Positions 1 through 64,000 of a stretch of 64,000 bases of DNA are shown here, one piece after another. The DNA comes from a virus. The position numbers were made by a program, and so were the translations under genes. The notes beneath the pieces are model-generated. The model had not been told where the DNA came from. It saw only the letters and a list, made by a program, of their open reading frames with translations, and made no database searches. Position 1 is the stretch's first letter. The number at the start of each line of letters is the position of its first letter. Where the stretch lies: the IMG/VR virus record IMGVR_UViG_3300025570_000007; one strand, given 5' to 3'.

Positions 1-77
1 TCTATTACGAAATCTTTACTGTCTGCACAACTTACAAATAAAGTTAATGCTAGTACTAGGTATGTTATTTTTTTCAT
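1..77 (-). CDS. N-terminus of a putative lipoprotein (runs off the window)
   Basis: Hand translation MKKITYLVLALTLFVSCADSKDF..., signal peptide with lipobox Cys; promoter motif upstream. Confidence 0.6.
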   Translation of the reverse strand, partial: MKKITYLVLALTLFVSCADSKDFVI

Positions 78-246
78 TTGACTTATTATATAATGTAAAT
101 ATAGCGATTATTCTACAATTTTACAACTATTTTGGCTATTCTTCACAAGAAAACCCCGCCAAGTTATTGGAAGGGCCTTACTATGTTTGTTGAAAATGCG
201 CGAGGCACCTTCGGTAGAGAGAGAACGCCCCCCCCCCTTGCTCTTT

Positions 247-417
247 TTACTTGCTCTCTGCTACAGACTCTTTTCTGTAGTCTGTTACAAGTTTCTTAAT
301 GTTTCCAATATGCTTACGGGCATTAGCTTGTGACTTTTTAGTTTGTCCTTCATGTCCTAATACAAACGCTTCAAATTCAGCGGTAATCTGTTCAAATAAT
401 CTTTGTTTTTCACTCAT
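247..417 (-). CDS. Histone H1-like (Hc1-type) small basic DNA-binding protein
   Basis: MSEKQRLFEQITAEFEAF...ANARKHIGNIKKLVTDYRKESVAESK resembles Bacteroidota Hc1-like proteins; the ORF track extends it to 561, so the start is uncertain. Confidence 0.6.
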   Translation of the reverse strand: MSEKQRLFEQITAEFEAFVLGHEGQTKKSQANARKHIGNIKKLVTDYRKESVAESK

Positions 418-560
418 CGGTTCTTGATTTTTTTCTTCTTTTGTTATTTTTGGGTATGCAAATTCGGTCATAATTAACGTACTACCCCTATACGTCCATT
501 TATCTATTAGACCGTATTCATTCTTGTATTCTACTACTCTTTTTTTTCCTGCAATCTTCA

Positions 561-2189
561 TTACATTCCAAACATACTAGGGTCTACTCCTCCCTGGGCT
601 GCTTTCTTACCTGTACTGTGTACTACTGCCTCAGTTATTAACATTGTCCCTGCTACTGATGCTGCATTCTCTAATGCTAGTCTTGTAACTTTAGTCGGGT
701 CTATAATACCCTCTAAGAACATGTTTACGCTCATCTGTGTTCTCGGGTTATATCCTGCCCATGCGTCTTGTTGACTCATCACTGCATATTCGATATCTCC
801 TATCTTATCTTTTGAGTACCCTGCGTTTATTAGTATCTGAGCAAATGGTTTTTCTATCGCTTTGATTGTAATGTCAAATCCGAGTTTCTCATCTCCAGAA
901 ATACTTTCATCAGAGATTAACTGTGCTAATACCTTAGAAGCGTTTAGTAGGGCTATTCCACCACCAGGTAGTATACCTTCTTCTAAAGCTGCTTTAGTTG
1001 CATGTAGTGCATCGTCTACTCTATCTTTCTTCTCTTTCATCTCCACTTCAGTGTGTCCGCCTACGTATACAATTGCTACGCCCCCTATAAACGAAGCTAA
1101 CCTCTCTTGAAGTTTTTCGATTTCGTAAGTAGATTTGCTTTCATCAATTTGTGACTTAATCTCTTCTACTCTCCTACTGATTGCTTCCTCTTCTCCTTGT
1201 GCATCTATAATTGTAGTATGCTCTTTACCTACAGTCACTTTCTTAGCTTTTCCTAACCACTTAGCGTCGAACTTATCTAACCTCATCCCTCTTTCCGAAG
1301 AGACTACTGTTGCTCCTGTTAGTGTTGCTATATCCTCTAAGACAGCTTTCTTTCTATCTCCAAACTCAGGTGCTTTAACTGCTGCTACTTGAAGAATGTT
1401 CCTCATCTTATTAACCACTAACGTAGATAATGCTTCGGCATCTATGTCATCTGCAATAATGAGCAGTGATTTATTCTGTTGTGAAGCTGCTTCTAGTAGA
1501 GGCAGTAACTCTTTTACTGTACTTAGTCTCTTATCTGTAATAAGTATTTGAGGATCCTTTAGTACTGATAGCATTGAGGTGTTATCTGTAACAAAGTACG
1601 GTGACTTGTATCCTCTATTAAACTGTATACCTTCTACAGTCTCTAAGTATGTGTCTCCTGTTCTTGATTCCTCGATTGTTACAACTCCGTCTCTACCTAC
1701 CTTATCCATTGCTGCTGAGATAAGTTCTCCTACTTCCGTATCGTTGTTAGCTGAGATTGTAGCAACTTGTTTTAGTTGATCTTCTTCGGTAATTTCTTTA
1801 GAAGTGTCTTCTAAGTAGTTTACCACTAGGTGCACTGCTCTATCAATACCTCTTCTCACGTCTACAACATTAGATCCTTTCTTAATAGAACTCAATCCCT
1901 GTTTGTATAACTCTCTCGCTATCAAAGTAGAGGTTGTTGTACCGTCTCCTGCTTGATCTCCTGTTTTAATAGAAGCCTGCTTTACTAGCTGTGCTCCTAT
2001 ATCTTCAACTTTACCTTTCAGGTCTATCGACTTTGCTACAGTAACACCGTCTTTAGTTGACCCTTGGCCTTCAATAATAACATTTCTTCCCGAAGGTCCT
2101 AAAGTCGCTACTACTGCATCTGCTAATTGATCAACTCCGCTAAGTAGTTGCTTTCTTGCTTTGTCTGAAAAAACTATTCTTTTACTCAT
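561..2189 (-). CDS. groL: Chaperonin GroEL
   Basis: [33 protein letters not shown] motifs; 542 aa. Confidence 0.97.
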
Positions 2190-2490
2190 TGTCTTCTTCT
2201 TCTATTATTGCTAAAATTTCTCTATCTTGTACTATGTAGTACTCTTGACCTTCGAAGTCAATTTTCATAGTCCCTAGTTTAGGAACTAACACTACGGATC
2301 CTACTTCTGCATTTACAGCAATATATGAACCGAATTCAGACATACGTCCTTCTCCAACAGCTATTACTTCTCCCATCTCTGGTTTCTCTTTTCCCATATC
2401 GGGAATTACAATATTACCGTATGTTTGTTCGCCTTCATCTATAGGCTTGATTAACACACGGTCATTTTTAGGTTTAAGTATTTTACTCAT
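2182..2490 (-). CDS. groS: Co-chaperonin GroES
   Basis: LKPKNDRVLIK, GEVIAVGEG; adjacent to groL. Confidence 0.95.
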   Translation of the reverse strand: MSKILKPKNDRVLIKPIDEGEQTYGNIVIPDMGKEKPEMGEVIAVGEGRMSEFGSYIAVNAEVGSVVLVPKLGTMKIDFEGQEYYIVQDREILAIIEEEDNE

Positions 2491-2531
2491 CTTTATAATT
2501 AGTTGTTTTATTTAATATACGAAATTTATTT

Positions 2532-2897
2532 TTAATAGTACACTATCTTTACAGGTATGTTGTAGTATTCACACAGGTCTATTGTGCTTTTTGTTCCTTT
2601 TGACTTTCCATCCCAAAATGCTATACATGCATTGCAGTTTTCTACAATAAACCTATTACGTAGAAAACCTGCTTTTTTACCGTGTTTATCCCAGTCAGCT
2701 GGAAATATTAGTTTAGGTGCTTTACATATGTCTGCCCAATCTTCTCCGAATGTATCTGCTCCTGGTGCTGCTCCACTTACTACTAATCCTACTTTCCCTA
2801 TGTAAGGGTCCATTGCTTTGTTAAAGATAGATCTATTCCCAAAATCTCTTCCTCCTACTATTGCAAGCTTTACTCCTTCTACACCCTTAATGCCCAT
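2532..2897 (-). CDS. SLOG/YspA-like (DUF2493-type) protein
   Basis: AIVGGRDF, SGAAPGAD, ADWDKHGKKAGFLRN, AFWDGKSKGT. Confidence 0.8.
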   Translation of the reverse strand: MGIKGVEGVKLAIVGGRDFGNRSIFNKAMDPYIGKVGLVVSGAAPGADTFGEDWADICKAPKLIFPADWDKHGKKAGFLRNRFIVENCNACIAFWDGKSKGTKSTIDLCEYYNIPVKIVYY

Positions 2898-5223
2898 CTC
2901 TCCAGTTTATTGATATTTCGGGCGGCGCTTTTAAAGTTACGCCTGGAAGTACTAAGTTGTTTTCCATTATCTCCTGTGCTATTGGTGCAAATTCTTTTGC
3001 TTGATCTTTTCTTACGTTTATAATAAGTTGATCATGCACCTGTGCTTGTACTACAGCATCGATACCCATCTCTATAGCTTTTCTGTTGATTTTTAATGCT
3101 GCTCTGTTTACAACGGATGCAGCTAAACTCTGTAACTGGTAGTTTAAGCAGTTATTTAGTCCATTCTTATAATCTCTATATAATTGGAGTACTTCTGCTT
3201 TTCCATGCACCTCTTCAAGACGTTTTCTAAATCTCCAATCTAGCATTTGATCGCCTACCTTGCTAAAGATTACTTTCACCTTAGGTAGGTGTCTAATACG
3301 CCCTACATAGTTTTTGATATAACCATGTTCCTTAACTTGCACTCTTGATGCTTCCATCCACTCTTTTAGTTGAGGAAATCCATCTAAATACCCCTTAACA
3401 AGCACCTTAGCTTCTTTTTGAGGTATATCCAAAGTTTTACCTAGTGCAAAATCTTCCATTCCGTAGGGTACACCAAGTGCATATCCTTTTGCTTTATTTC
3501 TCTTTACTGGATCAATTTTCTTTAAGAATACTGGAGATTTAGTGTCGGGTGAAACTCCGTTAGGGTAGGTTTTTGTGTCTTGTTCTAATTTTTCAGTCTT
3601 AATTGCAATTGTTGAATAGAAATCCCATCCGTTATTGAAAATATCTTGAAGGTTCTTATCTCCTGTAACTGAGGCGAAGCAATGTGGTTCTAGTGATGTG
3701 TAATCCGCATCAATCAGTAACCTACCTTCTCCTGATATTAGAAAAGCCCTTACTAAGTTTGTATAGTTAACGATAATGGGTACATCTTCTCCTTCTTCTT
3801 TCGGTTTTGGTAGTTGTTGTGCATCTGAACCGTACCTTCCGGAAACTGTTCCGTTCTGTTTATAGTAGAAGTAGTATCTACCGTCTTCGTTGTTATCTAA
3901 AAAACGGTCAATGTATGTCGACTTTATCTTAAGCAGTTTGTTATATATTCTAAGATTTTCTGCCCAGTCGTACGTTTTGGATAGATGCTCTATCATATCC
4001 ATATCAAACTGTTCCTTACCCTTCTTAGTCTTACTCTTAGCCTTAACCCCCATATAGTTAAATACAATGTCTCCTAAGTGATCTTTTGACTGTATATTAA
4101 CTAATTCACCATCATTCTCTTCCTTCCAGAGCGACATAGATATCCTTGCTAACTCAACTTCATCCAGCAGGTTATTATCTCCTGTCTGTAAAAACTCTTT
4201 AACCTTACTGTCTTCAAGCTCTTCTATGTTCTTCTGAGTGAGTGAGTATTTACCTGTCTTTTCTGATCTTGGCAGTGGCAGTGAGTACCTATTTACCAGT
4301 TCTTGAGCCCAATTGCCTTTATGGTTAGGCGGATACTTTTTAAAAGCTGTATCCATTACCCATTCCTTAGCTTCGGGCCTAGCCAGTATACTGCCTATTA
4401 CTACTTTCTTATTTTCCTCAAGATCTTTAGTTATTTCAATTAGAGTCTTATTAAGTAGTTCCATATCTAAATCCACTCCGAAATCCTCCATTGGAATAGT
4501 TACCTCTCTGTAGATTGGCATAACTTCTTCGTTAAAGAAGAAATCTTCTAACCCCTCTTTTTCTAGTACTTTAAGAAAGTGGTAACATAGCCTGTACGTT
4601 AAATCGGTATCAGCTGATGCATATTCTGAAAGTATTTCTAGGTCTGCTTTGAAGATTTCGTAGTTCGCCTTTGTTACACTTCCTCCGTTTTTCTTAATAG
4701 ACTCTTTTAACCTTATTTGCTCTTCGTTAGCTGATTTTTCAACATCTAGTCCGATCTTATCTTGAACAGAGATAGCTAAAGGCTTTAATCCAAAGACTCC
4801 CATACCTGCTCCTTCTTCTTGAACTGTGTGAACAAGTAAGGCTGTATCAACCCAGAGCGATGGTAGTAGGTTAACCCCTAAATCGTTTTTTGTGTAACGG
4901 CAGTCAAAGGAAGCATTATGCATTATAAGCTTTTTACCTATTAACATACCCAGTAACTTAATTGAAAGCTCTCTAGCACTAGTACCGTTAATGAACTGTT
5001 CTTCTAGTACTTGCTTCTCAGCATTCCATACAAGAATAGGTAGGTAAAAACCTACTCCAAGTTTACCCGTAACTGACCATCCTATTACTTTACCTTTCCT
5101 CATATTTAACGAGGTCGTCTCTGTATCGTAGGCTAGTGCTTCCGAATCTGCTATATGTTGAAAGAGTAATCTTAGGGTCTCTTCATCCTGTACTGTGTAA
5201 TACTCTTTTTTTATTTCTTGCAT
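2887..5223 (-). CDS. polA: Family A DNA polymerase with 3'-5' exonuclease domain
   Basis: Exo motifs DTETT, HNASFD, YASAD; polymerase motifs DADYTSLE, RNKAKGYALGVPYG, QVHDQL. Confidence 0.93.
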   Translation of the reverse strand: MQEIKKEYYTVQDEETLRLLFQHIADSEALAYDTETTSLNMRKGKVIGWSVTGKLGVGFYLPILVWNAEKQVLEEQFINGTSARELSIKLLGMLIGKKLIMHNASFDCRYTKNDLGVNLLPSLWVDTALLVHTVQEEGAGMGVFGLKPLAISVQDKIGLDVEKSANEEQIRLKESIKKNGGSVTKANYEIFKADLEILSEYASADTDLTYRLCYHFLKVLEKEGLEDFFFNEEVMPIYREVTIPMEDFGVDLDMELLNKTLIEITKDLEENKKVVIGSILARPEAKEWVMDTAFKKYPPNHKGNWAQELVNRYSLPLPRSEKTGKYSLTQKNIEELEDSKVKEFLQTGDNNLLDEVELARISMSLWKEENDGELVNIQSKDHLGDIVFNYMGVKAKSKTKKGKEQFDMDMIEHLSKTYDWAENLRIYNKLLKIKSTYIDRFLDNNEDGRYYFYYKQNGTVSGRYGSDAQQLPKPKEEGEDVPIIVNYTNLVRAFLISGEGRLLIDADYTSLEPHCFASVTGDKNLQDIFNNGWDFYSTIAIKTEKLEQDTKTYPNGVSPDTKSPVFLKKIDPVKRNKAKGYALGVPYGMEDFALGKTLDIPQKEAKVLVKGYLDGFPQLKEWMEASRVQVKEHGYIKNYVGRIRHLPKVKVIFSKVGDQMLDWRFRKRLEEVHGKAEVLQLYRDYKNGLNNCLNYQLQSLAASVVNRAALKINRKAIEMGIDAVVQAQVHDQLIINVRKDQAKEFAPIAQEIMENNLVLPGVTLKAPPEISINWRDGH

Positions 5224-5657
5224 GTTACCTCGTATCTTACTAGTAGTTCTGTATTACTTCTTTGGATCTTATCTCCTTCATTATATGTACCGCTCCATCT
5301 AAATTCGTTTCCGTACCTACTTCCTGATACGAAGTAACAGTCATGAGGTATCATGAAGATTCTTTCGTTTATTCCGTCAATTATCCTGATGTGATCAAAG
5401 CCGTCTTTTTTACTGTCTCCTGCATTACCTATCCGTAAAGTACTTCCATTCATAAGGTAGTTTGTAAACTTAGTTTCTATTCTTGTATTGTCGTCTGTGA
5501 TCTCATCATGACCTGTCCTATTTACAAAAGTATTACCTGCATCTTGTGCTACCTTAACCTCTATTATTAATGCTTGAAATTTAGGATCCTCTAAAAGTAT
5601 GTCGATGTTATCGTCTAACCACTTTTTCAAGTCTCCTTTATTATATGTGTACTCCAT
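5211..5657 (-). CDS. Possible PD-(D/E)xK nuclease-like protein
   Basis: GHD...RIETK spacing is typical of the PD-(D/E)xK fold. Confidence 0.4.
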   Translation of the reverse strand: MEYTYNKGDLKKWLDDNIDILLEDPKFQALIIEVKVAQDAGNTFVNRTGHDEITDDNTRIETKFTNYLMNGSTLRIGNAGDSKKDGFDHIRIIDGINERIFMIPHDCYFVSGSRYGNEFRWSGTYNEGDKIQRSNTELLVRYEVTCKK

Positions 5658-5675
5658 AACCTTTTTATACTTACT

Positions 5676-5933
5676 CTAATACTCCCCGTACAGGTCAAAT
5701 TTCTCTGGTTCTGGCGGTGTTGTAGTTATTGTTGTTACTGTTATTGCGTAAAGCTCTCCCTTTAGTGGGTCTAGTTTATAGGAACCTTTATGTTTAGTAG
5801 CTCTCATATAAGCGGTAAGTGCTGGTACTAGTCCTACTATTACATTACTCGGAATAAGAGATACCATCTCCCAGCTATCCCCCGGTGGCTTCCTTGTTGC
5901 TATTAATTCTAAATGTTCCTGTACTTCTTTCAT
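5676..5933 (-). CDS. Hypothetical protein
   Basis: ORF in a tight minus-strand operon. Confidence 0.6.
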   Translation of the reverse strand: MKEVQEHLELIATRKPPGDSWEMVSLIPSNVIVGLVPALTAYMRATKHKGSYKLDPLKGELYAITVTTITTTPPEPEKFDLYGEY

Positions 5934-5936
5934 AAT

Positions 5937-6851
5937 CTACTGTTGAGCTGTTTTTTTAAATAACACATCTGTATTTTCGTACCTCGGTAATACACTTTCA
6001 AGAAGATTAACCGAAGATGCCCTCACTGAATGTATGTCTAATCCTCCTCTTCTGTTGTATATGTTCGCTACAAGAAGTTCTTCTGGTTTATATTTCTCAA
6101 GTAACGTACTGTATATGATCTCTGTCACATTTTCGTGGAAATGTTGAGAGTCTCTAAACGAGATAATGTACTTAGTAAGGGATTCTAGTGTAGGTGCCGA
6201 TGTACCGTTTATAAGTATGTAACAGTTCCCTGTATCTTTTTGATTTGTAATCTCACAATTACTCCTTAGGTTAGCTGTATGGAATGTCATAAATGTACCG
6301 GGCATTCCTGGTACTATGTCTTCCTGCAATAATTCAGGGTTTTCCTTATACTCTGTTACGTTATAACGGTTATCATCTACATTATTAAAAAGTCCCGTGT
6401 CTACCGGGTTTGTCTTAAATCTTGCTTCGTGTGCAATATGCAGGGTTGCTGTAAAAGATCCTCCTACTGCTTCAGAAAGATCGTCTTGAATTACTTGCTC
6501 TACCTCTTCTTTACTGCTAAACTTCTCTAAATCGAAAGAATTTAAGTAAAGTTTAAATGATTTTGACTCTACCATAGATTTTGATGAGGCAAGGTACATT
6601 ATCTTAAGTACTCCTGTAACCGGCATGCCGTTTGGACCTATAAATGACATTTCGTATGCATGCCATACTTCGTAACCTACAAAGTCGGTATTGTCAATAT
6701 TTGATTTTGACCTGTTAAGAGATCTTGGAAGAGGTACCAGTAGTGCCTTATCGTGCTCCTTAGGAGTTACGTACGCCTTTACTAGAGACCCGTCTCCTGC
6801 TTTTCCCAAATGTTTAGATGCTAACTCTCTTAGCTGTTCTGATTCGTTCAT
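5937..6851 (-). CDS. queF: NADPH-dependent preQ0 reductase (bimodular QueF)
   Basis: VESKSFKLYLNSF QueF motif; RSNCEITNQKD catalytic Cys; FHE; RRGGLDI. Confidence 0.88.
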   Translation of the reverse strand: MNESEQLRELASKHLGKAGDGSLVKAYVTPKEHDKALLVPLPRSLNRSKSNIDNTDFVGYEVWHAYEMSFIGPNGMPVTGVLKIMYLASSKSMVESKSFKLYLNSFDLEKFSSKEEVEQVIQDDLSEAVGGSFTATLHIAHEARFKTNPVDTGLFNNVDDNRYNVTEYKENPELLQEDIVPGMPGTFMTFHTANLRSNCEITNQKDTGNCYILINGTSAPTLESLTKYIISFRDSQHFHENVTEIIYSTLLEKYKPEELLVANIYNRRGGLDIHSVRASSVNLLESVLPRYENTDVLFKKTAQQ

Positions 6852-7381
6852 TTTATAAATTCTAATATTTGTTTAACTCTTTGTTTTGGTGAGCCTGTTA
6901 CTGTTAGGTATTCCTGACCTACAAGGTTAAGTCCTTTTAGTGTTGAGTGAAAATGTGCATCTATATTTTTTCTCCAACTTTCATCTACACTCCTTACTCC
7001 ATCATCTACTGATTCAAACTCAATCGGAAAATAAATGAAATGAGTATATTTTCCATGTACTCTCATCCAAGTATCAAAAATGTAATTATAAGTCTCCTTA
7101 CTAATGTCTCTCATATGGTTGGAGTATACAAGAAGATCTAAATAACACCTATCCAGTATAGTATTTTCAGTAGTTAGTAGTGATTCTAGATGAAAAGAAG
7201 ATATTGCTAACTGCGTTTCTGATGTACCTTTCTCATTAATTGGAAATCCGTACTCAGCTACTGTTCTAGTTGATTCATTAATAAACTTATAGTCCGGTAA
7301 ACTACTTTTAAGCAGTTCGTATACCGTAGTTTTACCTGTGCTGCTTGCTCCTACTAGCGCTACTTTATTCTCTAATTTCAT
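6848..7381 (-). CDS. P-loop nucleotide kinase (NadR/AAA_28-like)
   Basis: GASSTGKTT Walker A, ILDR, DDGVR. Confidence 0.75.
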   Translation of the reverse strand: MKLENKVALVGASSTGKTTVYELLKSSLPDYKFINESTRTVAEYGFPINEKGTSETQLAISSFHLESLLTTENTILDRCYLDLLVYSNHMRDISKETYNYIFDTWMRVHGKYTHFIYFPIEFESVDDGVRSVDESWRKNIDAHFHSTLKGLNLVGQEYLTVTGSPKQRVKQILEFIK

Positions 7382-7935
7382 TCAAACTTTTTTAATAGAT
7401 TTTTCCACATGTATATACTTCTGTCTCTTAATGTAAGAAATAATTCATCAAGCTCTATCTGAAATGCATTAAATATTTCTGAAGAGATTATAGTGCCTTC
7501 GTCTACACCTGCTACTACTCTGTGTATTACTGCTCCTGCTTCTTTGTATTTACCTGATTTAATCCCTTCGTAAGCCCTTACTTGAGGATCCTTTCCTTTT
7601 AGCTCAGGATATAGGGTTATCAGCCCAGGGTGTCCGTTGTATATTAGGTATTCATCACATATATACGGAGGAAGTATTCTCAACCACCCGTGTAAAGTTA
7701 TTACCGGATTCTTATAATACTCTATTACACCTAGGTAATCTGAAGGGGTTGGTTTATTAGGGAGTGTTATTAGCTTTTGGCTCTCTAAAATCCTGTCATC
7801 TACCGTTCTTAGGTGGTCTGGTCTATGGTTTGTAACTATCGCGTCTGGCCAGTATCCTATACTTTCGGATAGGTCTGCTATCTCTGCTCCTGTTTGACTA
7901 AAGAATGTAATCCAAGGTCTTTTTAGTTTTGTCAT
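7378..7935 (-). CDS. PurN-like formyltransferase (DpdN-like)
   Basis: LHGWLRILP, NGHPGL, VIHRV, VDEG motifs; inside the deazaguanine cluster. Confidence 0.8.
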   Translation of the reverse strand: MTKLKRPWITFFSQTGAEIADLSESIGYWPDAIVTNHRPDHLRTVDDRILESQKLITLPNKPTPSDYLGVIEYYKNPVITLHGWLRILPPYICDEYLIYNGHPGLITLYPELKGKDPQVRAYEGIKSGKYKEAGAVIHRVVAGVDEGTIISSEIFNAFQIELDELFLTLRDRSIYMWKNLLKKFE

Positions 7936-8126
7936 TTTATTTTCTTAATAACGTCTTCAGGTTGAACCGGATAGTAGTATTCCCCGTCATACATCCTATA
8001 ACGTGTTTTATGTATCGAATAGACACTGTCTGATTTCATTATTCTCTCAACAGTGCCTTTTATAGTTGATCCTGCGAATCTAAAAGATAGTTTATCTCCT
8101 ACTTTGTATTTAAGTTTTTTTACCAT
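7932..8126 (-). CDS. Small hypothetical protein (SH3-like)
   Basis: YKVGD...GTV pattern; overlaps both neighbours. Confidence 0.5.
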   Translation of the reverse strand: MVKKLKYKVGDKLSFRFAGSTIKGTVERIMKSDSVYSIHKTRYRMYDGEYYYPVQPEDVIKKIK

Positions 8127-8904
8127 TTGTGAACCATTTAAATTTATGTATATTACTTAAAATCAGATTAGTATCATCTACTTTGTGATTTATAAGTTCA
8201 AATAATTTTTGGGATTCTTTATTCCATAGTCCGTCTTCTCTGTACCCTATTCCTTTAATCCCGTGTACAACCGGATTTGACGTATCTAAAGAGTATATCC
8301 AGGGATATTCTGAGTATAATGAGAATTCCTGTGGTAGTCCGCATCCTAATAAATGGTGCTTCTTTTCTGTATTGATAATACCGTCTTTTAGTAGCTCTCC
8401 AAGTAGCTTTGCACGTCCTAGCATCCAACTAACGTACTTGTTAGGGTGTGGTACAGATTCTGTGTAATACGAGTAATCAAAGGATATAGCTATCATATCT
8501 ACCTTTGCTATCTTATCCATATATTCGTAGCATCCTGCAATACTTTCGTATGTCTTTCCTTGCACTACCCCTATCTTCTTGCCCGGAAGGTCTTTATATT
8601 TGAAGTTCCAGTAAGACATTTGTGACATAGTTTTCTTAGTGTCTTCTAATGCATCAGGAACAATGTACCAAGCCGGCTTAAGAAACTTTACCCATTCTAC
8701 AAACTTGTCTGCATCAAAGGCTTCTTCCAACTCAAAAATAGAGTTATCAAGTATAACCTCTCTTCCATCTTCTATAGCATCTACAAATAACTTAAGATAC
8801 TCCGGGTCTTCTTCAAGTAGGTGTACCAGTGCGTAATCGTAATCAGTTATTGCCTGTACTTCTTTAAAGATTCCTTTCGGACTTTCATGTGCTATTTTAA
8901 TCAT
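8110..8904 (-). CDS. dpdA: TGT-fold 7-deazaguanine protein (DpdA-like)
   Basis: ILDNS, VVQG, HHLLG, SLDTS motifs of the TGT family; context with que genes. Confidence 0.75.
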   Translation of the reverse strand: MIKIAHESPKGIFKEVQAITDYDYALVHLLEEDPEYLKLFVDAIEDGREVILDNSIFELEEAFDADKFVEWVKFLKPAWYIVPDALEDTKKTMSQMSYWNFKYKDLPGKKIGVVQGKTYESIAGCYEYMDKIAKVDMIAISFDYSYYTESVPHPNKYVSWMLGRAKLLGELLKDGIINTEKKHHLLGCGLPQEFSLYSEYPWIYSLDTSNPVVHGIKGIGYREDGLWNKESQKLFELINHKVDDTNLILSNIHKFKWFTNGKKT

Positions 8905-9082
8905 CTAATCCAGCGGAGTTATAAACGGAATCTGTCCAGTCTTTTATAGCTTTTTCAAAATCTTCCGTCAATTCGTTATAATTATTTAACATTTCCGTGA
9001 TTGCTTGCATTGCTACAGAATACGGCACCATTTCCATCTTACGTGATTCTACGTATACTTTATGTTTACTTAAATCTACCAT
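8897..9082 (-). CDS. Hypothetical protein
   Basis: Coupled ORF in operon. Confidence 0.55.
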   Translation of the reverse strand: MVDLSKHKVYVESRKMEMVPYSVAMQAITEMLNNYNELTEDFEKAIKDWTDSVYNSAGLDD

Positions 9083-9522
9083 TAACTGTCTGATGATCCA
9101 AAGCCTTTTTTGCCTCTTTCTGATTCTTCTATTTCTTCTGTGAATGCTACTTCACAGTCTATCATTTCAAAAATGACAAATTGAGCACAACCTTGACCTT
9201 TTAGAATTGTAACATGACTTGGGCCGTCATTATATAACTTAACTCCTAAATCCCCCCTGTAGCCATTATCTATAACTCCGAAATGAGGCTTAATTCCATG
9301 TTTAAACCCTAATCCGCTTCTTGCTTCAATCCTAAACCAGTAGCCTGGTGTAATTCTAGCTAAAGTGAGCCCTACAGGAACTACTGCTGAGTTTCCTGGC
9401 ATTATTACGGTATCTTCGACTGCAAATAAATCAAAGCCAGCATCTCCAACTACAGGGGATTCATGATTTCTTTTAGGGAGTATTGCGTCAGGGTGTGTCT
9501 TTAAAAACTTTATTTCCATCAT
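9082..9522 (-). CDS. dut: Trimeric dUTPase
   Basis: AGFDL, RSGLG, GVIDNGYRG, RGKKGFGSS. Confidence 0.95.
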   Translation of the reverse strand: MMEIKFLKTHPDAILPKRNHESPVVGDAGFDLFAVEDTVIMPGNSAVVPVGLTLARITPGYWFRIEARSGLGFKHGIKPHFGVIDNGYRGDLGVKLYNDGPSHVTILKGQGCAQFVIFEMIDCEVAFTEEIEESERGKKGFGSSDS

Positions 9523-9704
9523 GATTTCTTACCTAATGTTAAAGTTTTCTCAGGAAAGTCTCCTTTTTTGCCCATCCATTCTAGTACTTGAAAATCATTC
9601 TCAGTTAGGAAACTAATATTACGTTTTAACTGTTGAATCATATAATACGCTCTACGTTCTTGTGAGCTGCCTCTGTTGCTGTTTAATCCCATAACTTTAT
9701 TTTT

Positions 9705-10436
9705 TTACTTTTTTGATAACTCTATATTTTTGTAAAATTCTGCTTTTGCTGAATCTTCGTTTAAAAATGCTCCTGTTAGTTTAGCTGTTTGCATTGAAGC
9801 ACCTTGATGCTTTACTCCTCTACAGCTAACACAGTTATGTGTTGCTGATATCATTACTGCTACTCCTTGATTACCTTCACAGATTTTAGTTACTGCATTG
9901 TGAATAGCTACTGTAAGCTGTTCTTGAATAGCTCCTCTTCTTGAGAAGTGTTCTGCTATCCTATTAAGTTTTGATAACCCTACTACCATTCCATCCTTAG
10001 AAGCAATATATGCTATACTTACAGTGCCCATAATAGTCTGGTGATGGTGTGAACACATTGAATTAATTGGTATGTTAGACTCTTGCACTATTCCGTCATA
10101 TCCGTCTGAAGGAAATGCTGTAATTTCTGTTAGTGGTTCAAATCTTCCTGACCATAAATCATTTACGTATGCTTTAGCTACTCTACGAGGAGTATCTGAT
10201 GAGTTTGGATCGTTTCTCCAATCACATCCTAAAGCTGTTAGAAAATCTCCAAAAGCAACTTGTGCTTTTCCTATGATAACATCCTTTTCCTGTTCTGTAA
10301 GCTTTGCCGGTCCTTCCTCCATCGCTGAAAGTGGGTCTTGGTGTTTTGTTATATTCTTTCTCTCTAAATGTAATGATATACCGTTTGCATAACCTGCTTT
10401 TACTAGTTCAGTTCCTTCTATAAACTTTTTACTCAT
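9705..10436 (-). CDS. folE: GTP cyclohydrolase I
   Basis: TPRRVAK, SMCSHH, GLSKLNR, QEQLT, HNCVSCRG. Confidence 0.95.
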   Translation of the reverse strand: MSKKFIEGTELVKAGYANGISLHLERKNITKHQDPLSAMEEGPAKLTEQEKDVIIGKAQVAFGDFLTALGCDWRNDPNSSDTPRRVAKAYVNDLWSGRFEPLTEITAFPSDGYDGIVQESNIPINSMCSHHHQTIMGTVSIAYIASKDGMVVGLSKLNRIAEHFSRRGAIQEQLTVAIHNAVTKICEGNQGVAVMISATHNCVSCRGVKHQGASMQTAKLTGAFLNEDSAKAEFYKNIELSKK

Positions 10437-10475
10437 GTTCTCTTAAGTGTTTATTATAATGTATGAATTATTCCT

Positions 10476-10901
10476 CTATTTTACAAGATAATCTTGTATT
10501 GCTTTTGCTTTTACGTCCTCCCAAGGGAAAACCATCCAGTGGTCATCGTAGATTGTCTGGCCTATTAATGTAGGTATAAATCTAGAAGTTCTTCTGTATG
10601 CTAAAGCTGCTGTTATAAACTTATGCTGTGTATATTTCAGGAACGTATCTCCTGTATCTGATATATCATCAAAAATTATAATTCTCTCTTTAACCGAATC
10701 ATGTTCCTGTCCCCAACATGCTGTATGTAACTCTATAAAGGGTATGTCGTATTTATGTGAAAATATAACTGCAGGTATTAGTCCTCCTCTAGGAATTCCT
10801 GTTACGTATGCAGGTATGTTATTCTGTTCTCCTAATTGATCTCCGATTGACTCTATCTGAGTGTTTACCCAGCTCCAGTCGTATTTGACTTTTTGTGGCA
10901 T
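10476..10901 (-). CDS. Type I phosphoribosyltransferase (Gpt-like)
   Basis: GIPRGGL, IFDDISDTGDT PRPP loop, WMVFPWE. Confidence 0.85.
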   Translation of the reverse strand: MPQKVKYDWSWVNTQIESIGDQLGEQNNIPAYVTGIPRGGLIPAVIFSHKYDIPFIELHTACWGQEHDSVKERIIIFDDISDTGDTFLKYTQHKFITAALAYRRTSRFIPTLIGQTIYDDHWMVFPWEDVKAKAIQDYLVK

Positions 10902-10902
10902 T

Positions 10903-11088
10903 TTATGAAACGTTTTGAGTCCAGTAGTCTACAGGGCACCTGTAAGATGCTATTTGAGATTTGGATCCTGTATTACCTACTCTGTTTAACTTCTCCTTTA
11001 GGTAGTCCCACTGCTTTGGTGATAGACTATAATGGTGTACTCCTTCTGTGAAGCCTCTTAACCATTGCACAAATTGGTCTTCTGTCAT
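10903..11088 (-). CDS. Hypothetical protein
   Basis: ORF in operon. Confidence 0.55.
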   Translation of the reverse strand: MTEDQFVQWLRGFTEGVHHYSLSPKQWDYLKEKLNRVGNTGSKSQIASYRCPVDYWTQNVS

Positions 11089-11180
11089 AACTTTATTACT
11101 TTTACTTAAAGAAGAATTCTTCTTATTTTAATATCTAAGGCTTCCCTGCACTGTTACCGTTTCTCAAGGACTTGAGTCAC

Positions 11181-11474
11181 TTAGTAGTACAGGTCTAACT
11201 GCTTTTCTCCCCACTCGTACCGTTTTAGCAGTTCTCTGTCTGATTCTGTTGCAAACATAACTACGTCAAAAGGAATTCGACATGTGACTATGTATTTCCT
11301 TAATTCTGCAAGAGTGACGTACTCTTCCTCAACTCCTTGCCAAGGGTCTTCTGAAATGAGGTATACTGTATATTCATTCGCTTTATAGTCCCATACAGGA
11401 TGTCCTCCTATTGTTACAGTATGTTGTAATCTCTCATCACCGATGGTGGTGATAAGTTCTTTAAAATTTATCAT
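11181..11474 (-). CDS. Hypothetical protein
   Basis: ORF track. Confidence 0.55.
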   Translation of the reverse strand: MINFKELITTIGDERLQHTVTIGGHPVWDYKANEYTVYLISEDPWQGVEEEYVTLAELRKYIVTCRIPFDVVMFATESDRELLKRYEWGEKQLDLYY

Positions 11475-11537
11475 TAATTAATTGTTTTTAATATATAGCT
11501 TGGTAATGTACCTAACTGCATAATAATTACAAAATAA

Positions 11538-12380
11538 TTATACACAACGTTCTGTGTTAAATGCCATTATATGAGCTCTACCTGTAAACTTGTACCCCTT
11601 ATCTCTGCACATATCCATTACTACCGGGTATGATTCAAATAAAGACTCTCTGTCGTCTCCTGCTGGCATGCACCATGTTCTACCTTTTATTATCTTTTTA
11701 ATCTCATCAAGATCGAACGGATCCGTATAAGCAGAAGCTCCAAAAGATTTCTCCTCTAAGGTTTCTGCTAACTTATCTAAAAAAGCTTCAACTTCGGGCA
11801 ATACTCTCAACTCTTTATCAATTACCGGTTTTATATGAAAATCGTAATTATACATGATTGCATCAGCTATAGTGTCTGCATTCAGCCTGAACTTATTATG
11901 CTGTTTTATCATCTTCTCGTTTACTATATTACCTATAGGTGTTGTTGCTCCAACAACTGGTACAGAATTACTAAACTTAGGGCTAATAGATAGCAGATTA
12001 ATAGGATGGTCTGTGGCGAGAAAATGAGAGCCTTCAGTTTCGATCGTAATGAAAATTTCCCTTTCATGTGCAAAATGTGTTAATTCGTTTACTAGTGTTG
12101 GATGCATTGTCGGGGAACCCCCTGTTAGCATCATTTCTGTGATATGCGGGTTTGCATCGTACATATCTATTATGTCTTGGAATTTATATACTCCCTTTTC
12201 CGGATGAATGCTCGTATACCAGGAGTCACACCATCCTCCTTCTCCGAAGTAGCATCTGTGGGTACATCCTGTTGTTCTTACTACAATGGTTGGATGACCT
12301 TGTCTTGATCCTTCTGACTGTACTGCTGTATATACCTCTAGTACCGGCAGTACTTTATTATAATTCTCTAATCTTTTCAT
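11538..12380 (-). CDS. queE: 7-carboxy-7-deazaguanine synthase (radical SAM)
   Basis: VQSEG, RTTGCTHRC...WCDS, LTGGSP, IETEG, ISPK. Confidence 0.9.
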   Translation of the reverse strand: MKRLENYNKVLPVLEVYTAVQSEGSRQGHPTIVVRTTGCTHRCYFGEGGWCDSWYTSIHPEKGVYKFQDIIDMYDANPHITEMMLTGGSPTMHPTLVNELTHFAHEREIFITIETEGSHFLATDHPINLLSISPKFSNSVPVVGATTPIGNIVNEKMIKQHNKFRLNADTIADAIMYNYDFHIKPVIDKELRVLPEVEAFLDKLAETLEEKSFGASAYTDPFDLDEIKKIIKGRTWCMPAGDDRESLFESYPVVMDMCRDKGYKFTGRAHIMAFNTERCV

Positions 12381-12388
12381 ATCCTAAT

Positions 12389-12505
12389 TTACTTTATAAA
12401 CAGGTACACTAAAAATACTACCCCAACTACTGTACCCGCAAGTACTGTTGTCACACCTAAAAATAGTAATACTCCCTTAGTGCTATTTGTTTCGTTTTTT
12501 TTCAT
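12389..12505 (-). CDS. Small membrane protein (38 aa, not in the ORF track)
   Basis: MKKNETNSTKGVLLFLGVTTVLAGTVVGVVFLVYLFIK. Confidence 0.5.
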   Translation of the reverse strand: MKKNETNSTKGVLLFLGVTTVLAGTVVGVVFLVYLFIK

Positions 12506-12579
12506 CTTTTAATTCTATTGCGTAGACTTCAAATGTCCATTGCTGTTCTGCCCTATCCTCAATTGTTTTCTGATGGATT

Positions 12580-12828
12580 TTAAGTAGGCCTGTTTTTTTT
12601 AAGCTCCTCGTATATTCTTTGCCCTGCTTGTCGTTCTATATCTGCTAAGATAAATTTAGCATTGGACTCTCCTAGTCGTTCTACCAAGGCTAAGTCAATC
12701 GTATGTTTTGATTGAATCTTCGTAGGCATTGTATCAGTACGTCCTATAGTGTACATTTTCAACCTCTCTTCCGGGATCTCAATATGCTTACCAGTAATCC
12801 CTAATACTTTTGCTATGAACTTTCTCAT
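12580..12828 (-). CDS. Hypothetical protein
   Basis: Coupled to queD. Confidence 0.5.
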   Translation of the reverse strand: MRKFIAKVLGITGKHIEIPEERLKMYTIGRTDTMPTKIQSKHTIDLALVERLGESNAKFILADIERQAGQRIYEELKKNRPT

Positions 12829-13397
12829 GATTTTCTATCATCATACTCTAACACTCCCTTTTCGATTGCATAATTTCTAATACCCTCTAGGTTCTGTTTA
12901 CTGAAGTTTGTAGCTTCCTTTATTGAGATACTATCCCCATAACACTCTGTCCAGCAATTAGGAGTTTCGTAAATTTTAATTTTATGTATTGCTAACCCTG
13001 TTGGAGTATCTTTATATAGAGTCTCAGACAAAACAACCATTGCTAAAAATACCTCTTTTGCAATATTCTCAACGGTTGGATTACAGTATTCATCTTCACC
13101 ATTTAATGACATTAACCACAATTTAGACTTATACTCTTTTGTAGTTTCAATAATCTTTGTATCCTTAGGATTTAAAATCATCCCATGGTCTAAAATATCA
13201 TCTATCCACTGGCAAAAGACTCTTTTAATTTCTTTAAAATCAATTGCATATCCTATCTCTTCCATATTCTCAAAAGAGAATGTTAATTCATATAGGTAGG
13301 TATGTCCGTGTAGGTTAAAACATTTCATTGCTTCGTTCATGACTCTGTGTCCTGAATCGAAATTACCTTTACGGCTAATGTACTGTGTTTTTTTCAT
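12825..13397 (-). CDS. queD: 6-carboxytetrahydropterin synthase
   Basis: FDSGHR, CFNLHGHTY, IDFKEIK, LDH, PTVENIA, YETP. Confidence 0.92.
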   Translation of the reverse strand: MKKTQYISRKGNFDSGHRVMNEAMKCFNLHGHTYLYELTFSFENMEEIGYAIDFKEIKRVFCQWIDDILDHGMILNPKDTKIIETTKEYKSKLWLMSLNGEDEYCNPTVENIAKEVFLAMVVLSETLYKDTPTGLAIHKIKIYETPNCWTECYGDSISIKEATNFSKQNLEGIRNYAIEKGVLEYDDRKS

Positions 13398-13399
13398 AT

Positions 13400-13699
13400 T
13401 TATACTAGTTCTTCTATTATTCCTATTAACTCACTAATTACAAGTACTCCTGTAGCTACAATCAAACTATACGGAATAAAGCAATACCCTATAATACGTA
13501 CTCCTGATTTTACGAATGAAATGAATTGGTGTAGTTTTGGATCGGGAATTTTTGAGATCTTTTCCTCTCCTGTTGAAATGCTTCTAAGTTCATTTCGTCT
13601 AGTAGCGTTGAATGTTCGAGAGAGATAAGAACTCTCTGTACTCTGTCCTGATTTACTGTATGTAGCCATTTTCGTGTTTTTATAGTGGTGCTGTGACAC
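13400..13699 (-). CDS. Hypothetical membrane protein
   Basis: Hydrophobic C-terminus. Confidence 0.5.
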   Translation of the reverse strand: MSQHHYKNTKMATYSKSGQSTESSYLSRTFNATRRNELRSISTGEEKISKIPDPKLHQFISFVKSGVRIIGYCFIPYSLIVATGVLVISELIGIIEELV

Positions 13700-13800
13700 T
13701 TGTCATATATATATAATATAAGACTTCTTACTCTATTCTGCAACTATTCTATAAAAAAATAACGGAACTTTCGCTCCGTTACCTTTTACTGTTTTCTGTA

Positions 13801-14103
13801 CTATGCTACTGGTTCTCCTGTTCCTGATCCTACTATTGGTGCAATACCAACTTTAGCTTTAAGACGTCCCCAGAAGGCTACTACTAGCCCTATTGCAGTT
13901 ACAACTTCTCCCCAGATCGAATCTGCTGAGGCTGCAATTTCTCCTGTTCCTGCAACTATTTCGCTTACTGCGCCTGCTACGTCTACTGAACCGCCTGTAA
14001 GAGCTGTTACTACAACGCCTATTGCTGCTACAATAACGCCAATGATTGTTTTAGATTGATACCAAGCTTTTGCTTGCTCAAACTTGTCTTGAATTGTTCC
14101 CAT
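13801..14103 (-). CDS. Two-TM membrane protein (holin-like)
   Basis: WYQSKTIIG followed by two hydrophobic helices. Confidence 0.5.
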   Translation of the reverse strand: MGTIQDKFEQAKAWYQSKTIIGVIVAAIGVVVTALTGGSVDVAGAVSEIVAGTGEIAASADSIWGEVVTAIGLVVAFWGRLKAKVGIAPIVGSGTGEPVA

Positions 14104-14171
14104 TTGTTCTTTAAGTATTTATATTACATGTAATTATACATATAAATATACCCCAGTAACAGTAACCCGCT

Positions 14172-15248
14172 CTACTTAGACGGTTTCATTACGATTAGTT
14201 CTACTCTACGAGCAACATCGTGTACGAACTGCTTACTACGTTTTTTATCTTTACCAAACGAATCAAACGATATTCGTGATTTATCAATTCCCATAGCTAC
14301 AAATTTTTCAAATAATTCATTAGTGCGTTTTTCTGATAGCTTTTGGTTATAGTTATCTGAACTTGTAGTTGCTGATGCAAAACCTTTTATAACTAGTGTC
14401 CAAGTCTTATTTTCATCTAACTGTGTATATACTTTATAGGTTGCATTTAACTCGGTATCTTTAATATTGAATTTATCATGATCAAAAAATACAAATTCTG
14501 ATTGTGGGTATAGTGAATTGTATGTTTCGTAGTACTCGTTGAACTCTTCTTGTGTAAAGTTAACAACTGGGCTATTGGTTACGTACTCGTTCTTAACTAT
14601 GTTGTTATTTACGATTGGAGTTGCATCCGGTTCTTGGTACCAATCAGCATGCTCTCTATCTTTCTTTCCCAGGTAGGCTACGATTCCTACTGAGACTGTG
14701 TTTATAACTGATGTGATCCCGTAGTTATTGTTGTCGTAGATTCCGTCAAGAGTCCTATCTTGAGAGACACTACCTAGTATAGAATAATCGGCTTTTAAAG
14801 CTACTTTCTTACTAATTTTATAAAGTGCAGTTAGTCCTGCTCTTGTATTTAGTACGGTCTCATTGTAACTGTTGTCACCGTCTATAAAAGATGCTCCTAA
14901 TCCTCCGTGTGCTAGTAAATTCCAGTCATCAGAGTACAGGTCTAGTAATCTAAAGATATTTACTGTAGCTTCTAGGTTAGCTGTTAGTATGTCTGTATTA
15001 ACAGATTCTCCTTCTAGTGACCTAAGGTCTAAGTCATCATAGCCTATATTAACTCCAAGTCCGAATTCCGGGTTAAAGTTATACCTAGCCCCAGCACCTA
15101 AATGGTACTTTGAGTTTGTAGTGACTGCTGATTCATCATTTAGGGAGTGAATACCTGCTTCGACATCGATTGCCCACTTGTTGAATTCCTGTCCGTAACT
15201 GGTTGCAGTTATAAGGAATATTGATAATATTAATAGTACTTTTTTCAT
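14172..15248 (-). CDS. OmpA-family outer-membrane protein (beta-barrel plus peptidoglycan-binding domain)
   Basis: Signal peptide, alternating barrel strands, FFDHDK, YNQKLSEKR, ARRVE. Confidence 0.88.
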   Translation of the reverse strand: MKKVLLILSIFLITATSYGQEFNKWAIDVEAGIHSLNDESAVTTNSKYHLGAGARYNFNPEFGLGVNIGYDDLDLRSLEGESVNTDILTANLEATVNIFRLLDLYSDDWNLLAHGGLGASFIDGDNSYNETVLNTRAGLTALYKISKKVALKADYSILGSVSQDRTLDGIYDNNNYGITSVINTVSVGIVAYLGKKDREHADWYQEPDATPIVNNNIVKNEYVTNSPVVNFTQEEFNEYYETYNSLYPQSEFVFFDHDKFNIKDTELNATYKVYTQLDENKTWTLVIKGFASATTSSDNYNQKLSEKRTNELFEKFVAMGIDKSRISFDSFGKDKKRSKQFVHDVARRVELIVMKPSK

Positions 15249-15275
15249 CTTCTTATATTTACTTTATTTAATTAA

Positions 15276-16412
15276 TTAATCTTGACATTCTCCTAAACTA
15301 TCTCCATGATCTATGTGAGCAGCAACTGCACTTTGAGGAACATAGATAGTAAAATACTGTGGTACATTCCCGATTACTCTCTGATGACACAATGCTACTT
15401 TCTGTGGATCATCTTCACTAGGACAACAGTTAGGTTCTAAAGTACAATCACATAATGTTTCTGTATCTGTAATTTCATCTTCATCTAATTCCATATCTCC
15501 GTCTAAATCTAGACCACTAATAATAACTACACAGTTACCGTCTTGATACATTCTTATAATAGAGGTATATCCATTATTACCGTTAGTACCGTCCGTTCCG
15601 TCTGTACCATTTGTACCATTCGTACCGTTTGTACCATCAGCCCCATCTACACCATTATATCCATTGTAAACGTAGTAAATATTAATAGAGCCATCATAAT
15701 GAGTAATTGTAATTGTTATACCTTCATCAGTATATACAATATCAATAGTATCTCCATCTTGACCATTCGTACCATTAGTACCATCTTCTCCATCTTCTCC
15801 ATCTTCTCCATCCTGAGCATAATATATAAAGATTCTATTAACTTCCTCTCCATCTTCTAGGAATATAATGTAATACCCTCCTTCAGATTCTTCAGTTCTA
15901 ATAGTACACGATATACCATCTTCTCCAGGATTTCCATCTATACCGTCAATTCCGTCAACCCCATCAATTCCATCTGTTCCATTAGGAATAAAGACAACTT
16001 CAATTTGGTCTCCAGTCTGAATGTAAAGGTATATACCGCTTTCTGTTACTTCTGTTGTAACAATTACATTAACTCCATTAACTCCATCAATACCGTCAAT
16101 ACCGTCAATACCGTCTTTTCCGTCAGCACCATCTTGTCCGTCAATACCATCTTGTCCGTCAGCACCATCCACACCATCACTAGGGTAAGGGATAAGAATT
16201 GTACTAGTAAGGTCTCCATCTGTATAGATGTAAATATACCATCCTTCCTCAGATTGTACTGTTGAACTAGTTATAGATGTACCATCTACACCGTCTTTAC
16301 CGTCTATACCGTCTATACCGTCTATTCCATGGGTTAAAAGGCTCATTTTGTCTACACTGCACGCTGTTAAAAGCGCCAGTACCATTGTTAAACATAAAAA
16401 AATTTTCTTCAT
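15276..16412 (-). CDS. Lipoprotein with collagen-like G-X-D/N repeats
   Basis: LTAC lipobox; five (GIDGID/GEDGED/GTNGTN) repeat blocks. Confidence 0.8.
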   Translation of the reverse strand: MKKIFLCLTMVLALLTACSVDKMSLLTHGIDGIDGIDGKDGVDGTSITSSTVQSEEGWYIYIYTDGDLTSTILIPYPSDGVDGADGQDGIDGQDGADGKDGIDGIDGIDGVNGVNVIVTTEVTESGIYLYIQTGDQIEVVFIPNGTDGIDGVDGIDGIDGNPGEDGISCTIRTEESEGGYYIIFLEDGEEVNRIFIYYAQDGEDGEDGEDGTNGTNGQDGDTIDIVYTDEGITITITHYDGSINIYYVYNGYNGVDGADGTNGTNGTNGTDGTDGTNGNNGYTSIIRMYQDGNCVVIISGLDLDGDMELDEDEITDTETLCDCTLEPNCCPSEDDPQKVALCHQRVIGNVPQYFTIYVPQSAVAAHIDHGDSLGECQD

Positions 16413-16668
16413 TTTAAATTATTCATTTTAATTTCGCTTACTCTTAACCCGGTAAACTTAAGGTATTTTTTCTAAAGATATTAAATTAAATACATTTCAT
16501 CAAGATTAGTCGACGAAATGCTAATATAGTCGTTGAAACGATTTTCAACATGAGCTTATAAATAGCTCTAATTATAAAGATAGTTAATATCTTTATGCTA
16601 TCCAAATATACTACATACAAAAACCGCCCATATTTTTACATATCGACGGCTTAGTAGTGGTTGGCTAT

Positions 16669-18738
16669 TTAAATTTCACATGCGCCTCCGCCACATGCTA
16701 TAGATTCCGTAAAGCTTGTTAAGTCTTCACTTTCTTTTACTAATGAAAGGTTAATGTCTGTTAGAAATTGAAGCAGGTAGTCGTACTCCTCTTTTGATAT
16801 ATTCTCAAAAGGTGTTTGCTTATAGTTTCCTCCGTCGTACGGTAGAACCGATAATCCGTTATAACAATCTTTATGTTTCCACATCCATTCTCCAACTTCT
16901 TCCCATTCCCCATCTTTAATAGAAACTGTACAGGAAACATTGTGAGTATTACTCCCTGTCCTATGTCCTGGCTTAATCCATTTGTCTGAGATTAGTTTAA
17001 CTCTTTCTAGAAGTTCGATAGGTGTCTCTGTTCTTAAGATTGCTCCTTCAGGTGCTTTTTGAGGTACTTTTAATACCGCTGTAAGTTCAGGAGTGAAGTA
17101 TTCATCTTCAATAAGTTGAGGTATCATTTTAACCAGGTATCCGTAGATAGCTTCATCTTTATTGATACGTAACCTTCTTAAGTAGTAATCCCAGAACCAT
17201 GCATGTATTCCTGATGATGTTCCTAATACTAGTGAAGTTGTTCCTGCTGGTTTAACTGCTGTTGTTCTAGCTGCAGGGTTAATTCCTATTATCTTAGCGA
17301 TTGCCGTATTCACCTCTTTAACAAAGTTTGCTGCTTTTTCAAAGTCTAGTTCTAAGTTCGTTTCTGAAGCTATTCCTGTCATGCTAACGCCTATTAGGGC
17401 ATCTTTTTCTGTATTCTTTCTCCAAATATCTCTCAAGTAGTGAAAGTCTGTGTACCCTGCTTGAAGAGTTCCTATAAACGAAGCTGCTTTTGCTCTACCT
17501 TCAAAATCTTCTTGACTTTCTATAGTAGCCATGTTGATCTCTGTAAGATTACAGAACTGGTAGGGCCTTAGTGCAATCTCACAACAAGGATTAGTTCCCC
17601 ACTCTTTATCGTTTGTTAAGTATATTCCAGGCTCTCCTGATCCTGATTCTTCAATCTGTTTCCAAACTTTCTTAAATGTACTTTTAGTAATCTTATGACG
17701 TACTAGAGAAATTGAGTTATTAGCCCTCCCTCTTTGAGGTTCAAAGTAGAACCAAGGAAGTGTTCCGTTTTTCTCTAAGTCTTCAAAATCTTCTTCTGAT
17801 ACCCAGTAGCAAGTTTTAGTGTATGTTTTACCTGTGTTGTCCTTTACCGTTACTTCTAAATCTAAAAACCTCTTTCCTTTTGATTCATGCCATGCATGTC
17901 CCATGATAGGCTCTCCTTGATTATCTACCCCTGTCTTAACAGTTGCACGATCGTACATTAGAATCTCAAATTTAGATTTAGCTTTTATCATAGCTTTACT
18001 CTTAAGATCGAATAAAGCAATCATTGCTGCTCTACGAATTCCTCCTGCTAATACTGCATCTGCAATATAGCATTCGATATCGTAACACTCCATGTCTGTC
18101 AGTTTCTCTCCGTCTTTCTTACTTCTCAATACCTTCTCTATATTCTCTAAACAAGCTTTAAGTGGTAACGGTCCTGGTGCTTTCCCTCCTGTTGTTACCA
18201 GTAAAGCTCCTTTTTCTCTAATGTCTGATAAATCAAAATCAATATGAGATCGTACACTTCCTGTATAGGATTTCATCAGAACTTTAATTGAATCTGCCCA
18301 ACCTATAATACTATCCTGGACTACATAGCGTTTTCTACGGTCATAGTTAGGTCTTCTTATTTCCGGTAATTTTTCAATATTGTGATTCTGTACAGAGAAT
18401 CCTACTCCTGTTCCTCCTAAGAGTAGAAACATAGTCTCACTAAATGAGTGAATGCTGTCTATCGGCAAGAATGCACAGTTGTAAACTCTTGAATTGTTAA
18501 GCTCTATTCCCTTACCTCCAAATTGTAGGGATCTCATAGAAGGTAGAACTTTTTTAGGTATCACGTAATCTGCATAAACAGATTTAATATTATCTTCTAG
18601 TTGAGGGTACTTTTTAATATGCATTTGCATATTTCGATCAATTAACTCTTCCCACGTCTCTCTTCTGTCTAATTCCGGGATGTACTTTGCGTACTTTGTG
18701 TAGATAGTTATGTCACTCAGGACTTTTTTGTCTGTCAT
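16669..18738 (-). CDS. nrdJ: Class II (B12-dependent) ribonucleotide reductase
   Basis: YNCAF, TNPCCEI, FCNLTE, VKPAGT, C-terminal CGGGAC. Confidence 0.88.
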   Translation of the reverse strand: MTDKKVLSDITIYTKYAKYIPELDRRETWEELIDRNMQMHIKKYPQLEDNIKSVYADYVIPKKVLPSMRSLQFGGKGIELNNSRVYNCAFLPIDSIHSFSETMFLLLGGTGVGFSVQNHNIEKLPEIRRPNYDRRKRYVVQDSIIGWADSIKVLMKSYTGSVRSHIDFDLSDIREKGALLVTTGGKAPGPLPLKACLENIEKVLRSKKDGEKLTDMECYDIECYIADAVLAGGIRRAAMIALFDLKSKAMIKAKSKFEILMYDRATVKTGVDNQGEPIMGHAWHESKGKRFLDLEVTVKDNTGKTYTKTCYWVSEEDFEDLEKNGTLPWFYFEPQRGRANNSISLVRHKITKSTFKKVWKQIEESGSGEPGIYLTNDKEWGTNPCCEIALRPYQFCNLTEINMATIESQEDFEGRAKAASFIGTLQAGYTDFHYLRDIWRKNTEKDALIGVSMTGIASETNLELDFEKAANFVKEVNTAIAKIIGINPAARTTAVKPAGTTSLVLGTSSGIHAWFWDYYLRRLRINKDEAIYGYLVKMIPQLIEDEYFTPELTAVLKVPQKAPEGAILRTETPIELLERVKLISDKWIKPGHRTGSNTHNVSCTVSIKDGEWEEVGEWMWKHKDCYNGLSVLPYDGGNYKQTPFENISKEEYDYLLQFLTDINLSLVKESEDLTSFTESIACGGGACEI

Positions 18739-18858
18739 CTGTTATTATTAATATTTTTTAAGGTTTTTATATAAAACTAAATCTAAGTCTGGGTTAATAA
18801 ATAGTGGTGGAGATTCGTATAAGGTTATTTTACTTTCTTATAATGTTCTCTATTACTA

Positions 18859-19521
18859 CTAACTATGGTGATCATGAGTGTGTTGAAGTAACCCTTTAAC
18901 TTCTCTACCCTCTATTAACTTTAAAACTTCTTTTAGTGAGTATGGTCTAAATTCCGGATGTCCATCTACTCCTACATCTAACATCCTACCTGGCCCTACT
19001 CTGTCTGAAGTGGGTGTATGTATGTGTCCGTGTAAATGCATTACTCTTTTAGCCATACCGTTCCAAGATGCGAAAGGATAGTGACATAGTACAAATCTGT
19101 ATTGACTTGCTTTTGACTGCCTACCGTCTATTGCTTCGTTTGGAACTTTTAATGATAAGAATTGATAATTTTTTACTGTTTCAAAAATTCTATGTTGTTT
19201 ATCAAAAGCTAGATTGGTAACATCGTAATCATGGTTACCTTCAAGTAAGTGAATATTCTTACAATGTACTCTTCTTCTAAACTCTAAAACTTTCTCTTCT
19301 CCTCCAAAGGACCAATCTCCCATGTGTATTAGGACGTCATCTTCCCCTACTGTTGCATTTATGTTATCAACAAGAGTAGTGTTCATATGATCTAATGATT
19401 TGAATTTACGAACTTTTTTCTCTACAGACCATTCAGTAGTTGCACTACATATATTCTTATGGCTATAATGCGTGTCTGAAGTGAAGTATATTGTCTGTTT
19501 TCTGTCTAATGTAATCTTCAT
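18859..19521 (-). CDS. Calcineurin-like metallophosphoesterase
   Basis: SDTH, GD, GNHD, HYP, HGHIH, DVGVD. Confidence 0.88.
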   Translation of the reverse strand: MKITLDRKQTIYFTSDTHYSHKNICSATTEWSVEKKVRKFKSLDHMNTTLVDNINATVGEDDVLIHMGDWSFGGEEKVLEFRRRVHCKNIHLLEGNHDYDVTNLAFDKQHRIFETVKNYQFLSLKVPNEAIDGRQSKASQYRFVLCHYPFASWNGMAKRVMHLHGHIHTPTSDRVGPGRMLDVGVDGHPEFRPYSLKEVLKLIEGREVKGLLQHTHDHHS

Positions 19522-19916
19522 ACTGTTAATATAGGAAAAAAGCCCTGAGTTAACAAGGCTTTTTTAAGTGTATTTTTATCTGTCTTATGTTTTACTAATT
19601 CTTCGGGGCTTTCATCCCTTTAGCAACTTCTGCTCCCAGTAAGGCTGATAGAAGTCCGTCACTTCCTTTACCGTTACTCCCTCCTGTCATATATACTCCG
19701 TCGAATCTCATACTGCCAATAGCAGTCCTACTATTACTACTGTCTTCATTACCCATACTATAATAGGGAGTAGAACTAGGTCGTTACCTGCTTCTCTAAC
19801 GAACCAGTTAAGTAGGTGCTCTAAAATATGTTAACTGTGAATAGTAGTATTCCTACTGTAAATACTGATAATGTAACTTCCATAACCTTTATTTTTATTT
19901 TCTAAATATAGTAATT

Positions 19917-20381
19917 TTATTTTGATATATCTACTGTATCTACAAGAATCTTATACCCTGTTGGAATTTTCACAAAACCAGTTACTACTCTCTTTATTCC
20001 TTTTTTTGCCGGATAATGGTAGTTCATGTTACCGCCTACTCCTATATAAGGTCCACCTGAGGGATCTACCATATCTAGTTTAGTGCGGTCAGGAGTAACG
20101 AGTTCTTGGTACTGTTCAGCGATAATACAAGGTCCTAGGTATTTGTCATCCCTATCATAAAGGGATCTATGAACTTCTTCTTTAAACTCTGCTAAGCTCA
20201 AAGTATGCTCACGAGGTGGAGTACCTTCTACTTCCAGATACTTCCTATATGCCTCTGTATAATTATTTGGCCAGCCTATTCGGCAATATTGAAAACTACC
20301 TTCCCATAGTATGCTTCCATCCTCATCTAACGAAAAGGTGTAAACATCATTATATCGGTTTATGTACTCTACTTTATTCAT
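19917..20381 (-). CDS. Hypothetical protein
   Basis: ORF with its own promoter motif. Confidence 0.6.
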   Translation of the reverse strand: MNKVEYINRYNDVYTFSLDEDGSILWEGSFQYCRIGWPNNYTEAYRKYLEVEGTPPREHTLSLAEFKEEVHRSLYDRDDKYLGPCIIAEQYQELVTPDRTKLDMVDPSGGPYIGVGGNMNYHYPAKKGIKRVVTGFVKIPTGYKILVDTVDISK

Positions 20382-20461
20382 AGTATAACCTCTATTTTAC
20401 TTACCTAAAGATAATAAAAAAAGCTCACCGAAGCAAGCTTTTTTAAATCTGTTTTTTTAAA

Positions 20462-20684
20462 ATATTTTATTCTACGAGAATTCTAAGTTGAGTTTTATGC
20501 CACTAACCCTGTGGCAGATAGGAAGCCTTGTTTATACTCCCGAAACAATGTTAAACCTTGCTTTACACGGGTACTCTCTGACTTAAAGAGTGATTTTCAG
20601 TCTGTCGAATTATGTATAGTTATGTGGCTCTTAACCACCTAAGTGTTTTTCGAAGTACCTCAGTCTTTTACTACGTTAAAATAT
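20462..20684 (-). ncRNA. Y RNA-like element E (shared helix enclosing a roughly 150-nt multi-hairpin insert)
   Basis: Minus strand ACGTAGTAAAAGACTGAGGTACTTCG ... CTCAACTTAGAATTCTCGT; directly downstream of Ro60. Confidence 0.6.
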
Positions 20685-20743
20685 TTTAAAAGAACGTTTT
20701 CTGTGTATAAATACACAAGAGGACCCGAAAGTCCTCTTTTTTT

Positions 20744-22288
20744 TTAAATTTCTATAGCTTCAATTGCTTTGATTACAGCTCTTGGATCTATTTCAACTCT
20801 TTTTACTAGCTCATACATTTCTGATGAGTATCCAGCTAACTGGTAAAGTTTTTGAGTTGTTGGCTTAAACATTGTAGTTGAATATCCACAGATGTTTATT
20901 GAATATACGTGCATCTTGTTATAGTTGCTTGGTGAAATGTACGAAGCTCCTTGCATATCCGAGATAATAAAGATTCTGTCGTACTTATTCCCAATCGTAC
21001 TAAAAATACCATTAAACTCAGTTCCATACCCTACAGTTCCCTGTAATTTTCTAAACTGATTTTTAATAGTATTTATACTATCTAAAGGATTGAACTTAAT
21101 TGCAGCGACACTACTAGCGAAGTGGTATACATCGGCGTTAATCCCTTTACCTAAAGTTGCAGCTACTAAAGCAGCTTTTTCAATAGCAGATTTACTACCA
21201 GGTTTCCCATTTGCTAATCTGATCGATGATCCCATTGATCCTGAACTATCAAAGATAACTGCAGTTTTACCTGCTGGAAATAGTGATGTTAGGTTCGGAA
21301 TCGCAAGTTCGTAAGCTTTATCTAGTGCTGTAATGAATGGTAACGCTTTTGACGCTCCTATATCCTGTAGTAACACTTCTAATGCTAAATCGATTTGGTG
21401 AGGGAATACTAGAGATTTTCTAATAGTTGCTTCATCTGTTAAGATAGCAATTGCTCCGTCAATCAATTCTTTATTTGAACTAGTTTGTAAGATATTACGT
21501 AAGTTACGTAGTAACGCTAAATACCCTATTTTTTTAGTTGCAATTAATTCAGCATAATTTGATTCCTTAGCTTGTGTTAACTCTACCTTAGCTTCCGCTT
21601 TAGTAATAGTACCTTCTTTTACTTTCTTAGCAACATCTTGTCCAGCTGATGTATTCTTATCTTCAACAGTGTTGAATTGCTTTAACTCTCCAGTCATTAA
21701 CTGTTTGAAAGTTTTTTGCATATCTTCACTTGGTTTTGGACGAACTAAGTTTACAATATCAACTAAGGAAACATCTTTATTCTTTCCTTGGTATTTTGCT
21801 AACTCGTAAGTATCAGCAGCCTCTAAAGCAGCTTTAAATCCTTTCTTCATTGCGTTTGGCAATGGTTTTCCGGGATTGAAGTGTTGATAACAAGCTACTA
21901 TTTCTAGTAAGTCATCTAACCTAAACACGATACCTCCTGTTTTAAATTTCTTACTTCTCTTTGAGAAGAATTTACGTGCAATTCCTCTACCTGATAGGTA
22001 AGGTGCTAATGCTACTGCTCCAAACTGGGTAACACTTCTTTGGCCCATTACAGATCTAGCATATACTAGTGCTTTAGCTACGAATTCAGGTTCTTTTTGA
22101 GCTAACTTTACGATAAGCTCTTTGAATCTAACTTCTCTGTCTGATAATTTCTCGTAATAAGTATTATCAAAACCTGTTGCTAAAATAGCAACTAATTCAT
22201 GTTTTGGATCTAATTTGTAACCTTCACCTCCTTGGTGGTTTGTTACTGTAGGTGTTGCAGTCTTTTTGTTTTTGTTGTAAACTGACAT
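20744..22288 (-). CDS. rsr: Ro60/TROVE-domain RNA-binding protein with vWA domain
   Basis: TNHQGGEGY, YQ/YELAKY-type segment, GYLALLRNLRNI, DSSGSM MIDAS, SDMQ; 514 aa. Confidence 0.9.
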   Translation of the reverse strand: MSVYNKNKKTATPTVTNHQGGEGYKLDPKHELVAILATGFDNTYYEKLSDREVRFKELIVKLAQKEPEFVAKALVYARSVMGQRSVTQFGAVALAPYLSGRGIARKFFSKRSKKFKTGGIVFRLDDLLEIVACYQHFNPGKPLPNAMKKGFKAALEAADTYELAKYQGKNKDVSLVDIVNLVRPKPSEDMQKTFKQLMTGELKQFNTVEDKNTSAGQDVAKKVKEGTITKAEAKVELTQAKESNYAELIATKKIGYLALLRNLRNILQTSSNKELIDGAIAILTDEATIRKSLVFPHQIDLALEVLLQDIGASKALPFITALDKAYELAIPNLTSLFPAGKTAVIFDSSGSMGSSIRLANGKPGSKSAIEKAALVAATLGKGINADVYHFASSVAAIKFNPLDSINTIKNQFRKLQGTVGYGTEFNGIFSTIGNKYDRIFIISDMQGASYISPSNYNKMHVYSINICGYSTTMFKPTTQKLYQLAGYSSEMYELVKRVEIDPRAVIKAIEAIEI

Positions 22289-22324
22289 AACGATTTGATT
22301 TTAAAAAATTAATAAATATTTCTA

Positions 22325-22366
22325 ATAAAAAAGGGATTAAAATGCTTTTATACTTTTTAATCCCTT
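22325..22366 (-). terminator. Intrinsic terminator between the Y RNA-like array and rsr
   Basis: AAGGGATTAAAA/TTTTAATCCCTT stem followed by a U-tract on the minus strand. Confidence 0.65.
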
Positions 22367-22372
22367 GTGTTG

Positions 22373-22441
22373 TAAGTAGAGAATGTTAAGAAGAGCGTTT
22401 GTTTCTGAATGCGAAGTAACTCTGTCTATGACTACTACTTA
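22373..22441 (-). ncRNA. Y RNA-like element A (minimal)
   Basis: TAAGTAGTAGTCATAGACAGAGTTACTTCG...GCTCTTCTTAACATTCTCTACTTA; the termini pair. Confidence 0.65.
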
Positions 22442-22446
22442 TACTG

Positions 22447-22527
22447 TTCAAGGGAATGGGTGCAGTGGGATATTGTTAATTAGATTTGAAGTCTGAGTCG
22501 AAGTAACCCGGTTGCTAACCACTTGAA
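22447..22527 (-). ncRNA. Y RNA-like element B (helix plus anticodon-arm-like hairpin)
   Basis: TTCAAGTGGT...GGGTTACTTCG-ACTCAGACTTCAAATCTAA...CCCATTCCCTTGAA. Confidence 0.65.
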
Positions 22528-22534
22528 TATGTTG

Positions 22535-22690
22535 TTATAAGGGAATGGGTGATGACAGCTAGTTTTAACGCGCCTTTACCAATTTGGCCACCTCCCAAGA
22601 TTTCTTACTTTCTTAGTTGGGAGGGAAGGACTCGAACCTCCAAATACGTGCTCTAAATGCGATGTAACTGTATTATCTTACCACTTATAA
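22535..22690 (-). ncRNA. YrlA-like Y RNA C (permuted tRNA module)
   Basis: Shared helix encloses T arm GGAGG-TTCGAGT-CCTTC, then a loop-closed acceptor CCTCCCA/TGGGAGG, then D arm TGGCCAAATTGGTAAAGGC. Confidence 0.8.
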
Positions 22691-22703
22691 TATGTTTAAA
22701 AAT

Positions 22704-22840
22704 AAAGAAGGGAACGGCTAACAGAGTGTATATCGTGCTCTACCAACTGAGCTACTGAAGGGATATATTCCCCCAGGCTGGATTCGAACCAGCGACCACG
22801 TCGTTACAAGCGAAGTAATTCTTATTATTACCACTTTTTA
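22704..22840 (-). ncRNA. YrlA-like Y RNA D (permuted tRNA module)
   Basis: T arm GCTGG-TTCGAAT-CCAGC, closed acceptor CTGGGGG/CCTTCAG, D arm GCTCAGTTGGTAGAGC inside the shared helix. Confidence 0.8.
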
Positions 22841-22887
22841 TTTTTTTGTATTTCAATGAACTTTATAGATATTTCTATCTTATAGTA

Positions 22888-22920
22888 TAGAGATAAGTTT
22901 TTTAGTCTTATCTAGCAACT
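22888..22920 (-). promoter_or_regulatory. Bacteroidota-type promoter for the Y RNA-like array
   Basis: AGTTG-N20-TATCTCTA, followed by boxA-like AAGTTCATTGAAA. Confidence 0.55.
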
Positions 22921-22968
22921 CTATTCTACTTTAATTTGAAAAAAGATTTTCTATTGGATAATATACTG

Positions 22969-23040
22969 TGTCCCCAGCAGGATTTGAACCTGCGACCAAT
23001 TCGTTATGAGCGAACCACTCTACCGCTGAGTTATAAGGAC
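22969..23040 (-). tRNA. tRNA-CAT (Met or Ile2)
   Basis: Cloverleaf, loop CTCATAA. Confidence 0.85.
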
Positions 23041-23158
23041 ATTATTAAAGAGAGTTTCGGGTCTTTCAAGGTTACTTCCCTATAGCGAGGCTAACCTTTA
23101 CCTATATCGCCAGCTGTTATGAAGCTTCACTACTCTCCTTAATGGTTTTTAAAATTAG

Positions 23159-23229
23159 AAGCGGTCGTGGGACTCGAACCCAACCGTAGGGTTATGAGCC
23201 CTGCATGCTACCAGTTACAACACCCCGCG
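23159..23229 (-). tRNA. tRNA-fMet(CAT), imperfect acceptor
   Basis: 5' CGCGGGG, GGG/CCC anticodon stem, loop CTCATAA. Confidence 0.75.
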
Positions 23230-23255
23230 ATGTTACTTTCTATTAAACTAATTAG

Positions 23256-23328
23256 CGGTCCACATGGGGGTCGAACCCACAATCTTCGCCGTGACAGGGC
23301 GACATGTTACCAACAACACTTCTGAACC
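23256..23328 (-). tRNA. tRNA-Asp(GTC)
   Basis: Loop CTGTCAC, G73. Confidence 0.85.
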
Positions 23329-23471
23329 GGTTACCTTTACATTCCAAAGGTTAAGCAGGTTTCGTTAATGGACTTTCCTTCCTTGTTTAGACTATCTGTT
23401 TTTACGCCTATATTTCAAAACTGGACTTGTTATCTAATATTCACTTAAGTAGTCATCTTAAGTTAGTTTTG

Positions 23472-23544
23472 TGGAGCCAATGGGATTCGAACCCACATCC
23501 TTTTCGTTGCAAACGAAATGCTCAGCCAGTTGAGCTATGACCCC
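23472..23544 (-). tRNA. tRNA-Ala(TGC)
   Basis: Loop TTTGCAA, G3:U70. Confidence 0.9.
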
Positions 23545-23626
23545 TAGTAAAAGTAGTTAATATGACGTTTGCTCAAGTTATGGTTGACTGCTCAGCCGTA
23601 CTTTAACGGTTCTTTAACTACTTTAG

Positions 23627-23698
23627 TACTGCCGAAGGGTTTCGATCCCTCTTTTACACCGTGAAAGGGTGGTGTCCTAGCCAGTAGACGACGGCAGC
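23627..23698 (-). tRNA. tRNA-Glu(TTC)
   Basis: Loop CTTTCAC. Confidence 0.85.
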
Positions 23699-23804
23699 AT
23701 TTAAATAGTAGGTAAGCTCCACATTTTCACTTACCTAACTTAGCGACCTCTATGGTTGTGAATCCATTTTAAAGGGGTTCCTCGGTTCTAAGTTTACTAT
23801 TTAG

Positions 23805-23877
23805 AGCGGATGATGGGATTCGAACCCACAACATTTAGCTTGGAAGGCTAAGACTCTACCAGTTGAGCTACATCCGC
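23805..23877 (-). tRNA. tRNA-Gly(TCC)
   Basis: Loop CTTCCAA, U73. Confidence 0.92.
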
Positions 23878-23882
23878 ACTTT

Positions 23883-24128
23883 CTATTTCCTGTATGCTGC
23901 TTTTATATCTTCAACACTAAACCAATCATATTCTTTCAAATCAGAAAGAAACCAGTGACATTTATAATCAAAGATATTATAACTTGGAAATACTTTTCTG
24001 TAAGAATTACCGTCAGCGATTTTGTGAGGGTATCTTCTTACTGCTTTACTTGCCATCCTTTTAGCGTGTGGAGTATAGTTTCTGCTATAATCTGATACGA
24101 CAGGATGTTTCTTTTTACTTCTGCTCAT
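23883..24128 (-). CDS. Small basic hypothetical protein
   Basis: MSRSKKKHP... ORF embedded in the tRNA array. Confidence 0.6.
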   Translation of the reverse strand: MSRSKKKHPVVSDYSRNYTPHAKRMASKAVRRYPHKIADGNSYRKVFPSYNIFDYKCHWFLSDLKEYDWFSVEDIKAAYRK

Positions 24129-24200
24129 TGTTTTCTAGTTTAACGATTAACGTAACTAGAATACAGAGTTTTTAAATTTAGTCATAGTGTTTACTTTTTG

Positions 24201-24273
24201 AGCCTCTAACCGGGATCGAACCGATGACAATCACGTTACAAATGTGATGCTCTACCAACTGAGCTATAGAGGC
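24201..24273 (-). tRNA. tRNA-Thr(TGT)
   Basis: Loop TTTGTAA. Confidence 0.9.
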
Positions 24274-24405
24274 AATTAAATTAGAATAGCGCTTGAATGC
24301 CTTTTAAGTTCTCCATCAACCTCTAACTTTTATTAAAAATAACTTGTGTTATTCAACAATATTAATTTCAACTGTTTCTAGCTACACAATAGTTATTTTC
24401 TTTTG

Positions 24406-24480
24406 TACCTGAGAAGGGATTCGAACCCTCATGACCTAGAACCTAAATCTAGTGCGTAATGCCATTTCCGCCACTCAGGC
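24406..24480 (-). tRNA. tRNA-Leu(TAG), short variable arm
   Basis: Loop TTTAGGT, Leu-type D arm, 5-nt variable region. Confidence 0.8.
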
Positions 24481-24563
24481 ATCTCTTATTATCCAATATG
24501 TCAATGATCTCACTACTATTATACCATAAATATACGAAGTTCTACTTTACCTACAAACTTTTT

Positions 24564-24737
24564 CTACTTATTTCTAATTATTTCTTCAATAATAGTGTAC
24601 CTGCTAGGGTAACTTGCAATAACATCTGTTTGGGACAAAAAAGTTATTCTTCCTTTATTTACTATATATGAATCTGCTATTATTTCTTTATAGAACTTAG
24701 CTGATGGCATATTAATATATAATTTATACTTACTCAT
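24564..24737 (-). CDS. Small hypothetical protein (57 aa)
   Basis: Hand translation MSKYKLYINMPSAKFYKEIIADSY... Confidence 0.45.
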   Translation of the reverse strand: MSKYKLYINMPSAKFYKEIIADSYIVNKGRITFLSQTDVIASYPSRYTIIEEIIRNK

Positions 24738-24752
24738 ACTATTTTAATTTAG

Positions 24753-24824
24753 AGGGACATATCGGGATCGAACCGATGTAAATAGTTTTGCAGACTATCA
24801 CCTAAGCCATTCGGCCAATGTCCC
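24753..24824 (-). tRNA. tRNA-Cys(GCA)
   Basis: Loop CTGCAAA, U73. Confidence 0.9.
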
Positions 24825-24948
24825 TTAGGTTCTTCTTCTACTATTTTTTCTGTTGTTGCGTTCATTGTAACTGATTTTTAAATTAATCTTTTAACTGTTA
24901 TTGAGACCTAAATATAATGATTAGATCTCAATTAACCAACTTTCTTGT

Positions 24949-25500
24949 TTAGAAAAGTAAATAAGGTTTCCACTCTTCCGGAATGTATGTTGTCTTCTTT
25001 AGTAACATTAAATAGTGTGGACGTTGTGGTTTTGGTATATTTTTTGTATACTCTTCTACCATTAGATCCGCTTTTTCCCCATTACATTTCTTACAAGCTG
25101 TTACTAGATTATCCCATGCGTTTGGTCCTCCTTTTGATTGAGGAATAACGTGATCTAACGTAAGTAACTTTTTTGTAGTCTGTCCACAATATACACACTC
25201 GAAATTATCTCTTTTATAGATATTCTCTCTTGTTAGTGGTACCTTTTGAAAGTTAAGTTTCACATAAGTGAATACTCTAATAATTGATGGTTTATTAATC
25301 TCTAAATTTGGATTAACAACACCGAATGTCTCTGGGTATTCTGCTATAATGTCTGCATTACCTTTAAAAGAGATTACGAAAGCTCTTTCAGTAGTGATAA
25401 TGCTTCTAGGAATATAGCTAGAATCGACTACCAGAGTTTTACTGTAGCGATTTTTCATAATTTCTACTTTTTGGGTTAATGAAACATTTTCTTTTTCCAT
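24949..25500 (-). CDS. HNH endonuclease (McrA-like)
   Basis: RDNFECVYCG, TLDHVIPQSKGG, NLVTACKKCN. Confidence 0.9.
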   Translation of the reverse strand: MEKENVSLTQKVEIMKNRYSKTLVVDSSYIPRSIITTERAFVISFKGNADIIAEYPETFGVVNPNLEINKPSIIRVFTYVKLNFQKVPLTRENIYKRDNFECVYCGQTTKKLLTLDHVIPQSKGGPNAWDNLVTACKKCNGEKADLMVEEYTKNIPKPQRPHYLMLLKKTTYIPEEWKPYLLF

Positions 25501-25556
25501 ATGCTAAAGATCGCATATAATTATAACTCTACCAACTAAATTAGTAGTTTTCTTTG

Positions 25557-25629
25557 CACGCCTGGAAGGAATCGAACCTTCAACCTTTAGTTTTGGAGAC
25601 TACTGCTCTACCGATTGAGCTACAGACGT
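25557..25629 (-). tRNA. tRNA-Trp(CCA)
   Basis: Loop CTCCAAA, G73. Confidence 0.9.
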
Positions 25630-25634
25630 ATTTA

Positions 25635-25745
25635 CTATGCCACTAATCTACTCTTAGTCTTCCACTTAACTCTGTAAGCGGTTTTGAAGGCTTTACTACG
25701 TCTTGTATTGGCGTAGCCGATCCTTAGCGATTCTTGGTTTCCCAT
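25635..25745 (-). CDS. Small basic peptide (36 aa)
   Basis: MGNQESLRIGYANTRRSKAFKTAYRVKWKTKSRLVA. Confidence 0.35.
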   Translation of the reverse strand: MGNQESLRIGYANTRRSKAFKTAYRVKWKTKSRLVA

Positions 25746-25787
25746 TAAATTACTCATTGATTTATTATTTAAAAATTTATATTTGAA

Positions 25788-26477
25788 TTAGTAGGCTATT
25801 TTTGCCCAACGTGTCTTTCCGCTCCAGATACTGTCTTTCAGTAGTATGAACGGTTGACCCTTAAGTACTACATCCCCTTTTCTTTGTGATTCTTTTGATT
25901 TTCCTATAACTCCCACTCTTATACTACGAGCAGTTTTCGCTTTCCACAGTATAGTGCTTCCTTCTACAGGCTCTATCAGCAATTCTCCTGTTGATTCCTG
26001 TATCTGTACATACCCTTTTTTGGTTAGTAGCTCTTTAATCTTATTTAAAACCTCTCCATCTTTATCTCCTCTCAATTTAATATAATCGGTGTAAGCTTCC
26101 ACAGTATTTTGGTCTTGTGCATAATCCCATAACTGGTATGTGTTTTTTTCTATCTCTAAGTGTACCTGTCTTAAGGAATCATAAGAGATTTTAATAATCT
26201 CTAATTTTACCTTCTCTCCTTGTAGATTTTCTTCTGAGATTTTTAAATCTTCCACTAAAAGTTCTGCTACATCTTTAAGTTTATTTGTTCTTAGCAGTAG
26301 TTCATTTTTTGCATCTCTTTCTCTTACTACCTCGTGTTTTGTCTCAACTGCATAGAATGCAGTAAGGAAGGAAACTATAACTAGTAACACTACTACGCCC
26401 CAAAGTACATTATTAATTGCCCTACTTTTTCGGGCATTCTTATTTGTTACTGCTATTAACTCCTTAATATTACTCAT
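25788..26477 (-). CDS. Membrane-anchored coiled-coil protein
   Basis: One N-terminal TM helix, then coiled coil. Confidence 0.6.
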   Translation of the reverse strand: MSNIKELIAVTNKNARKSRAINNVLWGVVVLLVIVSFLTAFYAVETKHEVVRERDAKNELLLRTNKLKDVAELLVEDLKISEENLQGEKVKLEIIKISYDSLRQVHLEIEKNTYQLWDYAQDQNTVEAYTDYIKLRGDKDGEVLNKIKELLTKKGYVQIQESTGELLIEPVEGSTILWKAKTARSIRVGVIGKSKESQRKGDVVLKGQPFILLKDSIWSGKTRWAKIAY

Positions 26478-26490
26478 AATTATAAACTAT

Positions 26491-26901
26491 TTATGTGCTG
26501 ATATATAATGCTAAATCACTCTCTACTGCTGTTATATCTTGTTCTGAATTAGGAAGTATCCCGTTTTCAATCCTGTTTACAGTTTTATCGAAGATTCGTA
26601 AGCCGTTTAGTTTCTGCTTTTGTACTTTTACTACGTTAAAGGACTTTGAAGCAAATGCTACCGGAAGTACCTCCCCTACAAACCCTGTTACTGTTCCCAT
26701 ATGTTCCCATAGCCCCTGTAATTTTGTAAGGAGTTCTGGCTTAAGTACGAAGAGAAGTCCAACAGCTACTGCAAGTACTATACCAACTATTATATAGGTA
26801 CGGGCTAATTTAATACGTGATTCTAAATCCTCTTTATAGAACTCGATATCATCTTTTAAATCTTCTATTAGTATTTTCTGCGCTTTTGACAGTTCTTCCA
26901 T
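26491..26901 (-). CDS. Two-TM membrane protein
   Basis: Hydrophobic segments. Confidence 0.55.
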   Translation of the reverse strand: MEELSKAQKILIEDLKDDIEFYKEDLESRIKLARTYIIVGIVLAVAVGLLFVLKPELLTKLQGLWEHMGTVTGFVGEVLPVAFASKSFNVVKVQKQKLNGLRIFDKTVNRIENGILPNSEQDITAVESDLALYIST

Positions 26902-26925
26902 AATAATAAATAGTTTGGAATATTG

Positions 26926-26998
26926 TACCCCTCCTAGGATTCGAACCTAAAGTCGCCTCTTTAGAAGAGAGGTGCTTTTCCATTTAAGCTACAGGGGC
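26926..26998 (-). tRNA. tRNA-Arg(TCT)
   Basis: Loop CTTCTAA. Confidence 0.85.
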
Positions 26999-27001
26999 AG
27001 A

Positions 27002-27230
27002 TACCTAGTTTTCGTACTAGGTAAACGTGAATCCGTGCTCCCTTAGAAACACCTAAATTCAACAGCTGCTAGGCTGCTAATGCAAAGTTGTCGTTTGCGT
27101 AAATACTAATCTACTATCATCCACGTTTTCCATTGTCAAAACCAGTCGGCCCCATGGTCTTAAAAGTCTCATAGTGGAGCCGGAGAGTATCGAACTCTCG
27201 TCCAACGAAATGTCAATAATTATCAACGAT
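27002..27230 (-). ncRNA. ssrA: Circularly permuted (two-piece) tmRNA
   Basis: 3' piece GGACGAGAGTTCGATACTCTCCGGCTCCA (27175-27203) precedes the 5' end GGGGCCGACTGGTTTTGAC (starts 27153); tag ANDNFALAA* at 27069-27098; G3:U70; outer ends approximate. Confidence 0.88.
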
Positions 27231-27240
27231 TTGTATTTTG

Positions 27241-27314
27241 TACCTCCAGTAAGACTCGAACTTACAGGTCTTAACGTCCGTAGCGTTATGTTTTTCCAGT
27301 TAAACTATGAAGGC
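27241..27314 (-). tRNA. tRNA-Arg(ACG)
   Basis: Loop CTACGGA. Confidence 0.85.
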
Positions 27315-27379
27315 AGTTGTAGGATATCGCTTAACCTACTAGATGTGATCAATATCTATTTTTTTATACGATTTTTTTG

Positions 27380-27463
27380 TACCCCTGACAAGATTCGAAC
27401 TTGCAAGCCTCTAAGGCAATAGGGCTTAAACCTATCGTGTATCGCCATTTCCACCACAGGGGC
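27380..27463 (-). tRNA. tRNA-Leu(TAA)
   Basis: Loop TTTAAGC, long variable arm. Confidence 0.9.
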
Positions 27464-27521
27464 ATTTGTAATGTCAAAAACTTCCCTAACGGAGGAAAAC
27501 TTCATTACGAGCTTATTTTTG

Positions 27522-27594
27522 GGTGAAAGACGGGGCTCGAACCCGCAATCGCTTGGACCACAACCAAGTGCTTTACCATTCAGCTACAATCACC
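27522..27594 (-). tRNA. tRNA-His(GTG)
   Basis: Loop TTGTGGT, G-1:C73. Confidence 0.88.
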
Positions 27595-27606
27595 ATGTTG
27601 CTCTCC

Positions 27607-27933
27607 TTAATACTCTTTATATATTGCTAAATTATTTTCTACTAACCAATCACTAACGTTAACTCCTTCTATATACACTTCAGCTAAGTACCTTCCGTAC
27701 TTACCTTTCTTATCTTTTCGGGTCTTAATAGTAACTTCCTTACCTAGTACTAATTCTCTTAACCTATCTCTTGAAAATTTACCTGCTTCTTTTTCTTCTC
27801 CTCTAACTTCAGGAGCATCAATTCGTAGAATTCTTAACGGTTCTGTAAATGTCATGTTAAATCCTAAATCGATTTGTGCTGTTACAGTATCACCATCGTA
27901 AACTTTAATAATTTTTGCTTTGTAAGTATACAT
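27607..27933 (-). CDS. Thermonuclease (SNase-like)
   Basis: KVYDGDT, LRIDAPE, GKYGRYLA. Confidence 0.9.
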   Translation of the reverse strand: MYTYKAKIIKVYDGDTVTAQIDLGFNMTFTEPLRILRIDAPEVRGEEKEAGKFSRDRLRELVLGKEVTIKTRKDKKGKYGRYLAEVYIEGVNVSDWLVENNLAIYKEY

Positions 27934-27956
27934 TATATTGTTTATTATAAATATTG

Positions 27957-28028
27957 TACCGATAGAGAATTTTGAAATCTCGACCTATTCCATATGAAGG
28001 AAGTGCTCTGCCTCTGAGCTATATCGGT
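27957..28028 (-). tRNA. tRNA-CAT (Met or Ile2)
   Basis: Loop TTCATAT; T loop TTCAAAA. Confidence 0.8.
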
Positions 28029-28197
28029 ATTATTTTGTGAACCATAAGGGACTCGAACCCTATACCTCCCCTCCTTTCCTACTTATAAGATCTATTAAGT
28101 ATTCATAATCAACGGAAATCACCAAGTATGTTATTGAAGTCAAGAACCTTAATCGATACAGCTCTCAGTCTCGCAATATACAGCCCATATTTTATAG

Positions 28198-28282
28198 CGG
28201 TAGATATGGGATTCGAACCCATGTAGCTTTTACACCCTACTTGTTTAGCAAACAAGCCTCTTTACCGTTTGAGTAATCTACC
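28198..28282 (-). tRNA. tRNA-Ser(GCT)
   Basis: Loop TTGCTAA, long variable arm, G73. Confidence 0.88.
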
Positions 28283-28290
28283 AGTTTTTG

Positions 28291-28362
28291 TCGGCCTAGT
28301 AGGATTTGAACCTACGACTTGCTGTGTATCGGACAGCTACTCTACCGCTGAGTTATAGACCG
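28291..28362 (-). tRNA. tRNA-Ile(GAT)
   Basis: Loop CCGATAC (C33). Confidence 0.8.
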
Positions 28363-28486
28363 TGGTGGGGAAGGTTGGATTTGAACCAACAATGTCAAAT
28401 TTCAAGTTTGATTGTTTACCGAAGTAACTCAATTGTATTACTACCATTTCTGAAGAAAGTCTACGCGAGTTGTTTATTTCTTCCCC
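28363..28486 (-). ncRNA. tRNA/Y RNA hybrid F: tRNA body (anticodon TGA, encoded CCA) with the D arm replaced by the permuted shared helix
   Basis: GGGGAAG/CTTCCCC-A-CCA, T arm GTTGG-TTCAAAT-CCAAC, anticodon arm TCAAA-CTTGAAA-TTTGA; insert GACTTTCTTCAGAAATGGTAGT...GAGTTACTTCG. Confidence 0.75.
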
Positions 28487-28496
28487 ATTTTTACTG

Positions 28497-28570
28497 CTCC
28501 TTAGGTAGGTCTCGAACCTACGACCTATGCATTAACAGTGCACCGCTCTAACCAACTGAGCTACTAAGGA
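28497..28570 (-). tRNA. tRNA-Asn(GTT)
   Basis: Loop CTGTTAA. Confidence 0.92.
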
Positions 28571-28576
28571 ATATAG

Positions 28577-28649
28577 TGGCTATTACCGGGATCGAACCGG
28601 TGACACCTAGATCTTCAATCTAGTGCTCTACCTACTGAGCTAAATAGCC
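28577..28649 (-). tRNA. tRNA-Phe(GAA)
   Basis: Loop TTGAAGA. Confidence 0.92.
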
Positions 28650-28758
28650 TGGCTGGGGTTTAGAGATTTTGTTTAATACTCTCTCCGGGGCCACCCCCTT
28701 TAAGTACTTTTTCAACCATTTTTTCCTGTTTCCTTCTTTCGGTTAGGTCTCCGCCTCG

Positions 28759-28829
28759 TGCCGCCAGTAGGAATCGAACCTACCCAGTAGAGTTTTACAG
28801 ACTCGCTCGGCACCTTGCCTGTTGTCGGC
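28759..28829 (-). tRNA. Atypical tRNA-Tyr(GTA)
   Basis: Loop CTGTAAA; short D loop; no long variable arm. Confidence 0.65.
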
Positions 28830-28835
28830 TTTAAA

Positions 28836-28972
28836 AAAATTAAGAGAAAGTTTAGAAGAGCTGTTTTGGTTGCAGATACGGGATTTGAACCCGTCACCTA
28901 TTGATTTGAAGTCAATTGCTCTACCATGTGAGCTAATTTGCGAAGTAACTCTTTCCATTACTACTTAATTTT
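28836..28972 (-). ncRNA. Y RNA-like element G enclosing a complete tRNA with UCA anticodon (tRNA 28867-28942)
   Basis: AAGTAGTAATGGAAAGAGTTACTTCG-[tRNA, loop CTTCAAA, ACCA]-GCTCTTCTAAACTTTCTCTTAA. Confidence 0.8.
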
Positions 28973-28973
28973 G

Positions 28974-29048
28974 TACTTCTTATAGGATTCGAACCTATGA
29001 CCTCTTGCGTGTAAAACAAGCGCTCTAAACCAACTGAGCTAAAGAAGT
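28974..29048 (-). tRNA. tRNA-Val(TAC)
   Basis: Loop TTTACAC. Confidence 0.9.
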
Positions 29049-29054
29049 ATTTTG

Positions 29055-29128
29055 TGCCCCCGACAGGGATCGAACCTGTGACCTTCGAGTTAAAAGCTCG
29101 CTGCTACTGCCTACTGAGCTACGAGGGC
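29055..29128 (-). tRNA. tRNA-Lys(TTT)
   Basis: Loop CTTTTAA. Confidence 0.88.
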
Positions 29129-29181
29129 AAATCCGATTCGTGTTTTTAAAGAGAACCGTATATCGGCGAAAAACTCTATTG

Positions 29182-29254
29182 TCGGGATGACAGGAGTTGA
29201 ACCTGCCGCCTCTTGCTCCCAAAGCAAGCGTCTCACCAACGAGACTACATCCCG
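29182..29254 (-). tRNA. tRNA-Pro(TGG)
   Basis: Loop TTTGGGA, C1:G72. Confidence 0.88.
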
Positions 29255-29263
29255 GAATTATTG

Positions 29264-29336
29264 TTTCCCCAGCAGGGCTCGAACCTACACTCTTTGATGC
29301 CAAAAACCAACGTGTTACCAATTACACCATGGGGAA
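29264..29336 (-). tRNA. tRNA-Gln(TTG)
   Basis: Loop TTTTGGC, U1:A72. Confidence 0.85.
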
Positions 29337-29457
29337 AGTTGCCCGTCTTTCCGGGCGTCAAACGATTGTTCAAGCGGCGAATGCCACTGCGTGGAAGAAA
29401 CCACAATTAAGAACCTCTACTTACCTACTATCGTTACACAGGCGTTGTTTTATTTTG

Positions 29458-29549
29458 CGGAAGATGGCGGATTCGAACCCCCACATCTGTTACAATACTC
29501 GCTTTTCAAGAGCGCCGCCGCTACCCAGAATCTTTCGGCTTAATCTTCC
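29458..29549 (-). tRNA. tRNA-Ser(TGA), enlarged D loop
   Basis: Loop CTTGAAA, long variable arm, G73. Confidence 0.8.
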
Positions 29550-29594
29550 TTGTACGCTACCTCCCTCCCTAAGGAAGGAAGTACCGTTATTTTA

Positions 29595-29617
29595 ATTATC
29601 CAATATGTCAATGATCT
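29595..29617 (-). repeat. 23-nt direct repeat (second copy 24488-24510), boxA-like
   Basis: AGATCATTGACATATTGGATAAT is identical at the heads of two tRNA sub-arrays. Confidence 0.7.
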
Positions 29618-29631
29618 TATACTTTTTTACT

Positions 29632-29670
29632 AAAAAAAAATCCCGAATCTTTATTTGATCCGGGATTTTT
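29632..29670 (-). terminator. Intrinsic terminator/attenuator upstream of the tRNA array
   Basis: ATCCCGGATC/GATTCGGGAT stem plus U-tract. Confidence 0.75.
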
Positions 29671-29698
29671 ATATATTGTTATATGTTGTTATATCATA

Positions 29699-29854
29699 TC
29701 AATATCCCGTATCTATTATTAATGGCTGGTTATACTTGCAAATTAAATTACTCGGTACACTAAAGCCATACCATTCCACAATCGAATTTACCCTTTTACT
29801 AAAGGACTGCATCGAGCTGCTTAAAATTGAATGTATGTTACGAATTGTTTTCAT
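29699..29854 (-). CDS. Putative attenuator leader peptide (51 aa)
   Basis: MKTIRNIHSILSSSMQSFSKRVNSIVEWYGFSVPSNLICKYNQPLIIDTGY*, between a promoter and a terminator. Confidence 0.55.
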   Translation of the reverse strand: MKTIRNIHSILSSSMQSFSKRVNSIVEWYGFSVPSNLICKYNQPLIIDTGY

Positions 29855-29872
29855 TGTTCTTGTTATCTTAGA

Positions 29873-29905
29873 TAAATATACGAAGTTTTCCTTTCCTAGC
29901 CAACT
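29873..29905 (-). promoter_or_regulatory. Bacteroidota-type promoter
   Basis: AGTTG-N20-TATATTTA. Confidence 0.65.
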
Positions 29906-29909
29906 CTTT

Positions 29910-30182
29910 CTATTTATTTTTTTTCTTTCTTTTTTCCTTAGTTATATTTGCCGGTACTATTAATTCTGATTCTAGTAAATCTCCTACTAGTGTCTCCATT
30001 CCTTTCATAAGAAATTGTACCTTGTCCTCTATCTTCTCAAAGTCTGTATGTTGATTTCTTTTTAAAGTTTCAAGCTTTGATTCAAGGGCTTTAACCTTCC
30101 TTCCTGATTTTATACAAAATACTACAAAGTATACTATTAGTACTAAAAATCCTCCTAAAATAAATGCTAATGTTGCGCTCAT
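29910..30182 (-). CDS. Membrane-anchored hypothetical protein
   Basis: N-terminal TM helix. Confidence 0.55.
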   Translation of the reverse strand: MSATLAFILGGFLVLIVYFVVFCIKSGRKVKALESKLETLKRNQHTDFEKIEDKVQFLMKGMETLVGDLLESELIVPANITKEKRKKKNK

Positions 30183-30236
30183 AATGTTTATATGTCTTTA
30201 TAAGCTAAAAATTGATATTATCTTTCAGCCTAACAA

Positions 30237-30581
30237 CTAATCGTTAAGAATTTTTATAGATATTTTTGGTTTGTTCATATTTTCTGTGATATCTACCTTA
30301 ATATCTTTAACTGTGATATCCTTCTTACCTTCGTATACCTTAACTTCTTTGTACTCTACTCCTTCTATAGTAGCTATAACTGTAATCTTCTTTTTCTTCT
30401 TCTCTTCCTCGTGTTTACCTGTCTGACTACCTTGTCCTGCTTTTCCTCCTGGTTTTCCAGTCGGTGGAGTAATGATGTCCTCTATGATAATGTCAATAAG
30501 AATTCCGTTACTTGCTAAAGTGAAGGTATTTGCAAGGTTTTGTCCAATGGTCGCTATTTGATATGTATCTATTAGACTCAT
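30237..30581 (-). CDS. Hypothetical protein
   Basis: ORF in late operon. Confidence 0.55.
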   Translation of the reverse strand: MSLIDTYQIATIGQNLANTFTLASNGILIDIIIEDIITPPTGKPGGKAGQGSQTGKHEEEKKKKKITVIATIEGVEYKEVKVYEGKKDITVKDIKVDITENMNKPKISIKILND

Positions 30582-30587
30582 ATCCTC

Positions 30588-31400
30588 TTAGTTTCGGTAT
30601 ATAGTGGTTTCTTGAGTACTTCCTGATCCTATTGTCTCAATAGTTTGAGATACTGTGTCAAACGTACGAGCTGTTTGAGTAACTAATAGTGGATTGTTTA
30701 CATCTAGTCCATGTAGCTGCCACACTTCAAACAGTTTAGACTGAAGGTCTGTTATTTGAGTTGATTGAGATATGTTTGCTTGTATTAGGCTTGATAGTTG
30801 AATTGACTGTGTTACTGATAGTTGTTCAATTGTTGTCAACTGAAGTGCTTGTGTAGGTTCTAATGAAGCTGTTACAGGTGAAGCAAGTAGAGATTGAATG
30901 GCTATTACGTTTCCATCTATTCTATATAGTGTTTCGTTTTCTGCTACTGTTAATCCTCCACTTCCCGATACTGATGATCCGTCAATTCGACGTACAATAT
31001 TAGAAGTATTAATGTTGATTGTAATGTTATTAGGTTCCCCTGATACTATATCTGCCGGAATTTTTATGTCTCCGCCATCTACATCGTAAACGTTTCCTAC
31101 AATGTTAAGGTTGTACTGTCCTGAATAGGGTTTAAACTTCCATCCATTAATTAGGAAGTATGTAACATCTAAGGACTGTCCTACAATAGTAGGATCACCA
31201 CCAATAGCATTGAAGGGATTGTAGTACTTTAAGTTATCGTATACAGATACCCACTCTTTCCAAGCAGAATATACATCTCTTTGCATATCTACATCCGTAA
31301 CTCCGTCGTTTATAAGAATCAGCCTATTAACTCCGTCAAAAGTTACCTTATGTCGAAGCTCCCAGTAATCCCATTGTCCATAATATAACGATGTCCACAT
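30588..31400 (-). CDS. Putative virion structural protein
   Basis: DVYSAWKEW...FLINGW segment shared with 35591-36973. Confidence 0.55.
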   Translation of the reverse strand: MWTSLYYGQWDYWELRHKVTFDGVNRLILINDGVTDVDMQRDVYSAWKEWVSVYDNLKYYNPFNAIGGDPTIVGQSLDVTYFLINGWKFKPYSGQYNLNIVGNVYDVDGGDIKIPADIVSGEPNNITININTSNIVRRIDGSSVSGSGGLTVAENETLYRIDGNVIAIQSLLASPVTASLEPTQALQLTTIEQLSVTQSIQLSSLIQANISQSTQITDLQSKLFEVWQLHGLDVNNPLLVTQTARTFDTVSQTIETIGSGSTQETTIYRN

Positions 31401-31412
31401 ATGTAATTTTGA

Positions 31413-32984
31413 TTAATGAGATTCTTTCCATCTGAAAAGTATTGTTACATTAGCATTACCTCCAGATTTGATAGATTTTGCAGCTAAGGTGAATATGGGT
31501 TGTGATACACCGTCCGCACTAAGTTTAAGTGTATTCTCCAAAGTTTCACTAATTTCACGTTGACTTACACCTGCACCGAATATTAATGCATCCTTACGAG
31601 TACCACCAACATATGAAGTTGCAGATTCATCTACTAAAAACGCTGAATCATTCGAGGCCGAAACGGTATAATTAGCTCCTATTAGTCCTGGATTTACAAC
31701 TACATCTAGTTCGATTGGATCACCATCCACATATACCTCAAAATTCGTTGGTATTAACGTTATTCTGTTCGTTTCACCAGAATGTACTGTTTTTGGTTTA
31801 GCTGATATGATTGGTGTATAACTACCTGATACTGCAACTGTTGGTGATGTATGAGAAAAATGATGACCAGGAAAATCGGCGGTTTGACTTTGACGAAGTA
31901 GTGAACAACATACCATTCTACTGTCAGTTCCGGTTGCAGCTGTATCTAAATTGAACTGTTCTAATCGGACTGGTAGTGTTCCTCGTCTCATGTACGGATT
32001 GATGATTGTGTTCGAATGTTTGAACGTGTGAACTGTTATATGTGTACCATCGGGTGCAAATGTTCCAAATCTAACTTTTCCAGCACCCAACCACTGGTAA
32101 TCTATCCAATATATATTGTATTTAGATACATCAAGTAAATATGAATCTATTGTGTTGTTCTCCAACTTATCACCGTTCCAATTATCTTGAATAACTGTAT
32201 TATCTATAACAGTACCGGTTGATGAATTTCTTACATTTACACTCATTATTGAACCGCTTAGTTCAAAAAATAAACCATCTTCATCATCAAACAAACCCCA
32301 TCGTCTTACAACATTGGCTGTTCCTGTATCACCAGAACGGTATGACATTAACATTTCATTACCTTCTCCAGGATTGTATGGAAAATATTGATGTGAAGTA
32401 CGTGTTATACGTGAACCAGATGTAATGGGTGTTGAAAGTACTAGTGAACTATCTACTACTGATCCTGTTATTGCACCACCAGCTATAGTTTCATCATAAA
32501 AATCTTCCGCGTTATCACCGTATGTGAACATCCAATCAAATACCTTAGAGGCTTGTGAGAATTGAGCATGTCCGAATGCATCGAATCCTAAATCACCTTC
32601 GGAATATCTTACATATGAACTACCTTTATCATCTATCTTTTGTGTATTATATGGATTATTACCATCACTCATTACAATCGAAGGAGTGTATATATTTAAT
32701 AATGATACAACTGTACCTATATTACCATTAGATACATCACTCAAAACTTCACCTACTGTGAATTCTCCTGTTGTATCAGTAACGTGAATAAAAACTTCAC
32801 CATACTTTGTATTCGTTCCTGTGTACGTTCCTGTAATACCGCTGGTATTGCCGATAATTTGTGTACCTACTTCAATCGTTGATAGATCGATTAATATGGT
32901 GTTTATTTCAACATCATATCTGTCTATATGTCTTATTCGTTTACCTGTTGAATCAGGTGGTATTCTTACAAATTCTGATGCCAT
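31413..32984 (-). CDS. Putative virion structural (lectin-like beta) protein
   Basis: DAFG, YQWLGAGKVRFG; beta-rich. Confidence 0.55.
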   Translation of the reverse strand: MASEFVRIPPDSTGKRIRHIDRYDVEINTILIDLSTIEVGTQIIGNTSGITGTYTGTNTKYGEVFIHVTDTTGEFTVGEVLSDVSNGNIGTVVSLLNIYTPSIVMSDGNNPYNTQKIDDKGSSYVRYSEGDLGFDAFGHAQFSQASKVFDWMFTYGDNAEDFYDETIAGGAITGSVVDSSLVLSTPITSGSRITRTSHQYFPYNPGEGNEMLMSYRSGDTGTANVVRRWGLFDDEDGLFFELSGSIMSVNVRNSSTGTVIDNTVIQDNWNGDKLENNTIDSYLLDVSKYNIYWIDYQWLGAGKVRFGTFAPDGTHITVHTFKHSNTIINPYMRRGTLPVRLEQFNLDTAATGTDSRMVCCSLLRQSQTADFPGHHFSHTSPTVAVSGSYTPIISAKPKTVHSGETNRITLIPTNFEVYVDGDPIELDVVVNPGLIGANYTVSASNDSAFLVDESATSYVGGTRKDALIFGAGVSQREISETLENTLKLSADGVSQPIFTLAAKSIKSGGNANVTILFRWKESH

Positions 32985-33030
32985 GTTAATTATGTGCTAG
33001 TATATTATATAAATATGGAAGTTTTTATGT

Positions 33031-33237
33031 TTACTGCTTTCTTCCTGTATTCATTTGCTTTGTCAGTTTATCAGAGATCTCTGCGTAATTAGTTCTTATC
33101 TCGGTTGATGCCTTATCCATTAACGGCATTACTTCGTTTTGCACAAATAAAAATAGTGAATTTGGTGATGCATCTGCTTTAAAGAACTGTTCTTGTAATT
33201 GTCTTATTTTTTGTGTAGCTAAATCTATGTTGTTCAT
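33031..33237 (-). CDS. Hypothetical protein
   Basis: ORF with promoter motif. Confidence 0.5.
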   Translation of the reverse strand: MNNIDLATQKIRQLQEQFFKADASPNSLFLFVQNEVMPLMDKASTEIRTNYAEISDKLTKQMNTGRKQ

Positions 33238-33300
33238 TCTTCTGTTATTAGTTTACTTATACTATCTTTTAATATACGATTTTTCTTCCGTATCTCCAAA

Positions 33301-33492
33301 CTATCTTACCATTCCTATAATAAAACCGTCTTCACTTACTAATCTTATCCTTATTCCATCGAACATAGTACACCTGTATATACCTTCAGTGAAGGGTAAG
33401 CCTACGTTCTGTCTTATCTGTGTTGGTGTTTCAAATAATTTTCCTAGAAAATCTTTTGAATTTGATTCTGTAACTTGAAATTTCTTTATCAT
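33301..33492 (-). CDS. Hypothetical protein
   Basis: Coupled ORF. Confidence 0.5.
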   Translation of the reverse strand: MIKKFQVTESNSKDFLGKLFETPTQIRQNVGLPFTEGIYRCTMFDGIRIRLVSEDGFIIGMVR

Positions 33493-35072
33493 GGGTTATT
33501 ATAGTACCTGTCCGGTTGTTGTTGTATAGGTACAGTAGATGTTGTACCAGGTAGTGTATAGTTAATAGAGATGTACACATAAGCTAAGTTATGTATAACA
33601 ATTGTAGTAGCTGTTGAGGCTGCTAATGAAAATGTAAAGCTCCTATTATCCACTGTTCCATCTGTTGCATTTTCAATTCCTGCTAATTCAGTATTTGTTC
33701 CAAAAGCCAATACCCTTACTTCTGTACTATCCCTTAATCCTGATAATGTAATGGATACGTTATTATTTATGGTAGTTGTAGCTCCTGTTCCGTTTCTAAC
33801 ACTAACTACCCCTGTTGTATCAGAAACGTTAAGAGTAACTGCTCCTCCACTGTTGTTGTATATAACTTCATTACCCGTTGAACCATCTACTGTGTTGTAT
33901 CCCTCAAAGGTATTACCTGAAAGAGAGTATGTATTTCCTGCAGTTGCGGTTGATAATTCCATAGCATGATTAGTTGCTGCAGAAGACCCGGTTGTAAAGA
34001 AATTACCCTGCACTAGGGTTGGGTTATTTGATAATAGGGAAACGGTATTTTGAGAATCTACAAATGTGCAAACGTCAACCGATGCACTTCCTTGTGTAAC
34101 TAGTCCACAACGTCTCCAAGTAACTCCCTCTAGTGCACTATTTGATTGAAATATAAAGGTACTCATATCTGTAAATACACAAGTATTTAATGAAACAGTA
34201 GCATTATCTATTACTTCAAATTCACCTTTGGCACGTGTACCAAGTGAAGAAATAAGAACCGAAGTCCATTCTATATTTGAAGATGCGTTGTGTACTTCAA
34301 TTCTATTGAAATCCGTACCTACCATTTCGGTATCATCAATGTTTAGTACAACGTTGGAATCTCTCATATCTACCGAAGTACCGCTTAATCCCAAACTCAT
34401 TAAACCTTTCCATAAATAAGAACCACCTTGGTCTTGAATCAATCCAAATCTACCTGTTGTTGGATTATCATTTACTGCTGCGTATCCAGCAAACGTTGCG
34501 TATCCATTTGCTAAATCACCATCGGTAAATCTTGATTCACCTCTACCATATCTGATAATATCTATTGTATATGCGTTACCCTTTTGAGGTGTTGATGTTG
34601 GACAGAATACACCGAACCCTACGGTGTTATATGTTGTTGTTGGTGAACCTTGTGTTTGTGTTGCCAATGTTGTTTCAGTTGGGTCTACCACATAATTTTC
34701 CCATCCACCATATTCATAAGTTTCTGCACCACCCATATACCAACCACGGTAATTTGCCGCAGTGTTACCTATCAATACTCTAAGTCCACCATTTGCCTTT
34801 GAACCCAATGAGTTAGGTGCGAACCATTTGAACCATACAAAATAATGTGTTGTTCCTGCTGTCCAAGTTGGTTGTGTTCCTGTAAATACTAAAGCACCAA
34901 GTGTGGTTTTTCTCATAGCCTCTGAAATACATACTGTACCGTAGATTGCTAAATCACCATCAACCTCACCTGCACCATTCAAATCTGTCATACCTGTTGG
35001 TTCTGACCAACCCGTTATAGATGTAACATCGTTATATGTAAGTAAGTCGGTTGTGTAAGCTGGTGCTGCCAT
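33489..35072 (-). CDS. Putative virion beta-helix protein
   Basis: Thr/Ser/Asn-rich, with NTF/NFF/CTF repeats. Confidence 0.55.
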   Translation of the reverse strand: MAAPAYTTDLLTYNDVTSITGWSEPTGMTDLNGAGEVDGDLAIYGTVCISEAMRKTTLGALVFTGTQPTWTAGTTHYFVWFKWFAPNSLGSKANGGLRVLIGNTAANYRGWYMGGAETYEYGGWENYVVDPTETTLATQTQGSPTTTYNTVGFGVFCPTSTPQKGNAYTIDIIRYGRGESRFTDGDLANGYATFAGYAAVNDNPTTGRFGLIQDQGGSYLWKGLMSLGLSGTSVDMRDSNVVLNIDDTEMVGTDFNRIEVHNASSNIEWTSVLISSLGTRAKGEFEVIDNATVSLNTCVFTDMSTFIFQSNSALEGVTWRRCGLVTQGSASVDVCTFVDSQNTVSLLSNNPTLVQGNFFTTGSSAATNHAMELSTATAGNTYSLSGNTFEGYNTVDGSTGNEVIYNNSGGAVTLNVSDTTGVVSVRNGTGATTTINNNVSITLSGLRDSTEVRVLAFGTNTELAGIENATDGTVDNRSFTFSLAASTATTIVIHNLAYVYISINYTLPGTTSTVPIQQQPDRYYNNP

Positions 35073-35518
35073 TATTTAATTTTCTCGTATTCGTTCATTA
35101 CAATTCTTTGTACAATTTCTTTTTTATGACCCTCTGCTAAGAAGAATTCATTAGGTTCTTTTGTAAATGAAGAGGCTATTACCGATATCCCTTTCTCATT
35201 TAAGTCCTGAATGTGTTCCATTACGGGCTTGCTTTGATATGCTTCAGTATCCTGGTAATGACATAAAGCTAGGTAAATCCTAGTTGTTATTCTTTCAAAA
35301 ATAACATTACAGTTATCAGGTCTTAGATGTTCATCCATTTCTTCTGTAGATAAATAGACACAATCAAAATTAATACATGAATTAGGTCGATTTTCGTAGA
35401 TGTTACACCCTTTCTTGATTGTGCAATTACCGCATAAAGTATTTATAGGCTTCCCTAGTTCAGGGATTGGCAGTAGTTCGCAACATAAGGTGCAATCTCC
35501 ACATGTATTCTTACTCAT
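35072..35518 (-). CDS. YkgJ-like CxxCxxCC Fe-S/Zn protein
   Basis: CGDCTLCC ... CNIYENRPNSC. Confidence 0.75.
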   Translation of the reverse strand: MSKNTCGDCTLCCELLPIPELGKPINTLCGNCTIKKGCNIYENRPNSCINFDCVYLSTEEMDEHLRPDNCNVIFERITTRIYLALCHYQDTEAYQSKPVMEHIQDLNEKGISVIASSFTKEPNEFFLAEGHKKEIVQRIVMNEYEKIK

Positions 35519-35590
35519 ATAACTTATTTTTAACTAAAAAAGGAAGGAATTGCTCCCTTCCCTCTTATTAGCTTATTTTAGATCCCTTTA

Positions 35591-36973
35591 TTATGGGTTC
35601 AAGTAGTTTCTTTCTAAGGCAGCAACGAAGTTGACAGTGTTTGCTGTACTTCTTGTAAATGTTCCTGTAGTTACAACATACTGTGCTGCTGTTAACCCTA
35701 AAGCTACAGCTGTGAATGGTACATCTGATCCAGATGAATCAGAACCCCTTTGTATATTTCCATCGTAATCATAATCGAATCCTACACTAGCACTTGTTGC
35801 TACAGATCCTGTTAAAGGTCCTGTACTATTAGTGTCAATTACAATAGCTTCCTGTGTTCCAAAGTCTCTACCTGTATTATCACCAGCATCATCGTTTGTA
35901 AAGAATACTTTATAGATTGAATCAGTATCACCTGTTAAGTTAGTGTTAAATAATAAGTTACCGGCTGCAACGAATGGGAACGTTCTAACTGATCCACTTA
36001 CATCTGTAAATTCTAATCTGTTGGTATCTGCTGCTAAGAACGTATCAATGTAAACTCCATCTGATGTTCTTAAGGTATCTCCAATGAATGATAATAGCCC
36101 CTCTGCAACATCACCACGTAATTGATTAACTAGATCAGCATCAATATCTGTAGACTGTCTAAGTGACCATTGTACAAATTCGTAAATTTCCTCTGCTGTA
36201 CCACTATTACCTTCAACAATAATATTATAATCGTAAGGAGTTCCACCAATCGTTCTTTGAATAGAAGAAGTATGGTATGTAATACTCATTCCTGTATATG
36301 GTGTAGATCCTGTAATAATATTATCTACTGCAGTAATTTTTAAATCGGTTGCGTTTGCTAACGGTAAGGCATATTTCCTATACGTTATAGCAGCTAAATT
36401 CTGCTCTGTTAATAAATCGTAGAAACCGTATGTTTTTCCTTGCTCACGCAGGTATATTTTATAGAATCCTCTGTAATCGAAGTTTGATGATCCTGAAGCG
36501 AATATCTGAACTCCCTGATTTACCTCACCCGGTAGTATAATAGTTTCGGGTATTGCTGTTGCAAATCCTACTAAGGCTGGATCTTGCTGTAAGAAGTAAG
36601 CTTGGTCAGTAGTTGCATTATCAAATGCTCCTAATGATGTAATATTCATCCACTCTTCTGTGTTAGCTGATGTGTCAGGACTTACAACAGCCCATCCACC
36701 ATCTCTGATCAAATACTTACTTTGGCTGTTAATAAGGTTCCATCCGTTAATCATCTCAAACTGTTCCGATGTAATCGAAACCATTGGGAATGGGAACTTA
36801 ATAAGGTTATTATCATTTTTCCACTCTTCCTTAATAAAGGAATATAGTGTTTGCATAGATACGCCATCTGTTGATAACGTTCCTGCGATGTTTAGTTGAA
36901 TATCTAACGAGCCTGTTACGAAATTTACCTCTACGCCCTGATTTAAATCATCCGGATCAATTATTTTTGCCAT
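35591..36973 (-). CDS. Putative virion structural protein
   Basis: LYSFIKEEW...MINGW; (S/T)GS repeats; C-terminal ERNYLNP resembles DRYYNNP of 33489. Confidence 0.55.
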   Translation of the reverse strand: MAKIIDPDDLNQGVEVNFVTGSLDIQLNIAGTLSTDGVSMQTLYSFIKEEWKNDNNLIKFPFPMVSITSEQFEMINGWNLINSQSKYLIRDGGWAVVSPDTSANTEEWMNITSLGAFDNATTDQAYFLQQDPALVGFATAIPETIILPGEVNQGVQIFASGSSNFDYRGFYKIYLREQGKTYGFYDLLTEQNLAAITYRKYALPLANATDLKITAVDNIITGSTPYTGMSITYHTSSIQRTIGGTPYDYNIIVEGNSGTAEEIYEFVQWSLRQSTDIDADLVNQLRGDVAEGLLSFIGDTLRTSDGVYIDTFLAADTNRLEFTDVSGSVRTFPFVAAGNLLFNTNLTGDTDSIYKVFFTNDDAGDNTGRDFGTQEAIVIDTNSTGPLTGSVATSASVGFDYDYDGNIQRGSDSSGSDVPFTAVALGLTAAQYVVTTGTFTRSTANTVNFVAALERNYLNP

Positions 36974-36974
36974 T

Positions 36975-37520
36975 TTACTTTAGTTTTTTTAATACTTCAT
37001 TTAATAGTGAGTCCACTGGTTGTTTTACTTTATACTTTTCTACATACCCTCCTAATAACGGTGTAGCTATGTCGATATTTTCTCTTAAATTAGCCTTAGT
37101 AATACCTTTCATTTTAAACAGCTCTAACACAACGTCACTATGTGTCTTCTTAGGTGTTTTTGGTGTTTCTACTTTAACTACTAGTTTTTGCTCTCTTATA
37201 GAAGGTTTACTGTTTTCCGCTACTTCTACTGTTACCTTCTTACTGGTCTTGATTAGAAATTCCCCACTCCATGGTGAGAAGAAAGTATCATTAGCTATTA
37301 CTTCTAATTTCAGATTTCCTGATGTACCTTCTTTAAGAAAGCCTTTCAGTTTAGTAACTGGTACTGTACATTCCCCACTGGAGTCTACTTTACCTTCAAA
37401 TAAAAGGCTAGCACCTGTATTTTCAAATACTAGTCTAGCTTGAACATCGTCTATATCTGAACCTTCTACTCCAATCTTACATTTAAAGTCTTCGGTTTTG
37501 TCGGTATAAAATGTATGCAT
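36975..37520 (-). CDS. Hypothetical (structural-associated) protein
   Basis: Late-promoter motif upstream. Confidence 0.55.
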   Translation of the reverse strand: MHTFYTDKTEDFKCKIGVEGSDIDDVQARLVFENTGASLLFEGKVDSSGECTVPVTKLKGFLKEGTSGNLKLEVIANDTFFSPWSGEFLIKTSKKVTVEVAENSKPSIREQKLVVKVETPKTPKKTHSDVVLELFKMKGITKANLRENIDIATPLLGGYVEKYKVKQPVDSLLNEVLKKLK

Positions 37521-37637
37521 TTAATTCGTTTATTATAAATAGCGAGAAGTTATTGAAACGGTGTTCCGGCAATTATTATTAAATCTAAAAAAAAGACCAA
37601 GAGTTACTTGGTCCTTATAAATAGTGTATGTTATTAA

Positions 37638-38513
37638 TTAACTTGCTGTATGTTCTGCTAAAACTTTTTCTACTGCTGCTCTTGCTACTTCGTATTCTAC
37701 AGGACCTGTTTCGTCTGCATATGCTACAGGATCAAGTCTTCCTAGTTTAATAAATGCCTCTATACGTTCTACTGAAGATGCTGATTTATAATCAGAATAC
37801 CATTTACCGTGTATGCTTCCGTCATCGTTCTTTACAAAGTCGCTTTGAATGAAGATTGGCTTGTATGAAGTATTGGTTCTTGAATAGACTTCATCGAAAT
37901 CTAATCCTAATTTTTTACATACTACTAATCCGTCTTCTAGTATACCAAATTTATCGGTATTTAAATAAGGTGTAAAATACCCTACTCTTTCTGCATCCCA
38001 ATTACCCATTCTAAAAGCTGCATCATCGGCATCTCTAAACTCTTGACGACAGTCGGGATATACTGCATGATCTCCTGCATGTATTCCTAATGCAATATCA
38101 CAAGTTTCTCCTGTTCTATTTGCAATTGATAAAGCTACGGCTTGAGCAATAGAAGCAAACATCTTGTTACGGTTAGGTACAACTGTTTCTTTCATATTAT
38201 CTTGCTCATAATGTCCTTCCGGAACATCTTTACCTCCTGTCACTAGTGCCGAGTCTAATAGGTCTACTAGTCCGTCTAACTTAATTTGACGGTACGTAAT
38301 TAAGTCCACATCTGGTTCAACAAGGTCTTTTATGCTACTGTTAAGGTTAACGTAACTTACTAGCGATACAGCTCTTTCTAACTCTACTCTATGTTTTTGA
38401 CCGTAATCAAATGAGATAGCAGTTACGGTATCGTACTCTGTTAAAGCTCTTAATAGTAATGTTGAGGAATCCATCCCTCCTGATAAGGATACTACTACAT
38501 GTTTTTTTGCCAT
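37638..38513 (-). CDS. queC: 7-cyano-7-deazaguanine synthase
   Basis: SGGMDS, FDYGQKH, VPNRN, YPDCR. Confidence 0.93.
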   Translation of the reverse strand: MAKKHVVVSLSGGMDSSTLLLRALTEYDTVTAISFDYGQKHRVELERAVSLVSYVNLNSSIKDLVEPDVDLITYRQIKLDGLVDLLDSALVTGGKDVPEGHYEQDNMKETVVPNRNKMFASIAQAVALSIANRTGETCDIALGIHAGDHAVYPDCRQEFRDADDAAFRMGNWDAERVGYFTPYLNTDKFGILEDGLVVCKKLGLDFDEVYSRTNTSYKPIFIQSDFVKNDDGSIHGKWYSDYKSASSVERIEAFIKLGRLDPVAYADETGPVEYEVARAAVEKVLAEHTAS

Positions 38514-38571
38514 GTTTATTTAAATTTAAAATTTGCCAGGTATTGTAAAGCGTATAGGCAAACGCTTGAAC

Positions 38572-38877
38572 TTAATCGACGTTTGCGATACTGCTCATTT
38601 TATCTTTAATCTCTTCCCAAGCTTTAAGATAAGCACCCACTGTTTTGTAGTGTTTGTTTTTATGGTCTTGAAGGTACTTAGCTGTTCTCTTCAGTGCTGA
38701 GTTAAATGTTGAGGGGTAACATAGTGCATCAATATACTTTGTGTTATTCTCTCCTCTAATTACTCTTTTGTAAATGGTATACCCTCCTGCATCTGATTTT
38801 GTAATAAAGTAAGGTTCCATTGCTGGGTCTTCAATGATTGTATCTCTTGAAGGAATTGAATCTGGTTTACGTAACAT
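38572..38877 (-). CDS. Hypothetical protein
   Basis: ORF track. Confidence 0.55.
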   Translation of the reverse strand: MLRKPDSIPSRDTIIEDPAMEPYFITKSDAGGYTIYKRVIRGENNTKYIDALCYPSTFNSALKRTAKYLQDHKNKHYKTVGAYLKAWEEIKDKMSSIANVD

Positions 38878-38898
38878 AACTTATTTAATTTATAAAAT

Positions 38899-39243
38899 TT
38901 ATTTCCAAAATACTTGTACTACTACTATAATAAAAGACAGAAGTAAGGTAATACCTGTCTTAAGGTTTATACCTTCCCCCAGATGTACATAAGTTAGAGA
39001 AGCCATAATAATCATACCTGTTGAAAAACCTACTAACCTTCCTGGCCATAATAAGCCGTCAAAGCCTTTTACCGCATACGTTGTTGCAACTATTAGTATA
39101 TAACTCACAGGCCATCCTATTATTGCTAACAGCCAAGGCCTATCTTTTGCCCATTCTGACAGGAATTGGGCATTTGTCTGGTACCATATGATCAGTTGAC
39201 CGGCTGTGAATAGGCAGAGTGCTATTATTATATCTTTATTCAC
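38899..39243 (-). CDS. Four-TM small membrane protein (SMR/DMT-like)
   Basis: Four hydrophobic helices, GE motif. Confidence 0.55.
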   Translation of the reverse strand: MNKDIIIALCLFTAGQLIIWYQTNAQFLSEWAKDRPWLLAIIGWPVSYILIVATTYAVKGFDGLLWPGRLVGFSTGMIIMASLTYVHLGEGINLKTGITLLLSFIIVVVQVFWK

Positions 39244-39387
39244 CTATTGAACGCCTCTTGCTCTGTAGTGGTTAGCTCTAGATCTCTTTTCTATCTTTGT
39301 CTTGATAGTATCTCCTTTTACTGTGTTAAATTGCTTTAACCATTCATCTAACTGTGCTACTCTTGCTCTTGCGCTATTTTTTGACAT
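39244..39387 (-). CDS. Small basic protein (47 aa)
   Basis: MSKNSARARVAQLDEWLKQF...; promoter motif upstream. Confidence 0.45.
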   Translation of the reverse strand: MSKNSARARVAQLDEWLKQFNTVKGDTIKTKIEKRSRANHYRARGVQ

Positions 39388-39438
39388 CTTTATCTAGTTT
39401 ATTTACATTAAGATAAGGTAATTTTCCCACATAGCCAA

Positions 39439-39876
39439 CTATTTCATCTTATTTCCATCGACTGTAATCTCATGCCAGTGTACTCGACCTTCCTCAATTG
39501 CTTTTTTTATATTTTTCTGCTTTCCCATTAGGAAAGCGTTTCCACTTTTCACCTCTACAAAATGTACTGAAGCTTTTGATGGACTTCCTGAGTCTTTAAA
39601 GCAGACATAGTCTATAGGCATTCCTAGAAATACGCAATCTTCTGGCGGAACGGGGAAATCAGTCATGAAGGGTACGAAATGTTCAATAGTCTTACCCCAT
39701 TGTACTGCGCCTGATCTCTTCTTAGCATCTATTCTAATCCTGCCTCTCTCTTTTTCAAATTCTTCCTTAATTTGCTGAACTTCTTTTTGATGTTCTTTGG
39801 TTCTTTTTTTTGAGGCTACGTAACTAACTGCTAGACCTATTAACAGTATTATTGCTATCCCTATGTTTATTCCCAT
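39439..39876 (-). CDS. Membrane-anchored Holliday-junction-resolvase-like endonuclease
   Basis: EHFVPF, FLGMPIDYV, FVEVKSG. Confidence 0.8.
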   Translation of the reverse strand: MGINIGIAIILLIGLAVSYVASKKRTKEHQKEVQQIKEEFEKERGRIRIDAKKRSGAVQWGKTIEHFVPFMTDFPVPPEDCVFLGMPIDYVCFKDSGSPSKASVHFVEVKSGNAFLMGKQKNIKKAIEEGRVHWHEITVDGNKMK

Positions 39877-39920
39877 ACTATCTTCTGTTTTAATTAACCT
39901 TTATTTTAGTAAGTTTCGTA

Positions 39921-40286
39921 TTAATTAAGTATTCCCTTTAGCCAAGAGTACCTTTTTCTAGTTTCAAAGTAATCTAAGTTATTCTGGTTAGCGTATGCTT
40001 CTTTTTCTGCTGCTAAATGATAATATGCTTTAGATCCAAATTTAAAAAGTTTAAAAGCCCACTCTATTACGTACAGTAGGTAGAAGGGGACTACCCCTAT
40101 TTCTAAAGCTTGTTGAAAATGTATCGATTCGTGATTAACGGTTGTTATTCCTTTCTTAGCATGAGTGCCTCCCTCTTTATACTTTTCTCTAAGAATAATA
40201 AAGGGCCACAGTGAAATGCCTCCTATGCTCATAAATATTGAAATGCTTTTTAAAAATCTGTCACTGTATATAATTACTGGTTTCAT
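39921..40286 (-). CDS. HExxH-containing protein
   Basis: NHESIH...EKEAY. Confidence 0.6.
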   Translation of the reverse strand: MKPVIIYSDRFLKSISIFMSIGGISLWPFIILREKYKEGGTHAKKGITTVNHESIHFQQALEIGVVPFYLLYVIEWAFKLFKFGSKAYYHLAAEKEAYANQNNLDYFETRKRYSWLKGILN

Positions 40287-40315
40287 ATTGGTGTTTTATT
40301 CTGATAAATATAGGT

Positions 40316-41665
40316 TTATCCTTTTTTATCAAATAATTCTTCCATTTTTTCTCTTGACAGGTTAAAGGAAGGTCCTGAAGATTCTTCATCTCTTTCTTCG
40401 AATAGTCCTTTCTCATCAAACTCTATGTGACCGTTGTTAGTATCCATCTTTACGCTGTATGTCATACCGTCATTTCCGTACCTATTCTTCATAAAGTGTA
40501 TTCTACCTGTTCCCAGTACCTTATCTTCTTTCATTCTCGACAAAGACATACATATGTCTGCTACCATCATCTTATCGTAAGACCCTGCTGCCTTATCTCC
40601 TTCGATTACACTATCTTTTGCTCCCATTCGGTTAACCTGTGAAGGAGTTAGTATTGGAATCTTTAATTCTTTTGCTAATCCTTTTGTAGCAATAAATACA
40701 TCGTCAATTTCATCTTTCCTGTCACTAAACTTACCTTTTGAAGGTGCTCTTAGGTAATCAACATAATCTATAATAACTAAATCAGGCTTATGTCCCATAT
40801 CTTCACATTTTTGAATATGTGATCGTATTGTAGATACTGAAGCTCCTTTTGGTGGGTACTCTTTAACGATAAGCTTACCTTTTAGGTTATTTACTATATC
40901 CTGTACCTCTTCTCTGTGCTTCTGAACGTCATCGATACTGTACCCTGTTAGGTAGCAGTCAAATCTCTTACCTACATAAGCTTCTCCTAACTCTAGGGTA
41001 TAGAAATTAACATTGAATCCTAGTTTTACAGCATGTGCAGCCATTGCAACCATTGTCCAAGATTTACCTCCACCCGGATTACCGAACATAATGACTAGAT
41101 CTCCGGGACCAAAGCCTCCTTGAATAGCATCATTCATTAAAGGCCAAGGAGTTGGAACAGTAGGTCTATAGTCTTCCCTATACCGGGATTCTACATCTTT
41201 ATTATACTCATGTCCAATATTCTTATCCATTCCTGCCTTCATGGCTTTCTCAATCATGTTACGTATCCCGTCATAATCCCCATCTCTTAGCAGGTCTGTA
41301 GAATTTAAGATAGCTTGCTTCATTTCTTGGTTTTTGCAGAATGTTGCAAACTCTTCCTGTACGTACTTTAAGTCGTCCTGCGAAGCTTCGTACGAATTTC
41401 TCAACTCTTCCTTTAGTGCTATCTGTAATATGTCCTTATCTACTTTTTGGAGTTCTACTTTTATAACATCCATGGTAATAGTAGTATGGTACTTATCAAA
41501 ATACTCTATAATCTGGTTTACAATCCACCTATGTGCATCTGAGTCAAAGTACTCTTCTTTTAGTACATCTCTTATGGTGAGTATGAAGGTCTTGTCTGTT
41601 AGTAAGGCACCCAGTACCTTTAGTTGAAATCCTTTACCGTATTGATTTAATGCTTTTAGTGTCAT
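40316..41665 (-). CDS. dnaB: DnaB-like replicative helicase
   Basis: GNPGGGKS, TLE, IIDYVDYL, SQVNR, KNRYG. Confidence 0.92.
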   Translation of the reverse strand: MTLKALNQYGKGFQLKVLGALLTDKTFILTIRDVLKEEYFDSDAHRWIVNQIIEYFDKYHTTITMDVIKVELQKVDKDILQIALKEELRNSYEASQDDLKYVQEEFATFCKNQEMKQAILNSTDLLRDGDYDGIRNMIEKAMKAGMDKNIGHEYNKDVESRYREDYRPTVPTPWPLMNDAIQGGFGPGDLVIMFGNPGGGKSWTMVAMAAHAVKLGFNVNFYTLELGEAYVGKRFDCYLTGYSIDDVQKHREEVQDIVNNLKGKLIVKEYPPKGASVSTIRSHIQKCEDMGHKPDLVIIDYVDYLRAPSKGKFSDRKDEIDDVFIATKGLAKELKIPILTPSQVNRMGAKDSVIEGDKAAGSYDKMMVADICMSLSRMKEDKVLGTGRIHFMKNRYGNDGMTYSVKMDTNNGHIEFDEKGLFEERDEESSGPSFNLSREKMEELFDKKG

Positions 41666-41672
41666 TTATAAC

Positions 41673-42704
41673 TTATTTTTTTACCCCTATTAATCCTCTA
41701 AAATTTTCTAGCCAACTCTCTGTGCTTTTCGTAATACTTTCCACTTTATCATGCTGTAACATACTAAGGAATCCTCCTGTCTGCATCGGCGGAACTGGTT
41801 TAGATATCTCTTCTACTATGTATTGCTTTTCCCCATCATCTAACACTGTCTCATGAAGATTCATTAGCTGGTAGTTAGTCTCTACCTTATCCCAATTTTC
41901 TACAATATTAATAAAGACTTTTTTTACTTTGTCACCTTCTAATTTTTTTGCACAAACATCGTAAATGTAATCTAACTCGATAAACGGATCTGTATTGACT
42001 GCAGGAAATTCTTTAAGAATAGTTTTTATCCCCAGTCCTCTAACTCCTGATAAGTTATCAGATTTATCACCTGTTAAGGCTTTTATTATATTATAATTCT
42101 CAGGTATTACCCCTAATTCTTCTTGTAAGTTATCCGGAGTGAATACTTTCTTTTTTACTGGCGCATATACTTGTATGTTACTATCTACTAGTTGTAGAAA
42201 ATCCTTATCTGAGGATACTATTGTGCATTTCTTACCTCCTGCTTTTATTTTTAATGCAAGGTATGCTATTATATCATCCGCCTCTAATTTCTCCATTTGA
42301 AGCTGCTGTAGAGGTAAACATTCAAGATAGTCTTGTGTTCTGTACAACTGTCCTATAAGAGCTTCTGTTTCCTGCTCTTTAGTATCGTATAGTCCCCAGT
42401 GAGTAATTCTTGCAGTTGCTCTTTGAGCTTTATAATTTGAATCTATATTCTTTCTATTTCCTGATCCACCTTTTCCATCCCAGACTACTATAACTCTTGT
42501 AGGATCAAACATCCTAGTCATGTAACCTAGACTTCTTAAGAAACCTAAAAAGCCACCTGTATGATGGCCTTCTGGGTTCATGGACTTGATTAATGCAAAG
42601 CTACGAATTAACATGTTCATAGCATCTATTATTAATATATGGTCATTTAACTGTCTTGGCGGTCCTTCTTTTAATTTATTTAAAATACTTCCGTAGTCGT
42701 TCAC
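41673..42704 (-). CDS. 5'-3' exonuclease (FEN/RNase H-like)
   Basis: IDAMN, YKAQR, EADDII, SSDKDFLQL, GDKSDN. Confidence 0.92.
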   Translation of the reverse strand: MNDYGSILNKLKEGPPRQLNDHILIIDAMNMLIRSFALIKSMNPEGHHTGGFLGFLRSLGYMTRMFDPTRVIVVWDGKGGSGNRKNIDSNYKAQRATARITHWGLYDTKEQETEALIGQLYRTQDYLECLPLQQLQMEKLEADDIIAYLALKIKAGGKKCTIVSSDKDFLQLVDSNIQVYAPVKKKVFTPDNLQEELGVIPENYNIIKALTGDKSDNLSGVRGLGIKTILKEFPAVNTDPFIELDYIYDVCAKKLEGDKVKKVFINIVENWDKVETNYQLMNLHETVLDDGEKQYIVEEISKPVPPMQTGGFLSMLQHDKVESITKSTESWLENFRGLIGVKK

Positions 42705-43777
42705 TAATTTAGTGGTTTTATGTTAGGCCTGTCTTCTTCTAAATCGCCTTCTTCTACTAAGTCAAACTTATCTGACCCTAGTAGTTCAAACCACCTATCT
42801 TTATGTTCAGCTTTGTAGTTATCTATTGCTTTTTTCTCATCTTCTATAAACCCATGAGCTGTCATAACAATCTTACCTCTAGATTGTACACCGCCTATGT
42901 GATTTTTCTCTATCTGCACATTTGTCTTTTTAGCAAACTCAACCTGCTTACCTCCGTTAATAGCTTTTATCTTAGAAGTTCCCGGATTTGTAATATTACC
43001 AAATGTAATAATTAATGTAGCATCATACCACATCGTCATTCCGTTCTTATTCTGTAATTTAGGCTGTCCCATTGGGTGTTCCGGTTTCGCCGTCCAGACC
43101 TTGTTGATTGCAATAAGAGTGTTTGTATACTTTGTACCTTCCTTTCTTGAAAGTAGTATCTTTTGATTCATATTGTTACCAAACTGAGTAGACATAGCAC
43201 CGGCATTCCATTCATTGTTGTTCTTATTAGAACGAACGGATAAGTCACATGGTACTGATCCTATAGAATCCCAAAAGAAACATAAGTCATACGGTAAGTT
43301 ACCTTTTTGCTGTTCATCCATTAGGTCTGCCATGTAAACAGCAACATCTTCTATTGTGTTTAGTGTACCCCTATCAGCATAAAGGAAAAAACCTTCGTAA
43401 TCTAGTATCTCACCTGTACTTTCATCAACTACTTCTTCAAAGTCAAGGCCCATTATTCTACTGTGTTCCCAAGACCATTTCATCTCAGTTACTATAAATA
43501 CTGGTAGAGTTCCTCTCTTTTGGCATTCTATTGCAGCTTCAATTAATGCGGTTGTCTTACCTGTATCACTATGTCCTCTAAGTAGTGTAATATGCCCTAC
43601 AGGGTAGCCTGGTAGTGAAGTGATTTCTTGCAGTGCAGGAGACATTGGTATGTATTCTTGCTCTTTAAACTTAACAGAGGTTAGAGCGTACCCTTTCTTC
43701 TTCTTAAAACTTCCGAGATTAAAATTTTTCTTGACTGCCGCAGATGCGGCGTCCTGTACGCTCTTTTTCTTTGCCAT
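42704..43777 (-). CDS. RecA/UvsX-like recombinase
   Basis: GHSDTGKTT, WDSIGS. Confidence 0.85.
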   Translation of the reverse strand: MAKKKSVQDAASAAVKKNFNLGSFKKKKGYALTSVKFKEQEYIPMSPALQEITSLPGYPVGHITLLRGHSDTGKTTALIEAAIECQKRGTLPVFIVTEMKWSWEHSRIMGLDFEEVVDESTGEILDYEGFFLYADRGTLNTIEDVAVYMADLMDEQQKGNLPYDLCFFWDSIGSVPCDLSVRSNKNNNEWNAGAMSTQFGNNMNQKILLSRKEGTKYTNTLIAINKVWTAKPEHPMGQPKLQNKNGMTMWYDATLIITFGNITNPGTSKIKAINGGKQVEFAKKTNVQIEKNHIGGVQSRGKIVMTAHGFIEDEKKAIDNYKAEHKDRWFELLGSDKFDLVEEGDLEEDRPNIKPLN

Positions 43778-43783
43778 TCCTAA

Positions 43784-44638
43784 TTAGTTAAATAAGTCGT
43801 CGAATTTTGCTACTGCACCTTTCTTATTCTCTGTTGCAGTCTCTAAGGTAAAGTCTGTTTTTTGCTTTCCTAATGCTTCAGGAAGGTCTTTGTCTTCTTT
43901 CAAAGATTCGGACTTAGTAGCTTTCTTAGCTTCTACCTCTTCTTTTGAAGGAAACGGTGATTCATCTTGAGATTTTTCTTCTACTGCGTTTGGATCTAAG
44001 TAGCTCTTAAGCTGTGTCTTAATGTGGTCGTAACTATATTGAGTAAAAGATTCTTCTGCTATTGGCTGTTCTTTTAACCATAACTCAACTTGCTTATTAT
44101 CTTCTGATAATGGGGTTTGTTTAGGTTTAATTCGAACACTAGTTTCAGGGTAAGGGTTTCCTTTTTGCTTATCAACTACCAAGTCCCATCCGTTAATAAC
44201 ATCAGTGAAATCACCTATGTCTTCATCTTCTGCTAAAGCAAGTAATGCTTTGTATATAGTTACACCAAATCCGTATAACCTAACTCCCTGATCTTCTTCA
44301 CCTCTTACGATTACCGGAGCATATATTCTAAGTTTTGGATTAAGTTTTCCTGATAGTGACCAGTTGTCCTTATCATCTGTTTTACGTAATTCTTTTACGA
44401 ATTCGTCAATAGGGTCTTGTTTACCGAAGTTTGATAAAGCTATCATTGGGAACTTTCCTATATTAAAGTGAAACTTTAATTCAGTAAAAGGATAAGCTGG
44501 GTTGTTTACTGCAGGGACTATCCGAATGGTCTGTTTACCGAATTCTGGTTTCCAAAAGATTTTTGAGAAGTCAATCTTCTCTCTATCGTTGTCACTGTTA
44601 AGAGCATCTAGCTTAGCTCTGATTGCATTAATGTCCAT
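43784..44638 (-). CDS. gp32-like single-stranded DNA-binding protein
   Basis: FWKP..IRIVP; acidic tail FDDLFN; context. Confidence 0.75.
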   Translation of the reverse strand: MDINAIRAKLDALNSDNDREKIDFSKIFWKPEFGKQTIRIVPAVNNPAYPFTELKFHFNIGKFPMIALSNFGKQDPIDEFVKELRKTDDKDNWSLSGKLNPKLRIYAPVIVRGEEDQGVRLYGFGVTIYKALLALAEDEDIGDFTDVINGWDLVVDKQKGNPYPETSVRIKPKQTPLSEDNKQVELWLKEQPIAEESFTQYSYDHIKTQLKSYLDPNAVEEKSQDESPFPSKEEVEAKKATKSESLKEDKDLPEALGKQKTDFTLETATENKKGAVAKFDDLFN

Positions 44639-44705
44639 ATGTTAAATTTGTTTAATTTACTATTTCTGTTTAACATAATTTAGGAAAAAGATTTCAATTA
44701 GACAA

Positions 44706-45173
44706 CTAAAGCTCAATTAGTTTGTGTAGCTTTGTACCTACCTGCTTTAATTCAACACCCTTAGTTAGAAGTACGCAGTTTCTGTAGTTATTCCAGTCTA
44801 TTCTGAAGGAAGTATCTAGTACTCCTCCGTTCAATTCTTTAATCAGTAGGTTAAGTGCGTTTATTGTATATAACGTGTTTGTTTCTTTTTTTCGATGTAC
44901 TAAAATAGTATTATCTAAAAAATTGTTAATATTTCCAAAATCTACGTTGTAAGTACATAGGTACTCATCTTGTTGTTTTGAATATAGTACAAATATCTTA
45001 TTGTAGAGAATTTTATAACTAGTCTCTATAGTAGTTAACACTTCTTCTAACTCTTCTCCGGTAGAAAAAGTGCAAAACAACTTATTACTCATATCTTCAT
45101 TTCTAAAAGCTGATCCGGTGTCGTAGTCGAATTTGCTTATTAACGTATCGTTCATATATAAATAGTTACTCAA
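44706..45173 (-). CDS. Hypothetical protein
   Basis: ORF track. Confidence 0.6.
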   Translation of the reverse strand: MSNYLYMNDTLISKFDYDTGSAFRNEDMSNKLFCTFSTGEELEEVLTTIETSYKILYNKIFVLYSKQQDEYLCTYNVDFGNINNFLDNTILVHRKKETNTLYTINALNLLIKELNGGVLDTSFRIDWNNYRNCVLLTKGVELKQVGTKLHKLIEL

Positions 45174-45175
45174 TT

Positions 45176-46507
45176 CTATAAACTCAGATCCTTACTAAAT
45201 TGAAATTTTACGGGGTATTTTTTACCCTCCTCTAGTATTTTCTGTAGTTCTTCTAAGGTTTCCTTTCCGTCTTCTTTCTTAAAGTCTATTATAATCGCAT
45301 CATAAACGTATAACACTACTTTAGAATGTTTTCCGGATAAGTACCTTAGTACTTCTTTTAATATACGTATATTCCTCGAAGTCTCCAACGATTGCATCAT
45401 ATAGTTCATCAACTTGGCTGGATGCATGTCTTCTAGTTCTTTTGTGAAGGGTTTTTTTGATATTGGGTCATAGACTACTCCCTCTTCTTGGTAGGTTCTC
45501 CACATAGTATCTATAAATTGCTGTATTAACCTAAAGATAGGTAGGTTTTTATGCTGCACAGGTATCTTACCGTATATTGCATGGAAGTTTATCTGCTTTG
45601 CTTTTAAGTATTCTTCATCTGTAATCTCATCTTTACCGAAATATAGCTTAGCTAACTGCTTATGTGCTGATTCTTCGGTTAGCTCGTACCCTACTTGTTC
45701 AGCTAACAACCTTAAATGGTATCCATCAAAGTCAAACTCAACAAAGAAGTCGTTTATAGGTGTAAACACTCCTCTATGTTCCCTTGTCTTAGGAATAGCT
45801 GCAAAATTAACCGAGTTAAATGCGTTAGTTGGCCTAGAAGTGCTATTATATAGGTTATACTGTGTATATGCCACACTACACTCTATATTGTGAACAGGAT
45901 TTCGTGGTTGAAACAGTTCTACGAAGGATTCGTACTGTATTCCTATCCCTTGCTGTTCTACCATAAAGAATACATTTGCTGCAAGCTTATTATAGTAGTC
46001 GAATCCTGAAGGGATATTAAGATCTACTTTTTTCGTGTTAAATACGTGTTTATACTCGTTTTCGCACCTTTCGTACAATTTACCTAACGGTATAAGTTTA
46101 TTAAGGTCTTTCTTACTACTGTGCTTAATGTAGTACCAGTTAATCAGTGTACTACTATCAGGAAGTTCTAACCTTTCGTAATGATTCATTGAATAGATTA
46201 GTGATATGTCTATAGCATCCTGTAAGTTAAGGTGGTACAGTAGATTCTTCTTATTCTTTACGTATAGTATTGTAAATTTCTTTAAGATATCATAAACACG
46301 TTGTTTTACTACGTTTAGACCCTCTTCGTGATCGATAGGAATGATATACCCTTGTGGGGATTCTAACGGACGTATGTAGATTGCTACAGTTTCTGTCAGA
46401 TAAGGGTGATACATGTCGTTTGTTGTAATAACGTCAAGGTAGCCTCCTCTACTGCTCTGTTCTTCAAGCCAGTCTAACTGATCTTCTGTTTCTAGTATAT
46501 AAAACAT
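45176..46507 (-). CDS. Second, compact family A polymerase-like protein
   Basis: Motif A FDFDGYHLRLL, motif B KAKQINFHAIYG, motif C YVYDAI. Confidence 0.75.
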   Translation of the reverse strand: MFYILETEDQLDWLEEQSSRGGYLDVITTNDMYHPYLTETVAIYIRPLESPQGYIIPIDHEEGLNVVKQRVYDILKKFTILYVKNKKNLLYHLNLQDAIDISLIYSMNHYERLELPDSSTLINWYYIKHSSKKDLNKLIPLGKLYERCENEYKHVFNTKKVDLNIPSGFDYYNKLAANVFFMVEQQGIGIQYESFVELFQPRNPVHNIECSVAYTQYNLYNSTSRPTNAFNSVNFAAIPKTREHRGVFTPINDFFVEFDFDGYHLRLLAEQVGYELTEESAHKQLAKLYFGKDEITDEEYLKAKQINFHAIYGKIPVQHKNLPIFRLIQQFIDTMWRTYQEEGVVYDPISKKPFTKELEDMHPAKLMNYMMQSLETSRNIRILKEVLRYLSGKHSKVVLYVYDAIIIDFKKEDGKETLEELQKILEEGKKYPVKFQFSKDLSL

Positions 46508-46552
46508 CTATAATATAACCTTTTTATCTAATATACGTAATCTATATCAGAT

Positions 46553-47197
46553 CTACAACTTCCTTCCTGGTGCTGGAATATCAAAAGATGTGTTCTCCGG
46601 TCTAGTCTTGCTTTTTTGTACTAAGTCTGCTGGTGTTTCTTCAACATATTGTGTGAAATCCGTAATTAATGCGGTAATCCCTGGCATTTCTCTATTGAAT
46701 AGCTGTGTAGACCTTCTATTTACGCTCTCAGCACCCCTATATACACGGTTATCCACTGTTATATCCTTTACTGGTCCTCTTAATCTCCAATTTAGTATAC
46801 CGATTACTTCATATAGAGGAGTACCTTTAAACTTTCTATCAAAATCTACTTCAGATACCTCTTTTATCTTACCTGTTGATAAGTTCTTACTAAAGTATCT
46901 TCCGGTTATTCCTAATTTCATCTCTCTTTCAGTAGGTTTAAATACTATTGGTGTAGTATCGTAACTAGTTTGTACTTCTGAGTCTGAATTTAGTATGTTA
47001 TCTATAGCTTTACTTGCGAATAGTTGAACTGCATTAGTAAATATACCTAATGCAAGGTCAGCAACCGGTACATCGAAGAACTGTCCTGCAGATGTCTTAA
47101 TTACAGAGGATTTTTTATAGTTATTACCTTCACTATCTTTAAGTGGAGGTACATCCTGTGTTTTTTCTTTTTTATATTGGTGATTAGGTAAGTACAT
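46553..47197 (-). CDS. Hypothetical protein (tail region)
   Basis: ORF track. Confidence 0.55.
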   Translation of the reverse strand: MYLPNHQYKKEKTQDVPPLKDSEGNNYKKSSVIKTSAGQFFDVPVADLALGIFTNAVQLFASKAIDNILNSDSEVQTSYDTTPIVFKPTEREMKLGITGRYFSKNLSTGKIKEVSEVDFDRKFKGTPLYEVIGILNWRLRGPVKDITVDNRVYRGAESVNRRSTQLFNREMPGITALITDFTQYVEETPADLVQKSKTRPENTSFDIPAPGRKL

Positions 47198-47211
47198 GTT
47201 AGTTTTTTATG

Positions 47212-50200
47212 TTAAACTGGTCCCCAGTATTCGAAATGCCATAGTTCATCTGTGCCTGAATTGTCAGATAGTCTCCATGGGTTATAAAATCCGTACTTAG
47301 CACCTATTTCTGCTATTTTCTTATACTTATCGGTTTTTCTTCCTTCTAAGTTCTTAGCTGGATCACCTGATCCGCCTACTAGTACGTTTAAATCTCCTAA
47401 ATCAATGGTTCCTCCCCATCCATGAGCCGATTTTCCTGGTGTTGCTACTGTGTTTTTTTGTTCTAAGGTACCTTGGTGCTTTGTATTTCTGTATGCACTC
47501 GATACTTGGTAGGAAATACCTAAAGCTTTCATCGTTTCCCGCCAGTTTCTCCAAGCTCTGTAGGCTATTGGGTGTAGCATGTACTCAGGAATGTGGTTAG
47601 GATTCATGTACCTCTTTGAAGCGCCTTGATTTTCCCCTATAAACACTAGTACATTAGCATCTGTCTGGTCTAATAGTCCATTTAAGCGGAATTCTGCTCT
47701 TAACTTCTGTGCTAAAGGTGAACTATCGTAACGAGAACTACCTACCTTACCTTTATTTATGATTGGAGCCCAGTCTGTACCTGTATCCGATACAACCTCC
47801 TCTGTAATCGTAGTCTCTGGTGTTTCTTCTGGTATAGTATCTACACTATTTTCTTTATGTGCTACCTTTTCTACTTCAGTTGGCAGTCCTATGTTAAAGA
47901 ATTGAGTCTTTATTGAAGTAATCCACTTATTGTCCTGTATCGAATGTGCTAATCCTGTGATTAAGAATCCAAACTGTGTGGTATATACTTCAGGTAGCAC
48001 ACCTTTCTCTACTAGGAATGCCTGTCCTATCTTTAATCCTCCGATTCCTATAGTATCAAAAGATAACTCTATGGGAATGACCCCTGGTACAGGTTTTTTT
48101 GAAGTCCTTCCTTTAAAATATTCATCAAGTACGTTTATTGAGCAGTACTGCTTATGGTAAGATCTTAAATTATTGAACCCTTCTTTATTGTAATCAGGTG
48201 CTTTGTAAAATTCAATAAAATTATCATCGTGATTGAATTCATCAAAACAATTTTTCACTTCCCTAAACCATTCAAACTTCCTTTTTGCCTCTTCCGCACG
48301 TTGTTTCTCTTTTGAACTATCATCAGCAGTATTTACTACTGTCTTTGCTCGAATGTGCCTATCAATTAGTCCTGAGTTCCATTTTAGAAGTGCTTCTACG
48401 TTCTCTTTATAGTTGTTCCCTGTTCCTTGTGCAGCTATTGATATTTGTGCAGCTATTTCGTTTGATATTTTACTACTAATATTAAGTTTTGATACTGTTG
48501 ACTTAAGCCCTACTAGGTTAATAGAGGCATTATCCGGTAATGATACTCTTGCAGGAGTTATTTTCCTATCTACAATATAGTACAGGTCCTCTACCTCATC
48601 ATAGAATAAATCTAACTCGTTTACTCCTCCTAGTACGTCATTTATACCTGATAGTACTCTTTTCAAGTAACTTGTCATGTTCTGTTGGGACTTGTCCGTA
48701 CTATCTGCGATATCATCTATAATAGATGTTAGGAAATAGACAGATACGTATATATTAAGTATGTCATCAGGCTTTCCCCTCAACTTACCTTCCTTAAAGA
48801 ATTTTGATATGTTATCGTGCACATTCGAAGTTGTAATCTTACCTAAAGAACCTTTTACTGTAATTTCTTTTTGTTCTGTCTTTGATGGAACTACTATCGG
48901 TGTTCCTCCTTTAGTATACACAATTGATTCCTTACTTTCTTTAACCAGTCTACCTTTCTCCTCTATAGGTGCAGATGCTTTAGGAAGTATACATACTAGC
49001 GGGTCTATAGAAAAATGCTTTGGTGATGTTATGTATTTTGCGACACTTTCGTAATCTCCTGTCTTATCTACATCAGTCTGCCCTACGTAGAATTGAATCA
49101 GCTTTTTATTCTCTCCGTTCTTAAGTAATTCATCTTTTTCTGTAGAATCCATAGGTGCAACAAACTTATTGTATACATCTAGCAATGTTCTTAATGTTAT
49201 ATACTGTCCTGAGATATCATCGTTGTCCCAAAAACCTGTATCTTTCATCTCTAACGACACTACATTGACGGAATAGAACTGATCTAAGCGTTTCTTAAAC
49301 TCTTTCGCGGTATCGTTGGATAAGGCTTTATCAGGTCTTTTATCATTGTTAAGAGACGTATAATCCTGTTTACTTTTTTTAGTTAATTCGGTAAAAAATT
49401 TATGAAATACACTTTTTCTTTGAAATCTATCTGTTTCTCTTCCTTCTGCGACATCCAAAGCTATTCCTGCATTGGAAGGATCAAAGGTTATTGCCATAGA
49501 TTCTAATATAGAGCCTTTAGATATTAGAGTCACTGTACAATCGTATCCTCCGTCCTCTCTAAAGTTCCAAGAGAAGTTTTTAACATACCCGTACATAGCA
49601 TCATAGTTATTATCACTAGCTTTTCTAAATTTTGCTAACTGTTCTTCTATATACCTTGTTCTATAATGCCAATTTACAAATTCATCAAAGCCTTTTACTT
49701 CTGAGCGAAGTTCTTGGTTTTCGCTATCTATCCATAAGCTATGTCCCCACTCTAACAGCATAGAGTAGCCCGGTCTTAAATACAGGGCTTGTATTACTTC
49801 TAAATCTTCTAAGGTCCATGCTACTAGTTTAATAGTTGCTTCTCTTAATGTACCGTAAGTGTTTTTTGATTCAACATTTACTGATTCAATACCTGGTGTT
49901 GGCCTGAATCCTAGTGACTGGTAGTTGTGGTATGTATTTGTTCTTAAATCTCCAGGTGTAATAGTACCGTCTTGTGCTACAGTAACAGGGGAGTGGTATT
50001 TATCTGTTGAGATCCCTCCTGATAGGGGTACATTCTTTTTCATACTACCTCCCAGCAGTACATTATTATATGCTAAGTCTCTATTACCTGCTATTAATTT
50101 AGGATCGGTTCCTTCTTGTAATTTTTCAACCTCTTCCTTTGTTAAAGTATCAACGCTAGACATAAGCCTAACCCATGCACCGTTACTGTTCATGTACATT

Positions 50201-50310
50201 AGTTGATCTGAGGTTCTATTAACTGAGCTAAATAGCTTTTCTCTTGCTTTTAGTTGAGCAGCTACTTCAGGAGTGAATCCTGAACCTATAACTTCTTTTC
50301 TTTTTGCCAT
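47212..50310 (-). CDS. Baseplate hub-like protein with C-terminal M15 (VanY-like) peptidase
   Basis: SAYR, SAHGWGGTID, ELWHFEY; position after tail genes. Confidence 0.7.
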   Translation of the reverse strand: MAKRKEVIGSGFTPEVAAQLKAREKLFSSVNRTSDQLMYMNSNGAWVRLMSSVDTLTKEEVEKLQEGTDPKLIAGNRDLAYNNVLLGGSMKKNVPLSGGISTDKYHSPVTVAQDGTITPGDLRTNTYHNYQSLGFRPTPGIESVNVESKNTYGTLREATIKLVAWTLEDLEVIQALYLRPGYSMLLEWGHSLWIDSENQELRSEVKGFDEFVNWHYRTRYIEEQLAKFRKASDNNYDAMYGYVKNFSWNFREDGGYDCTVTLISKGSILESMAITFDPSNAGIALDVAEGRETDRFQRKSVFHKFFTELTKKSKQDYTSLNNDKRPDKALSNDTAKEFKKRLDQFYSVNVVSLEMKDTGFWDNDDISGQYITLRTLLDVYNKFVAPMDSTEKDELLKNGENKKLIQFYVGQTDVDKTGDYESVAKYITSPKHFSIDPLVCILPKASAPIEEKGRLVKESKESIVYTKGGTPIVVPSKTEQKEITVKGSLGKITTSNVHDNISKFFKEGKLRGKPDDILNIYVSVYFLTSIIDDIADSTDKSQQNMTSYLKRVLSGINDVLGGVNELDLFYDEVEDLYYIVDRKITPARVSLPDNASINLVGLKSTVSKLNISSKISNEIAAQISIAAQGTGNNYKENVEALLKWNSGLIDRHIRAKTVVNTADDSSKEKQRAEEAKRKFEWFREVKNCFDEFNHDDNFIEFYKAPDYNKEGFNNLRSYHKQYCSINVLDEYFKGRTSKKPVPGVIPIELSFDTIGIGGLKIGQAFLVEKGVLPEVYTTQFGFLITGLAHSIQDNKWITSIKTQFFNIGLPTEVEKVAHKENSVDTIPEETPETTITEEVVSDTGTDWAPIINKGKVGSSRYDSSPLAQKLRAEFRLNGLLDQTDANVLVFIGENQGASKRYMNPNHIPEYMLHPIAYRAWRNWRETMKALGISYQVSSAYRNTKHQGTLEQKNTVATPGKSAHGWGGTIDLGDLNVLVGGSGDPAKNLEGRKTDKYKKIAEIGAKYGFYNPWRLSDNSGTDELWHFEYWGPV

Positions 50311-50615
50311 TACCTACTATTATTAACATTGTCAAAGTTTTGTAATACCTGGTTCTTATCAGCAGGAATTCTTAACTGTATTCCCGGTGTTATGTTTAAA
50401 GATCCTCTAAAGTAGTTGTTGGCACTTGCTATTATCCACCATAAGGATGAATCGTTGTAGAACTGTTGAGCCAGTACATCGAACCTATCACCAGCTGATG
50501 TAATAACGTAAATGTCATTCTCATTAACAGGTACTTCGGGGTATATAGCATTAGTTCTATAATTTACTCCTTCTGTTGACTTAGTGGTGTCTATATTTTT
50601 ATAACGTCTCGGCAT
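50310..50615 (-). CDS. LysM/tail-X baseplate protein
   Basis: GDRFDVLAQQFY..LWWIIASAN..GIQLRIP. Confidence 0.8.
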   Translation of the reverse strand: MPRRYKNIDTTKSTEGVNYRTNAIYPEVPVNENDIYVITSAGDRFDVLAQQFYNDSSLWWIIASANNYFRGSLNITPGIQLRIPADKNQVLQNFDNVNNSR

Positions 50616-52083
50616 TTGGTATGAAAGGTTTTCTGTTTCCTAGCGGTGTTGGGTTTGTAATGAAAGGTACTTTACCTGTTCTCGGTACAAAGTTATGAAT
50701 TGGTTTAAATGCTATTCCACAATTCATTGTGTGAGGCAGTTCTTGCATGTCGTCATCTGTACTTCCTTCCGGATTCTGCATTGCTATCTCCCAAGAATAG
50801 TCTTTTTGCCAACTATAATTGACACTTTCAAGTATTCCAGGTACTTCGTATATATAATCTCCTACAGTTAGCTTAACTAGTGTACCTCTCATAAAATTAT
50901 TAATATTTGTATAGGTAGGTGCTGTAGCTGATGCTAGATAGGCCATTTTTTGATATAGAGGCTTCATTTCGTCCCTTGAAGCTGCAGATATTATAAATCC
51001 TAGGTTTACATTTCTTGAGAAACCCTGATATGTGTATAAGTCTTCTGCTCTACCTAGATACTTGGTACTATTCCAACTTCCTTGGAAACTATCGTCAAAC
51101 TGTGTAATAAATGCTCTAAAGTATAGGAATTTACTCTCTTCAGGAGTAATTATCTCAAATTTAAACTTTATAAGGTCTCTACTTGCTTTTGTACCGTCAA
51201 TCTTTGTATCCTGTATGGCTAATTTGTTAATCTGGTCTATTGTATCCTCATCTGATACACTATATGTTGTTCTTATTCTAGATACCTTACCTTGGTTACC
51301 TAATCTTATTCTTGTCTCTTTATTTATGGTGTTTTTACCGTAATCTAATGAATAGTAAGAAGTATTACCGTCTTTTCGAAAATCCTGTACCTTTGTACTA
51401 GGCGGGTTAATAGAAGTATCCGCTTTAGAACTACTTATTGATGTACTTCCTGGGATAGGTCCTCCTGTCTGTCCGTTAATGTTGTTTGTATCAAGGTAGT
51501 TGGGTGTTTCACTATCAATCTGAAATTCACTTTCTCTAGTAACTGTAAACTTGTCTGAGGCTTCCTTGTCTCCGAAGTTTGATTGAGCTTCCCCGTTAAT
51601 TATTGCACCTTTTAGTGCAAGCGGGGCTCCCTCTACTCCTCCTCCTCCGAAGAATTGAGCAAACTGTGATCTATTATTACCGTTTAATGGCTGTAGGTAA
51701 GTATCTGTTCTAAATCCTCTTAGGAAATGTGTACCTGTACCGTTTACCGGTATTTGAGCTAATGTTGATCCAGCTACCTTAACTATATTTACTGCTGTCT
51801 TTCCTAATTGACCTATTACACTACCTACTGCTGTTCTATCTTTTTCTAACTTATTCTGTATGTTAGTTTGATTTAAAAGAGCTTCGTGTGCTAGAAACTT
51901 AAACCCCGGTTTACTTATAAGCATTTTTGCTATACGAGAAGTATCATCTATTCGATGTGTTATTTCATTGCTTGTAGCTCCAAATGGTTTAACTACATAA
52001 GGAGTCTCTGTGCCTGTTTCTGCGTACGTTATTGAACGCAGGGCATTCATTTTACCCTCATCGTAGTCTTTTAAAATTCCCAT
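50599..52083 (-). CDS. Baseplate/tube-initiator protein
   Basis: YLGRAEDLYTYQGFSR; context. Confidence 0.6.
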   Translation of the reverse strand: MGILKDYDEGKMNALRSITYAETGTETPYVVKPFGATSNEITHRIDDTSRIAKMLISKPGFKFLAHEALLNQTNIQNKLEKDRTAVGSVIGQLGKTAVNIVKVAGSTLAQIPVNGTGTHFLRGFRTDTYLQPLNGNNRSQFAQFFGGGGVEGAPLALKGAIINGEAQSNFGDKEASDKFTVTRESEFQIDSETPNYLDTNNINGQTGGPIPGSTSISSSKADTSINPPSTKVQDFRKDGNTSYYSLDYGKNTINKETRIRLGNQGKVSRIRTTYSVSDEDTIDQINKLAIQDTKIDGTKASRDLIKFKFEIITPEESKFLYFRAFITQFDDSFQGSWNSTKYLGRAEDLYTYQGFSRNVNLGFIISAASRDEMKPLYQKMAYLASATAPTYTNINNFMRGTLVKLTVGDYIYEVPGILESVNYSWQKDYSWEIAMQNPEGSTDDDMQELPHTMNCGIAFKPIHNFVPRTGKVPFITNPTPLGNRKPFIPNAETL

Positions 52084-52085
52084 TG

Positions 52086-52295
52086 TTATGCTGGTGGGTT
52101 ATCTAAGTACTTGTCTGGTGTTAATCCGTCTAGGTCTAAGCTAGAAGGAGCTTTAGTAATCTCCGGTTTGTTATTAATTGAAGATTGATTATGTAGTGTT
52201 GAACTACCTTTTGCACCTTCTCTTTGGTTCGGTGTTGATCCTTTCAGCCCTAATGTAGACTGTTTTAGTTGATCGTTTAAAATTCCGTTTGACAT
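52086..52295 (-). CDS. Hypothetical protein
   Basis: ORF track. Confidence 0.55.
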   Translation of the reverse strand: MSNGILNDQLKQSTLGLKGSTPNQREGAKGSSTLHNQSSINNKPEITKAPSSLDLDGLTPDKYLDNPPA

Positions 52296-52325
52296 AATTG
52301 TGTTTTTTATTTATTATAAATAGAG

Positions 52326-54773
52326 TTAAGAACTTTTATAAGAGCCCATTACTAAAGCAGAACCTACTTTATTACCGTCTAATATTACATCTCCTCCTTT
52401 TGATACTAGTGCTATTAGTCTATCTAATTTTGCTTCTAGTTTTGCTGTTGACATTGAACCTCCACTTCCTCCACTAAATAGATCTGTTCCTGCTACTACT
52501 GTATCTTTATTATTTAATTGGATACTTCCTTCTGGTCCCGATAATACTCTGTCTCCGTATCCAGCTGGTGATACCATATCATCTGCTGTCATTGCTCTAT
52601 ATCCTGCAAAGGCTGCTCCTGCTGCTGCAACTGCTATTGCAGCTCCTATTCCAAAAGTTAAAGCGGAGTTTGCTAGTAATTCTGCGGCTGCTCTTGCAAC
52701 TGTTTGTGCTAATAGTACTGCTCCTCTTGCTACACTTTTTACCAGTGCTGCACCTTGCATTATCATTGAACCTAATATAGTTTGTTCAAAACCTGCTCTT
52801 ATCGCTGACATTGCATTACCTTCTAACTGCATTGAGTTAGCATATGCTTTTGCTACGTTCTGAAAGCCTAATACAGATAGTATTTTTCCACCTAATCCTA
52901 ATTCTACTACCTTAGAGGTAGTCATTCTTGCTTGAATGGCCATAATAGTTGCCATTGTAGTCTGAGTTGTGTTAAGTATTGCTAGTCCTGTTGCTAAGTA
53001 TCCTACAAATTTACCTACTCCTGTAGCTAATGCTCCTGCTATCATAGTAGTAATGTCTGCTATACCTGATACTATTGGAGTAACTATGTCTAATATAGGT
53101 GCAAATGCTTGTGCTAATTTTCCAAGAGACTTTTGTAACTTCTCTTGAATATTCATCTGTTCCATTTGCTCTACTGTAACACCTCTTGCTGCTGCTTGTT
53201 GTGCTAAGGTAGCATTTTTACTTAGTAACTGCTGTTGAGCCATTTTACCTAGATCATCTCTAGACATTCCAAGTGCTTTTGCTAATGCTTCTTGCTGTAT
53301 CCTATTCATACTAGCAAACTCTGCTGCTGATGCACCATTTCTTGCTAACTCAGCTGATAGTCCTTCTAAGTCATTATTTAAAGCTAATTCTCTTGCCTTG
53401 GCTAAGTTTATATTCTTACCTGTTAGTAGTTGTGCTTCTAATTCGTTTCCTATTGAATCTGCAAAATTCATTAAGCTTGAAGCTATGTCATCTACCTTTG
53501 AAAGTTCTTGCCCTAATGACCGTGCTGCTGCAGCTGCTTTAGCTATTCTTTTAGGATTTCCTCCTAATGAAAGTGCTATACCGTCTGAAGTGTTTAATAC
53601 GTCCTGCATTACTACTCCATGTGCTACAACATTATTATTTAGGTCGTTATATGTATTAGTAGCCTGTACAATACCTTCTTTATAGGCATCTATATTAACT
53701 CCTGCTACTTTACTTCTAATTCCTAATAATCCTGCCTGGTCAGCTGATAAACCTAAAAGGTTTTTAGCCTCAGCCATATTTGCTATATCATCCGGAGAAA
53801 ATATACTGGTTGCTGCTAATCCTGTCTGTTTTGTAAGTTCTGCTGCTTGTTCTAGAAAATCTACTGAGGTCGCTAGTCTTGAATTCATTCCTGAAATTCT
53901 AACTGCATTCTGTCCTGTAAGTCTTCCAAACTCTACAGACGCTTTGTTTACGTCAAGGAAAGCATCAAGTAAAGCTCCGGTAATCACTACCGGGTCTTTT
54001 AAACCTTGTCCGAACCCTCTTATTAAAATACCTAATCCTTTAGCAGAAATTTTCATTCTGTCGAAGAGGTTAGCATTCTCTCCTGCAAGTTTAGATTGAA
54101 GTCTCATTGCTTCTGCAGAATCCTGCATTGCATCGTGGAAGATACCTGAACGCATACCTAAACGTTCCATTAATGCTCCTGTACCTTCTACAAGTGCACC
54201 GGTAACTCCCATATTTTTACTTATGGCCTTCTCTTCTTTCAGTCTTGCTCTTGCGGCTATTACAAGCCTCTTTAGAGCACTTTCTTCATCATTTATTGCA
54301 TGAAGTGCTGCTTCTACTTCGTGATTAATCTTACCTCGTACGGTAGCTGCGGTCTGTAAGAGTTCTAAATTCTGTTTCTCTTGCTTTAGTGCATTATTAT
54401 AAACCTTTACTTTTCTTTGTAGAGCTTCTACCTGTAGTCTAGTTAAATCAGTTATTCCTTGTTCATCGTCCCTAAGCTTTGCGGCTTCTCTCTCTAATCC
54501 TCTAAGTGCACCTCTAACTTTCCCTAACGGTGTAAGCTGTTTTCCAAATTCTGAGGTTATTCCTCTTAATTGTTCGTACAGTCCTGAAGCTGAATTCTCT
54601 AGGTCTTTTACAGCTGCCAGTGCACCATTTATAGCTTTTGTAAGGTTTTCTGTATTAGCTGCTGTAGTAGAAGATATTTTAGTAAGACTTTCTCCTAATC
54701 TTGCCTCTAGTAGGTTAAGTTCGGTTAAAAGCCTTTTTCTTTCTTGAAGATCACTGTTATTCTGTTTAGCCAC
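52326..54773 (-). CDS. Tape measure protein
   Basis: Long Ala/Leu/Gly helical protein following the tube and chaperone genes. Confidence 0.8.
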   Translation of the reverse strand: MAKQNNSDLQERKRLLTELNLLEARLGESLTKISSTTAANTENLTKAINGALAAVKDLENSASGLYEQLRGITSEFGKQLTPLGKVRGALRGLEREAAKLRDDEQGITDLTRLQVEALQRKVKVYNNALKQEKQNLELLQTAATVRGKINHEVEAALHAINDEESALKRLVIAARARLKEEKAISKNMGVTGALVEGTGALMERLGMRSGIFHDAMQDSAEAMRLQSKLAGENANLFDRMKISAKGLGILIRGFGQGLKDPVVITGALLDAFLDVNKASVEFGRLTGQNAVRISGMNSRLATSVDFLEQAAELTKQTGLAATSIFSPDDIANMAEAKNLLGLSADQAGLLGIRSKVAGVNIDAYKEGIVQATNTYNDLNNNVVAHGVVMQDVLNTSDGIALSLGGNPKRIAKAAAAARSLGQELSKVDDIASSLMNFADSIGNELEAQLLTGKNINLAKARELALNNDLEGLSAELARNGASAAEFASMNRIQQEALAKALGMSRDDLGKMAQQQLLSKNATLAQQAAARGVTVEQMEQMNIQEKLQKSLGKLAQAFAPILDIVTPIVSGIADITTMIAGALATGVGKFVGYLATGLAILNTTQTTMATIMAIQARMTTSKVVELGLGGKILSVLGFQNVAKAYANSMQLEGNAMSAIRAGFEQTILGSMIMQGAALVKSVARGAVLLAQTVARAAAELLANSALTFGIGAAIAVAAAGAAFAGYRAMTADDMVSPAGYGDRVLSGPEGSIQLNNKDTVVAGTDLFSGGSGGSMSTAKLEAKLDRLIALVSKGGDVILDGNKVGSALVMGSYKSS

Positions 54774-54810
54774 TGCTTATATAATTTAATATAAATAGTT
54801 AAGGCCCGCA

Positions 54811-55041
54811 TTATTGTCGAGCCTTAGTTGTATAAGTTGGTCCTGTATCAGGTCCTTTTAGTGTTGCACCTTTCTTTTCCGAGAAATTCTTTGCATCTTC
54901 CTGTGCTTCATTCTGTTTTTCGTAAAAAGTATTTAATTTTTGGAAGGTATACTTCCTTAACCATATAGGCATGTTATAAACCGTATCATAATCATATCCT
55001 CCTTTACCATGAAACACTATTTCATGTATTTGTGAGAACAT
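54811..55041 (-). CDS. Tail assembly chaperone, downstream part
   Basis: VYNMPIWLRKY; probably reached by a frameshift. Confidence 0.65.
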   Translation of the reverse strand: MFSQIHEIVFHGKGGYDYDTVYNMPIWLRKYTFQKLNTFYEKQNEAQEDAKNFSEKKGATLKGPDTGPTYTTKARQ

Positions 55042-55048
55042 ATTTACT

Positions 55049-55792
55049 CTATAAGTCGGCGTCAGGCCAAAGAAAGCTTATCCCTAATGGGATACGTACC
55101 CCCCCTTCTGGTCCTCCTTCCGGAAAGAATGTTAAGTCTACATCTGGTTCAACATCGTTGAGGTAATTTCTAAAAGCTCTTGAATCTCTTGCAAGAAACT
55201 CATTATCTACAAAACTTCTTACGTCTGCACGTTCACTACTACCGTCTACAGAAATAAGTTGATGTTTTAACCTTGTTGATAGTTCAGCAGAGGACTCTTT
55301 ATTAATCTTCTTAAGTCCGTTTACCTCTTGTTTTACCTTTTGCTCATCTCCATGAGTTAGAAACTTAAAGGTTAGTGCCCTATTTCCAGTAGGAGTCGTA
55401 TAATTAAACGAATTATCTGTTGCCTCTTCTATATCCTTATGTAAAGTCTTATTATTTACCTTAGTTAGATCTACTACTTGTAGAGATCCTCTATATGTGA
55501 AGTCATAATCCTTTCCATACCCTAGAATACGTGCAGCTACTAGCAGTGCATTAATATCTCCTGAGAATAATTGGCTATAATCGATAGTTTTATCTACAAT
55601 AAGTGCTTGTAGTAACTTATCTACTACTATTCCTTTCTCGATATAGTTCTGATTGGTTAAAATATCCTCTTCTTTAGCTGTCATGTACTTCATTTCGATA
55701 GTACCTGATGAGAGAGGTGAGTCTTTTGGGTAAAGTATTCCTTTTGAAGGTAATTCTACAACTTCCGTAGGGAATTTTTGTGTTTGTTCCAT
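55049..55792 (-). CDS. Tail/baseplate assembly chaperone (T4 gp26-like)
   Basis: ELPSKG, MTAKEEDIL, FLWPD. Confidence 0.7.
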   Translation of the reverse strand: MEQTQKFPTEVVELPSKGILYPKDSPLSSGTIEMKYMTAKEEDILTNQNYIEKGIVVDKLLQALIVDKTIDYSQLFSGDINALLVAARILGYGKDYDFTYRGSLQVVDLTKVNNKTLHKDIEEATDNSFNYTTPTGNRALTFKFLTHGDEQKVKQEVNGLKKINKESSAELSTRLKHQLISVDGSSERADVRSFVDNEFLARDSRAFRNYLNDVEPDVDLTFFPEGGPEGGVRIPLGISFLWPDADL

Positions 55793-55915
55793 AAATCTTA
55801 TTAATCTATAACTTTATCCACTTTACGTGGTGCGAATAATAAATATACGAAGATTAACTTTCTAAAACAACAAAAGCCTGAAGAATCAAGCTTTATGTTA
55901 TATGTTAATGTGCTA

Positions 55916-56401
55916 TTAGTAGTTTAATACGCAGTGATCCATTGCTACTGTCATTGATACTTCAACAACTTCTGGCGAAGACCAGTCAAAGTCTCCTTGA
56001 GTAAATGTTTTTACGTAAGCTCCCTTAATTACCCACTCTCCTACTACGTCCCCAACTGGGCCTAGTATATTGAAGGTAAGATCTTTCTTATAAAAGTCAG
56101 AATACCCTGCTCTTCCTGTTACTGATTCGTAAGATAAACGAGCCCAGTCCATTACTGCTTGAGCTGCTGATGGTGTGATTGGATCGTAAAGTGTCATGTC
56201 CATATCGTTCCACATTCTCTTACCTCTTATCTTACGATAAGTGTTTATGTGGTCAAGAACTACCTCACCATCATCAAATCCAGGAGCTGTTACTTTTTTC
56301 ACCATGAATGAAGGTATATTATCCATATACATGATAAATCTATTTTGAACTCTTGGTTCAAAGGCTCTGAACATTATTTCGTTTGGATCTAGTACTGCCA
56401 T
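55916..56401 (-). CDS. Tail tube protein (gp19-like)
   Basis: Size, sequence and position after the sheath. Confidence 0.85.
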   Translation of the reverse strand: MAVLDPNEIMFRAFEPRVQNRFIMYMDNIPSFMVKKVTAPGFDDGEVVLDHINTYRKIRGKRMWNDMDMTLYDPITPSAAQAVMDWARLSYESVTGRAGYSDFYKKDLTFNILGPVGDVVGEWVIKGAYVKTFTQGDFDWSSPEVVEVSMTVAMDHCVLNY

Positions 56402-56438
56402 TTTCTATTCTTTATTATAAATATCGTTATTTTAAAAA

Positions 56439-58193
56439 TTATCCTGCAAATGTAGCTCCAGTAGGTTCAATTGTGAAGTCAAGTAATATAAATTCAGCAG
56501 TTTTAGCTGGTTGAATAAATATTTGACCTATTAGTTGATTTCTGTCTACAACGTCTGCTGTATTATTCGTATCGTCCATTACCACTCTATAAGCGTAAAG
56601 GCCTTCTCTCTGTACTACTGAGTCAAGGTATGGATTTACTGTTGCTAAGAACTTATTACGAGTTGCTATAGTATTTTGTTCGAATACTAATTTTCTTGCT
56701 TCTTTACCAATGAAATCCTTAATCTCAATTAATAAACGTCTAGCATTTACTCTATCTAAAGCTGATGCCTTAGTTTGTAAAGTCTTTTGTCCGTATACTG
56801 CTATTCCCTGTCCAGGAAATGTTGCAATTGGGTTTACTTTAGCGCTATATAGTGTATCTCTTTGAGTACGGTTTAATTTTCTTTCTGCTTGAATAATTCC
56901 AGGAATTCCTCCTTTAACTAATCCTGCTGGTGCAAACCACGGTGCTGAGTAGTTATCTGTGAAAGCATATACTCCAGGAATTACTGCTGATGGTGGTGCC
57001 CATTCGTCTTTACCTGTTGCTGATCTCATCTGTACCCATGGCCAGTAGGTTGCTGCATAAGAACTGTTAATAGTTGTTGCTTGTGAAGCTGCTTCAGCTA
57101 CTGTCTGTCCATAGTTTGTTAGATCTAGCACTGCTATACAGTCTCCTCTTGATTCTGCAAGAGACACAATTAAATCTATCGGAGTCACATGAGATGCGTT
57201 CTGGTATGCTAATCCTGGTGTAGAGATTATGTTGAATACATATTCTTCTGAATTTCCTAGTAGTGAGATTACGTTTAAGTAATTATCTGCTACTAAGCCT
57301 TGTGTATCGTTATTATCTATACTTCCAAAATAGTTACCCGGTCTATCGCTTGCAAAATTAGTACCCGTAGCGCCTGAGAATGATCCTGAAGATGCTATTG
57401 GTAGTGAAGCTGAGTATGATATTGTATCGGAATCTGTATTAACAGTGATTCCGTCTGTCGATAAGTAAGATAAGGTCGGAGTATTTACTGTAGATACCCT
57501 AACGTAGTTAGATTTATTAACGTACGATCCTGATGTTCTTAGGTATGTTCCGTCTGCTCCTGTTACTAGAGTTTGTGATTGGTTACCTATCATCTTCTCG
57601 ATGTAGTTATCAGTATTAGGATCTAAAGAAATATTATTAAATGTTTCTAAGACCACTTTACTTTTTATAGTATCGTCTCCTCTTCTAATACTTAAAGAAA
57701 AAGTACCTCTTTGATTGTTTATGTTAGATACTTCCCATCTTAGGTTGTCCTCTGTTCCATCAGCTAAAGATCCATCACTATTTTCTCCTCCTGCAAAATT
57801 ATTAAAAATTTCACCTTTACCTAAAGTCTCTAATGCAAAAGCATCGTACACTGTAGATCCAGACTCAATCTTAGTTGCTACTATTCCTGTATCTGTTGCT
57901 GTTGTGAATGACCCTGAAACTACTCTGGTAACTAGTACTGATCCTCCTCCCTGTGAGAAGTAGTTCTTTACTGCTACAGATGTTAGAAATTCGTGCTTTG
58001 TTGATCCTGATGTAAATGTTGTTCCGAATTTCCTTACGTACTCGTTATAAGAGGTAACTAATGTTGGAGTCTCTACCGGTCCTTTTACTGCTGGTCCTAT
58101 AATAGCTGCTCCAGCTTCTACCGCTGCTGGTTGTACGAATGAAATATCGTTTTCTCTTGAGAATACACCTGGAGAGATTATTGATTCTGCCAT
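56439..58193 (-). CDS. Contractile tail sheath protein
   Basis: SPGVFSRE, PWFAPAG, VYGQKTL, RVNARRL. Confidence 0.93.
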   Translation of the reverse strand: MAESIISPGVFSRENDISFVQPAAVEAGAAIIGPAVKGPVETPTLVTSYNEYVRKFGTTFTSGSTKHEFLTSVAVKNYFSQGGGSVLVTRVVSGSFTTATDTGIVATKIESGSTVYDAFALETLGKGEIFNNFAGGENSDGSLADGTEDNLRWEVSNINNQRGTFSLSIRRGDDTIKSKVVLETFNNISLDPNTDNYIEKMIGNQSQTLVTGADGTYLRTSGSYVNKSNYVRVSTVNTPTLSYLSTDGITVNTDSDTISYSASLPIASSGSFSGATGTNFASDRPGNYFGSIDNNDTQGLVADNYLNVISLLGNSEEYVFNIISTPGLAYQNASHVTPIDLIVSLAESRGDCIAVLDLTNYGQTVAEAASQATTINSSYAATYWPWVQMRSATGKDEWAPPSAVIPGVYAFTDNYSAPWFAPAGLVKGGIPGIIQAERKLNRTQRDTLYSAKVNPIATFPGQGIAVYGQKTLQTKASALDRVNARRLLIEIKDFIGKEARKLVFEQNTIATRNKFLATVNPYLDSVVQREGLYAYRVVMDDTNNTADVVDRNQLIGQIFIQPAKTAEFILLDFTIEPTGATFAG

Positions 58194-58340
58194 GTCTTAA
58201 TGAAGTTTATTTTAATGTCTTTAATAAATATCAGATTATTCTACAAACCTTCTGTTAAGTAGTAGGTAGGTATCTGTATATAAATAGGAAGGGAAGATGC
58301 AAAACCCTCCCTTATTAAACTCCAGTACTGTTACTAAGTG

Positions 58341-58622
58341 TTACGCTTTTTTCTTGCGAGGTTTTTTTGGCACCGGTGCAGGTATAAATTCTCCTTTTTC
58401 AAGATCAATTGAACCTATTCCGTACTTATCCTCTAATTCTTTCACTAAGCCCTGTTCTCCTTGAACAGTCTCATCCCTAAAAGCTAGAATGCTAGTACGT
58501 CGTGCTTCTAGTTCCATCTTATCCAACTCGAGCTGTCCTAATTCAACTACGACTGCCTGCTTTCTTCTTTGAATAACCTGCACTCCTTGAACTTCTTCTT
58601 CTGATAACTTTTTGTTTGTCAT
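58341..58622 (-). CDS. Coiled-coil hypothetical protein
   Basis: KYGIGSIDLEKGEF C-terminus. Confidence 0.55.
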   Translation of the reverse strand: MTNKKLSEEEVQGVQVIQRRKQAVVVELGQLELDKMELEARRTSILAFRDETVQGEQGLVKELEDKYGIGSIDLEKGEFIPAPVPKKPRKKKA

Positions 58623-58663
58623 TTTTGTAATTAATTAATGTTAGATCTAATGTACGAAATTAC

Positions 58664-59278
58664 TTATTGCGATACAACTTCTTCATATACTTTTACGTTC
58701 TTTAATTTAAACCTAAAGGTGTACCTCTTTCCTACTCCTAGTTGAATTTCCATCCATGTGTTTCCAAACAGGTTTCCTGCGTAAGAGCATCTCCAGTACA
58801 GTTTACCTTTTATCTTAAACCATATAAACACTTTTCCTAATTTTGAAAATCGAATTGAAAGGTACTTTCCTGCATTATGAGACCATTTACCTTTTTCATC
58901 AACATAGAACAGTACTGCTACATTTGATGAGTCTATTTCTTTTCCGTCTGCTGTTAGCTTTCCTTTTTCTGAGATTATTACTTCTTCACCTTTTACCGGT
59001 ACAAGTATAGTATGTAGGTTCCACATCGGATTACGTAATGCACTCCATCTATAGGATACCCAGAACGTATCCTCAGTTATTCCTTTTGCATCTTTCCAAT
59101 ACTGTGCTCCATATAGTCCGTCTTCTTCGTCAAAGAAATACCATAGTATCTTCTCCCTAAACAATCTCTTGTGTCTTAGGCTGTATGCAATAGGGTAAAA
59201 CACCGGTGCAATAATGAATGCTAATAAAGGAATTATCATTACCCCTATCCATTTTAAAATTGAAAGTACTTTTTTCAT
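58664..59278 (-). CDS. Membrane-anchored hypothetical protein
   Basis: N-terminal TM helix, WSALRNP. Confidence 0.55.
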   Translation of the reverse strand: MKKVLSILKWIGVMIIPLLAFIIAPVFYPIAYSLRHKRLFREKILWYFFDEEDGLYGAQYWKDAKGITEDTFWVSYRWSALRNPMWNLHTILVPVKGEEVIISEKGKLTADGKEIDSSNVAVLFYVDEKGKWSHNAGKYLSIRFSKLGKVFIWFKIKGKLYWRCSYAGNLFGNTWMEIQLGVGKRYTFRFKLKNVKVYEEVVSQ

Positions 59279-59314
59279 AAAGTGTATTGTTTTAGTTTTA
59301 TTAAAAAGGGCTGG

Positions 59315-59716
59315 TTATATAGCTTCGTATGCAGCAATTTCTGATGGGGTCGTTTCTGCTAGTATCTTAAAGGCTTCCGTAATATTAGCTGCTAGAAAGT
59401 TACTCCAATCATCGGTAGTTGCTGTAAGTACTGTTGCATAGTTCCCTGTGTCTGCATAAATTGCTATTAGCAGTTTTGACGTAGTTTCAGTTTGTTGAGC
59501 ATTATTCAGCAACTTTGTACATATGCTTAGGTATTTCATAAGGTAACTATAGGCTGGAAGGTCTGTAGCTGGGTCAATATTTTTCATGTTTTGAATGAAT
59601 ACTTGTGCTTCGTTTACCGATACCTGTGTTACTAATTCAGCTAAGGAGTAGTTACTGTCTGTAGGAGTTACTATTCCGCTTAAAATGTCTAACTGTTCTC
59701 TAATTGATAATGCCAT
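59315..59716 (-). CDS. Hypothetical protein
   Basis: ORF track. Confidence 0.55.
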   Translation of the reverse strand: MALSIREQLDILSGIVTPTDSNYSLAELVTQVSVNEAQVFIQNMKNIDPATDLPAYSYLMKYLSICTKLLNNAQQTETTSKLLIAIYADTGNYATVLTATTDDWSNFLAANITEAFKILAETTPSEIAAYEAI

Positions 59717-59761
59717 TACGTCTCTATTGTTTCTATGTTATTATTTATAAATACTCTCTTT

Positions 59762-61138
59762 TTATGTTATTATTGACCAACTTCCATCTTCGTAGAGTGT
59801 TGGTACCTGTGCACCGAATCTAGTATGGAGTACATCTTTAACTTTATCAAAATTAGACCCGCCTAAAATTCCATTTTTAATTAACTTCGGCATTACTATC
59901 TTTAGGTCTTGTTCAAACGTTCTTAGATTTCTTACGTTAATGTATACGAAGTGTAATTCCTTATCCTTAAACAACGTATCCACTATTAATGCATCTCTCT
60001 TAACATGGTTTACACAATCTTCAAAAAAATAAGTATTACTGTGAAATCCTAGTGCTACATCTTGCCAGGTTATATCATTTTCAAGATTAAACAAGTCCTC
60101 TCCCCTTAGTGGATCTATTGCGTAAATTTGATTAAATAATCCGCTTGATGCAAAAAAGAACGTACTCTCTCCACAGTGGCTATATAATTCTACCATCTTA
60201 AGATCTGCCCAATAATCTTTGGCTAACCGTCTCAGGTCTGCTATTAGTTCAACTATCCCAAAAAACTGCGTGTTTAGCTTTTGTGAAGTTTTTTTAAATT
60301 TCTGATATCCAAACCTGGGTTTTTCCAATACTGTTATTGGATAGCTATCTACCATGTCTTTAGGGTGCTGCAGATATTGTACTACTTGTTTATCTAGTAC
60401 ATGACCTTTTTCATCAAAGGTAAGTCCTACTGTTCCACCTCCTTCCCTATAGGCATTGTAATACGTATCTGAATCGGATAGATTACCGTCTACTTTATCA
60501 GAATCTTGTCTGAATATACTCTTCTTTACTGTAAATATGTTATGGGATTTACAGAACTGTTCTAGGTATACGTCTGCTGCATATGTAATTGGAAAGTAGT
60601 TATCCGAAAGTTCCTTAGCCATTTTACTAGTAATTGCATAGGAATGAGCACCGTTATAGTTTGTATTAAACCTCGGTATCATCAGATAATTTCCTACATG
60701 TATTCCGTCTTGATACTCTGTCTTCTTTCCTAGATTAACTAAATCCCAATCCAAGTTACTCACTTCATCTAAAACACCTTTGTAATATTCACTAAAAGTT
60801 CTTTCCTCTACTAACTTAAAGATACTTTGTACATCATCTTCTAATATTAGTGCATCAGTTACGCCATCTCTAAGTGCTTGATCCCAGGCTTTCTTATGAG
60901 AGAGTGCACAAGCAAATACTCCTATAGTTACCATTCCCGCTGGGTCCTGGAATCTAGTGTTTAGGCTACCCTCTTCTATTAACTGTCTCTGATCTATATC
61001 ATTAGCATCTACAGCTTCTATAAATGTTAACTCTAATTCAGGAAAATTTAGTAACATTCTCTGCCGTCTATCGTGTCGTTTTTTTAAGTTTATAACATAT
61101 ATCTTATCAAAACCCAATGTCTTAATTTTTTCGCTCAT
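59762..61138 (-). CDS. GT25 glycosyltransferase fused to a class I SAM methyltransferase-like domain
   Basis: YVINLKKRHDR, CALSH, LILEDD; C-terminal MVELYS..G.ST, YAIDP, LHFVYI, GILGG. Confidence 0.8.
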   Translation of the reverse strand: MSEKIKTLGFDKIYVINLKKRHDRRQRMLLNFPELELTFIEAVDANDIDQRQLIEEGSLNTRFQDPAGMVTIGVFACALSHKKAWDQALRDGVTDALILEDDVQSIFKLVEERTFSEYYKGVLDEVSNLDWDLVNLGKKTEYQDGIHVGNYLMIPRFNTNYNGAHSYAITSKMAKELSDNYFPITYAADVYLEQFCKSHNIFTVKKSIFRQDSDKVDGNLSDSDTYYNAYREGGGTVGLTFDEKGHVLDKQVVQYLQHPKDMVDSYPITVLEKPRFGYQKFKKTSQKLNTQFFGIVELIADLRRLAKDYWADLKMVELYSHCGESTFFFASSGLFNQIYAIDPLRGEDLFNLENDITWQDVALGFHSNTYFFEDCVNHVKRDALIVDTLFKDKELHFVYINVRNLRTFEQDLKIVMPKLIKNGILGGSNFDKVKDVLHTRFGAQVPTLYEDGSWSIIT

Positions 61139-61139
61139 A

Positions 61140-62177
61140 CTAAAAGGACTTTAAAAACTTCGAATAATACTCTCTACTTCTCTCATCGTTTAGTTCTACA
61201 AGTGATGCACCGTATTGATTTATCACCTGTTTCAATATACCCGGAGGAGTTTTATATACTTTATCTAATGTGCTCTTTACCGACTCTTCATTAGGCTCTA
61301 CTATAAACGGATAGTCACTAAGGTATTCTTTCTGTGCTGATACTGTGCTTATTATCGGCACCATTCCGTTTAGTAAGCTTATGTAGGAAAAGTAATGGAA
61401 CCCTCCGTAAATTGAAACGTCGTAATATACGTGATTTGTCTTAAAGAAATTAGCATAATCCCGCAACTTACCCTTAAACTTAATAGCTTGACTATTTTCT
61501 GTGAGTTCATTTACAAGTAGTTCATTATTTAAAGCCCCTCTTCCGTGGCTTCCGTATAAGTTTACTGAGTATTTTGAAGATTCTTTTATGGCCTGGTATA
61601 ATGTAAGTAATCCGTTTGCGAACGAAGGTGTTCCGTTAAACCCGATTGAATTATTTGGACTAAAGTGAGATAAGTCTACTCCGATATCGGCCTCTTTTCC
61701 TAATGAAGGCGGAATTATAATTACCGGTTTCTCTTTTACTAGTTTATAAAAGTTTTCAAAAAGGTCTTGATCTAACCTACTGTAAAATACAAACCCGTCT
61801 GCGTAATCTTCGTAAAGAAGTGTTTGTAGTTTGTGAGAAAGTCCTACGTATCTGGAGACTGGGTTTCTTGTTATCACCTTAGTAAAATAGTCGTCCAGCT
61901 CTCTATGCTCTTCCGGGACTGTATCAATTATAAAGACTCTAGGTATCTTTAGTTCTGTGAGTATATCTCTAGATGTAGTTATACTTGTCATCTCGTAGTC
62001 GAGTATAACTAATACGTGGGTATAGTTACTGTTAATTGTGTATTCGATGTTTCTGTCTGTAATATTAAATATATCACAAGGGGCTAATTCTAGAGTCTTA
62101 ACTAACCTGTTGTAAATCAGTAACTCGTTTACAGAATCCCTACGTACGTTATAATTTGTTAGTATACATACCTTCAT
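61140..62177 (-). CDS. GT-B (GT4-like) glycosyltransferase, degenerate
   Basis: IKFKGKL...YGGF...GMVPIIS; context. Confidence 0.55.
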   Translation of the reverse strand: MKVCILTNYNVRRDSVNELLIYNRLVKTLELAPCDIFNITDRNIEYTINSNYTHVLVILDYEMTSITTSRDILTELKIPRVFIIDTVPEEHRELDDYFTKVITRNPVSRYVGLSHKLQTLLYEDYADGFVFYSRLDQDLFENFYKLVKEKPVIIIPPSLGKEADIGVDLSHFSPNNSIGFNGTPSFANGLLTLYQAIKESSKYSVNLYGSHGRGALNNELLVNELTENSQAIKFKGKLRDYANFFKTNHVYYDVSIYGGFHYFSYISLLNGMVPIISTVSAQKEYLSDYPFIVEPNEESVKSTLDKVYKTPPGILKQVINQYGASLVELNDERSREYYSKFLKSF

Positions 62178-62220
62178 TTAATTATATTTTCAATATAGTA
62201 ATATATGAAAAATAACAATG

Positions 62221-64000
62221 TTAAACTACTGTATAGGAATTATCAGGACAAAAGTATATCAAGTCATCTATAATATTCACTACATACCCTATTATTCGTA
62301 CAATATCTGTAGCACCTGTTGGTGCAGTCTGTGTAAAGGCGCCTGCGGTGTTGGAAATGTATAATTTTGCACCACGTGTTGTTAACCCTGTATATGACCC
62401 GTTAGAGGTAAATCTAGCAAATCCTCTTACTAACATTCCATCACTGTTGGAAGTTGTACCTAATGCTATAGCTAGTAGCCCTGTACCCGTTGTTGCGGTA
62501 TCTGCATCTGCTGCAGTCCATCCTGCAGCACTGTTATAGTAGTACAGTGACCCTGCTACGGTTGATGCTGATCCGAAGTATACTATTTCTCCTGCTGTTG
62601 CTGCGGTTCCTAAGTAGTTGAGGGAGGCTTTAGCTGCATAGCAGGTTGTATTATTAAAGGAAGTTGTACATTCGGAAAGTGCTGTTATTCCGTTTCCTAT
62701 AACGAATGCAAAATTTGTGGAGGTTATGGAATTACTGCTGCCTCCTAATATTCCGCTACAGTTACTGGTGGTTATAGTATTAGATACTCCTCCTCCTATA
62801 AAGGATCTACAGGTTCCGTTATTTTGGTTTAGATCTCCTCCTCCTATAAAACTGGTACCGGAGGCACCACAGATAGTGTTCTTAAGCCCCCCTGCTATAG
62901 TGTTGTGAGAATTGTTGCCAGTTAGTGTTGTTACTGTGTTACACTGTCCTCCTCCTATGGTGGAATGGATTCCCCAAACCGGTACACAGTTTCTACTACC
63001 TCCTCCTATTGTTGAACAACCGGCTCCGGATCCCAAGCAATGAAAGCAGCCTCCTCCTATTGTGCCGTGGGTAGCATAACCTCTATTACAAAATCCTCCT
63101 GATACTGTAGTATACTCTAGTGCACAGTTTCTACTACCTCCTCCTACTGTGCCGAATTTGAGGCATGCTACGTTTTGACACCCTCCTGATACAGTTCCGA
63201 AGGCTCCTGATGATGTGTGAAAAGATCCTCCTCCTATTGTTGACCCTGAACTAATTGCGGTAAGATCTAGAGTTGTTCCGTTTGATACTATGTTACAGTA
63301 ACCTCCTGATATTGTTGAATTGTCTGCTAAAACGTAGTTGCCGTTTCCTCCTCCTATTGTTGAACTGGCTCCTGATGCTGTGTGAAAAGATCCTCCTCCT
63401 ATTGTTGAGAAAGCTGCTGTTACTGTGTTGTTTGCTCCTCCTCCTATAGTAGAGTAACAAGAACCGGTTCCTAATAATGCTATTATGGAATTATTACATC
63501 CTCCTCCTATAGTTGAGAAAGAACTATTGAAATATGTTGAGTTGGTAATGTTATTAATACATCCTCCATTTATCGAAGAATAGACTCCACTATTGGTATG
63601 TCCTGCACCTATCGTGATACATCCTGATCCTAGTATATTACCTACTACTGATAATTTTTCGCCAGGACTAGTAGTACCTATTCCTACATTTTTAGTACCT
63701 TCTATAAAACTAGCTATTATATCACCACTTCTATTTGTTATTTTTAACCTTATACTAGTGTTATCATACTCAATACCAAATCTTTTAGCTCCACTCGTAT
63801 TATGTATATCAATAAGTTTGTTGTTAGAAACACCTTCTAACGCCTCTAATACAACCCCTGGCGATGCTGACGTTATTCCATCAATGTGTAGTTTACCATC
63901 TGGATTAGATGTTCCAATACCCACATTACCGCCTGATGTAATTGTTAATCTTGCAATATTATTAGTAAATAATTGTAATGGGTGTCCAGTAGGAGTACCA
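62221..64000 (-). CDS. Tail fibre (5' truncated) with GIGT and STIGGG/Cys repeats
   Basis: NVGIGTTSP repeats and many (S/T)IGGG-C-x-N units. Confidence 0.75.
   Translation of the reverse strand, partial: GTPTGHPLQLFTNNIARLTITSGGNVGIGTSNPDGKLHIDGITSASPGVVLEALEGVSNNKLIDIHNTSGAKRFGIEYDNTSIRLKITNRSGDIIASFIEGTKNVGIGTTSPGEKLSVVGNILGSGCITIGAGHTNSGVYSSINGGCINNITNSTYFNSSFSTIGGGCNNSIIALLGTGSCYSTIGGGANNTVTAAFSTIGGGSFHTASGASSTIGGGNGNYVLADNSTISGGYCNIVSNGTTLDLTAISSGSTIGGGSFHTSSGAFGTVSGGCQNVACLKFGTVGGGSRNCALEYTTVSGGFCNRGYATHGTIGGGCFHCLGSGAGCSTIGGGSRNCVPVWGIHSTIGGGQCNTVTTLTGNNSHNTIAGGLKNTICGASGTSFIGGGDLNQNNGTCRSFIGGGVSNTITTSNCSGILGGSSNSITSTNFAFVIGNGITALSECTTSFNNTTCYAAKASLNYLGTAATAGEIVYFGSASTVAGSLYYYNSAAGWTAADADTATTGTGLLAIALGTTSNSDGMLVRGFARFTSNGSYTGLTTRGAKLYISNTAGAFTQTAPTGATDIVRIIGYVVNIIDDLIYFCPDNSYTVV

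What the first reader, a model, noticed from the sequence alone, without database searches (positions are those of the whole stretch)
20462..28972. Ro60-associated family of seven RNAs sharing one covarying helix in three tRNA topologies
Seen: seven minus-strand elements (20462, 22373, 22447, 22535, 22704, 28363, 28836) share 5' G-T-R-G-T-N~11-TACWTCG and a partner strand TTC-Y-C. The helix covaries: GTGGT pairs with TTCCC in B, C, D and GTAGT with TTCTC in A, E, G, giving a helix with one bulged U. Five copies flank the Ro60 gene and two lie 6 kb away inside the tRNA array. Known: Ro60/Rsr binds a bulged helix formed by Y RNA ends, and YrlA RNAs carry a tRNA-like module. Inference: this is a modular Ro-docking handle attached to different cargoes (none, an anticodon hairpin, a permuted tRNA, an intact tRNA, a large structured domain). 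I do not know of such a diversified repertoire being described.
Basis: partly seen in the sequence, partly recalled or inferred. Interest (0 to 1): 0.92.

Follow-up and report, generated by a model that had tools for sequence, protein, structure and literature searches.

The report
Modular phage Y RNAs beside Ro60
This phage carries seven small RNA genes that share one conserved, base-paired handle and sit beside its Ro60 gene, each with a different tRNA-like body; the same uncatalogued RNA family occurs in many Bacteroidota phages (including the model gut phage crAss001) and next to bacterial Ro60 genes.

Summary
Seven minus-strand elements carry GTRGT-N-TACWTCG. There are none elsewhere in the 104 kb record, and shuffles give 0.2.

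The ends form a helix with an invariant bulged U, followed by a second helix. On 76 related copies, 98% of cells are paired and 172 show double changes, against about 50% paired in slid controls.

The handle tracks Ro60:
- Every hit is on the Ro60 strand.
- In complete phage genomes, hits lie only beside Ro60.
- It sits directly upstream of chromosomal Ro60 in Saprospiraceae and other Bacteroidota.
- It was found in 0 of 118 TROVE-less genomes.
- No other neighbouring gene is shared.

The bodies attached to the handle are:
- none (E);
- a stub (D);
- YrlA-like permuted tRNA (B, C);
- a full tRNA (G);
- a large domain (A);
- a tRNA whose D-arm is replaced by a capped, circularly permuted handle (F, confirmed in at least 8 homologs).

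Best reading: an uncatalogued Bacteroidota/phage class of Y RNAs, which Rfam YrlA misses. Ro60 binding is inferred, not shown. Metatranscriptome contigs weakly hint that A is a discrete RNA. The family also occurs in crAss-like phages, where two members are annotated as tRNAs. It is a new variant of a known kind.

The parts
20474..20676 (-). Element A: handle plus a body of about 170 nt, directly downstream of Ro60
   Evidence: The MFE fold contains the terminal helix with the bulged U. The same type and position occurs in L003 and L027. RNA contigs of 4 metatranscriptome runs span about 20449/20475 to 20681/20686.
22708..22836 (-). Element B: handle plus a permuted tRNA-like module of YrlA type
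   Evidence: Rfam YrlA module hit at 22734-22800, 36.3 bits, E=1.3e-5, below gathering. With the terminal helix forced, the fold is 1 kcal/mol above the MFE. Its second helix is in a shifted register, so model R1 scores it only 16 bits.
22535..22690 (-). Element C: handle plus a permuted tRNA-like module of YrlA type with a long closed acceptor hairpin
   Evidence: R1 32.2 bits. Rfam YrlA module 20.9 bits.
22447..22527 (-). Element D: handle plus a short body whose loop CUUCAAA is identical to G's anticodon loop
   Evidence: R1 60.5 bits. Sequence read.
22373..22441 (-). Element E: the handle alone, closed by a loop of about 24 nt
   Evidence: R1 57.8 bits. The MFE fold shows the helix with the bulged U.
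28363..28486 (-). Element F: tRNA-like RNA with acceptor GGGGAAG/CUUCCCC plus ACCA, a T-arm and a long anticodon-like arm. Its D-arm is replaced by a circularly permuted handle capped by GAAA.
   Evidence: At least 8 distinct homologs show covarying acceptor stems and capped helices.
28838..28970 (-). Element G: handle enclosing a complete cloverleaf tRNA (28867-28942, anticodon UCA, C1:A72 mismatch). The CG of UUCG forms tRNA positions 1-2.
   Evidence: ARAGORN. Rfam tRNA 60.5 bits. R1 41 bits. The MFE fold contains both handle helices.
20744..22288 (-). Ro60/TROVE gene (514 aa)
   Evidence: Pfam TROVE E=1.1e-14. Full-length match to Thermus phage phiLo Ro60 (9KOP/9L5Y), E=2.5e-15.
22324..22366 (-). 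Intrinsic terminator-like hairpin (12 bp perfect stem, then UUUUAUU) 7 nt after E. It closes the run from tRNA-Met through B, C, D and E, upstream of the Ro60 start codon.
   Evidence: Read directly from the sequence. The scan tool does not list it because the loop is 12 nt.
20417..20444 (-). Intrinsic terminator after element A
   Evidence: 12 bp stem, UUCG loop, T run.

Best explanation
The seven elements are phage-encoded Y RNAs of a previously uncatalogued class, shared by Bacteroidota and their phages.

Each has a common handle. From the ends inward it consists of:
- a terminal helix, 5' NNNN-G-(bulged U)-R-G-U-A-A paired with 3' (W)UUC-Y-C-NNNN;
- an internal loop;
- a second helix of 4-8 bp;
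- a junction with invariant UUACUUCG on the 5' side and usually (A)ACA on the 3' side.

Shown here: the structure, its conservation, its exclusive linkage to Ro60 genes, and the variety of bodies attached to it.

Inferred, by analogy with the bulged-helix Ro60 site of animal Y RNAs and with the GNCGAA motif that occupies the same position in YrlA: the handle is the Ro60 docking site, so each RNA forms an RNP with the phage Ro60.

Inferred, more weakly: the tRNA-derived heads act as adaptors or decoys that bring tRNA-recognising proteins to Ro60 or divert them. Candidates are PNPase (as in the published Ro60-Y RNA-PNPase complex), RNase P, CCA-adding or modification enzymes, and host anticodon nucleases. 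These heads are permuted, normal-order, or inverse forms in which the tRNA ends are open and the handle is capped. This would happen early in infection, alongside the phage's own tRNA array.
For: 1. Motif. Seven of seven copies are on one strand, against a chance expectation of 0.2.

2. Structure.
- RNAalifold on 11 short members recovers both helices, with 7 of 10 pairs compensatory.
- On 76 members, 98.3% of cells are paired and 172 cells are changed on both sides. Slid controls give 48-62% paired and 9-35 such cells. The R:Y pair is AU 56, GC 18, other 2.
- The bulged U is present in 76/76 and UACUUC is near-invariant.

3. Ro60 linkage.
- All 15 phage loci fetched through Ro60 homologs (34-76% identity) carry several copies on the Ro60 strand. 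This includes L005 and L007, which have no tRNA within 4 kb.
- In a motif-first scan, 14 of 32 model-positive contigs hold TROVE, against 1 of 48 model-negative ones. Most of the rest are fragments under 21% complete.
- In complete 171-175 kb genomes, all hits lie beside Ro60.
- 37 of 69 bacterial Ro60 loci, mostly Saprospiraceae, have hits, and 57 of 57 are on the Ro60 strand.
- One Chitinophagales genome has a single genome-wide hit, directly upstream of Ro60.
- There were 0 hits in 118 TROVE-less genomes of that order.
- No other neighbouring gene is conserved.

4. Y RNA character.
- B and C contain the YrlA tRNA-like module.
- The overall layout (lower stem, internal loop, upper stem, junction, tRNA-like domain) matches the Rfam YrlA consensus seen on CcrColossus.

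5. Expression hint. Four metatranscriptome runs each contain a contig that matches element A nearly end to end.
Against: - No binding data exist. The tools here cannot model a protein-RNA complex.
- The published bacterial Ro60-site motif GNCGAAN0-1G is absent, and Rfam YrlA and Y_RNA do not reach gathering score.
- One 172 kb contig (62% complete) has the handle but no TROVE match.
- Several Saprospiraceae Ro60 loci and two of three TROVE genomes sampled show no hit with the current model.
- The RNA evidence consists of assembled contigs from RNA libraries, which may contain DNA and cannot define transcript ends.
- No RtcB or RNA ligase was found in the 63%-complete record, so an RNA-repair context is not supported.
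Confidence: 0.78

Rival explanations
1. Caged or precursor tRNAs. For members that enclose a complete cloverleaf (G and its kind), the handle is a leader-trailer duplex that holds a real decoding tRNA inactive until RNase P and a 3' nuclease release it. In this window that tRNA would be an opal-reading UCA tRNA. Ro60 would act as chaperone or gate for that maturation. This could hold for a subset and is not exclusive of the main explanation.
For: - G scores 60.5 bits as a tRNA and has an encoded CCA, while the 22 ordinary tRNAs of the array have none.
- The tRNA begins exactly at the CG of the invariant UUCG in G, L003, L010 and L013.
- M. smegmatis YrlA is cut by RNase P and receives CCA in vivo (PMC4201824).
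- In GenBank, such elements in phage csAssE-Sib are annotated as tRNA-Lys and tRNA-Tyr.
Against: - Three orthologous copies keep the D and T arms but carry three different anticodons: GCU, GUG and UUG.
- 13 enclosed tRNA-likes carry 11 different anticodons.
- Ser and Leu anticodons occur without long variable arms. A C1:A72 mismatch is imposed by the motif.
- A subtype has UUACUUC in place of the acceptor 5' strand with no complementary 3' strand.
- The CCA is not conserved in homologs.
- There is no sign of TGA recoding in the window: ORF coverage is 0.75 under table 11 and 0.76 with TGA read as Trp.
Confidence: 0.12
2. Ro60-independent RNA. The handle is a processing or stability signal, for example for a double-strand or junction-specific nuclease that punctuates long tRNA-array transcripts, or it binds some other factor. 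It would sit near Ro60 only because Ro60 is usually embedded in tRNA arrays.
For: - The elements are tightly packed, with 5-17 nt spacers between B, C, D and E, in what looks like a polycistronic run that must be processed.
- Ro60 lies in or beside tRNA arrays in most phage and Saprospiraceae loci.
Against: - Phage loci with no tRNA within 4 kb still have two handles directly upstream of Ro60 (L005, L007).
- Bacterial hits lie within a few hundred bases upstream of Ro60.
- Ordinary tRNAs in the same arrays lack the handle.
- The invariant bulged U and the 8-nt junction indicate recognition by a specific protein, and Ro60 is the only conserved neighbour.
Confidence: 0.07
3. Inert tRNA-derived repeats: SINE-like or duplication debris from the tRNA array, with no function of their own.
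For: The bodies are tRNA-derived and variable. D looks like a deletion derivative of a G-like copy, with an identical CUUCAAA loop.
Against: - Compensatory changes maintain both helices across phages whose Ro60 proteins are only 34% identical, and into bacteria.
- Strand and position relative to Ro60 are conserved.
- The F architecture is maintained with covarying acceptor stems.
Confidence: 0.03

Closest known systems
YrlA (Rfam RF02553; Chen et al. 2014, PMC4201824; structure preprint 10.1101/312249)
   Same: - Encoded beside Ro60 on the same strand.
- Same layout: terminal stem, internal loop, upper stem, then a tRNA-like domain with T-arm, closed acceptor and D-arm (elements B and C).
- A conserved purine-rich motif sits at the end of the lower-stem 5' strand, the same place as GNCGAA.
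- Several Y RNAs per locus, and also found in phages.
   Different: - The handle sequence differs: G(U)RGUAA plus UUACUUCG instead of GNCGAAN0-1G.
- There is an invariant bulged U.
- No copy reaches Rfam's gathering score.
- The same handle also carries normal-order tRNAs, a second permutation (T-arm, closed acceptor, D-arm, anticodon arm), inverse forms, a large domain, or nothing.
- Copy number is 7 here.
- The 2014 survey discarded hits that overlapped tandem tRNA genes, which would exclude loci like this one.
Deinococcus radiodurans Yrn1 and animal Y RNAs (Rfam RF00019)
   Same: - The paired 5' and 3' ends form a helix with a single bulged pyrimidine on the 5' strand, which in animals is the Ro60 site.
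- Yrn1 has its tRNA-like arms in normal order relative to the Ro-binding stem, as G does.
   Different: - No sequence similarity.
- Yrn1's D arm is incomplete and its anticodon-like loop has 6 nt. G is a full cloverleaf.
- Here both orders coexist in one genome on one handle.
Thermus phage phiLo Ro60 with Yrl1/Yrl2 (PMC12135203; PDB 9KOP, 9L5Y)
   Same: - A phage Ro60 with Y-like RNAs encoded next to it. The protein is the closest solved relative (E=2.5e-15).
- Binding to the RNAs and to host PNPase was shown there.
   Different: - Two RNAs, defined by a CGAA motif in a large internal loop.
- No tRNA-like heads or tRNA-array context are reported in that paper.
Ordinary phage tRNA arrays and tRNA-like decoys
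   Same: The elements are interleaved with 22 standard tRNAs, and several are called tRNAs by ARAGORN or Rfam.
   Different: - They carry a covarying leader-trailer handle.
- Their anticodons are not conserved between orthologs.
- They have non-canonical features, such as the C1:A72 mismatch and a missing acceptor 3' strand in one subtype.

Membership tests
Y RNA (functional class: Ro60-bound ncRNA) | Encoded close to the Ro60 gene on the same strand (the bacterial and phage criterion of Chen 2014) | tested here: met
   Five of seven lie within 600 nt of Ro60 and two lie 6 kb away in the array, all on the minus strand. All model hits in 15 phage loci and in 37 bacterial loci are on the Ro60 strand.
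Y RNA (functional class: Ro60-bound ncRNA) | The 5' and 3' ends pair into a stem containing a conserved bulged helix | tested here: met
   98.3% of cells paired, 9 of 10 pairs with double changes, bulged U in 76/76.
Y RNA (functional class: Ro60-bound ncRNA) | Physically bound by Ro60 | not testable with these tools
   No protein-RNA prediction or binding assay is available here. Only co-occurrence was tested.
Y RNA (functional class: Ro60-bound ncRNA) | Accumulates as a discrete small RNA | tested here: inconclusive
   Metatranscriptome contigs of 208-271 nt match element A in four runs, and one contig covers C. Contigs cannot fix ends or exclude DNA carry-over.
YrlA (RF02553) | tRNA-like domain in the order T-arm, closed acceptor stem, D-arm, opening through an anticodon-like stem into the Ro stem | tested here: met
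   B: model positions 24-84, 36.3 bits. C: positions 23-87, 20.9 bits. This holds for B and C only.
YrlA (RF02553) | GNCGAAN0-1G motif near the 5' end | tested here: not met
   The consensus at that position is G-U-R-G-U-A-A. CGAA follows UU only in a minority of copies (column 31 is A in 18 of 76).
YrlA (RF02553) | Rfam gathering score (69 bits) | tested here: not met
   The previously reported CcrColossus YrlA also scores only 42.3 bits.
tRNA (RF00005), for the body of G | Cloverleaf that passes tRNA models | tested here: met
   60.5 bits. ARAGORN calls anticodon UCA.
tRNA (RF00005), for the body of G | Decoding identity conserved among orthologs, with canonical acceptor end | tested here: not met
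   The ortholog trio L010/L013/L082 has anticodons GCU, GUG and UUG. The motif forces a C1:A72 mismatch. G's own direct orthologs were not identified.

The most novel reading that the evidence does not exclude
The Ro60 handle is a general-purpose mount that displays tRNA bodies with fast-changing anticodon loops, and tRNA-like RNAs with open acceptor ends, as Ro60-tethered decoys or sensors for host tRNA-targeting defences such as anticodon nucleases. Alternatively it works as a gated reservoir of special tRNAs such as the UCA tRNA. Either way, Ro60 with its Y RNAs would be an early-expressed counter-defence RNP that protects the translation capacity supplied by the phage tRNA array. This would give phage Ro60 a concrete function and explain why Ro60 genes sit in tRNA arrays in both phages and Saprospiraceae.
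Probability: 0.18. Interest if true: 0.85.

Novelty: new variant of a known kind. Interest (0 to 1): 0.68.

Why it matters
Ro60 and Y RNAs are a conserved RNP from bacteria to humans, and a major human autoantigen. Their bacterial and phage biology rests on a handful of RNAs.

- **New class.** This adds a large, structurally defined class that current models miss. It has clear invariant positions to mutate: the bulged U, GUAA and UUACUUCG.
- **One handle, many bodies.** A single docking module is recombined with tRNA bodies in at least five arrangements. Two of them are inverse forms (tRNA ends open, handle capped) that I found no description of in the papers searched.
- **Experimental route.** The family is present in the cultured gut phage crAss001. 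There the TROVE gene is an early gene (PMC8375218), and a 900-nt unannotated gap after it holds four such RNAs. Direct experiments are therefore feasible.
- **Annotation.** Some "tRNAs" annotated in crAss-like phage genomes are probably Y RNA bodies.
- **Possible lupus link.** If so, abundant phage Ro60 RNPs in the gut may be of interest.

Tried and rejected
- **Nearby DNA in GenBank phages.** The only matches were to generic tRNAs.
- **Rfam at gathering score.** It finds only tRNAs and a permuted tmRNA in the window. The E-value scans add nothing beyond partial YrlA hits.
- **Body of A.** BLAST finds only a 41-nt match in L027. No family could be assigned to the body.
- **Exact 22-mer of F's T-arm and acceptor.** It returned only one other contig. 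A degenerate pattern was needed. That pattern also picked up an unrelated group of ordinary tRNAs (AGTATAG...CTATACT), which I used as a negative control.
- **TGA recoding as the reason for the UCA tRNA.** ORF coverage is unchanged.
- **RNA-repair context.** RtcB and Rnl2 were not found in the 63%-complete record. The Rnl1 search is uninformative because its control rang nowhere.
- **Encoded CCA in G and F as a defining feature.** It is not conserved in homologs.
- **UUACUUCG as a cUUCGg hairpin.** That fits only F in this window and is not conserved.
- **Marginal model hit at 29823-29907** (19.7 bits, E about 0.1). It lacks GURG and I judged it a false positive.
- **Supplementary tables of Chen 2014.** They are not held, so I could not check whether any Bacteroidota or these phages were on their lists.
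- **RNA-library contigs.** Parts of the region without RNA contigs, and the chimeric joints between tRNA-like repeats (table 5), are not interpreted.
- **Promoter scan.** A promoter-like site at 20711-20683 does not fit the RNA contig ends, so I give it no weight.

Full report
**What is at the site.** The window is part of a 104 kb IMG/VR phage record. On the minus strand it carries 23 ARAGORN-called tRNAs and a permuted tmRNA. It also carries a 514-aa Ro60 gene at 20744-22288, with a Pfam TROVE match at E=1.1e-14 and a full-length match to the solved Thermus phage phiLo Ro60 at E=2.5e-15. All copies are on the minus strand, and there are none elsewhere in the window or the whole record, against 0.2 expected from shuffles.

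**Anatomy of the shared module.**
- Reading the copies here and in relatives shows that the 4-6 bases before G-U-R-G pair with the bases after C-Y-C at the 3' end. The U is always bulged.
- The 4-8 bases immediately before UUACUUCG pair with a 3' segment that is usually preceded by (A)ACA and lies 8-10 nt upstream of UUCYC.
- RNAalifold on eleven short members recovers both helices, and 7 of 10 pairs show compensatory changes.
- A covariance model built from them (R1) retrieves 76 members from the window and 37 related loci. On that alignment, 98.3% of pair cells are standard pairs and 172 cells are changed on both sides. Several positions use all four Watson-Crick orientations. When the 3' partner is slid by 1-3 columns, pairing drops to 48-62% and double changes to 9-35. 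The alignment was fitted to the model, which favours the structure, but an effect of this size is not an artefact.
- Invariant or nearly invariant positions are the bulged U (76/76), G-U-A-A after it, U-A-C-U-U-C(-G) at the junction, and U-U-C on the 3' strand.
- For A, E and G the unconstrained MFE fold already contains the terminal helix. For C and D it costs 0.2 kcal/mol, and for B 1 kcal/mol.

**Link to Ro60.**
- All 15 phage loci fetched through Ro60 homologs (34-76% identity) contain several copies, always on the Ro60 strand. Two of these loci have no tRNA within 4 kb, yet carry two elements directly upstream of Ro60.
- In the reverse direction, a motif scan of IMG/VR gave 80 listed stretches. 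Of these, 32 were model-positive. Fourteen of those 32 contigs contain TROVE, and most of the others are fragments under 21% complete. Only 1 of 48 model-negative stretches contains TROVE.
- In three complete 171-175 kb genomes, all hits cluster beside Ro60.
- The nearest cellular Ro60 genes are in Saprospiraceae and other Bacteroidota. Of those loci, 37 of 69 have model hits, all 57 on the Ro60 strand, many within a few hundred bases upstream of the gene.
- In one Chitinophagales genome, the only genome-wide hit is directly upstream of Ro60.
- None of 118 TROVE-less genomes of that order gave a hit, although the tool's filters are strict at that scale.
- No other protein gene of the window's neighbourhood recurs in these loci.

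The motif is therefore not distributed independently of TROVE.

**The bodies attached to the handle.** In the window:
- E has none.
- D has a stub whose loop CUUCAAA equals G's anticodon loop.
- B and C have the YrlA-type permuted tRNA-like module (Rfam partial hits of 36.3 and 20.9 bits).
- G encloses a complete cloverleaf (60.5 bits, anticodon UCA). Its first two bases are the CG of UUCG, which forces a C1:A72 mismatch.
- A has a body of about 170 nt with no recognised family. The same type is found in the same position downstream of Ro60 in L003 and L027.
- F is a tRNA-like RNA with an open 7 bp acceptor stem, a T-arm and a long anticodon-like arm. In it, the handle is circularly permuted, capped by GAAA, and sits where the D-arm should be.

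A homolog from a phage whose Ro60 is only 34% identical has a GUAA cap and compensatory changes in both handle helices. A pattern scan then found at least eight distinct homologs with six different covarying acceptor stems. Eight of twelve such contigs encode a TROVE protein, against none of six control contigs.

Relatives add further arrangements:
- a second permutation, in the order T-arm, closed acceptor, D-arm, anticodon arm;
- a subtype in which UUACUUC occupies the acceptor 5' strand position and an extra 3' hairpin follows the T-arm;
- in crAss001, a tRNA-like RNA whose anticodon arm is replaced by the capped handle.

**Are the enclosed tRNAs real decoders?** Probably mostly not.
- Three orthologous copies keep the D and T arms but have anticodons GCU, GUG and UUG, with compensating stem changes.
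- Thirteen enclosed tRNA-likes carry eleven different anticodons.
- Ser and Leu anticodons occur without long variable arms.
- G and F encode CCA, while the 22 ordinary tRNAs do not. That CCA is not conserved in homologs.
- There is no sign of TGA reassignment.

A caged-tRNA role for a subset cannot be excluded, and I keep it as a rival.

**Expression.** Four metatranscriptome runs from four studies, possibly one campaign, each contain a contig that matches A almost end to end (20449/20475 to 20681/20686). These contigs have the highest depth among the pieces laid. One contig covers C. This is a weak hint of a discrete, stable RNA and nothing more. B, C, D and E are packed with 5-17 nt spacers between tRNA-Met and a perfect 12 bp terminator hairpin that precedes the Ro60 start codon. 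A is followed by its own terminator.

**Comparison with what is known.**
- Y RNAs next to bacterial and phage Ro60, several per genome, with tRNA-like domains, are established (PMC4201824). A phage Ro60 binding two adjacent Y-like RNAs and host PNPase has been shown (PMC12135203).
- The YrlA consensus, seen on CcrColossus, has the same overall layout. It places its GNCGAA motif at the end of the lower-stem 5' strand, exactly where G(U)RGUAA lies here.
- This finding is therefore a Y RNA class, not a new kind of system.
- It differs in handle sequence and in the bulged U. It falls below Rfam thresholds everywhere tested. It reaches seven copies per genome, is interleaved with tRNA arrays, and reuses one handle with many body topologies, including the inverse forms.
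- The 2014 survey explicitly discarded candidates that overlapped tandem tRNA genes. That may be why such loci were missed.
- I found no paper in the held library that describes Y RNAs of Bacteroidota or crAss-like phages.

**Reach beyond this window.**
- The handle is present upstream of Ro60 in a 635 kb uncultured phage (LR745206).
- It is also present in the crAss-like phage csAssE-Sib, where two of three elements are annotated as tRNA-Tyr and tRNA-Lys.
- In the cultured phage crAss001, a 900-nt unannotated gap after the early TROVE gene gp96 holds two short elements, one anticodon-arm-replaced form and one F-type form. The junction motif there is UUACUUCA or UUACAUCA (PMC8375218 for early expression).

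**Verdict.** The structure and its Ro60 linkage are shown. Ro60 docking and the adaptor or decoy role of the heads are inferred. I rate this a new variant of a known kind, with good experimental access.

Noticed in passing
window 27069-27227 (-): A permuted tmRNA (Rfam RF04321, 64.3 bits, above gathering) sits inside the phage tRNA array.
   Followed up: no
window 28759-28829 (-): A tRNA-like sequence lies just below Rfam gathering (28.1 vs 29 bits) and is not called by ARAGORN. It is directly downstream of G. Its anticodon-loop-like CUGUAAA would read GUA (Tyr), an isoacceptor otherwise missing from the array.
   Followed up: no
L327 5811-6715 (Bacteroides phage crAss001 MH675552, after TROVE gp96): The 900-nt unannotated gap contains four handle-bearing RNAs. 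Two are short forms (5907-5990, 6003-6078). One is a tRNA-like RNA whose anticodon arm is replaced by a capped handle (6083-6229). One is an F-type (6338-6476).
   Followed up: partly
L138 5498-5912 (phage csAssE-Sib OR575929): Three handle elements lie upstream of the annotated 'Ro sixty-related protein'. The annotated tRNA-Tyr and tRNA-Lys lie inside two of them.
   Followed up: partly
L148, L163, L175, L154, L183 (Saprospiraceae chromosomal contigs up to 660 kb): The chromosomal Ro60 gene is immediately preceded, on the same strand, by an array of about 6-25 tRNA genes. Ro60 with a tRNA array is thus a unit shared by phages and cells.
   Followed up: no
window 24949-25500 (-) and 27607-27933 (-): An HNH endonuclease ORF and a staphylococcal-nuclease-like ORF are embedded in the tRNA array.
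   Followed up: no
window 22447-22527 vs 28838-28970: D's apical loop CUUCAAA is identical to the anticodon loop of the tRNA enclosed in G. This suggests D is a deletion derivative of a G-like copy.
   Followed up: no
window 28363-28365 and 28867-28870: F and G have an encoded 3' CCA, whereas none of the 22 ordinary tRNAs in the array does. The CCA is not conserved in homologs elsewhere.
   Followed up: partly
L139 (CALMEO010000055.1, 104,613 bp, filed as an uncultured bacterium MAG): This contig has a Ro60 at 74% identity and five strong handle hits. It looks like a phage genome binned into a bacterial MAG.
   Followed up: no

What the first reader, a model, noticed from the sequence alone, without database searches (positions are those of the whole stretch)
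28363..28486. tRNA whose D arm is replaced by a circularly permuted Ro-type helix
Seen: perfect 7-bp acceptor with ACCA, perfect T arm and anticodon arm (UGA), but the D arm position holds a roughly 65-nt insert. In it the two strands of the shared helix are in swapped order and joined by CA-GAAA-TG (a GNRA-capped stem). It lacks the Ser long variable arm, and a normal Ser(TGA) gene exists at 29458. Inference: an inside-out Y RNA with a free CCA end, possibly a decoy or tether that presents a tRNA shape on Ro60.
Basis: partly seen in the sequence, partly recalled or inferred. Interest (0 to 1): 0.85.

Follow-up and report, generated by a model that had tools for sequence, protein, structure and literature searches.

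The report
tRNA-ordered phage Y RNA with CCA
This phage gene encodes a small RNA built like a tRNA with a free CCA end, but its D arm is replaced by the hairpin "handle" shared by the RNAs that accompany the phage's Ro60 protein. It is a conserved and, as far as I could find, undescribed form of Y RNA.

Summary
On the minus strand, 28486-28363 encodes a 124-nt RNA with these parts:
- a perfect 7-bp acceptor stem plus ACCA;
- a canonical T arm;
- a 5-bp anticodon-like arm (UGA);
- 68 nt in the D-arm position.

That stretch holds the phage's "Y module" in swapped strand order, capped by UCA-GAAA-UGG. Six other RNAs near the TROVE/Ro60 gene (20744-22288) carry the same module.

I collected 62 distinct relatives from uncultured phages. 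All five helices covary: 94% of cells are paired against 72-76% after shuffling, 0 of 500 shuffles reach the observed value, and there are at least 15 different acceptor sequences.

The RNA sits in tRNA arrays. In the window, tRNA-Ile starts directly after ACCA. Of 26 element-bearing records found by RNA pattern alone, 19 encode TROVE.

The anticodon differs between relatives that share one acceptor stem, so this is not a decoding tRNA. Members with a canonical T loop keep a GG after UUCG (35 of 36). All 16 members without that loop encode CCA themselves.

Best reading: a Y RNA in tRNA order, matured like a tRNA and docked on phage Ro60. Binding and function are untested. It is a new variant of a known kind. 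The scan noted relatives on other DNA (e1-5918033, e1-5753165).

The parts
28480..28486 (-). Acceptor stem, 5' strand (nt 1-7, GGGGAAG). Predicted RNase P site just 5' of G1. tRNA-Asn ends 9 nt upstream.
   Evidence: Perfect 7-bp pairing. 37 of 40 relatives have 7 of 7 pairs, with at least 15 different acceptor sequences. Spacing.
28471..28479 (-). A-rich linker (nt 8-16) in the place of U8-A9 and the D-stem 5' strand. Nt 4-10 (GAAGAAA) can also pair with nt 29-35 (UUUCUUC).
   Evidence: Sequence. The extra or alternative helix is seen in a subfamily only and has weak statistics.
28466..28470 (-). Stem B, first strand (nt 17-21, ACUCG). It corresponds to the 3' strand of stem B in normally ordered modules.
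   Evidence: Pairs with nt 56-60. Covariation (3 of 5 pairs with changes on both sides).
28454..28465 (-). Internal-loop strand ending in the conserved UUUCU (nt 22-33). C32 and U33 pair with G46 and A45.
   Evidence: CG 35 of 40 and UA 33 of 40, with CG-to-AU and UA-to-CG swaps.
28444..28453 (-). Stem A closed by a GNRA tetraloop: UCA-GAAA-UGG (nt 34-43). This is where normally ordered modules have their 5' and 3' ends.
   Evidence: All three pairs change on both sides in relatives (CCG/CGG, CUC/GAG, CCA/UGG, UCA/UGA and others; loops GAAA, GUAA, GCAA, GCGA).
28432..28443 (-). Bulged U44, A45-G46, and the internal-loop strand UAAUACAAU (nt 44-55). This is the conserved UAGUAAU signature of the module's 5' half.
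   Evidence: The position profile is the same in 79 normally ordered and 26 permuted sites.
28420..28431 (-). Stem B, second strand (nt 56-60, UGAGU), and the invariant tail UACUUCG. The full motif GUUACUUCG is nt 59-67.
   Evidence: Invariant in alignment A1. Present in all seven modules of the window.
28412..28420 (-). G67-G68 and a linker to the anticodon-like arm. The GG is proposed to stand in for G18-G19 of a D loop and to contact the T loop.
   Evidence: A GG within 6 nt after UUCG is present in 35 of 36 members with a canonical T loop and in 1 of 16 without one.
28395..28411 (-). Anticodon-like arm (nt 76-92): 5-bp stem and 7-nt loop CUUGAAA; 'anticodon' UGA at 28404-28402.
   Evidence: The helix covaries. 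The anticodon differs among relatives with the same acceptor stem.
28374..28394 (-). 4-nt variable region (nt 93-96) and T arm (nt 97-113) with loop UUCAAAU.
   Evidence: The T stem covaries.
28363..28373 (-). Acceptor stem 3' strand CUUCCCC, discriminator A, and encoded CCA. tRNA-Ile begins at the very next base (28362).
   Evidence: None of the 22 ordinary tRNAs of the array encodes CCA.
20744..22288 (-). TROVE/Ro60-homolog gene (514 aa), the presumed protein partner.
   Evidence: Pfam PF05731, E 1e-14. Full-length match to phage phiLo Ro60, PDB 9KOP/9L5Y, E 2.5e-15.
28838..28970 (-). Normally ordered Y module that encloses a whole tRNA-like body. It is the closest sequence match to both halves of the permuted module. 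Five further modules lie at 22698-22845, 22535-22690, 22445-22529, 22373-22441 and 20474-20676.
   Evidence: Read directly from the sequence. Sub-threshold Rfam YrlA hits at 22734-22800 and 22566-22649.

Best explanation
The gene encodes a Y RNA laid out in tRNA order. Known YrlA Y RNAs are circularly permuted tRNAs: their ends lie in the Ro60-binding stem and their acceptor stem is a closed hairpin. Here the connectivity is the other way round. The Ro60 handle (stem B, a conserved internal loop with a bulged U, stem A) is closed by a GNRA loop and takes the place of the D arm. The acceptor stem is open, with a free 5' end and a 3' ACCA.

Proposed steps:
1. The RNA is transcribed as part of the tRNA array (inferred).
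2. RNase P cuts at G1. The RNase P cut that makes the 5' end of the adjacent tRNA-Ile leaves ...ACCA-3'. In relatives that encode only N73-C74, host enzymes trim the end and complete CCA, as for the phage's ordinary tRNAs (inferred from anatomy and spacing).
3. The body folds into an L shape. Its elbow is formed by the T loop and the GG that follows UUCG (inferred from co-variation).
4. The phage Ro60 homolog binds the module hairpin (inferred from the shared module and from co-occurrence).
5. The particle then displays a tRNA look-alike with an open CCA end. This end stabilises the RNA against 3' exonucleases. It probably also tethers or baits a tRNA-binding factor, by analogy with the Ro60-Y RNA-PNPase complexes.

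The RNA is not a decoder, because the anticodon is not conserved.
For: Anatomy. The permutation is shown by comparison with six normally ordered modules and by identical 5'-half profiles in 79 normal and 26 permuted sites.

Conservation and covariation:
- 40 viral matches: 93.9% of cells paired against 71.8% after shuffling, 21 of 25 pairs changed on both sides, 0 of 500 shuffles as high, slid controls 40-54%.
- 42 metagenome matches: 94.4% against 76.2%.
- Seven-bp acceptor stems with at least 15 different sequences.

Link to Ro60:
- A TROVE gene lies in the window. It is homologous over its full length to phiLo Ro60, which binds phage Y-like RNAs (PMC12135203).
- 19 of 26 element-bearing records found by RNA pattern alone encode TROVE, including 4 of 4 near-complete ones. 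Only 97 of 50,697 cultured phage records do.

tRNA-type maturation:
- The elements lie inside tRNA arrays, with upstream tRNAs 2-12 nt away in several relatives. The next tRNA starts 3-5 nt after the discriminator in the window, L005, L014, L050 and L082.
- N73-C74 is encoded, as in 304 of 326 ordinary tRNAs of the same loci.

Elbow and CCA selection:
- Canonical T loop and GG occur together (35 both, 15 neither, 2 exceptions; Fisher 6e-11).
- Members without that T loop encode CCA in 16 of 16 cases, against 7 of 36 for the others (2e-8).
- Elements encode CCA in 23 of 52 cases, against 21 of 326 ordinary tRNAs (3e-11).

Not a decoder: with the same acceptor GGGGAAG the anticodons are CAU, GUA, UGA, GCA, GUG, GUU and GAA.

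Precedent: M. smegmatis YrlA is cut by RNase P in its acceptor loop and receives CCA in vivo (PMC4201824).
Against: - There is no transcript, end-mapping or binding datum. The two metatranscriptome runs that hold parts of the array have no contig over the element.
- The module does not contain the published Ro-binding motif GNCGAA(N)G or CGAA. Rfam YrlA scores 13 bits against a gathering score of 69. Ro60 binding is therefore inferred from context only.
- Part of the conservation comes from how relatives were collected: two search patterns required GGGG, GTTACTTCG and CCCC.
- The Fisher tests ignore relatedness. The T-loop-less group comprises about five lineages.
- Encoded CCA in T-loop-less members could serve RNase P recognition rather than a function of the mature end.
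- The closest TROVE relative (L004, 76% identity) lacks the element, so it is dispensable.
- The single-sequence fold is not exceptional (z = -1.4).
Confidence: 0.6

Rival explanations
1. Same RNA and same Ro60 docking, but the tRNA-like ends are only a processing and stability device. They let a Y RNA embedded in a tRNA array be excised by RNase P and protected by a tRNA-like terminus. The CCA end and the anticodon-like loop have no partner of their own.
For: - Position inside tRNA arrays with tRNA-like spacing.
- Chen et al. proposed that CCA addition protects the RNase P-cleaved M. smegmatis YrlA.
- Encoded CCA in T-loop-less members could simply compensate for the lost elbow in RNase P recognition.
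- The anticodon is free to vary.
Against: - The anticodon-like loop keeps tRNA geometry (7 nt; U33 and A37 are nearly invariant). The T-loop/GG elbow is maintained. Both would be unnecessary for a minimal RNase P substrate.
- The same phage also makes normally ordered modules inside the array (28970-28838) without such ends.
Confidence: 0.3
2. A working tRNA, Ser(UGA) in this phage, that carries an unusually large D-arm substitute and still decodes, perhaps regulated by Ro60.
For: - Rfam's tRNA model just reaches its gathering score (29.9 against 29).
- Complete acceptor, T and anticodon arms with CCA.
- Some relatives (type 2) even keep a canonical D arm.
Against: - Orthologs with the same acceptor stem carry at least seven different anticodons.
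- There are no Ser identity marks: A73 instead of G73 and no long variable arm. A Ser(UGA)-like type II gene already exists at 29549-29459.
- The T loop has been lost in about five lineages.
- ARAGORN does not call it.
- From general knowledge of tRNA-ribosome contacts, a hairpin of about 45 nt at the D-stem position should clash with the ribosome. This is inference.
Confidence: 0.05
3. A tRNA gene interrupted by an intron or by an inserted mobile copy of the Y module. The product would be either spliced to a tRNA or a dead gene.
For: - The module occurs many times per genome (5-8 normally ordered copies in several loci), as a mobile element might.
- The insert lies within a tRNA-like frame.
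Against: - Removing nt 8-75 leaves no D arm.
- The insert is far too small for a group I intron, and no intron family matches.
- The insert, the tRNA-like arms and the junctions are all conserved with compensatory changes across distant phages. A pseudogene would not show this.
- Co-variation between a GG in the insert's tail and the T loop shows that both parts work in one molecule.
Confidence: 0.04

Closest known systems
[quoted passage not shown] 2014, PMC4201824)
   Same: A Ro60-bound Y RNA whose tRNA-like domain has a 7-bp acceptor stem that is open, with a tRNA-type 5' end and a CCA 3' end. It is made by the tRNA maturation enzymes.
   Different: That RNA is transcribed in YrlA order and becomes two pieces held together by base pairing. 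Here the gene itself is in tRNA order and the product is one piece, because the far end of the Ro60 handle is closed by a GNRA loop. The D arm is missing, an anticodon-like arm is present, and the handle has a different consensus (UAGUAAU...GUUACUUCG / ...UUCU, not GNCGAA(N)G).
Salmonella Typhimurium YrlA (Rfam RF02553; structure PDB 6CU1, Wang et al. 2018, bioRxiv 10.1101/312249)
   Same: An L-shaped tRNA mimic attached to a Ro60-binding helix. The T-loop/D-loop type elbow is kept. The gene lies near Ro60.
   Different: [quoted passage not shown] Its ends lie in the Ro60 stem, so it is a circularly permuted tRNA. The element scores 13 bits on RF02553 against a gathering score of 69.
Thermus phage phiLo Ro60 with its Yrl1 and Yrl2 RNAs (PMC12135203; PDB 9KOP, 9L5Y)
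   Same: A phage-encoded Ro60 homolog, the closest solved relative of the window's TROVE protein (E 2.5e-15, full length), with phage-encoded partner RNAs. It forms RYPER-like complexes with host PNPase.
   Different: Yrl1 and Yrl2 are stem-bulge-stem RNAs with a CGAA motif and ordinary end topology. They are not tRNA-ordered, have no CCA end, and are not in a tRNA array.
Two-piece (circularly permuted) tmRNA genes (Rfam RF04321), one of which is in this window at 27227-27069
   Same: A tRNA-like RNA with a free CCA end whose gene order is circularly permuted relative to its relatives. It is matured by tRNA-processing enzymes.
   Different: tmRNA has the G3:U70 alanine identity pair and a tag reading frame, and it acts on ribosomes. 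The element has G3:C70, no reading frame, and a Ro60-type handle.

Membership tests
tRNA (Rfam RF00005) | Cloverleaf with 7-bp acceptor stem, D arm, anticodon arm and T arm, called by tRNA finders | tested here: inconclusive
   The acceptor, anticodon and T arms are perfect. Rfam gives 29.9 bits against a gathering score of 29, for model positions 8-63 only. ARAGORN makes no call. The D arm is replaced by the module hairpin.
tRNA (Rfam RF00005) | Anticodon and identity elements conserved among orthologs (decoding function) | tested here: not met
   With the same acceptor GGGGAAG the anticodons are CAU, GUA, UGA, GCA, GUG, GUU and GAA. The window copy has UGA with A73 and a 4-nt variable region, which is not Ser identity.
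Y RNA (functional class: noncoding partner of Ro60) | Bound by Ro60 through a conserved bulged helix | not testable with these tools
   Indirect evidence only. It carries the module shared with six RNAs around the TROVE gene. TROVE is present in 19 of 26 element-bearing records. The helix has a conserved single-nucleotide bulge next to two conserved pairs.
Y RNA (functional class: noncoding partner of Ro60) | Encoded next to or with the Ro60 gene | tested here: met
   Same strand, 6.1 kb upstream of the TROVE gene, within one run of tRNA and Y-module genes. In relatives it lies in the tRNA array beside TROVE.
YrlA (Rfam RF02553) | Covariance-model score at or above 69 bits; order T arm, closed acceptor hairpin, D arm, with the RNA ends in the Ro60 stem | tested here: not met
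   13.4 bits, E 4.8. The acceptor stem is open, the Ro60-type stem is closed, and there is no D arm.
YrlA (Rfam RF02553) | GNCGAA(N)G motif in the 5' strand of the Ro60-binding helix (PMC4201824) | tested here: not met
   The motif is absent from the element and from the window's other modules. The conserved letters are UAGUAAU and GUUACUUCG.
tmRNA, including permuted tmRNA | G3:U70 pair, tag reading frame, pseudoknots | tested here: not met
   The pair is G3:C70 and there is no tag frame. Rfam tmRNA models do not match here, although they do match 27069-27227.
tRNA gene with intron (group I or bulge-helix-bulge) | An insert that is removed to give a complete tRNA | tested here: not met
   Removing nt 8-75 leaves no D arm. 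The 68 nt are too few for a group I intron and no intron family matches. The insert covaries and co-varies with the T loop. Splicing itself could not be assayed.

The most novel reading that the evidence does not exclude
The free CCA end is used and is not just tolerated. In this reading the RNA is a Ro60-docked tRNA mimic that is charged or captured by tRNA-handling machinery, such as a synthetase, an elongation factor or a host anticodon nuclease. The freely changing anticodon loop would then reflect an arms race with host tRNA-targeting defences. In the GGGGAAG subfamily, Ro60 binding might also switch the RNA from a misfolded form to the tRNA form. In the misfolded form nt 4-13 pair with the UUCUUC of the handle and the 3' strand is left single-stranded.
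Probability: 0.12. Interest if true: 0.9.

Novelty: new variant of a known kind. Interest (0 to 1): 0.68.

Why it matters
Bacterial Y RNAs are known as tRNA mimics that lack a free CCA end. Whether tRNA-like ends matter for them has rested on one observation: M. smegmatis YrlA is cut by RNase P and receives CCA.

This finding is a widespread phage family in which evolution hard-wired that state into a single RNA. The family shows signs that the CCA end is under selection: CCA is encoded whenever the T-loop elbow, which the CCA-adding enzyme recognises, is lost.

The question of what the tRNA shape on Ro60 is for becomes directly testable. Natural variants exist for comparison:
- with and without a D arm;
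- with and without a T loop;
- with encoded or added CCA;
- with many different anticodons.

It also shows that the Ro60 handle is a portable module that works in either strand order. That is useful for finding further Y RNAs and for engineering.

Tried and rejected
- Reads: of the runs that hold the stretch, two metatranscriptomes contain only 100%-identical contigs over 28127-28277 and 29444-29613. None covers the element, so there is no evidence on expression or ends.
- Cultured relatives: megablast of 27000-30000 against cultured phages found nothing. blastn of the element found only T-arm and acceptor likeness to phage tRNAs, mostly tRNA-Tyr. The nearest cultured TROVE is at most 37% identical. 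No cultured phage is known to carry it.
- Cellular genomes: the strict pattern hit 7 stretches in genome contigs, of which 2 are real. Both lie on short MAG contigs that are probably phage.
- Accessory enzymes: no CCA-adding enzyme (PF01743) and no RtcB (PF01139) in the 104-kb record, which is only 63% complete.
- Single-sequence folding: the minimum-free-energy fold is the proposed cloverleaf-like fold, but z = -1.4 is not significant on its own.
Only 8 new loci held members.
- Extra helix between nt 5-13 and the UUCU region: clear in a subfamily (GAAGAAAUUC:GAAUUUCUUC, GAGAAUGC:GCAUUCUC, AGAAAGUU:GACUUUCU). Overall it is only slightly better than controls (mean 5.7 against 5.0; anchored 3.66 against 2.90). 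The predicted energy is 0.4-12 kcal/mol worse than the tRNA-like fold in 11 relatives that carry it, and equal in L005. Left unresolved.
- Discriminator versus anticodon identity: there is a hint (Met, Tyr, Lys, Phe and Pro with A73; Asp, Glu, Asn and Gln with G73), but Ser, Cys, Ile and Thr do not fit. Not significant.
- Literature: searches for Y RNA with tRNA-like, phage, TROVE or circularly permuted found no description of a tRNA-ordered, CCA-ending Y RNA. Two reviews could not be read.

Full report
**Setting**

The window is part of a 104-kb uncultured virus record that is about 63% complete. All the features below lie on the minus strand, in this order:
- a run of 23 ARAGORN-called tRNA genes from 29336 down to 22968;
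- four short structured RNAs between 22845 and 22373, two of which give sub-threshold Rfam YrlA matches;
- a 514-aa TROVE-domain gene at 22288-20744 (PF05731, E 1e-14).

The TROVE protein aligns over its full length with the Ro60 homolog of Thermus phage phiLo (PDB 9KOP/9L5Y, E 2.5e-15). That protein binds phage-encoded Y-like RNAs and forms Ro60-Y RNA-PNPase-like complexes (PMC12135203).

**The observation**

Read on the minus strand, 28486-28363 is a 124-nt RNA. Nt i corresponds to window coordinate 28487 - i.
- G1-G7 (GGGGAAG) pair perfectly with C114-C120.
- A121 is the discriminator and 122-124 are CCA.
- Nt 97-113 form a T arm with loop UUCAAAU.
- Nt 76-92 form a 5-bp stem with loop CUUGAAA (UGA).
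- The variable region is 4 nt.

The 68 nt between G7 and the anticodon-like stem contain a long irregular hairpin:
- Stem B pairs ACUCG (17-21) with UGAGU (56-60).
- An internal loop has ...ACUUUCU on the 5' side and UAGUAAUACAAU on the 3' side. Within it, C32-U33 pair with A45-G46 next to a bulged U44.
- The 3-bp stem A, UCA/UGG, is closed by GAAA.
- The invariant UACUUCG follows stem B.

Rfam's tRNA model reaches 29.9 bits (gathering score 29) for positions 8-63 by reading GUUACUUCGGUAAAC as a weak D arm. ARAGORN does not call the gene.

**The permutation is real**

Six other RNAs of the window carry the same elements in the usual order:

stem A 5' strand, U-A/G-G-U..., stem B 5' strand, UACUUCG, cargo, stem B 3' strand...UUC(U/C), stem A 3' strand.

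The copy at 28970-28838 encloses a whole tRNA-like body and is nearly identical in both halves. It reads UAGUAAUGGAA-AGAGU-UACUUCG and GCUCU-UCUAAACUUUCU.

In the element the 3' half comes first, a tetraloop joins the two stem A strands, and the 5' half follows. Across the loci collected, the 5'-half profile and the 9-11-nt spacing to GUUACUUCG are the same in 79 normally ordered and 26 permuted sites.

**Conservation**

Relatives were collected in five independent ways:
- The window RNA as an nhmmer query finds relatives next to TROVE genes that are only 34-65% identical.
- Two anchored patterns were scanned over viral contigs.
- One pattern that uses only module letters was scanned over viral contigs.
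- One scan covered metagenomes.
- One scan covered prokaryote genomes.

A covariance model confirmed the members. The pooled set is 62 distinct sequences.

On the 40 viral matches:
- 93.9% of cells form standard pairs, against 71.8% after shuffling;
- 21 of 25 pairs have changes on both sides;
- 0 of 500 shuffles reach the observed value;
- slid controls give 40-54%.

The metagenome set gives 94.4% against 76.2%. The acceptor stem is a perfect 7 bp in 37 of 40 viral matches, with at least 15 different sequences. Stem A varies freely (CCG/CGG, CUC/GAG, CCA/UGG, UCA/UGA, CUG/CAG and others), mostly under GNRA loops.

Caveat: two of the patterns required GGGG, GTTACTTCG and CCCC, so the conservation of those letters is partly a result of how members were found. 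The covariation elsewhere is not.

**Two subtypes**

Type 1 includes the window copy. It has only an A-rich linker where U8 to the D arm would be.

Type 2 keeps a canonical D arm (GCUC...GAGC) and carries the module hairpin between the D arm and a short anticodon arm. Examples are L043:4894-5034, L054:3099-3231 and L157:1376-1511. Type 2 is exactly a YrlA-type RNA opened at the acceptor loop and closed at the Ro60 stem.

**Link to Ro60**

Of 26 element-bearing virus records found by RNA pattern alone, 19 encode a TROVE protein. These include all 4 records that are at least 90% complete. The 7 without it are fragments. Among cultured phage records only 97 of 50,697 have a TROVE match.

Binding itself is inferred. 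The module does not carry the published GNCGAA(N)G or CGAA motif.

**tRNA-type maturation**

The elements lie inside tRNA arrays.
- In the window, tRNA-Asn ends 9 nt before G1 and tRNA-Ile starts at the base after ACCA. The RNase P cut that makes tRNA-Ile would therefore leave the mature CCA end.
- The same tight packing occurs in L005, L014, L050 and L082.
- In the element-bearing loci, 304 of 326 ordinary tRNAs encode N73-C74 and only 21 encode CCA. In the window none of 22 does. The elements follow the N73-C74 rule.
- The elements encode full CCA far more often: 23 of 52, against 21 of 326 (Fisher 3e-11).

**Two internal correlations**

First, type-1 members with a canonical T loop (UUCRA) have a GG within 6 nt after UUCG. 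Members whose T loop is replaced by a GNRA or other hairpin, or by a UGAAAUY loop, lack it. The counts are 35 with both, 15 with neither, and 2 exceptions (Fisher 6e-11). This fits a D-loop-like GG contacting positions 55 and 56 of the T loop to form a tRNA elbow.

Second, all 16 T-loop-less members encode CCA, against 7 of 36 of the others (2e-8). From general knowledge, both the CCA-adding enzyme and RNase P read the elbow. Hard-coded CCA where the elbow is lost therefore argues one of two things: either the mature RNA needs CCA, or an encoded CCA rescues RNase P recognition.

The tests ignore relatedness. The T-loop-less state occurs in about five lineages.

**Not a decoder**

Among members with the same acceptor stem GGGGAAG the anticodon is CAU, GUA, UGA, GCA, GUG, GUU or GAA. 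The loop keeps 7 nt with U33 and A37 in most. The window copy has UGA with A73 and no long variable arm. A type II Ser(UGA)-like gene with G73 lies at 29549-29459, though neither ARAGORN nor Rfam calls it at threshold.

**What is known**

- YrlA RNAs are described as circularly permuted tRNAs that lack a free CCA end (bioRxiv 10.1101/312249).
- The one exception is M. smegmatis YrlA, which RNase P cuts in the acceptor loop and which then receives CCA. This gives a two-piece RNA (PMC4201824).
- I found no paper describing a one-piece, tRNA-ordered Y RNA.
- Earlier notes of this scan list the seven modules of this genome (e1-5684589, e1-5684602). They also report similar tRNA/Y chimeras on other DNA (e1-5918033, e1-5753165).

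**Open points**

- In the GGGGAAG subfamily, nt 4-13 can pair with the UUCUUC region of the handle. This would be either a pseudoknot with stem B or an alternative to both the acceptor stem and stem A. Support is weak overall.
- Expression could not be shown.
- The function of the particle remains an inference by analogy with other Ro60-Y RNA systems. The options are stabilised Y RNA, tether, or bait for tRNA-binding factors.

**Verdict**

This is a conserved new variant of the Y RNA / tRNA-mimic kind.

Noticed in passing
window 27069-27227 (-): Circularly permuted (two-piece) tmRNA gene: Rfam RF04321, 64 bits. It has a T arm, the acceptor pair GGGGCCG/CGGCUCC with G3:U70, and a tag frame reading ANDNFALAA-stop. 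The phage therefore carries a second tRNA-like RNA whose gene order is permuted.
   Followed up: partly
window 29459-29549 (-) and about 28759-28829 (-): Two odd tRNA-like genes missed by ARAGORN and below Rfam thresholds. One is a long-variable-arm Ser(UGA)-like gene with G73 and stem mismatches. The other is a possible Tyr(GUA)-like gene with a mismatched acceptor stem and an aberrant D region.
   Followed up: partly
L043:4894-5034, L053:1204-1343, L067:1698-1836, L054:3099-3231 and 3293-3436, L064:615-747, L068:868-999, L157:1376-1511, L132:9005-9129, L055:3704-3832: Type 2 relatives keep a canonical D arm and carry the permuted module hairpin between the D arm and a short anticodon arm. 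Some phages have both types side by side, and L049 has three permuted copies.
   Followed up: partly
window 28451-28483 (nt 4-10 with nt 29-35); L082:4947-5072, L160:13342-13467, L014:7143-7261, L149:9543-9683: The end of the acceptor 5' strand plus the following linker is complementary to the UUCUUC region of the handle, with compensating changes in a subfamily. This could be a pseudoknot, a co-transcriptional folding helper or a conformational switch. The statistics are weak.
   Followed up: partly
window 22968-29336 (-), all ordinary tRNA genes: Every ordinary tRNA of the array encodes the discriminator plus C74, followed by an A/U-rich trailer, and none encodes CCA. Only the two Y-module-linked tRNA-like RNAs (28363-28486 and 28867-28942) encode ACCA.
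   Followed up: yes
window 24949-25500 (-) and 27607-27933 (-): An HNH endonuclease ORF and a staphylococcal-nuclease-like ORF sit inside the tRNA array.
   Followed up: no
L227:2944-3064, L215:5469-5588, L208:7096-7231, L059:132-241: Several relatives replace the T loop UUCRANY by UGAAAUY-type loops. These could still form the U54:A58-type T-loop fold but lack positions 55 and 56. Apart from L208, they have no GG after UUCG, and all four encode CCA.
   Followed up: partly
L004 (IMGVR_UViG_3300037010_001573), between tRNA-Asn 3063-3135 and tRNA-Ile 3865-3939: The phage with the closest TROVE protein (76% identity) has no permuted element at the syntenic place. About 730 nt of other sequence lie there instead.
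   Followed up: no

What the first reader, a model, noticed from the sequence alone, without database searches (positions are those of the whole stretch)
28836..28972. Intact UCA-anticodon (opal-reading) tRNA caged inside the Ro-type helix
Seen: a full cloverleaf in normal order (loop CTTCAAA, encoded ACCA, weak acceptor with C1:A72 and A5:C68 mismatches). Its 5' leader and 3' trailer form the shared helix, and the conserved TTACTTCG overlaps tRNA positions 1-2. Only this RNA and hybrid F encode CCA; the 25 ordinary tRNAs do not. It is not tRNA-Sec-like (short variable arm). Inference: Ro60 may gate maturation of a UGA suppressor, or the RNA acts unprocessed as a Y RNA with the helix on the acceptor end.
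Basis: partly seen in the sequence, partly recalled or inferred. Interest (0 to 1): 0.8.

Follow-up and report, generated by a model that had tools for sequence, protein, structure and literature searches.

The report
Whole tRNA mounted on Ro60 handle
This phage encodes a complete tRNA-shaped RNA with a stop-codon-reading anticodon, held inside the stem that probably docks the phage's Ro60 protein; at least fifty such RNAs exist in uncultured phages with many different anticodons, so it is more likely a tRNA mimic than a working stop-codon suppressor.

Summary
Window 28942-28867 (-) is a full, normal-order cloverleaf: Rfam tRNA 60.5 bits, anticodon UCA, encoded ACCA, C1:A72 and A5:C68 mismatches. 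Its leader and trailer form a bulged helix.

- **Helix:** it is the handle shared by seven RNAs around the phage's Ro60 (TROVE) gene. It covaries strongly across 22 homologues and 98 handles.
- **Family:** the RNA belongs to at least 51 distinct normal-order tRNAs mounted on this handle, in 39 phage loci. 29 of 38 other loci hold a TROVE gene within a few kb.
- **Anticodon:** it is not conserved. There are 17 different anticodons. The nearest relative carries UCU, and the only other UCA copy arose separately.
- **Genetic code:** the phage uses TGA as an ordinary stop (20 of 137 genes). No reading frame is split by TGA.
- **Acceptor stem:** the 1:72 mismatch runs through the family, and the acceptor stem here is thermodynamically marginal.

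Best reading (0.5): a Y-RNA-type Ro60 partner whose effector module is a whole tRNA, working intact or nicked rather than as a decoder. A released opal suppressor stays possible (0.2).

I found no description of this design. This scan noted the same design before, with a UUA anticodon, on another genome. I class it as a new variant of a known kind.

The parts
28964..28972 (-). 5' strand of the outer stem of the handle (AAAAUUAAG)
   Evidence: Pairs with 28836-28844 in the minimum-energy fold. The homologous columns covary (helix 2: 93% paired, 5 of 6 pairs changed on both sides).
28963..28963 (-). Bulged U of the handle
   Evidence: Unpaired in the fold. It is the invariant T between two purines in all handles. 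The purines on either side covary with their partners: A:U 59 / G:C 34 and G:C 62 / A:U 30 across 98 handles.
28961..28962 (-). Two-pair step (AG) after the bulge
   Evidence: Pairs with CU at 28845-28846. Covaries AG:CU against GG:CC.
28958..28960 (-). 5' side of the asymmetric internal loop (UAA)
   Evidence: Unpaired in the fold. TAA or TGA in 65 of 98 handles.
28947..28957 (-). 5' strand of the inner stem (UGGAA-A-GAGUU, one bulged A)
   Evidence: Pairs with 28853-28862. The inner four pairs of the homologous stem covary in all 22 aligned homologues (helix 3).
28941..28948 (-). Invariant TTACTTCG motif; its last two bases are tRNA positions 1-2
   Evidence: Exact matches head five of the handle RNAs in the window (28941, 28420, 22811, 22499, 22412). 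One-mismatch forms head two more, at 22660 and 20651. Invariant in alignment A1.
28867..28942 (-). Complete normal-order tRNA cloverleaf, 76 nt
   Evidence: ARAGORN. Rfam RF00005 60.5 bits, model 1-71 of 71. D, anticodon and T stems pair in 98-100% of cells across homologues.
28907..28909 (-). Anticodon UCA in a canonical 7-nt loop (C32 U33 ... A37 A38)
   Evidence: Positions 34-36 take 9, 11 and 13 parsimony steps across the family against a mean of 5.4. U33 takes 2.
28867..28870 (-). Encoded A73-CCA, lying in the internal loop between the acceptor stem and the handle
   Evidence: Also encoded in 9-11 of 59 family members, and in none of the window's ordinary tRNAs.
28863..28866 (-). 3' linker AAAC
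   Evidence: Unpaired in the fold.
28853..28862 (-). 3' strand of the inner stem (AGCUCUUCUA)
28847..28852 (-). 3' side of the asymmetric internal loop (6 nt)
   Evidence: It is 5-7 nt long in 88 of 98 handles.
28836..28846 (-). 3' strand of the two-pair step and the outer stem (CU-CUUAAUUUU)
28833..28839 (-). Run of seven T overlapping the end of the helix; possible transcript end
   Evidence: Read. The terminator scan did not call it because the stem has too few G-C pairs, so this is an inference.
20744..22288 (-). Ro60 (TROVE) gene, 514 aa, same strand, 6.5 kb downstream of the RNA
   Evidence: Pfam TROVE E 1.1e-14. Own-genome search. Aligns end to end with Thermus phage phiLo Ro60, PDB 9KOP/9L5Y, E 2.5e-15.
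22368..22840 (-). Four further handle RNAs just upstream of the Ro60 gene: two with permuted (YrlA-type) tRNA-like cargo and two with short hairpins
   Evidence: Read. Sub-threshold Rfam YrlA hit at 22800-22734, 36.3 bits. TTACTTCG / TTACATCG positions.
28363..28486 (-). Hybrid handle RNA, the only other RNA here that encodes CCA
   Evidence: Read (GGGGAAG ... CTTCCCC-A-CCA). Weak Rfam tRNA hit 28431-28374. Covered by an earlier follow-up, e1-5684590.

Best explanation
The RNA is a Y-RNA-type partner of the phage's Ro60 protein, and its effector module is a whole tRNA in normal order.

**Proposed mechanism**
1. It is transcribed with the tRNA array. Its first base follows the 3' end of tRNA-Val directly, so its 5' end is probably set by processing of that tRNA. 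Its 3' end probably lies at the run of seven U after the helix.
2. Leader and trailer close into the family's handle: a 9-bp stem, a bulged U, 2 bp, an asymmetric loop, a 10-bp stem, then the invariant UUACUUCG. I infer that this handle docks the Ro60 ring.
3. The tRNA body folds into the usual L shape and is presented to a factor that binds tRNA. This parallels the tRNA-like domain of YrlA and Yrn1, which links Ro60 to a partner such as PNPase.
4. RNase P may nick it between U-1 and C1, as happens to M. smegmatis YrlA. The two pieces would stay joined through the roughly 20 handle pairs.
5. UCA is one state of a fast-changing anticodon. It is not read into protein to any useful extent.

**Shown here:** the cloverleaf, the helix and its covariation, the family, its co-occurrence with TROVE genes, the variability of the anticodon, and the standard genetic code of the phage.

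**Inferred:** Ro60 binding, the RNA ends, the partner factor, and the lack of decoding.
For: - **Shared handle:** the same handle heads seven RNAs around the Ro60 gene with different cargos. It recurs several times per phage beside TROVE genes in all 15 loci found through the Ro60 protein.
- **Covariation:** 86.7% of cells paired against 61.5% in shuffles, and 32 of 37 pairs changed on both sides. The pairs flanking the bulged U switch between A:U and G:C across 98 handles.
- **Link to Ro60:** 51 distinct normal-order embedded tRNAs were found by DNA pattern alone. 29 of 38 other loci hold a TROVE homologue in the few kb held.
- **Anticodon:** 17 different anticodons. The nearest relative has UCU.
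- **Acceptor end:** C1.A72 is unpaired in 16 of 19 aligned homologues, while all 22 ordinary tRNAs here have a standard 1:72 pair. By established knowledge, a 1:72 mismatch marks bacterial initiator tRNA and counteracts EF-Tu binding.
- **Weak acceptor stem:** cloverleaf plus handle is -24.1 kcal/mol against a minimum of -27.9, and acceptor pair probabilities are at most 0.1.
- **No need for UGA decoding:**
- **Precedents:** Yrn1 is modelled with D, anticodon-like and T arms, in the opposite orientation to YrlA. M. smegmatis YrlA is cut by RNase P, gains CCA, and is still recovered with Rsr (PMC4201824). A phage Ro60 binds phage Y-like RNAs and host PNPase (PMC12135203).
Against: - No binding data exist. 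Ro60 docking rests on neighbourhood and on the likeness to a bulged Y-RNA helix.
- The motif that defines bacterial Y RNAs (GNCGAAN0-1G) is absent, and Rfam's YrlA model does not hit this RNA.
- The RNA lies 6.5 kb from the Ro60 gene, further than the 4 kb typical of YrlA.
- The anticodon loop keeps full tRNA form across the family: always 7 nt, U33 nearly invariant, a purine at 37 in most. Near-identical copies differ only at the anticodon: L031 GAU, L060 UCU, L052 UUU. This suggests the anticodon is used for something.
- N73-CCA is encoded in 9-11 of 59 members, far above chance, which hints at a tRNA-like 3' end.
- 7 of 16 embedded anticodons have no ordinary tRNA counterpart in the same locus.
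Confidence: 0.5

Rival explanations
1. It is the precursor of a working opal suppressor tRNA. RNase P and a 3' nuclease release a 76-nt tRNA ending in its encoded CCA. A host synthetase charges it and it reads UGA. Ro60 bound to the leader/trailer helix delays or gates this release.
For: - Full cloverleaf with a canonical anticodon loop, and U at -1, which suits RNase P.
- Encoded ACCA, which no ordinary tRNA here has.
- Both UCA copies fall among the 9-11 CCA-encoding members and none among the 48 without CCA. By hand, the chance that both fall there is about 0.01-0.03, and the test is post hoc.
- This scan noted a UUA copy with ACCA in another genome (e1-5378517, not checked).
- TGA suppressor tRNAs do occur in standard-code phages (10.1101/2021.08.26.457843).
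- M. smegmatis YrlA is processed by RNase P and gains CCA (PMC4201824).
Against: - TGA is a normal stop in 20 of 137 genes, many in ATGA overlaps. No frame is split by TGA into two parts of 80 aa or more.
- The anticodon is not conserved in the nearest relatives.
- The C1.A72 and A5.C68 mismatches give a marginal acceptor stem. By established knowledge, a 1:72 mismatch disfavours EF-Tu.
- It does not derive from the phage's tRNA-Trp: 68% identity, no closer than to the other tRNAs.
- The held 104 kb has no CCA-adding enzyme or other code-change genes.
Confidence: 0.2
2. It is an anticodon-display RNP. The RNA stays on Ro60, and its anticodon loop is the specificity element. The loop would be a decoy or bait for a host factor that reads anticodon loops, such as an anticodon nuclease or a modification enzyme. 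Or it would pair with a codon or a complementary anticodon. The anticodon changes quickly because the target changes.
For: - The loop architecture is conserved (7 nt, U33 at 2 steps) while positions 34-36 are among the fastest columns, at 9, 11 and 13 steps.
- Near-identical copies differ only at the anticodon: L031/L060/L052, and L133 against ten UUU copies.
- The commonest anticodons are UUU, GUA, UUG and CUU. From my own knowledge, not tested here, these are typical targets of anticodon nucleases.
Against: - Purely inferential; no target is identified.
- No RNA-repair genes (RtcB, RNA ligase) in the held 104 kb.
- A UCA decoy has no obvious natural tRNA to imitate.
- Covarying stem positions change as fast as the anticodon, so simple lack of constraint explains much of the pattern.
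Confidence: 0.15
3. The handle is bound by a phage or host protein other than Ro60. The link to TROVE genes would then only reflect shared placement in the tRNA/RNA region of these phages.
For: - The canonical GNCGAA Ro60 motif is absent.
- No binding data exist.
- The target lies 6.5 kb from the Ro60 gene.
Against: - TROVE is present in 29 of 38 loci found by RNA pattern alone. The handle is present in 15 of 15 loci found by TROVE alone.
- The geometry matches Y RNAs: ends paired, a single-base bulge, an asymmetric loop, and a conserved 5' strand.
Confidence: 0.08
4. It is a decaying tRNA gene, and its flanks pair by chance.
For: Two acceptor mismatches and a stop-reading anticodon, as seen in pseudo-tRNAs.
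Against: - The helix and all four arms covary across 22 homologues.
- The Rfam score lies within the range of working tRNAs.
- At least 51 family members exist.
Confidence: 0.02

Closest known systems
YrlA (Y RNA-like A; Rfam RF02553; S. Typhimurium and more than 250 bacteria and 22 phages; PMC4201824; structure 10.1101/312249)
   Same: - Encoded on the same strand as a Ro60 gene.
- The 5' and 3' ends pair into a stem thought to dock Ro60.
- The effector module is a tRNA mimic with true D and T arms.
- Two permuted YrlA-type copies sit in this same window, and one gives a sub-threshold RF02553 hit.
   Different: - YrlA is circularly permuted. Its acceptor stem is closed by a loop, it has no anticodon loop and no free CCA, and the handle leaves from the anticodon-stem position.
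- Here the tRNA is in normal order with a full anticodon arm, and the handle leaves from the acceptor end.
- The GNCGAAN0-1G motif is replaced by RRURGU...UUACUUCG.
- The Rfam model does not hit this RNA.
Deinococcus radiodurans Yrn1 (PMC4201824)
   Same: According to that paper, Yrn1 is modelled with D-like, anticodon-like and T arms in the opposite orientation to YrlA. The stem-loop between its D and T arms takes the anticodon-arm place, which leaves the Ro60-binding helix at the other end.
   Different: - Yrn1's D arm is doubtful, its 'anticodon loop' has 6 nt, and it has no variable region.
- The RNA here is a complete tRNA by every sequence test, and it belongs to a family with interchangeable anticodons.
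Mycobacterium smegmatis YrlA (PMC4201824)
   Same: It has a 7-bp acceptor stem, is cut by RNase P in vitro, and is cut and given CCA in vivo while still recovered with Rsr. This shows that a Y RNA can be treated as a tRNA precursor.
   Different: - There the cut opens a closed acceptor loop of a permuted mimic.
- Here a cut would separate the handle's 5' strand from the tRNA.
- Here CCA is already encoded.
Phage suppressor tRNAs in stop-codon-recoded phages (10.1101/2021.08.26.457843; PMC9523058)
   Same: A UCA-anticodon tRNA gene in the tRNA region of a phage of Bacteroidota-type hosts. Standard-code relatives sometimes carry TGA suppressors.
   Different: - Those phages have in-frame TGA or TAG codons in late genes, and TGA stops are depleted.
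- This phage has neither.
- The tRNA here is flanked by a conserved protein-handle helix and has a 1:72 mismatch.
Thermus phage phiLo Ro60 with Yrl1/Yrl2 (PMC12135203; PDB 9KOP, 9L5Y)
   Same: - A phage Ro60 with phage-encoded partner RNAs upstream on the same strand.
- The protein here aligns end to end with it.
   Different: Yrl1 and Yrl2 are stem-bulge-stem RNAs picked out by a CGAA motif. No tRNA cargo is reported for them.

Membership tests
Working elongator / suppressor tRNA | Cloverleaf with conserved tertiary-interaction bases | tested here: met
   Rfam RF00005 60.5 bits over the whole model. U8, A14, G18 G19 and the T-loop TTCAAAT are present.
Working elongator / suppressor tRNA | Seven-pair acceptor stem with a paired 1:72 | tested here: not met
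   C1.A72 and A5.C68 mismatches. Acceptor pair probabilities are at most 0.1. All 22 ordinary tRNAs here have a standard 1:72 pair.
Working elongator / suppressor tRNA | Its codon is needed as sense in the genome | tested here: not met
   TGA ends 20 of 137 genes. Reading through TGA adds only 618 aa to the coding-strand frames. No frame is split into two parts of 80 aa or more. The record is only 63% complete.
Working elongator / suppressor tRNA | Anticodon conserved in homologues | tested here: not met
   17 different anticodons in 51 members. The sister RNA L058 has UCU.
Working elongator / suppressor tRNA | Released with free ends and aminoacylated | not testable with these tools
   Needs end mapping and acid-gel analysis.
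tRNA-Sec | Long variable arm, extended acceptor and D stems, match to RF01852 | tested here: not met
   5-nt variable loop, 7/5 geometry, 4-bp D stem. No RF01852 hit on this RNA at E up to 5.
YrlA (RF02553) | Match to the Rfam covariance model | tested here: not met
   No hit on 28836-28972 at E up to 5. A neighbouring permuted copy scores 36.3 bits against the 69-bit threshold.
YrlA (RF02553) | GNCGAAN0-1G motif near the 5' end | tested here: not met
   Absent from the leader. The conserved 5' elements are RRURGU and UUACUUCG.
YrlA (RF02553) | Permuted tRNA-like domain with a closed acceptor loop and no anticodon loop | tested here: not met
   Normal order, open acceptor end, full anticodon arm.
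YrlA (RF02553) | Encoded near Ro60 (within about 4 kb) on the same strand | tested here: inconclusive
   Same strand, but 6.5 kb upstream. Five sister handle RNAs lie within 600 nt of the gene, four upstream and one just downstream.
Y RNA in the broad sense (Ro60-bound RNA) | The 5' and 3' ends form a bulged helix with a conserved 5' strand | tested here: met
Y RNA in the broad sense (Ro60-bound RNA) | Co-occurs with a Ro60 gene | tested here: met
   15 of 15 TROVE-found loci carry the handle. 29 of 38 RNA-found loci carry TROVE.
Y RNA in the broad sense (Ro60-bound RNA) | Bound by Ro60 | not testable with these tools
   Needs gel shift, pull-down or crosslinking.

The most novel reading that the evidence does not exclude
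These phages use the Ro60 handle as a chassis for a whole tRNA whose anticodon is a swappable address. The anticodon loop would direct the Ro60 particle, and any nuclease it recruits, to a matching target: a codon in the ribosomal A site, a complementary tRNA anticodon, or a host anticodon-directed defence enzyme. The UCA copy would address UGA stop codons or whatever recognises them. That would give Y-RNA tRNA mimicry a defined, programmable specificity.
Probability: 0.15. Interest if true: 0.85.

Novelty: new variant of a known kind. Interest (0 to 1): 0.6.

Why it matters
What the tRNA-like domains of bacterial Y RNAs bind, and why they imitate tRNA, is still unknown. Known examples lack an anticodon loop and a free CCA end.

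Here the cargo is a complete tRNA with an interchangeable anticodon. It sits on a handle that also carries permuted and hairpin cargos in the same phage. This supplies natural variants for direct tests:
- Does Ro60 bind the handle?
- Is the tRNA released or kept?
- Does the anticodon matter?

It also warns annotators. tRNA finders call these RNAs ordinary or suppressor tRNAs (here 'tRNA-SeC'), which can wrongly suggest stop-codon recoding in a standard-code phage.

Tried and rejected
- **TGA recoding (code 4):** rejected. Reading through TGA barely lengthens coding-strand frames, TGA ends 20 genes, and no frame is split.
- **tRNA-Sec:** rejected on geometry and on Rfam.
- **Recent derivation from the phage's tRNA-Trp or another array tRNA:** no close paralogue. 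The best is Phe at 74% and Trp is 68%.
- **True orthologues:**
  - The closest Ro60 in IMG/VR is 76% identical (L003). It has tRNA-Tyr, not this RNA, after tRNA-Val.
  - The metagenome scan gave nothing closer.
  - A body-specific pattern found only ordinary Thr, Asn and Lys tRNAs plus L058 and L303.
  - Conservation of UCA could therefore be judged only at family level.
- **Public phage records:** the megablast search found no match.
- **Bacterial genomes:** 120 stretches matched a handle pattern. None had the 3' partner geometry or a TROVE gene, so they look like chance.
- **crAss001:** the first 50 kb, with its tRNA array, has no TTACTTCG handle.
- **RNA-repair and CCA-adding genes:** none in the held 104 kb.
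- **RNAduplex pairing of leader and downstream sequence:** it often picked wrong partners. I replaced it with an explicit two-stem finder, which still mis-registers this RNA because of its bulged A.
- **Sampling limits:** Counts are lower bounds, and anticodon frequencies are not unbiased.

Full report
**Setting**

The window is bases 32001-96000 of a 104,202-bp IMG/VR virus record (linear, estimated 63% complete). All long reading frames lie on the minus strand and G+C is about 36%. A large structural protein has its only database relatives, at 38% identity, in Flavobacterium phages.

Between 29336 and 22968 (-) lies an array of 23 tRNA genes by ARAGORN (25 Rfam hits at gathering score). Directly downstream is a 514-aa TROVE/Ro60 gene at 22288-20744 (-). 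Pfam gives E 1.1e-14. The protein aligns end to end with the solved Ro60 of Thermus phage phiLo, E 2.5e-15.

**The observation**

- ARAGORN calls 28942-28867 (-) a 76-nt 'tRNA-SeC' with anticodon tca.
- Rfam's general tRNA model scores it 60.5 bits over the whole model, within the range of its neighbours. It marks two non-standard acceptor pairs, C1.A72 and A5.C68.
- The loop is CUUCAAA, and the 3' end is A73-CCA.
- None of the 22 ordinary tRNAs has CCA. By reading, neither do the three weaker tRNA-like hits.
- TTACTTCG at 28948-28941 overlaps tRNA positions 1-2.
- Folding 28972-28836 pairs leader with trailer: 9 bp, a bulged U, 2 bp, an asymmetric loop, then a 10-bp stem with one bulged A.
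- It is not tRNA-Sec-like.

**The helix is real and shared**

The 5' signature (two purines, U, purine, G, U ... an 8-bp variable stem ... TTACTTCG) heads seven RNAs in this window. Four sit just upstream of the Ro60 gene, one just downstream, and two inside the array.

It recurs several times per phage in all 15 IMG/VR loci retrieved with the Ro60 protein alone. Across 98 handles in 53 loci, the pairs on either side of the bulged U switch together: A:U 59 / G:C 34, and G:C 62 / A:U 30.

I aligned 22 RNAs of the same design as the target and gave a hand-written structure of handle plus cloverleaf. The result:
- 86.7% of cells form standard pairs, against 61.5% in shuffles (0 of 500 shuffles reach it) and 41-52% when partners are slid.
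- 32 of 37 pairs show changes on both sides.
- D, anticodon and T stems are 98-100% paired.
- The 1:72 position is unpaired in 16 of 19 RNAs.

**A family of whole tRNAs on the handle**

Handle cargos come in several kinds: permuted tRNA-like domains of the YrlA type, short hairpins, T-arm hybrids, and complete tRNAs in normal order.

Pattern scans of IMG/VR gave 51 distinct normal-order examples in 39 loci, rising to 59 after a further scan. Most of these loci were found without reference to any protein. Even so, 29 of the 38 other than the window hold a TROVE homologue within the few kb held, and most of the nine without one are short fragments of 1-5 kb.

A sample of bacterial genomes gave only chance-like matches. 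Rfam has no family for the handle.

**The anticodon**

- The 51 members carry 17 different anticodons: UUU 12, GUA 9, UUG 7, then GAU, CUU, UUC, UCA, GCA, UCU, UGG and others.
- On a tree built without the loop, the target's sister is L058 (UCU). The only other UCA copy (L027) groups with CAG and UUG copies, so UCA arose twice.
- Positions 34, 35 and 36 take 9, 11 and 13 parsimony steps against a column mean of 5.4, while U33 takes 2. The loop is always 7 nt.
- Some near-identical RNAs differ only at the anticodon: L031 GAU, L060 UCU, L052 UUU.
- L010 GCU and L013 GUG differ mainly there, along with a compensating change in the anticodon stem.

So the arm and loop shape are kept while the triplet is free or even driven to change.

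**Does the phage need UGA decoding?**

No.
- On the coding strand, TAA ends 89 genes, TAG 28 and TGA 20, many of the last in ATGA overlaps.
- Reading through TGA adds 618 aa to 28,368.
- No frame is split by TGA into two parts of 80 aa or more.
- The RNA is not a recent copy of the phage's tRNA-Trp.
- No CCA-adding enzyme, RtcB or RNA ligase is found in the held DNA.

**Would it work as a tRNA?**

Evidence against:
- The acceptor stem is weak. The cloverleaf-plus-handle structure is 3.8 kcal/mol above the minimum-energy fold, and acceptor pair probabilities are at most 0.1.
- The 1:72 mismatch runs through the family. By established knowledge, C1.A72 is the mark of bacterial initiator tRNA and counteracts EF-Tu binding. 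That argues against an elongator role.

Evidence the other way:
- N73-CCA is encoded in 9-11 of 59 members, against about 1 in 64 by chance and 0 of 25 ordinary tRNAs here.
- Both UCA copies are among the CCA-encoding members. By hand, the chance that both fall there is about 0.01-0.03, and the test is post hoc.
- U at -1 suits RNase P.

From my own knowledge, CCA also blocks RNase Z. The encoded CCA could therefore either mark a mature 3' end or protect the RNA from being cut out. I cannot tell which.

A check of redundancy was also mixed. 9 of 16 embedded anticodons duplicate an ordinary tRNA in the same locus and 7 do not.

**Comparison with what is known**

- YrlA RNAs are permuted tRNA mimics with a closed acceptor loop, no anticodon loop and no free CCA (10.1101/312249). 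They are recognised by a GNCGAAN0-1G motif and lie within 4 kb of Ro60 (PMC4201824).
- D. radiodurans Yrn1 is modelled in the opposite orientation with an anticodon-like arm of 6 loop bases. M. smegmatis YrlA is cut by RNase P and gains CCA while still bound to Rsr (PMC4201824).
- A phage Ro60 binds phage Y-like RNAs and host PNPase (PMC12135203).
- TGA suppressor tRNAs occur in recoded phages and now and then in standard-code relatives (10.1101/2021.08.26.457843).

I found no paper that describes complete, normal-order tRNAs mounted on a Ro60-type handle.

This scan had already noted the modular handle system in this genome (e1-5684589, e1-5684602, e1-5684590). It had also noted a non-permuted cargo with a UUA anticodon, a C1:A72 mismatch and ACCA in another genome (e1-5378517, e1-5378543). 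I did not check the notes on the other genome.

**Verdict**

| Reading | Confidence |
|---|---|
| Y-RNA-type Ro60 partner with a whole tRNA as effector module, acting intact or nicked; UCA is one state of a variable anticodon | 0.5 |
| Released, working opal suppressor | 0.2 |
| Anticodon loop is a displayed specificity element | 0.15 |
| Handle bound by a protein other than Ro60 | 0.08 |
| Decaying tRNA gene with chance flank pairing | 0.02 |

It is a new variant of a known kind, and its interest is moderate to high (0.6). It offers natural variants for testing what Y-RNA tRNA mimicry is for. It also shows that a 'suppressor tRNA' call in a phage need not mean recoding.

Noticed in passing
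window 27069-27227 (-): Rfam 'permuted tmRNA' (RF04321) hit at 64.3 bits, above its 47-bit threshold, inside the tRNA array. This is a possible phage-encoded two-piece tmRNA.
   Followed up: no
window 28759-28829 (-): Just downstream of the target lies a degenerate tRNA with anticodon GUA (Tyr) and a short variable region. It scores 28.1 bits, just under Rfam's 29. ARAGORN misses it, and the array otherwise has no tRNA-Tyr. The closest relative L003 has an 82-nt tRNA-Tyr at this place.
   Followed up: partly
window 29459-29549 (-): A tRNA-like RNA with acceptor GGAAGAT/ATCTTCC, loop CTTGAAA (anticodon UGA, Ser) and a long variable arm. It gives only a weak tRNA-Sec hit (22.8 bits) and ARAGORN misses it. 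It is probably a tRNA-Ser.
   Followed up: no
window 23160-23228 (-): Weak tRNA hit (27.7 bits) starting CGCGGGG, with a CAU anticodon and three G:C pairs closing the anticodon stem. It looks like an initiator tRNA.
   Followed up: no
window 29595-29614 and 24488-24507 (-): An identical 20-mer (TCATTGACATATTGGATAAT) precedes two segments of the tRNA array; 0.01 matches are expected by chance. It is a probable promoter or control element.
   Followed up: partly
L031:7330-7449(-), L060:1777-1896(-), L052:58-178(-): Three handle-mounted tRNAs from different contigs are nearly identical. L031 and L060 differ within the RNA only in the anticodon triplet (GAU, UCU), and L052 (UUU) has a few further changes. 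L133 (UUC) likewise differs by one base from ten UUU copies.
   Followed up: partly
L041, L099, L076, L004, L128, L013, L152 (rows starting TAGCTCA/TAGTGCA): In a second subtype the D arm follows TTACTTCG directly. The 5' acceptor strand seems to be supplied by UUCG of the motif, and an extra small hairpin follows the T arm.
   Followed up: no
window 28867-28942 (-): The acceptor end (C1.A72, G2:C71, C3:G70, then GCAACCA) matches, from my own knowledge, the end of E. coli initiator tRNA that the formyltransferase recognises. Only this family member has C3:G70, so it may be coincidence.
   Followed up: no
window 27605-27934 (-) and 24949-25500 (-): Small genes are interspersed in the tRNA array. 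One is an HNH endonuclease (Pfam). The other reads like a staphylococcal-nuclease-type protein by eye; I did not search it.
   Followed up: no
window 18859-19521 (-): A calcineurin-like metallophosphoesterase lies two genes downstream of Ro60. It could be an RNA-end phosphatase. I did not examine it.
   Followed up: no
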